Assembly (NCBI GenBank): GCA_964549075.1
Contig: CAZJUB010000083.1
Coordinates: 1 to 11,572, forward strand
DNA length: 11,572 bases
Source of the DNA: an uncultured archaeon
Lineage (GTDB): Archaea; Asgardarchaeota; Heimdallarchaeia; Heimdallarchaeales; Heimdallarchaeaceae
Direction of reading: 5' to 3'
Part shown: piece after piece, positions 1 to 11,572 of the stretch
Numbering within the stretch: the first letter of the stretch is position 1
Layout of the letters: every line of letters begins with the position of its first letter
Made by a program: the position numbers and the translations under genes
Notes under the pieces: generated by a model
Database searches by the model: none
Seen by the model: the letters and a program-made list of their open reading frames with translations, nothing else
Told to the model about the DNA's origin: nothing

Positions 1-247
1 TTTTCATACTAGCAGGTAAATTATCTTCTAACATTGTAATTGATGACCACGCTTGAATGGTCGAATAAACAGCCATATCAGGAGTAACTACATCTAAAGC
101 CATTCTGAATCGCCATTTTTTAACCTCTAATGGTGCACTATCATTGGCTATAGCTCTCCCTAGTTTCATAGCATTTTCTTGATTTGGTTTGAGACTATAT
201 TGCTCAAGCAAATCACGTACCGTTTCTTTTGATGGTTCTTTGGCCAC
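1..247 (-). CDS. Hypothetical protein, N-terminal part (runs off the left edge)
   Basis: Not in the ORF track. Manual translation from GTG at 247 gives MAKEPSKETVRDLLEQYSLKPNQENAMKLGRAIANDSAPLEVKKWRFRMALDVVTPDMAVYSTIQAWSSITMLEDNLPASMK with no stop. GGGGA lies just upstream and a TATATATA tract at ~288-297. In-frame alternative starts: TTG 259, GTG 280. No family recognised. Confidence 0.7.
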   Translation of the reverse strand, partial: MAKEPSKETVRDLLEQYSLKPNQENAMKLGRAIANDSAPLEVKKWRFRMALDVVTPDMAVYSTIQAWSSITMLEDNLPASMK

Positions 248-555
248 TCTAATCCCCAACTTTTCTAATATACGTACCACCTTGAGTATATATATATCTT
301 CTTCTTTAAAGAGCCAAAGATAACGATTCTGGGGAAAGTAGAACCCCCACCTTCTTGTAATACACCTTCTGTTAAAGATGACTATGTAAAAAAGGTAGGT
401 AAAAGACACATTAAGTGACCTTTCAACAAGGTTTTGATAATTTTCAGCAAAAAAAATTGTTCTAGATAGTTTATCAAAGCTTATAAGAACGAATATTCAA
501 AGAATTGAGAAAAAGTGAGAAAATGTAAGACTCGAGGCCTCTTACCTTACTCTTT

Positions 556-1743
556 TTAAGATTTGAATAAATCATAGAAAGCTAAAATCGAATAAATAGC
601 TGTTCCTTTCCACAAAATATCCTCGTCAACATCGAATTTAGAGTGATGATGAGGATGTATGATACCTTTTTCTTCATTATACAATCCAAGAGCGATAAAA
701 GCTCCTTTAGTCTTGTTAAGATAAAACGCGAAATCCTCACCACCCATTGTTAAGTCTACATTTTCGACTTTATCAAGCGGTTCTAAGATTTTTATTACAT
801 CTTCTACACTTTCATCATCATTGATTGTTGGAGGATAATAAATGCCATCTATTGCATACTTGAATGTACCTTCACATCTCCATGCATGACTGTATCCTTC
901 AATAATCTCTTCCATTCTTTTCAAGATAAATTCTCTAACTTCATTGCTAAAAGTTCGAAATGTTCCTTCCATTTTTGCTATATTTGGTATGATGTTGTGG
1001 GCATCACTCCCCTCTAGCATCGGGATTGAAATGACAACTTTATCAAGTGGATCTATCTCTCTACTCACTATTTTCTGGATTGCATTATATATGTCAACCA
1101 TTACAGCTGTTGGATCAAATGTTTGATGAGGACTAGCTGCGTGTCCACCTTTTCCTTTGATTTCAATCTGAAATTGATCAGCAGAAGCTAAAAAAGGTCC
1201 TTTACGTGTCGCAATTACACCTGTAGGTTGTTCTCTCCATACATGAATTCCAAAAATTTGGTCTACGTCATCTATATGTCCTTCTTCTACAATCTTCTTT
1301 GCTCCTCCTCCACCTTCTTCTGCTGGTTGGAAAATAAGTTTGAGTTTTCCAGTTAGTTTGTCTTTATGTTTGTAAACAATGTTTGCTGCTGTAAGAAGCA
1401 TAGCTGTATGAGCATCATGACCGCAAGCATGCATCTTTCCTGGAATCTTGCTACAATATGGTTTATCATTGTCTTCAGTTACATTAAGTGCATCAATATC
1501 AGCACGTAGAGCTATTATTTTGCCTTTCTTTCCAGAATCAAGAATTGCAATCAATCCTGTTCCAGCTGTTTTAATAACTTCATATCCAATCTTGGTTAGT
1601 TCTTCTAGAAGATAAGCTGAAGTTTCGAATTCCTCAAAACCAGTTTCTGGATACATATGGAAATGTCTTCGTTTTTCAATAACATATTCTTCCATATCTT
1701 TTGATTCTTTAATTAAAATCTGTTTGAATTCACTATTGTCCAT
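556..1743 (-). CDS. M20D family amidohydrolase / carboxypeptidase (aminoacylase-like)
   Basis: Motifs RRHFHMYPETGFEE, LRADIDAL, MHACGHDAH, FQPAEE, GKGGHAASPH, MGGEDF, HHHSKFDVDE are typical of M20D peptidases. Confidence 0.93.
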   Translation of the reverse strand: MDNSEFKQILIKESKDMEEYVIEKRRHFHMYPETGFEEFETSAYLLEELTKIGYEVIKTAGTGLIAILDSGKKGKIIALRADIDALNVTEDNDKPYCSKIPGKMHACGHDAHTAMLLTAANIVYKHKDKLTGKLKLIFQPAEEGGGGAKKIVEEGHIDDVDQIFGIHVWREQPTGVIATRKGPFLASADQFQIEIKGKGGHAASPHQTFDPTAVMVDIYNAIQKIVSREIDPLDKVVISIPMLEGSDAHNIIPNIAKMEGTFRTFSNEVREFILKRMEEIIEGYSHAWRCEGTFKYAIDGIYYPPTINDDESVEDVIKILEPLDKVENVDLTMGGEDFAFYLNKTKGAFIALGLYNEEKGIIHPHHHSKFDVDEDILWKGTAIYSILAFYDLFKS

Positions 1744-1912
1744 AGGTTTCTTGAATAACCACGCTATTTTTACTTTTCCCTTAATCTATTTTTAATTAGA
1801 ATTTATTTTTATTTTTGTGGAATTGCGTTTCCACTAATATGTAGTTTTTTTTGGATAAAGATTTAAAATAAAGACCAATGGACTGCGAGTTTGTATTTGT
1901 GAGGAACAAAGC
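1744..1912. promoter_or_regulatory. Divergent promoter region between M20D gene and fixC-like operon
   Basis: AT-rich intergenic DNA, TATA-like TTTAAAAT at 1862-1869, SD-like GTGAGG at ~1899-1904 before ATG 1913. Confidence 0.45.
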
Positions 1913-3214
1913 ATGAATAATAATGAATACGATGTAATTGTTGTAGGAGCAGGATGTGCAGGTCCAGCTGCAGCGAAGAAAGCAGCTGAATTGGGTTTGA
2001 AGGTATTAGTCTTAGAAAAATCCCAAGTTCCTGGAGAAAAAAATGTCTCTGGAACATGTCTGAATGGAGCTGCACTATTAGATTCAGATCTGCATTATAT
2101 TGTAGATTGTCCGACTGAGCGATTAATCAGAGAAATGCGAACCTATCATATCAATAGTGACCGAACAGTAGTCTTTCATGAGATACCTTCAGAAGGAGTC
2201 TTGTTACTCTCTGTAAGAAGAGATCATCTTGACGCTTGGCACACAGAAGAAGCTAAGAAAGCAGGAGCAGAAGTTAAACTATCAACAGCAGTAGTAGATA
2301 TTATAGAAGAGAACGATTATGTCAAAGGAGTAATTACTGATTCTGGAGAAAAATATTATGCTAAAGTGGTGATTGATGCAGCAGGAGTTAACTCCATTGT
2401 TGGTCGTAAAGCAGGTTTAATACCCAAAAGAAAAGGAACAGATATGATTCTGTACATTACAGCTGCTGTTAAATTAGGTGAAGAAATAATTAACGAACGA
2501 TTTGGAGATTGTATTGAATATTATCTGTCTCCTGGAGTCCAATATAAAACATGGCCTTGGATTTTTCCCAAGAAAGACACTGTAACTCTGGGAACAGGAG
2601 GGTATATGGATGAGAACCTACTAAATGATGATTTTCCCAATGTAAAAAAGTATATGGAAAATTTCATGAATCTTCCTATTGTTAAGAAAAAACTTGATGG
2701 TGGAGAGATTGTTTCATGGGGTGTACATCTAGAGTATGATGAAACAATTGAACGAAAAGTACGAAATGGTTTAATTCTCACTGGTGAAGCTGGTGGGTTT
2801 GTGATTCCCTTCTTAGGGGAGGGTATGCCTGAATCATTCTTTTCGGGTATTTATGCTGCTATCTCTTCTGCTGAAGCAATTGAAGCTGGTGATTACTCTG
2901 AAGCACAATTATCGGAAAGATATGAGCAATTGATAGGTGACAATTTCTTCATGCAAGCATTTAGACACATTGCAGCAGTAAATAAAGAAGCAATTCTCAG
3001 TAAAACTGATGAAGAGATAACTAGACTTATGCAACAAGTCATAATGGGAGGAGGATTTATCTCTAGTGCCATCCATACTAAGTGGTTGAAAGGAGTAGAA
3101 GAAAATAATATGGAACTCATTCAAGAAGCATATGACTTTCTTGAACTGATACAACCATATGGTTCTGTCGATCCAGATTTTGAAAATCTCATTAAGGGGA
3201 GGCGAAATAAATGA
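1913..3214 (+). CDS. fixC: FixC-like FAD-dependent oxidoreductase (ETF:quinone oxidoreductase flavoprotein / geranylgeranyl reductase superfamily)
   Basis: N-terminal YDVIVVGAGCAGPAAA Rossmann motif, PGEKNVSG (FixC-type KNxxG), RRDHLDAW, WIFPK, GEAGG...GEGM. Overlaps a FixX-like ferredoxin gene by 4 bp. Confidence 0.75.
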   Translation: MNNNEYDVIVVGAGCAGPAAAKKAAELGLKVLVLEKSQVPGEKNVSGTCLNGAALLDSDLHYIVDCPTERLIREMRTYHINSDRTVVFHEIPSEGVLLLSVRRDHLDAWHTEEAKKAGAEVKLSTAVVDIIEENDYVKGVITDSGEKYYAKVVIDAAGVNSIVGRKAGLIPKRKGTDMILYITAAVKLGEEIINERFGDCIEYYLSPGVQYKTWPWIFPKKDTVTLGTGGYMDENLLNDDFPNVKKYMENFMNLPIVKKKLDGGEIVSWGVHLEYDETIERKVRNGLILTGEAGGFVIPFLGEGMPESFFSGIYAAISSAEAIEAGDYSEAQLSERYEQLIGDNFFMQAFRHIAAVNKEAILSKTDEEITRLMQQVIMGGGFISSAIHTKWLKGVEENNMELIQEAYDFLELIQPYGSVDPDFENLIKGRRNK

Positions 3215-3471
3215 ACATAGAAATGAAGTTTAATTATTATCCAGGAGATACTGGGGAATTCATCAAAGTAGATGAAGATAATTGCGTTGGGTGTGGTGAC
3301 TGTGCTAAATTCTGTACCGCTGGAGTTTGGGAACCTGATGGCTCTATTTATCGTCCAGTTAATTTGAAGAGTTGCCTAGAATGTGGCGCATGTTGGAATG
3401 TTTGTGACTATGATGCTGTAATCTTTAGTGAACCAAGAGGGGGAACTGGAGTACGTTTCAGTTATGGTTAG
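3211..3471 (+). CDS. fixX: FixX-like 2x[4Fe-4S] ferredoxin
   Basis: CVGCGDCAKFC and CLECGACWNVC cluster motifs, and C-terminal PRGGTGVRFSYG matching the FixX PRGGxGVxxxxG tail. Confidence 0.85.
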   Translation: MNIEMKFNYYPGDTGEFIKVDEDNCVGCGDCAKFCTAGVWEPDGSIYRPVNLKSCLECGACWNVCDYDAVIFSEPRGGTGVRFSYG

Positions 3472-3480
3472 GTGATATAA

Positions 3481-3822
3481 ATGGCAAGTAAAGAAGAAGT
3501 AATGGAAATTTTAGAAAACCAAAAGAACAAATATACTAATGAAAGTGTAGCAAAACACTTCAAAGGTTGGAATAAGAAGTTACAATATCATTTTACTGAT
3601 ACAGAAGAGTATTATGTTATTGAATTAATAGATGGAAAACCCCAACCTTTAATCAAAGAAAAGCTTGAAGATCCAGATATTATGTACTCAATGAGTACAG
3701 ATACATTCGTAAAATTGAATAGAGGCGAAATAAGTGGTTTGAAGGCTTATCAAAGAAAATTATTAAAAATAAAAGCTACAATGCCTGAAATTATGAAATT
3801 ACAGAAATTAGATAAGCTCTAA
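3481..3822 (+). CDS. SCP2 (sterol carrier protein 2) lipid-binding domain protein
   Basis: 113 aa. PDIMYSMSTDTFVKLNRGEISGLKAYQRKLLKIKATMPEIMKLQKL fits the SCP2 C-terminal pattern. GGTGA SD-like sequence upstream. Confidence 0.8.
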   Translation: MASKEEVMEILENQKNKYTNESVAKHFKGWNKKLQYHFTDTEEYYVIELIDGKPQPLIKEKLEDPDIMYSMSTDTFVKLNRGEISGLKAYQRKLLKIKATMPEIMKLQKLDKL

Positions 3823-3841
3823 CTTTTCACCTTTTTTTGTT
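3823..3841 (+). terminator. Archaeal-type oligo-T terminator
   Basis: CTTTTCACCTTTTTTTGTT directly after the SCP2 stop codon. Confidence 0.45.
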
Positions 3842-3879
3842 GAAGGATATAATTCATAAGTGCTAATCTACAATAGTAT

Positions 3880-6054
3880 TTGAATACAATGCCTGAGCTA
3901 CGTGGATTAGTTAAAGGAATGGATTGTGCAAATTGTGTAGCTAAAGTAAGGAAGAATATTGAAAATTTACCAGGCATTGAAGATGTAAAAATAAATCTAG
4001 TTTCTACTAAACTCATTGTTAATTTTAATGAAAAGGAATCTTCTGAAAAAGACATTATTAAAACAATAAAAAGAACAGGCTACGGATTTGATAGAAATTA
4101 CGAACACAAGTCATTTTTTAATTTAAAACATAATAAGAACTTGGTTTTCTTTTTGATAAGTGCAATTTTTCTTATCATTGCTCTCTGTTTTGATTATCTA
4201 AGAATTCAACATATTCATCCTCTGTTTTACCTCCCCATAATAATTATTGGAGGTATACCAATTTATGTGAAAGCTTTTGCTTCAATTAAAGCAAAAACTA
4301 TTGATATAGATATTCTTATGGTAATTGCAGTTATTGGTGCAATGATAATAGGATTCTGGGAGGAAGCAGGTGAAATTATTGTTCTTTTTACTCTTGCAGA
4401 ATTACTTGAGGCCTTTTCAATGGATAAAGCAAGAGAGTCGATACGTTCTTTAATGGATTTAACTCCTCCTACAGCTACAAGATTAATAAAAGGGAGAAAA
4501 CATGAAATTGTCCCACTAGAAGAATTAGTCGTAGGAGATCGAGTTAGTGTCAAACCAGGAGGAAGAATTCCAATTGATGGGAAAATTGATTGGGGAGATA
4601 CTGCGGTGGATCAGAGCCCCATAACAGGAGAATCATTACCAGTTCAGAAAAAAGTAGGCGATATGGTCTTCTCTGGTTCAATTAATCTCGATGGTTATAT
4701 CATTATAAGAGTAACTAGTATGCCAGAGGAAAGTACTGTTGCAAGAATTAGAAAACTAATAGAAGACGCTGAGCAAAAGAAATCAAAGAGAGAACAATTT
4801 ATCCAAAAATTTGCAAAGTATTATACACCTACTATGGTGGGAATAGCTCTTTTAGTATTTTTAATCCCAGGTGTTTTTCTGAATATCCCAGTCAATACTG
4901 CAATCTTAAAAAATTGGCTTTACTATGGTATAGTAATATTAGTTATCTCCTGCCCTTGTGCTTTGGTTCTTTCAACCCCTATAACAGTTGTTACTGCAAT
5001 AACTCGAGCTTCTAAATATGGCGTATTAATTAAGGGAGGCAAGTATCTTGAAGCTATATCTGAGATGAAAACAGTTGCGATGGATAAAACAGGTACTCTT
5101 TCTACTGGGAAACTCAAATTATACAAAACTGAGACTTATGGGGATTTTACAGAGAAAGAAGTAATCGAAATTGCTTCTAGTTTAGAAGTTCATTCAGAAC
5201 ACAAAATAGCAGAATCTATACTTCAACGAGGAAAAGAGCTGAATGTCAGACAACTTGGTTTTCAAGATGTAAAAACTATTCCTGGAAGAGGTATTCAAGG
5301 GACTAGAAAGAAGAAAACATACTATATCGGAAATGAAGCACTTGTTGATGAAATAATAGGATTAGAAGCCTGTGATTTAGAATGTGAGGAGTCAGAAAGT
5401 GTTGTCAGCTATGTTATGGAAGGTAAGAATGTGATTGCTCACCTACATATGTCTGATGAGCTAAGGAGTGAAACTAAAGAAGCTGTTGAAGAATTGAAGA
5501 ATTTAGGTGTAAAAGAAATTATAATGCTTACTGGCGATAATGTTGAAGTAGCATCAAAAATCGCAGATGAGCTAAACATTTCTTACAAAGCTGAGCTCTT
5601 ACCTGAAGATAAGATGCAATATATACAAGAATTGAAAGATAAGAAAGAATCTGTATTAATGGTAGGTGATGGTATAAATGATGCTCCAGCTTTAACTCTT
5701 GCTGATGTGGGAGTTGCTTTGGGTACAGCAGGAACTGCAATTGCTATAGAAACTGCAGATATCGTTCTTTCGTCTGATAATCTATTCAGTATACCTTATC
5801 TGTTTAAACTTAGTAAAAAAGCTAAAAGTACAATTCAAATTAACATAGCAATCTCCCTTTCTATAAAATTCGCATTTTTTGCTTTAGTCTTCCTAAGTGT
5901 TGCAATTTCAAGTGTAGCAGCTTTCTTTGGAAATTCTCTTTTATGGTTATCAGTGTTAGTAGGAGATATGGGTGCTTCTCTATTAGTTATACTGAATGCA
6001 ATGTTGGTAGGGAGGAAAAGATATCAAAAAGAGAACATGTTGCAAAAGAAGTAA
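3880..6054 (+). CDS. zntA: Heavy-metal P1B-type ATPase, Zn/Cd/Pb (P1B-2, ZntA/CadA-like)
   Basis: N-terminal GMDCANC metal-binding domain, TGES, SCPCAL, DKTGT, SEH, TGDN, GDGINDAP. Lys in the penultimate TM (SIKFAF) and GDMG in the last TM are P1B-2 signatures. Start is TTG 3880 or ATG 3889. Confidence 0.88.
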   Translation: MNTMPELRGLVKGMDCANCVAKVRKNIENLPGIEDVKINLVSTKLIVNFNEKESSEKDIIKTIKRTGYGFDRNYEHKSFFNLKHNKNLVFFLISAIFLIIALCFDYLRIQHIHPLFYLPIIIIGGIPIYVKAFASIKAKTIDIDILMVIAVIGAMIIGFWEEAGEIIVLFTLAELLEAFSMDKARESIRSLMDLTPPTATRLIKGRKHEIVPLEELVVGDRVSVKPGGRIPIDGKIDWGDTAVDQSPITGESLPVQKKVGDMVFSGSINLDGYIIIRVTSMPEESTVARIRKLIEDAEQKKSKREQFIQKFAKYYTPTMVGIALLVFLIPGVFLNIPVNTAILKNWLYYGIVILVISCPCALVLSTPITVVTAITRASKYGVLIKGGKYLEAISEMKTVAMDKTGTLSTGKLKLYKTETYGDFTEKEVIEIASSLEVHSEHKIAESILQRGKELNVRQLGFQDVKTIPGRGIQGTRKKKTYYIGNEALVDEIIGLEACDLECEESESVVSYVMEGKNVIAHLHMSDELRSETKEAVEELKNLGVKEIIMLTGDNVEVASKIADELNISYKAELLPEDKMQYIQELKDKKESVLMVGDGINDAPALTLADVGVALGTAGTAIAIETADIVLSSDNLFSIPYLFKLSKKAKSTIQINIAISLSIKFAFFALVFLSVAISSVAAFFGNSLLWLSVLVGDMGASLLVILNAMLVGRKRYQKENMLQKK

Positions 6055-6095
6055 ATTAATAAACATTTTAACTAACGAAGATATGGTATATAATA

Positions 6096-7958
6096 ATGAG
6101 TAAGCAAGATAAGACTTTAAGTAAACCTGTAGTTTATGTCTTAATAGCTCTAGTAATCTTAAGTTCAATTTTTGCAATTATGATGTTTGGTCCTGGTACT
6201 GGACCAACTAATTCACTTTTTAAATCGACTTTACGTTATTATACAAAAGGGACTGAAGAGTTATATTATGTTGATTATGCAAAGGATATAATTCAAGATA
6301 TAAGAGAAATTGGTGTAGATGTTACCAGTTTACCTTCAGAATATTCTCTTTTTTTGGATGAGGTATATGGTGCAAAAGAGTATGATATGGCCGTTGTAGA
6401 ATATGAAGGTTTAAACTCACCTCATCTTGACTTATTATTTAAAGAAGGAGCGACAGATAACATTTTCAATTTTGAGAATAATATGGATGGTAATGTTACT
6501 TTGAATCTAATTAACAATATTACCGTTGAAACCGATTTTAATGCAAGAAAAACCTTATTTTATCAACTTCAAGAACATATAATGACCAATGTTCTCCCTA
6601 TGGTTCCATTATTTACTCCAGTAAGAGCTTATGCTTATTGGGATAATATTGAAGGTTTCACTAGTACAATCGGGATATCTCAGAGCCTTCCCTATATGAC
6701 TTTTAATGGTTTACATGATTCTCAATCTTCTACAAATGAATTGTTTATTGGTTCTGGTAAATGGTTTGATCTTAATCCTCTTTCAATGAGTGAGGATGCC
6801 GAGAAACTAATTGTATCATTTATGATGGATAAACTTATCCAATTGGACGATAAAGGAATGGCAACAAAATATGGTTTAATTGATAATTGGGAATATTTGA
6901 ATGACACCACTCTTCTGCTTCATGTACGTGATAACGTACATTGGCAACCTGATGTTGATGGTCTGTTCCCTGCAGAGACTCTGAGCACTAGTGATGTGCT
7001 TTTTACCTTAGATATGTATACTAATAGTGAAGCTAATATTAATGCAGATTTGTTTAATTGGATTGACTCTTATGAAGAATATAACAGCAGTACAGTAGCC
7101 ATTTATATTGACTCATTTCCTTCCACCCCGGAAAAGGATCCTTATGCTTTTGCAGTTGAAGACCTTTCAATTTACCCTTTTCCTGCATATTATCTTGATG
7201 TTGCACCAACTATTCATGAAATTCTGACTTCAAATAGGTGGACAAAATTCTCAGATGATCCATTTGGTACTGGTAAATATATTTACAATTCTACAGAAAG
7301 CCAAGTAGATCTTGCTGCAGTTTTACATAAGTTTGGAAATTGGCATGGAATAGGCGTCTTACCTGGTCAAACTACAAATTTAGCTTTTAATACTATCGAA
7401 GTCCAAATGTATGGTGACAGTTATTCTATGCATCTTGCACTTCAAGAGGGGAGAATAGATTTAGCTGATTTCAAAAAAAATCCAATAATTGAGGATGCAA
7501 TACCAGATGAAGGTTTTAAAGTGGAGTTCAAGGTTGAAAATTCTTTAATCTTCTTGGCATTCAATTTGCAAAACGAAGTATTTGGAGGAGAGAATAATTA
7601 CTTATCAACTAATGAAACTGGAGTGTCAAAAGCACTAGCAATAAGAAAAGCTATAGCCTATGCTCTACAGAAATCTCTGACTAATTCAAGATTACATAAT
7701 GGTCACTATAATATTACAGATACTCCACTACCAACATATTACCAAGATTATTACTATACGGGAGTCACAAAATATAATCATGATCTCAATCAAGCTGTAA
7801 AATATCTAATCTTAGCAGGATTCAATATCTCTACAGGTACTCAAACCGAAGAAACGAGTTTTAGTTTTATGAGTTCAATGATAAGTGTAGGAGTTATCTC
7901 ACCAATCTTAGTACTTATAATAAATAGAAGAAAGAACAAAGTGAAGATAAATGACTAG
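6096..7958 (+). CDS. Family-5 (OppA/DppA-like) solute-binding protein, N- and C-terminal hydrophobic segments, segment order permuted
   Basis: LNP...DKLIQLD...NWEYLNDTTLLLHVRDNVHW, SDVLFT, PFGTGKY, LAFN, IRKAIAYAL, YNHDLNQAVKYLILAG, plus IQDIREIGVDV / RKTLFYQLQ / LPMVPL. Hydrophobic N-terminus, C-terminal TM followed by RRKNK. Confidence 0.85.
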   Translation: MSKQDKTLSKPVVYVLIALVILSSIFAIMMFGPGTGPTNSLFKSTLRYYTKGTEELYYVDYAKDIIQDIREIGVDVTSLPSEYSLFLDEVYGAKEYDMAVVEYEGLNSPHLDLLFKEGATDNIFNFENNMDGNVTLNLINNITVETDFNARKTLFYQLQEHIMTNVLPMVPLFTPVRAYAYWDNIEGFTSTIGISQSLPYMTFNGLHDSQSSTNELFIGSGKWFDLNPLSMSEDAEKLIVSFMMDKLIQLDDKGMATKYGLIDNWEYLNDTTLLLHVRDNVHWQPDVDGLFPAETLSTSDVLFTLDMYTNSEANINADLFNWIDSYEEYNSSTVAIYIDSFPSTPEKDPYAFAVEDLSIYPFPAYYLDVAPTIHEILTSNRWTKFSDDPFGTGKYIYNSTESQVDLAAVLHKFGNWHGIGVLPGQTTNLAFNTIEVQMYGDSYSMHLALQEGRIDLADFKKNPIIEDAIPDEGFKVEFKVENSLIFLAFNLQNEVFGGENNYLSTNETGVSKALAIRKAIAYALQKSLTNSRLHNGHYNITDTPLPTYYQDYYYTGVTKYNHDLNQAVKYLILAGFNISTGTQTEETSFSFMSSMISVGVISPILVLIINRRKNKVKIND

Positions 7959-8670
7959 AATAAACGAGATAGGATTAGTGGATTTGAAAGGTAAGCCATT
8001 AATCCAAGCATTTAGTGGAAGTGGAGCAATAGGTACAATTCTATCTGCCTTTCTCATTAAAACCTTCGAGATGGAACAAGTAGCAGTAATACATGCAGAC
8101 TCTATCCCTCCAGTAGCAATGGTTAAAGGAGGATTGATAGAACATCCGATAAGACTTTTTCAATCAGAGAATCTTTCTTTGATGACTTGTGAAGTATCTA
8201 TACCTTACAGCATCTTACCTGAATTCCTGAATACACTGGTAGAATACTATGTTGAAAAAGAAGCATCATATGTCATTCCAGTTGGAGGTCTACCGGTCTT
8301 ACCAGATAATTATGATAATGGTTATTGTTATGGTGTAGCTAATAACTCTGAAATGGTTACTTTTTTGGAAAAGAAAGAAATTGCATTGCTAGAAGAAGGA
8401 GTTATTTACGGTTCAGTTGTGGAAACCTTAGAGCTCTGTCATATACACGGTTTCAACTCTTGTTTTGCCTTACTTGCAGAGTGCGATCCAGGAATAGCAA
8501 GCTACCATGCAACAAAACAAATACTGGAGGATTTAGCGAGAATCTTTGGATTTGAATTTGATGAAGATAAATTTACAGAAGTTACAAGGGCCATTAAAGC
8601 AAGAATTGAAGAAAGTGCTAGATATATCAGAGAAGATAGTATGGAAAAAACAAGAGAAAGTCACTTGTAA
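7951..8670 (+). CDS. PAC2 family (proteasome assembly chaperone-like) protein
   Basis: LIQAFSGSGAIGTI...IPPVAMVKGG...HPIRLF, PVGG and LLAEC match the archaeal PAC2/PbaA-B pattern. 8-bp overlap with the upstream gene. Confidence 0.85.
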   Translation: MTRINEIGLVDLKGKPLIQAFSGSGAIGTILSAFLIKTFEMEQVAVIHADSIPPVAMVKGGLIEHPIRLFQSENLSLMTCEVSIPYSILPEFLNTLVEYYVEKEASYVIPVGGLPVLPDNYDNGYCYGVANNSEMVTFLEKKEIALLEEGVIYGSVVETLELCHIHGFNSCFALLAECDPGIASYHATKQILEDLARIFGFEFDEDKFTEVTRAIKARIEESARYIREDSMEKTRESHL

Positions 8671-8764
8671 TACCGACAAAAATAATTGGGCGCTTAAACG
8701 CTAATTTTCGATAAAAGAGGGATTTTTGTCGTAATTTAAACCCTCTGTTACAGCATGAATAACA

Positions 8765-8794
8765 TTTAAATAGGTTTGAGGACATTGTTATATA
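8765..8794 (+). promoter_or_regulatory. Candidate TATA boxes for the downstream ncRNA
   Basis: TTTAAATA at 8765-8772 after an A-rich stretch, and TTATATA at 8788-8794. These would place a start at ~8795 or ~8817. No + strand CDS follows. Confidence 0.5.
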
Positions 8795-8833
8795 GGTCAA
8801 GGGTTAGGCAAGATTAGGGCTTAATGGAATAAA

Positions 8834-9120
8834 AAGGGAACTGCAAACTGAACAGGAAGCGAAATCCGAAGTTTCAACCCTCCCAAGGGTAATCTCGGGA
8901 ACTATGGTTGAACCCCTTTTTAGATGGTTTGAACCCCCATTGGGCTTAGTTAAGACCTCCTAAGCCTGAAATCCCCCAGAACCAGACTCGTGTTTGGTTT
9001 AAACAGACATCTTCTGTCTGCCAGAATTTTGGCGGCTTGAGGGCTGTCGAAATGGAACCCCCAACCAAACCCTCGAAACTTCGAGCTAGAATCTCCTTCC
9101 TGTTCAGGCAGAAATCCCTT
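8834..9120 (+). ncRNA. Unidentified structured RNA closed by a bulge-helix-bulge motif (predicted 267-nt excised/circular product 8847-9113)
   Basis: About 48% GC (116/240 counted over 8881-9120) and stops in all three + frames. End pairing: 8834-8839/9115-9120, 8841-8844/9108-9111, 8848-8859/9096-9107 (12 bp perfect), 8867-8875/9075-9083 (9 bp perfect). Internal hairpins at 8881-8900 (GUAA tetraloop), 8942-8967, 8980-8999, 9004-9020, 9020-9033, 9039-9074. G-U wobbles mostly favour the + strand. Confidence 0.75.
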
Positions 9121-9143
9121 CAGGGGTTTTTTCTTCTATTTTT
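9091..9143 (+). repeat. Direct repeat copy 1 (53 bp)
   Basis: ATCTCCTTCCTGTTCAGGCAGAAATCCCTTCAGGGGTTTTTTCTTCTATTTTT. The first 32 nt are identical to 10773-10804. It ends exactly at the stop codon of the beta-helix gene. Confidence 0.95.
9111..9143 (+). terminator. Short hairpin plus oligo-T terminator of the ncRNA
   Basis: GAAATCCC-TTCA-GGGGTTTT followed by TTCTTCTATTTTT. Confidence 0.55.
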
Positions 9144-10697
9144 CTAAATTAATCTTCGCGTTCTATTGTTTGATTTTTTCAGAACTTCTGATACCCCAAG
9201 GAATGTTAGCAAAAGAATAAACGCACTAAGATAAGATTGTCCTGAAGTCTTATCTGTTTCAAAACAGTCACATTTATAACTCATCGGATACGGATCTGTT
9301 CTCTCTCTCTCCCCATCAATTTGATATTCTCCTTCTCCTTGATAATCCGTCCAATAGTTTCCAGTGTTTGTATCTTCATCGTACCAATCGCTGAAGCTTT
9401 CGTCATAAGCTTGGGAAGTTCCATCTTCTGTTCCGTTTAGATTGTTACACACGAAATAATTACTATATATTTCATTTCCTGAAGATAACAAAGAATCAAT
9501 TTTTACTCCATATCTTGTATTTCTTAAGAGAATATTTCCCACAATTTCATTATACTTTGCATCGGTTAACAGAATTCCATGACCATTGGATTCACAAGTA
9601 TTATTCACAATTGTTGCATGATATGTTTCCCAGATTCTCATACCTAGTTTGTTGTTCTTACATATATTGTTGTCAATTATGGGTGGTAAAAGGTTTGTAA
9701 AATCACCATAATATACCCAGATCCCTGAATCTTTGTTTTCCCAGCATATGTTACTAGATACAGTAATATTCGAACAACAATCTATTCTTATTCCTGAGTT
9801 GTTATGTTGTGAACACTTGTTTTCTGTGATGATAGAATCATCTGTTTCTCTGGAGAAAATGCCATCTATATTACTATTTGTGCACTCGTTTTGACTGATA
9901 GAAATATTCTGTGATCTCTCTATTATAATTCCAAAAACTCCATCTGTACAGAGGTTACTTTGAATATACGAATGCTTAGAATAGTCCATTCTTATCCCTG
10001 TATAGGTGTTTCGACGAAAAATATTCTCTGTGATGTTTGATTTTTCATAGGCTGATAAAAACATACCATTGTAGTTGTAAGCTAAAAGATTATATTGCAT
10101 GATAGTATGTGCTGTATATAAAACATAGACACCAGCTGTATTACTATGACAAAAATTACTAATTATTTCCAATTGGAGTGCATTGTTTATTAGAATCCCA
10201 TAATGATTTCCATAACATAAGTTATTTTCAACTCTTATGCCGTTGGAGTTTGTGAGATAAATTCCATAATAGTTGTGATTTGCACATGTATTGTTTTCAA
10301 TTACTGCTGTATCTTTGCTTATTTTATTAATTCCTATCCCAATATCAAGAGCAGAAATAAAACAGTTTTTTATGATAAAATGTTTTGTAGTATTATAGAT
10401 TAGTATACCCACGCTATCGTCTGTGATCACTTCTATATTTTCAATCCTGTAAGGTTCGGATACTGTACCATTTCCGGAGAATCCATAAGTTGTGAAATTC
10501 TCATCAGAAATTACCTGAATGCTTGAATGAGGAGTTAAGTCAGGTATCAATTTGAGGTCATAGACAATAGGACCTACTTTGATAGTATTGTTTTGATTCC
10601 AATTAAATTCAATAGCTTTTTGTGGTACAAAGATAAAACTCAAACCTATGAGTGCAAAAACTACAAAAACTGAGAATTTAACTATAGGCTTTTTCAT
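9144..10697 (-). CDS. Cell-surface right-handed parallel beta-helix protein (NosD/CASH-like)
   Basis: Signal peptide, GNGTVSEPYRIEN, many IxxNxCxxNxxGI repeats, GNYWTDY and DPYP C-terminal NosD-type motifs, C-terminal TM plus basic tail. Confidence 0.88.
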   Translation of the reverse strand: MKKPIVKFSVFVVFALIGLSFIFVPQKAIEFNWNQNNTIKVGPIVYDLKLIPDLTPHSSIQVISDENFTTYGFSGNGTVSEPYRIENIEVITDDSVGILIYNTTKHFIIKNCFISALDIGIGINKISKDTAVIENNTCANHNYYGIYLTNSNGIRVENNLCYGNHYGILINNALQLEIISNFCHSNTAGVYVLYTAHTIMQYNLLAYNYNGMFLSAYEKSNITENIFRRNTYTGIRMDYSKHSYIQSNLCTDGVFGIIIERSQNISISQNECTNSNIDGIFSRETDDSIITENKCSQHNNSGIRIDCCSNITVSSNICWENKDSGIWVYYGDFTNLLPPIIDNNICKNNKLGMRIWETYHATIVNNTCESNGHGILLTDAKYNEIVGNILLRNTRYGVKIDSLLSSGNEIYSNYFVCNNLNGTEDGTSQAYDESFSDWYDEDTNTGNYWTDYQGEGEYQIDGERERTDPYPMSYKCDCFETDKTSGQSYLSAFILLLTFLGVSEVLKKSNNRTRRLI

Positions 10698-10772
10698 TTC
10701 AATGAGAAGAAATAAGAGGTTGCACTATATTATTTGTTCGATGAGAGAATAATAATACAATTATGCTACTAT

Positions 10773-10826
10773 ATCTCCTTCCTGTTCAGGCAGAAATCCC
10801 TTCAAGGGTTTTTTTCTTCTATTTTT
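10773..10826 (+). repeat. Direct repeat copy 2 (54 bp), duplicate of ncRNA 3' end and terminator
   Basis: ATCTCCTTCCTGTTCAGGCAGAAATCCCTTCAAGGGTTTTTTTCTTCTATTTTT. Differs from copy 1 by one G>A and one extra T. Confidence 0.95.
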
Positions 10827-11063
10827 TACTACTTCCTATTCTGCATTATAGAATACGCTGAAAGTACAATCCAGTCTTAATCTTGTCTAACAAAGAATAC
10901 AAATTACTTCTACATTTTTTAGATGTGTTTAGATGACACTGTCACACACATTTTATTCTTAATTTTATTTGTTGTAATATTGGAATGAATTTTACCATTC
11001 AACGAACTTTTCGCAATTATTTAAAAAGCATAGAAAGAATTGAAATTAAAGGCAAGTAATAGT

Positions 11064-11572
11064 ATGAAAGAAGATTTTAAAAAAAAGTTTAGGAGTATTT
11101 TGAAGATCATATCGAGGGTCGTAGAATATTCGAGTTTCCTTGCAGCTTTAACATGGGTATATGCACCTATAGTAGCAGCAATGCTTATTTTAATGGCTAC
11201 ATGGATGGTACCATTGGCTTTCACTTCATATTATATCTTCTATTTCTTAGGATTTAGGAATGACTGGTTGTTTAGTACGATTCAGTTGATTTATAAAGGG
11301 TATACTGCCGGTATTATTATCTTATTGGTCTTTGAAATACTGCTAATAATCATAGGGGGAGTATTATTTTTGTGGGGATTTATTCATATCGTTGTAACCA
11401 AGGTGAAAAAGAAAGGGCTAACTACAACAGGATTATACAAATACATACGTCACCCTCAGCACCTAGGTTTGATTTTAATCTCGTTTGCTTTTGCACTCTA
11501 TGTTCCAGAAACGGGGGATCATGGTCTTATTGTATGTGAACTCATATCTTGGGGCTTATCTACCTTAGTTAT
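11064..11572 (+). CDS. ICMT/PEMT (Ste14-like) family membrane methyltransferase, partial (runs off the right edge)
   Basis: Not in the ORF track. Manual translation from ATG 11064 (MKEDFKKKFRSILKIISRVVEYSSFLAALTW...) is open to the edge, with several TM segments and LTTTGLYKYIRHPQHLG matching the family LxTxGxYxxxRHPxxxG motif. Confidence 0.82.
   Translation, partial: MKEDFKKKFRSILKIISRVVEYSSFLAALTWVYAPIVAAMLILMATWMVPLAFTSYYIFYFLGFRNDWLFSTIQLIYKGYTAGIIILLVFEILLIIIGGVLFLWGFIHIVVTKVKKKGLTTTGLYKYIRHPQHLGLILISFAFALYVPETGDHGLIVCELISWGLSTLV

Follow-up and report, generated by a model that had tools for sequence, protein, structure and literature searches.

The data point to positions 8759-9132 of the window (the whole 11,572-nucleotide stretch of DNA analyzed here) as a dedicated non-coding RNA gene of one Candidatus Heimdallarchaeota family, in which the interior of the transcript is excised at a bulge-helix-bulge (BHB) motif and closed into a circle, the circle being the product; we give this reading a probability of about 0.85. 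A first-pass annotation had interpreted positions 8834-9120 in this way, and the present analysis supports it; the refuting conditions that the annotation had named, as far as examined, all turned out in its favour. It had also taken the circle itself, rather than the exons, as the gene product. This is supported in that the interior is conserved and is found in RNA, and the exons are not, whereas the assembled RNA contigs do not separate an end product from an intermediate that is later reopened. The circle has roughly 236-267 bases.

According to the model that we propose, transcription on the + strand would start at the gene's own BRE/TATA promoter and end at an oligo-T run, as conservation suggests. 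The ends of the transcript fold into a helix-bulge-helix-bulge-helix motif, as the sequence and covariation show; the endonuclease EndA would then cut in both AAA bulges, and RtcB ligase would join the two ends of the interior. A covalently closed circle would result, and a short, poorly conserved leader and trailer would be thrown away. EndA and RtcB are the presumed enzymes, given the presence of their genes and the known pathway, whereas the joined product itself is seen in RNA contigs. Under this model, the tRNA-splicing machinery is used in a Heimdallarchaeota family to make a dedicated circular RNA, for which the only close precedent that we found is the circular signal recognition particle (SRP) RNA of Thermoproteus, a member of a known family. 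The gene would be a natural, compact "circularisation cassette". Two further phenomena are exposed by the locus, namely fixed-size nested candidate mini-introns that also occur in 16S rRNA, and a cassette array built on repeats of the 3' end of an RNA gene.

Structure and covariation of the processing motif

The BHB geometry that had been claimed for this locus was recovered both by reading the sequence and in the minimum-free-energy fold. The central helix has four base pairs, formed by CTGC (8841-8844) and GCAG (9108-9111), and is followed on each strand by a bulge of three bases, AAA, at 8845-8847 and 9112-9114; the cuts would fall after 8846 and after 9113, in agreement with the joint seen in RNA contigs, which lies within the bulges. 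On the inner side there is a perfect helix of 12 bp (8848-8859 with 9096-9107), which would serve as the closing stem of the circle. On the outer side, the two strands at 8834-8840 and 9115-9120 form a helix consisting of the pair A8840-T9115 followed by AAGGG (8834-8838) with CCCTT (9116-9120), with A8839 unpaired. A further helix, P2 (8867-8872 with 9078-9083), is part of the RNAalifold consensus. The internal loop between the closing stem and P2 was inspected by eye for a K-turn and none was seen. The + strand fold of 8825-9135 has a free energy of -105.2 kcal/mol (z -3.64), and none of 100 shuffled sequences folded as well.

We evaluated covariation in an alignment of 16 sequences from five genera. 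It should be noted that L057, L067 and L069 were left out of all alignments, their matches to the 20-base pattern being chance matches in unrelated DNA. Pairing was retained in 95.4% of 416 cells, and 15 of the 26 tested pairs had changed on both sides; this level of covariation was reached by none of 500 shuffles, and controls in which the strands were slid against each other paired in 37-45% of cells. In a second set of 25 sequences, mostly from the genus of the window, 98.6% of cells pair. The central helix is paired in 100% of cells, with two of its four pairs changed on both sides (16 sequences), and its variants are ATGT/GCAT in genus g2, GTGT/GCAC in genus g4 and CTAC/GTAG in genus g5. 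The corresponding values are 98.8% and six of ten tested pairs for the inner helix, 100% and three of six pairs for P2, and 82% and four of six pairs for the outer helix. In every genus, the central, inner and outer helices have a distinct, compensated sequence. The length of the outer helix varies: it is a perfect 8 bp in g2, 4-5 bp in g3, g4 and g5, and 5-6 bp with one unpaired A in the window. Beside the central helix, the outer helix of the window is imperfect, and can be written with one unpaired A or with an A-C mismatch.

The arrangement is of the hBHBh' type, with two three-base bulges on opposite strands, a central helix of 4 bp and flanking helices on both sides. The 3-4-3 geometry, the retention of which in homologues had been proposed as a check, is kept in all five genera with compensatory changes. 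The genome of the window encodes two ORFs of the EndA family (tRNA_int_endo; 185 and 182 aa, 101.8 and 39.2 bits) and one RtcB (544.5 bits).

Putative promoter and terminator, and strand

The TATA-like boxes and the oligo-T terminator reported in the first-pass annotation are upheld by conservation across 20 aligned sequences. The putative promoter (8759-8772) consists of an A-rich, BRE-like stretch and the TATA box TTTAAATA (8765-8772), both of which are kept about 60-75 bases upstream of the motif, and a similar box lies upstream of the g2 and g4 homologues. Given the usual archaeal distance between TATA box and transcription start, transcription would begin near 8795-8800, and the 5' leader, or 5' exon, would span 8797-8846 and be discarded after cleavage. 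The leader sequence differs between clades of the same genus. No RNA contig covers the leader or the trailer, an absence that counts as weak evidence when the data are contigs. Downstream of the motif, a small hairpin (CCCT..GGGG) and a run of six T residues at 9127-9132 together make up a likely transcription stop (9116-9132); the hairpin (9116-9126) competes with the outer helix, and T-runs follow the motif in most homologues.

The orientation of the gene can be read from its wobble pairs. Among 16 sequences, 4 have U-G at the column pair 18/360 and 9 have G-U at the column pair 10/371; one hairpin pair is U-G in 23 of 25 sequences. Because such pairs would be mismatches on the other strand, the transcript is assigned to the + strand. 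A minus-strand transcript was considered as well. It folds slightly better (-120.2 kcal/mol, z -4.22), but it was rejected, since only the + strand is compatible with the conserved G-U pairs, the promoter and the T-run.

The joined product in assembled metatranscriptomes

The RNA evidence consists of assembled metatranscriptome contigs and not of raw reads; strand, 5' and 3' ends, abundance and precursors are not visible in such data. Contigs matching the gene come from four runs of four different studies (X1, X10, X15 and X21), and their cover is confined to 8845-9114. In contigs of X1, X15 and X21, position 9111 is followed directly by position 8845, i.e., the sequence goes back by 267 bases, with an ambiguity of three bases (AAA). 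The X10 contig has loose ends that carry the same letters as this junction. The joint therefore matches the junction that had been predicted, in three runs outright and in the fourth through the loose ends, and the products are joined at the positions expected from the bulges. The joint is placed to within the AAA and not to a single phosphodiester. Compared with the window, the contigs show no other letters in three runs and a single one-base deletion in the fourth. The flanking protein-coding DNA has no cover in the same four runs, which argues against DNA carry-over.

The excised segment, 8847-9113, has 267 bases in the genome of the window, and a circle of 267 nucleotides had been predicted. 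The circular joint stands, but the size does not: in each of the four runs, one contig covers only 8845-9023 together with 9055-9111 or 9114, so that, with 31 internal bases absent, the circle present in RNA has 236 bases. For this 236-base path, the length of one contig is 266 bases. A circular path in a graph of 31-letter words yields a contig that is 30 bases longer than the path, and the observed excess of 30 bases is thus consistent with a circular path.

In 24 runs, which belong to 20 studies, 40-46% of the words sampled are present. It should be noted that the RNA is readily found in public metatranscriptomes from salt marsh, mangrove, rhizosphere, sediment and marine samples, and it can therefore be followed without culture. 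The RNA occurs family-wide and is apparently highly expressed, with the reservation that contigs carry no abundance information.

A nested 31-base module

The 31 bases missing from the RNA contigs form a hairpin module (9027-9057, + strand) that is itself a candidate nested BHB mini-intron. A template scan places its central helix at 9021-9024 with 9052-9055 (three of four pairs formed), its bulges at 9025-9027 and 9056-9058, and between them an inner hairpin of 24 bases (9028-9051). A joint that skips 31 bases, from 9023 to 9055 with three ambiguous bases, is listed in X1, X10 and X21, and the aligned pieces of X15 leave the same 31 bases uncovered. Among the DNA of relatives the module is precisely present or absent. 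The BHB mini-intron template also fits a 31-base insert in the 16S rRNA gene of the relative G001, and all modules follow one fixed build of 31 bases with a 24-base hairpin.

As a last step of the model, where the module is present, a second, nested BHB-type cut-and-join would remove it and yield the 236-base RNA, a step that we regard as somewhat more probable than its absence. However, L065 and L006 lack the module already at the DNA level, and because the DNA of a close relative lacks it, the RNA contigs may come from module-free strains.

Known RNA families and other candidates

Rfam gave no match in the window at gathering scores. With E up to 10, matches in the region 8700-9250 were limited to five at chance level (a CRISPR repeat, Listeria rli38 and three pieces of animal lncRNAs), and with E up to 1, nothing was found at the element in loci of four other genera. 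The earlier statement that the RNA matches neither SRP RNA nor RNase P RNA holds, as neither family was matched by Rfam even with E up to 10. SRP RNA, including permuted forms, was set aside on the lack of an Archaea_SRP match up to E 10 and because 29 of 30 family genomes have a full-length canonical SRP RNA at another locus; the incomplete genome of the window (89.7% complete) yielded none. RNaseP_arch does not match at the element and is found elsewhere in the window's genome with 157.4 bits.

An intron-containing tRNA was likewise rejected. ARAGORN finds no tRNA in the window, only about 12 bases separate the stem from the T-run, and there is no T-arm or acceptor stem, which agrees with the view that the flanks are not those of a tRNA. 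A small protein was rejected as well, because a 19-codon frame (ATG at 8904-8906, TAA at 8961-8963) is not conserved: the L007/L014 clade lacks this ATG, and within the frame there are indels whose lengths are not divisible by three. An omega RNA of IS200/IS605 elements was dismissed on the neighbours, which are PAC2 and a NosD-like protein, or eS30 and ELP3 in other genera, with no tnpB. No C box (TGATGA) was seen in 8847-9113.

Genomic distribution and repeats of the 3' end

With BLAST, the gene was detected in 26 of the 30 family genomes searched, as opposed to none of 30 genomes from other families. A core covariance model of 135 positions likewise found it in 26 of 30 family genomes, with one marginal match among 52 others (G067, 24.6 bits, E 0.008). 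In the window the gene is flanked by the genes of PAC2 and of a NosD-like beta-helix protein; among the 28 loci in which the 5' strand is present, 24 have PAC2 upstream, and in g2 and g4 the downstream genes are eS30-ELP3. Conservation is much stronger in the circle sequence than in the neighbouring protein gene: the RNA of L065 differs from that of the window at two positions and by the missing 31-base module, while the adjacent PAC2 proteins are only 84.5% identical.

The window's genome contains one full copy of the gene. Its last ~55 bases (9091-9145) have a second copy at 10773-10827 on the + strand, with 96% identity over 10773-10823, beyond a 1.6-kb segment with one NosD-like gene (9144-10697, - strand). 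More generally, beyond the gene itself, its last 55-75 bases are found again as downstream direct repeats, two in the window's genome and six in G001, and variable gene cassettes are bracketed by these repeats. No tyrosine integrase (Phage_integrase) was found near the repeat arrays of five genomes, the sole match being on another contig of G001, and a Pfam scan of 19 ORFs of the G001 array gave only a borderline "Recombinase" match (21.4 bits). The viral contigs yielded no copy, none of them containing the 20-base 3' strand.

Interior of the circle and possible role

The interior is nearly invariant across the genus of the window. Two tandem repeats of the type GGTT(T)GAACCCC, with a T-run between them, occupy 8906-8938 (+ strand) and are themselves nearly invariant in the genus. 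They are followed by a hairpin at 8940-8969 with its loop at 8950-8959; the loop and the 3' stem carry the 10-mer GACCTCCTAA (8954-8963), which does not vary among the five genera and is similar to the 3' tail of 16S rRNA. The stem of this hairpin shows one-sided changes between G-U and G-C in four pairs and two-sided changes in two. The corresponding pattern is present as a single copy in 22 of the 30 family genomes, and 52 other genomes lack it. Next to the hairpin lies a conserved C-rich tract, ATCCCCCAGAACC (8971-8983, + strand), predicted to be partly single-stranded.

With low confidence, we suggest that the circle may be a stable, abundant scaffold or decoy RNA that presents an invariant loop resembling the 16S 3' tail, together with long C-rich single strands, to a protein partner or to G-rich or Shine-Dalgarno (SD)-like RNA. 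A broader proposal, which we consider unlikely, combines three elements: the circle would be a trans-acting regulator or decoy; a family of 31-base BHB mini-introns, also present in the 16S gene, would have invaded the gene; and the 3' end of the gene would be the recombination site of a cassette array. If this were true, the invariant loop and the C-rich strands would capture SD-like or G-rich leaders or a protein that normally binds the 16S 3' end, an RNA that is abundant and withstands exonucleases would in this way adjust translation or the maturation of the small subunit in the family, and the cassette array at the 3' end of the gene would operate with no recognisable integrase.

The searches for targets supported no function. 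Duplexes with the 16S and 23S loci of G027 and with the 16S of G001 were not better than those of 20 mononucleotide shuffles, by a crude method, and among the 23 tRNAs found by ARAGORN, only 6 have a T-arm complementary to the motif TTTGAACCCC(C). Among 2249 crude ORFs, GGAGG occurs upstream of 2.3% of ATGs versus 0.4% in a control region, so few genes carry SD-like words; this enrichment neither supports nor excludes the decoy idea.

Alternative explanations

The circle could be only a processing intermediate that is reopened into a linear, perhaps permuted, mature RNA. Circular rRNA intermediates produced by BHB cleavage and ligation are the rule in archaea, according to the accessible parts of two sources (PMC12918454, 10.64898/2026.03.23.713588), and contigs do not reveal ends. 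However, the contigs run right round the circle with no preferred break, and there is no place among them where many molecules begin or end, although contigs have little power in this respect; moreover, the conserved 12-bp closing stem with its 7-base junction loop would suit a stable circle. We hold reopening to be improbable. A still less probable possibility is that the functional product is the spliced exon RNA, about 70 bases long with an anticodon-like 7-base loop, the circle being the by-product of a large intron. Once joined, the exons would indeed form a stem with the loop CTGCAAA, and the cut would fall between the equivalents of tRNA positions 37 and 38, the canonical site of tRNA introns. 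Yet no tRNA was found, the stem-loop is not followed by a T-arm or acceptor stem, the leader varies between clades, and the letters of the loop change in L012, g2, g4 and g5, while it is the interior that is nearly invariant across the genus and that alone appears in RNA contigs.

The two remaining explanations, both very remote in our estimation, invoke DNA rather than RNA processing. In one of them, the gene belongs to a mobile element or repeat, such as a miniature inverted-repeat element (MITE) or an attachment site, and its terminal inverted repeat reflects transposition or recombination rather than an RNA motif. The direct repeats that bracket variable cassettes would fit such an element, but they comprise only the 3' end, and the full element is single-copy and syntenic; compensatory changes keep RNA pairing, including G-U pairs, the RNA circle is observed, and neither the viral contigs nor the surroundings of the arrays yielded the expected traces (a copy of the gene or a tyrosine integrase). 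A search for many dispersed copies had been suggested as a check for a MITE, and because there is one full copy in the window's genome and one per relative, a MITE or dispersed repeat was rejected; for the element as a whole, the mobile-element explanation is largely refuted. In the other, environmental strains have a head-to-tail tandem duplication in their DNA, and its carry-over into RNA libraries, which can contain DNA, accounts for the back-joined contigs. Both boundaries of such a duplication would have to lie exactly within the two AAA bulges, no tandem arrangement occurs among 25 aligned genomic copies, and the flanking DNA is uncovered in the same runs.

Comparison with known systems

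The closest known system is that of Thermoproteus, where, as far as the available part of the report describes, a stand-alone SRP RNA gene is processed by the tRNA-splicing machinery at a BHB motif into a circle (eLife 2015, PMC4731332). The stand-alone gene, the BHB processing and the closed circle are shared with the gene described here. However, the Thermoproteus RNA is a permuted member of a universal family, and its circularisation restores a known fold, whereas the gene described here matches no known family and is, as far as can be told, not permuted; canonical SRP RNA genes lie elsewhere in 29 of 30 related genomes. In the accessible portions of the literature on archaeal circular pre-16S and pre-23S rRNA and circular 23S rRNA, an end helix carries the BHB, and EndA and a ligase close the interior (PMC12918454, PMC7758197, 10.64898/2026.03.23.713588). 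The release and closure of an interior flanked by such a helix is common to both cases; in contrast, the present RNA is not an rRNA, has ~240 bases and its own promoter, and is limited to one family.

BHB introns of archaeal tRNAs and rRNAs and their circular products, as well as the tricRNAs of metazoans, are treated in the parts available of two further sources (PMC6614914, PMC4090602). The motif and the cut positions are the same as here, and the 5' part of the motif mimics an anticodon loop that is cut at the equivalent of 37/38. Unlike those introns, however, the present element has no host tRNA or rRNA; conservation lies in the "intron" and not in the exons, which are short. The circular C/D box sRNAs of Thermococcales are likewise small, abundant, circular non-coding RNAs of archaea, but, in the part of the source at hand, they require the ATP-dependent ligase Rnl and have no BHB at their flanks (PMC9014305), and the present circle has no TGATGA C box. 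Finally, the 31-base modules resemble the short BHB introns of Asgard tRNA genes, for which the accessible text gives a median of 22-23 bases (bioRxiv 10.64898/2026.10.13.758758), in their splice motif, their patchy gain and loss and a lineage in which a two-subunit EndA is common. The word "rRNA" has no occurrence in the accessible text of that paper, which does not treat rRNA there. The modules described here differ from those introns in that their hosts are a circular non-coding RNA gene and a 16S rRNA gene instead of tRNAs, and in their fixed 31-base build.

The BHB motif and the RNA circle

The bulge-helix-bulge (BHB) geometry claimed in the first-pass annotation was read directly from the window sequence, and is present exactly as described. 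On the plus strand, AAGGG (8834-8838) and CCCTT (9116-9120) form the outer helix, with A8839 unpaired and A8840 paired to T9115; CTGC (8841-8844) and GCAG (9108-9111) form the central helix; each central-helix strand has an AAA bulge on its 3' side (8845-8847 and 9112-9114); and the inner helix is perfect over 12 bp (8848-8859 with 9096-9107). The order is that of canonical tRNA introns, i.e., outer helix, central helix, bulge, and inner helix in the 5' strand, and inner helix, central helix, bulge, and outer helix in the 3' strand. The minimum-free-energy fold of 8825-9135 (plus strand) holds precisely this arrangement at -105.2 kcal/mol, compared to a mean of -84.7 for shuffled sequences (z = -3.64; none of 100 shuffles equals it).

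The interior is seen as a circle in RNA. According to a word index, part of 8760-9160 occurs in 24 runs from 20 studies (rhizosphere, salt-marsh, mangrove, sediment, and marine metatranscriptomes), 18 of which share an identical 46% of the sampled words, the maximum for any run. We aligned contigs from four runs of four studies (X1, X10, X15, and X21) to 8700-9250; it should be noted that only contigs were used, in which strand, ends, level, and rare precursors are invisible. Each run gave one contig (266, 260, 253, and 253 bases; word depths 114.7, 37.4, 5.5, and 7.1), with cover restricted to 8845-9023 and 9055-9111/9114, no letter differences in three runs, and a single 1-base deletion in the other. 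In three runs, 9111 is joined back to 8845 with three ambiguous letters; since these letters are AAA, a junction of 9113 to 8847 is compatible with the joint. In the remaining run, the contig has loose ends with the letters expected across this junction. A circular path built from 31-letter words yields a contig of the path plus 30 bases; the word size is 31 letters, and the X1 contig goes once around and then re-enters, its length being that of a 236-base path plus 30. Of the predicted 267-nt circle (8847-9113), the junction thus agrees with the back-joint in three runs, but the observed form is 236 bases long. The leader, the trailer, and the flanking protein-coding DNA have no contig cover in the four runs, so carry-over of DNA is unlikely.

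The window's genome (G000) encodes one RtcB ligase and two ORFs of the EndA splicing endonuclease family (C61:8305-8535 and C42:9514-9774; 185 and 182 aa; 101.8 and 39.2 bits). These differing paralogues fit a two-subunit enzyme, which a recent preprint reports for 44 of 60 Asgard genomes (10.64898/2026.10.13.758758). By analogy with the established BHB pathway, EndA would cut the RNA of the element and RtcB would ligate it.

Modules of 31 bases

A stretch of 31 window bases is missing from the RNA contigs: 9023 is joined to 9055, with three ambiguous letters, in X1, X10, and X21, and the aligned pieces of X15 leave the same bases uncovered, with no joint listed. This module is present in eight DNA rows (the window and loci L004, L005, L007, L014, L019, L020, and L070) and precisely absent from the other 17 genomic rows, and close relatives differ in carrying it. 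Inserts of 31 bases are also found at other positions, in L012 (columns 111-141 of alignment A1) and in L021 and L022 (150-180), each flanked by a 3-base direct repeat. In a template scan, one build fits all eleven module-bearing rows: two central strands of 4 bases, each followed by a 3-base bulge, with a 24-base hairpin between the first bulge and the second strand, from which an intron of 1 + 24 + 4 + 2 = 31 bases is predicted. For L021 and L022, the preferred register was read by hand, and differs from that of the scan owing to a T-T mismatch that closes the inner hairpin. In the window, the central strands are 9021-9024 and 9052-9055 (three of four pairs), the bulges are 9025-9027 and 9056-9058, and the predicted intron, 9027-9057, lies within the ambiguity of the observed RNA joint. 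The L007/L014 type has a perfect central helix, CCAG/CTGG. The outer helix is only 1-2 bp. The same build was found in the 16S rRNA gene of another genome, G001 (L078, ~1455-1560, minus strand), which is longer by a net 31 bases, inserted between helix 45 and the 3' tail, with 4/4 central pairs, 10 contiguous inner pairs, and a 2-bp outer helix; taking the insert out of the sequence gives exactly what is present in the 16S gene of genome G027 (L076 2950-2975). Given the shared template fit and this restored sequence, we read the modules, from their sequences, as putative fixed-size BHB mini-introns.

Removal of the window's module at the RNA level, by splicing, is in our view moderately probable. 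Alternatively, the RNA contigs may derive from strains whose DNA already has no module, as is true of the DNA of L065 and L006. However, the three difference-free contigs share the window's allele near 9003, a site at which L004 and L065 carry a different letter and one base is lacking in L005 and L006; moreover, the window and the two closest genomes all carry the module, and yet none of the 24 listed runs exceeds 46% of the words.

Covariation, strand, and promoter

In the window's genus (g1), the central helix CTGC/GCAG is accompanied by two AAA bulges (the second is AAC in L006) and a 12-bp inner helix. Among the other genera of the family, g3 has the same central helix, a G-C to A-T change in the inner helix, and a new 4-bp outer helix; g5 has CTAC/GTAG and an A-T to G-C change in the inner helix; g2 has ATGT/GCAT, bulges AAA and TAA, a 9-bp inner helix, and a perfect 8-bp outer helix; and g4 has GTGT/GCAC and a 12-bp inner helix in which five pairs differ. 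The expectation that homologues would retain the BHB geometry is borne out, each genus carrying its own compensated version. Across all genera (16 aligned sequences), pairing holds in 95.4% of 416 cells, compared to 37-45% in slid controls, and 15 of 26 pairs change on both sides (34 cells); none of 500 shuffles reaches these values. In a 25-sequence alignment, with 23 rows from the window's genus, pairing extends to 98.6% of cells, and two-sided changes are seen at nine pairs. The internal helix P2 (8867-8872 with 9078-9083) covaries too, and the excised segment is 213-290 bases long among homologues.

The element is flanked by two convergent genes, one of the PAC2 family (7951-8670, plus strand) and one for a NosD-like beta-helix protein (9144-10697, minus strand). 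The TATA-like box attributed to it is recognizable as an A-rich stretch and TTTAAATA (8759-8772), conserved ~60-75 bases upstream of the BHB motif, which fits an archaeal BRE/TATA promoter. Read on the minus strand, the conserved U-G and G-U pairs would become mismatches; these pairs, the promoter, and the T-run jointly place the transcript on the plus strand. In the alignments, the leader between promoter and motif varies among clades; in the interior, by contrast, hardly any change is seen within the genus. For example, the RNA of L065, where the PAC2 protein is 84.5% identical, differs from the window's at two positions and in the absence of the module.

Identity and distribution

Rfam 15, at the gathering score, has no match in the whole window, in keeping with the prediction of a novel RNA. 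Five matches at E up to 10 in 8700-9250 are all at chance level, and no match at E up to 1 was obtained with the homologues from the four other genera. ARAGORN finds no tRNA across the window, in agreement with the statement that the flanks are not a tRNA. RNase P RNA was rejected as an identity, being located elsewhere in the window's genome (157.4 bits). Canonical full-length SRP RNA is found in 29 of 30 family genomes at loci other than that of the element, which excludes a permuted SRP RNA. A 19-codon ORF (ATG 8904-8906, TAA 8961-8963 inside an invariant 10-mer) is not conserved among homologues and is probably meaningless. It should be noted that SRP RNA and 16S rRNA genes were not detected in the 217 contigs of G000, which fits its completeness of 89.7%. 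ARAGORN gives only 23 tRNA genes in this genome, all with an encoded 3' CCA; the length of some of them (91 and 96 bases) suggests that the program missed intron-bearing tRNAs.

A 20-base pattern from the 5' strand, searched in species-representative genomes, gave 19 stretches: 17 in Candidatus Heimdallarchaeota (including AB_125, an unclassified member of this group at NCBI), one in a Promethearchaeati archaeon, and one in a bacterial MAG, the last being a chance match. BLAST recovered the element from 26 of the 30 other family genomes (22/24 in the genus) and from none of 30 genomes belonging to five other families. A two-motif pattern matched 22 of the 30 family genomes, exactly once in each and with all five genera represented, and none of 52 genomes from six other families in the class; the reversed-pattern control gave 0. 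A covariance model of a 135-position core recovered the element in 26/30 family genomes; its single marginal match in the 52 outside genomes (G067:C1:91095-91237; 24.6 bits, E = 0.008) is probably due to chance. There is one full copy per genome, as opposed to the dispersed copies that would have pointed to a MITE, and the window's genome has two further copies of the 3' end only. Synteny is conserved: among the 28 loci in which the 5' strand is present, 24 have PAC2 immediately upstream in the same orientation, and of the four that do not, two are at contig ends.

Repeated 3' ends and cassettes

The last ~55 bases of the gene (9091 through the T-run) are repeated on the same strand at 10773-10827 (96% identity over 10773-10823), with the NosD-like gene between the two copies. 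Away from the gene, at G000:C124:5840-5880 (L003 1500-1540, minus strand), is a third, degenerate copy of the 3' strand region (85% identity). G001 has six further copies of the last 65-75 bases at most 16 kb downstream of the gene (L071 6772-14190 and L072 ~2931; a stricter pattern recovers four), all on the strand of the RNA gene regardless of the orientation of intervening genes. These repeats bound segments of 0.7-8.7 kb that contain diverged paralogues: five NosD-like proteins (31-64% identical), unknown proteins of ~220 residues (26-47% identical), and wHTH and zinc-ribbon proteins. The array stops before ELP3, fibrillarin, and Nop5. In g2 and g4, eS30 and then ELP3 follow the RNA gene (L086 1136-1318; L082 1789-1974); this RNA gene-eS30 junction has been opened by the cassette array in the window's genus, and the gene adjoining the RNA gene varies even among the closest relatives. 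By analogy with tRNA genes, this looks like repeated site-specific capture at the 3' end of the RNA gene; however, searches found no recognizable integrase or tyrosine recombinase near the arrays and no viral contigs with the site.

Possible role and comparison with known systems

Folded as a circle, the 236-base form reaches -71.8 kcal/mol, with a 12-bp closing stem, a 7-base junction loop as its cap, P2, and several hairpins; three regions are exposed, namely the loop at 8950-8959 (10 bases), a C-rich segment at 8970-8978, and, from 9021 on, an extended C-rich single strand. The 10-mer GACCTCCTAA (8954-8963) is unchanged in all five genera, with a variable flanking stem. It has ACCTCCTA in common with the 3' end of 16S in G001, and ACCTCCTAAG in common with the corresponding end in G027. 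No targets of the 10-mer loop or of the C-rich regions were found. Very tentatively, the circle might serve as a stable scaffold or decoy, its partner recognizing the 16S-tail-like loop or the C-rich tracts.

In the literature on Asgard or Heimdallarchaeota circular RNA, BHB, non-coding RNA, splicing endonuclease, and RtcB, we found no description of this RNA; the related Asgard papers concern circular rRNA (PMC12918454) and tRNA introns (10.64898/2026.10.13.758758). As a mechanism, BHB cutting and joining is already established in archaea. The closest precedent found for a stand-alone gene with a functional circle is the circular SRP RNA of Thermoproteus (PMC4731332). In contrast to the latter, the RNA described here matches no known family, is confined to one family of Heimdallarchaeota, bears candidate nested mini-introns, and anchors a cassette array at its 3' end.
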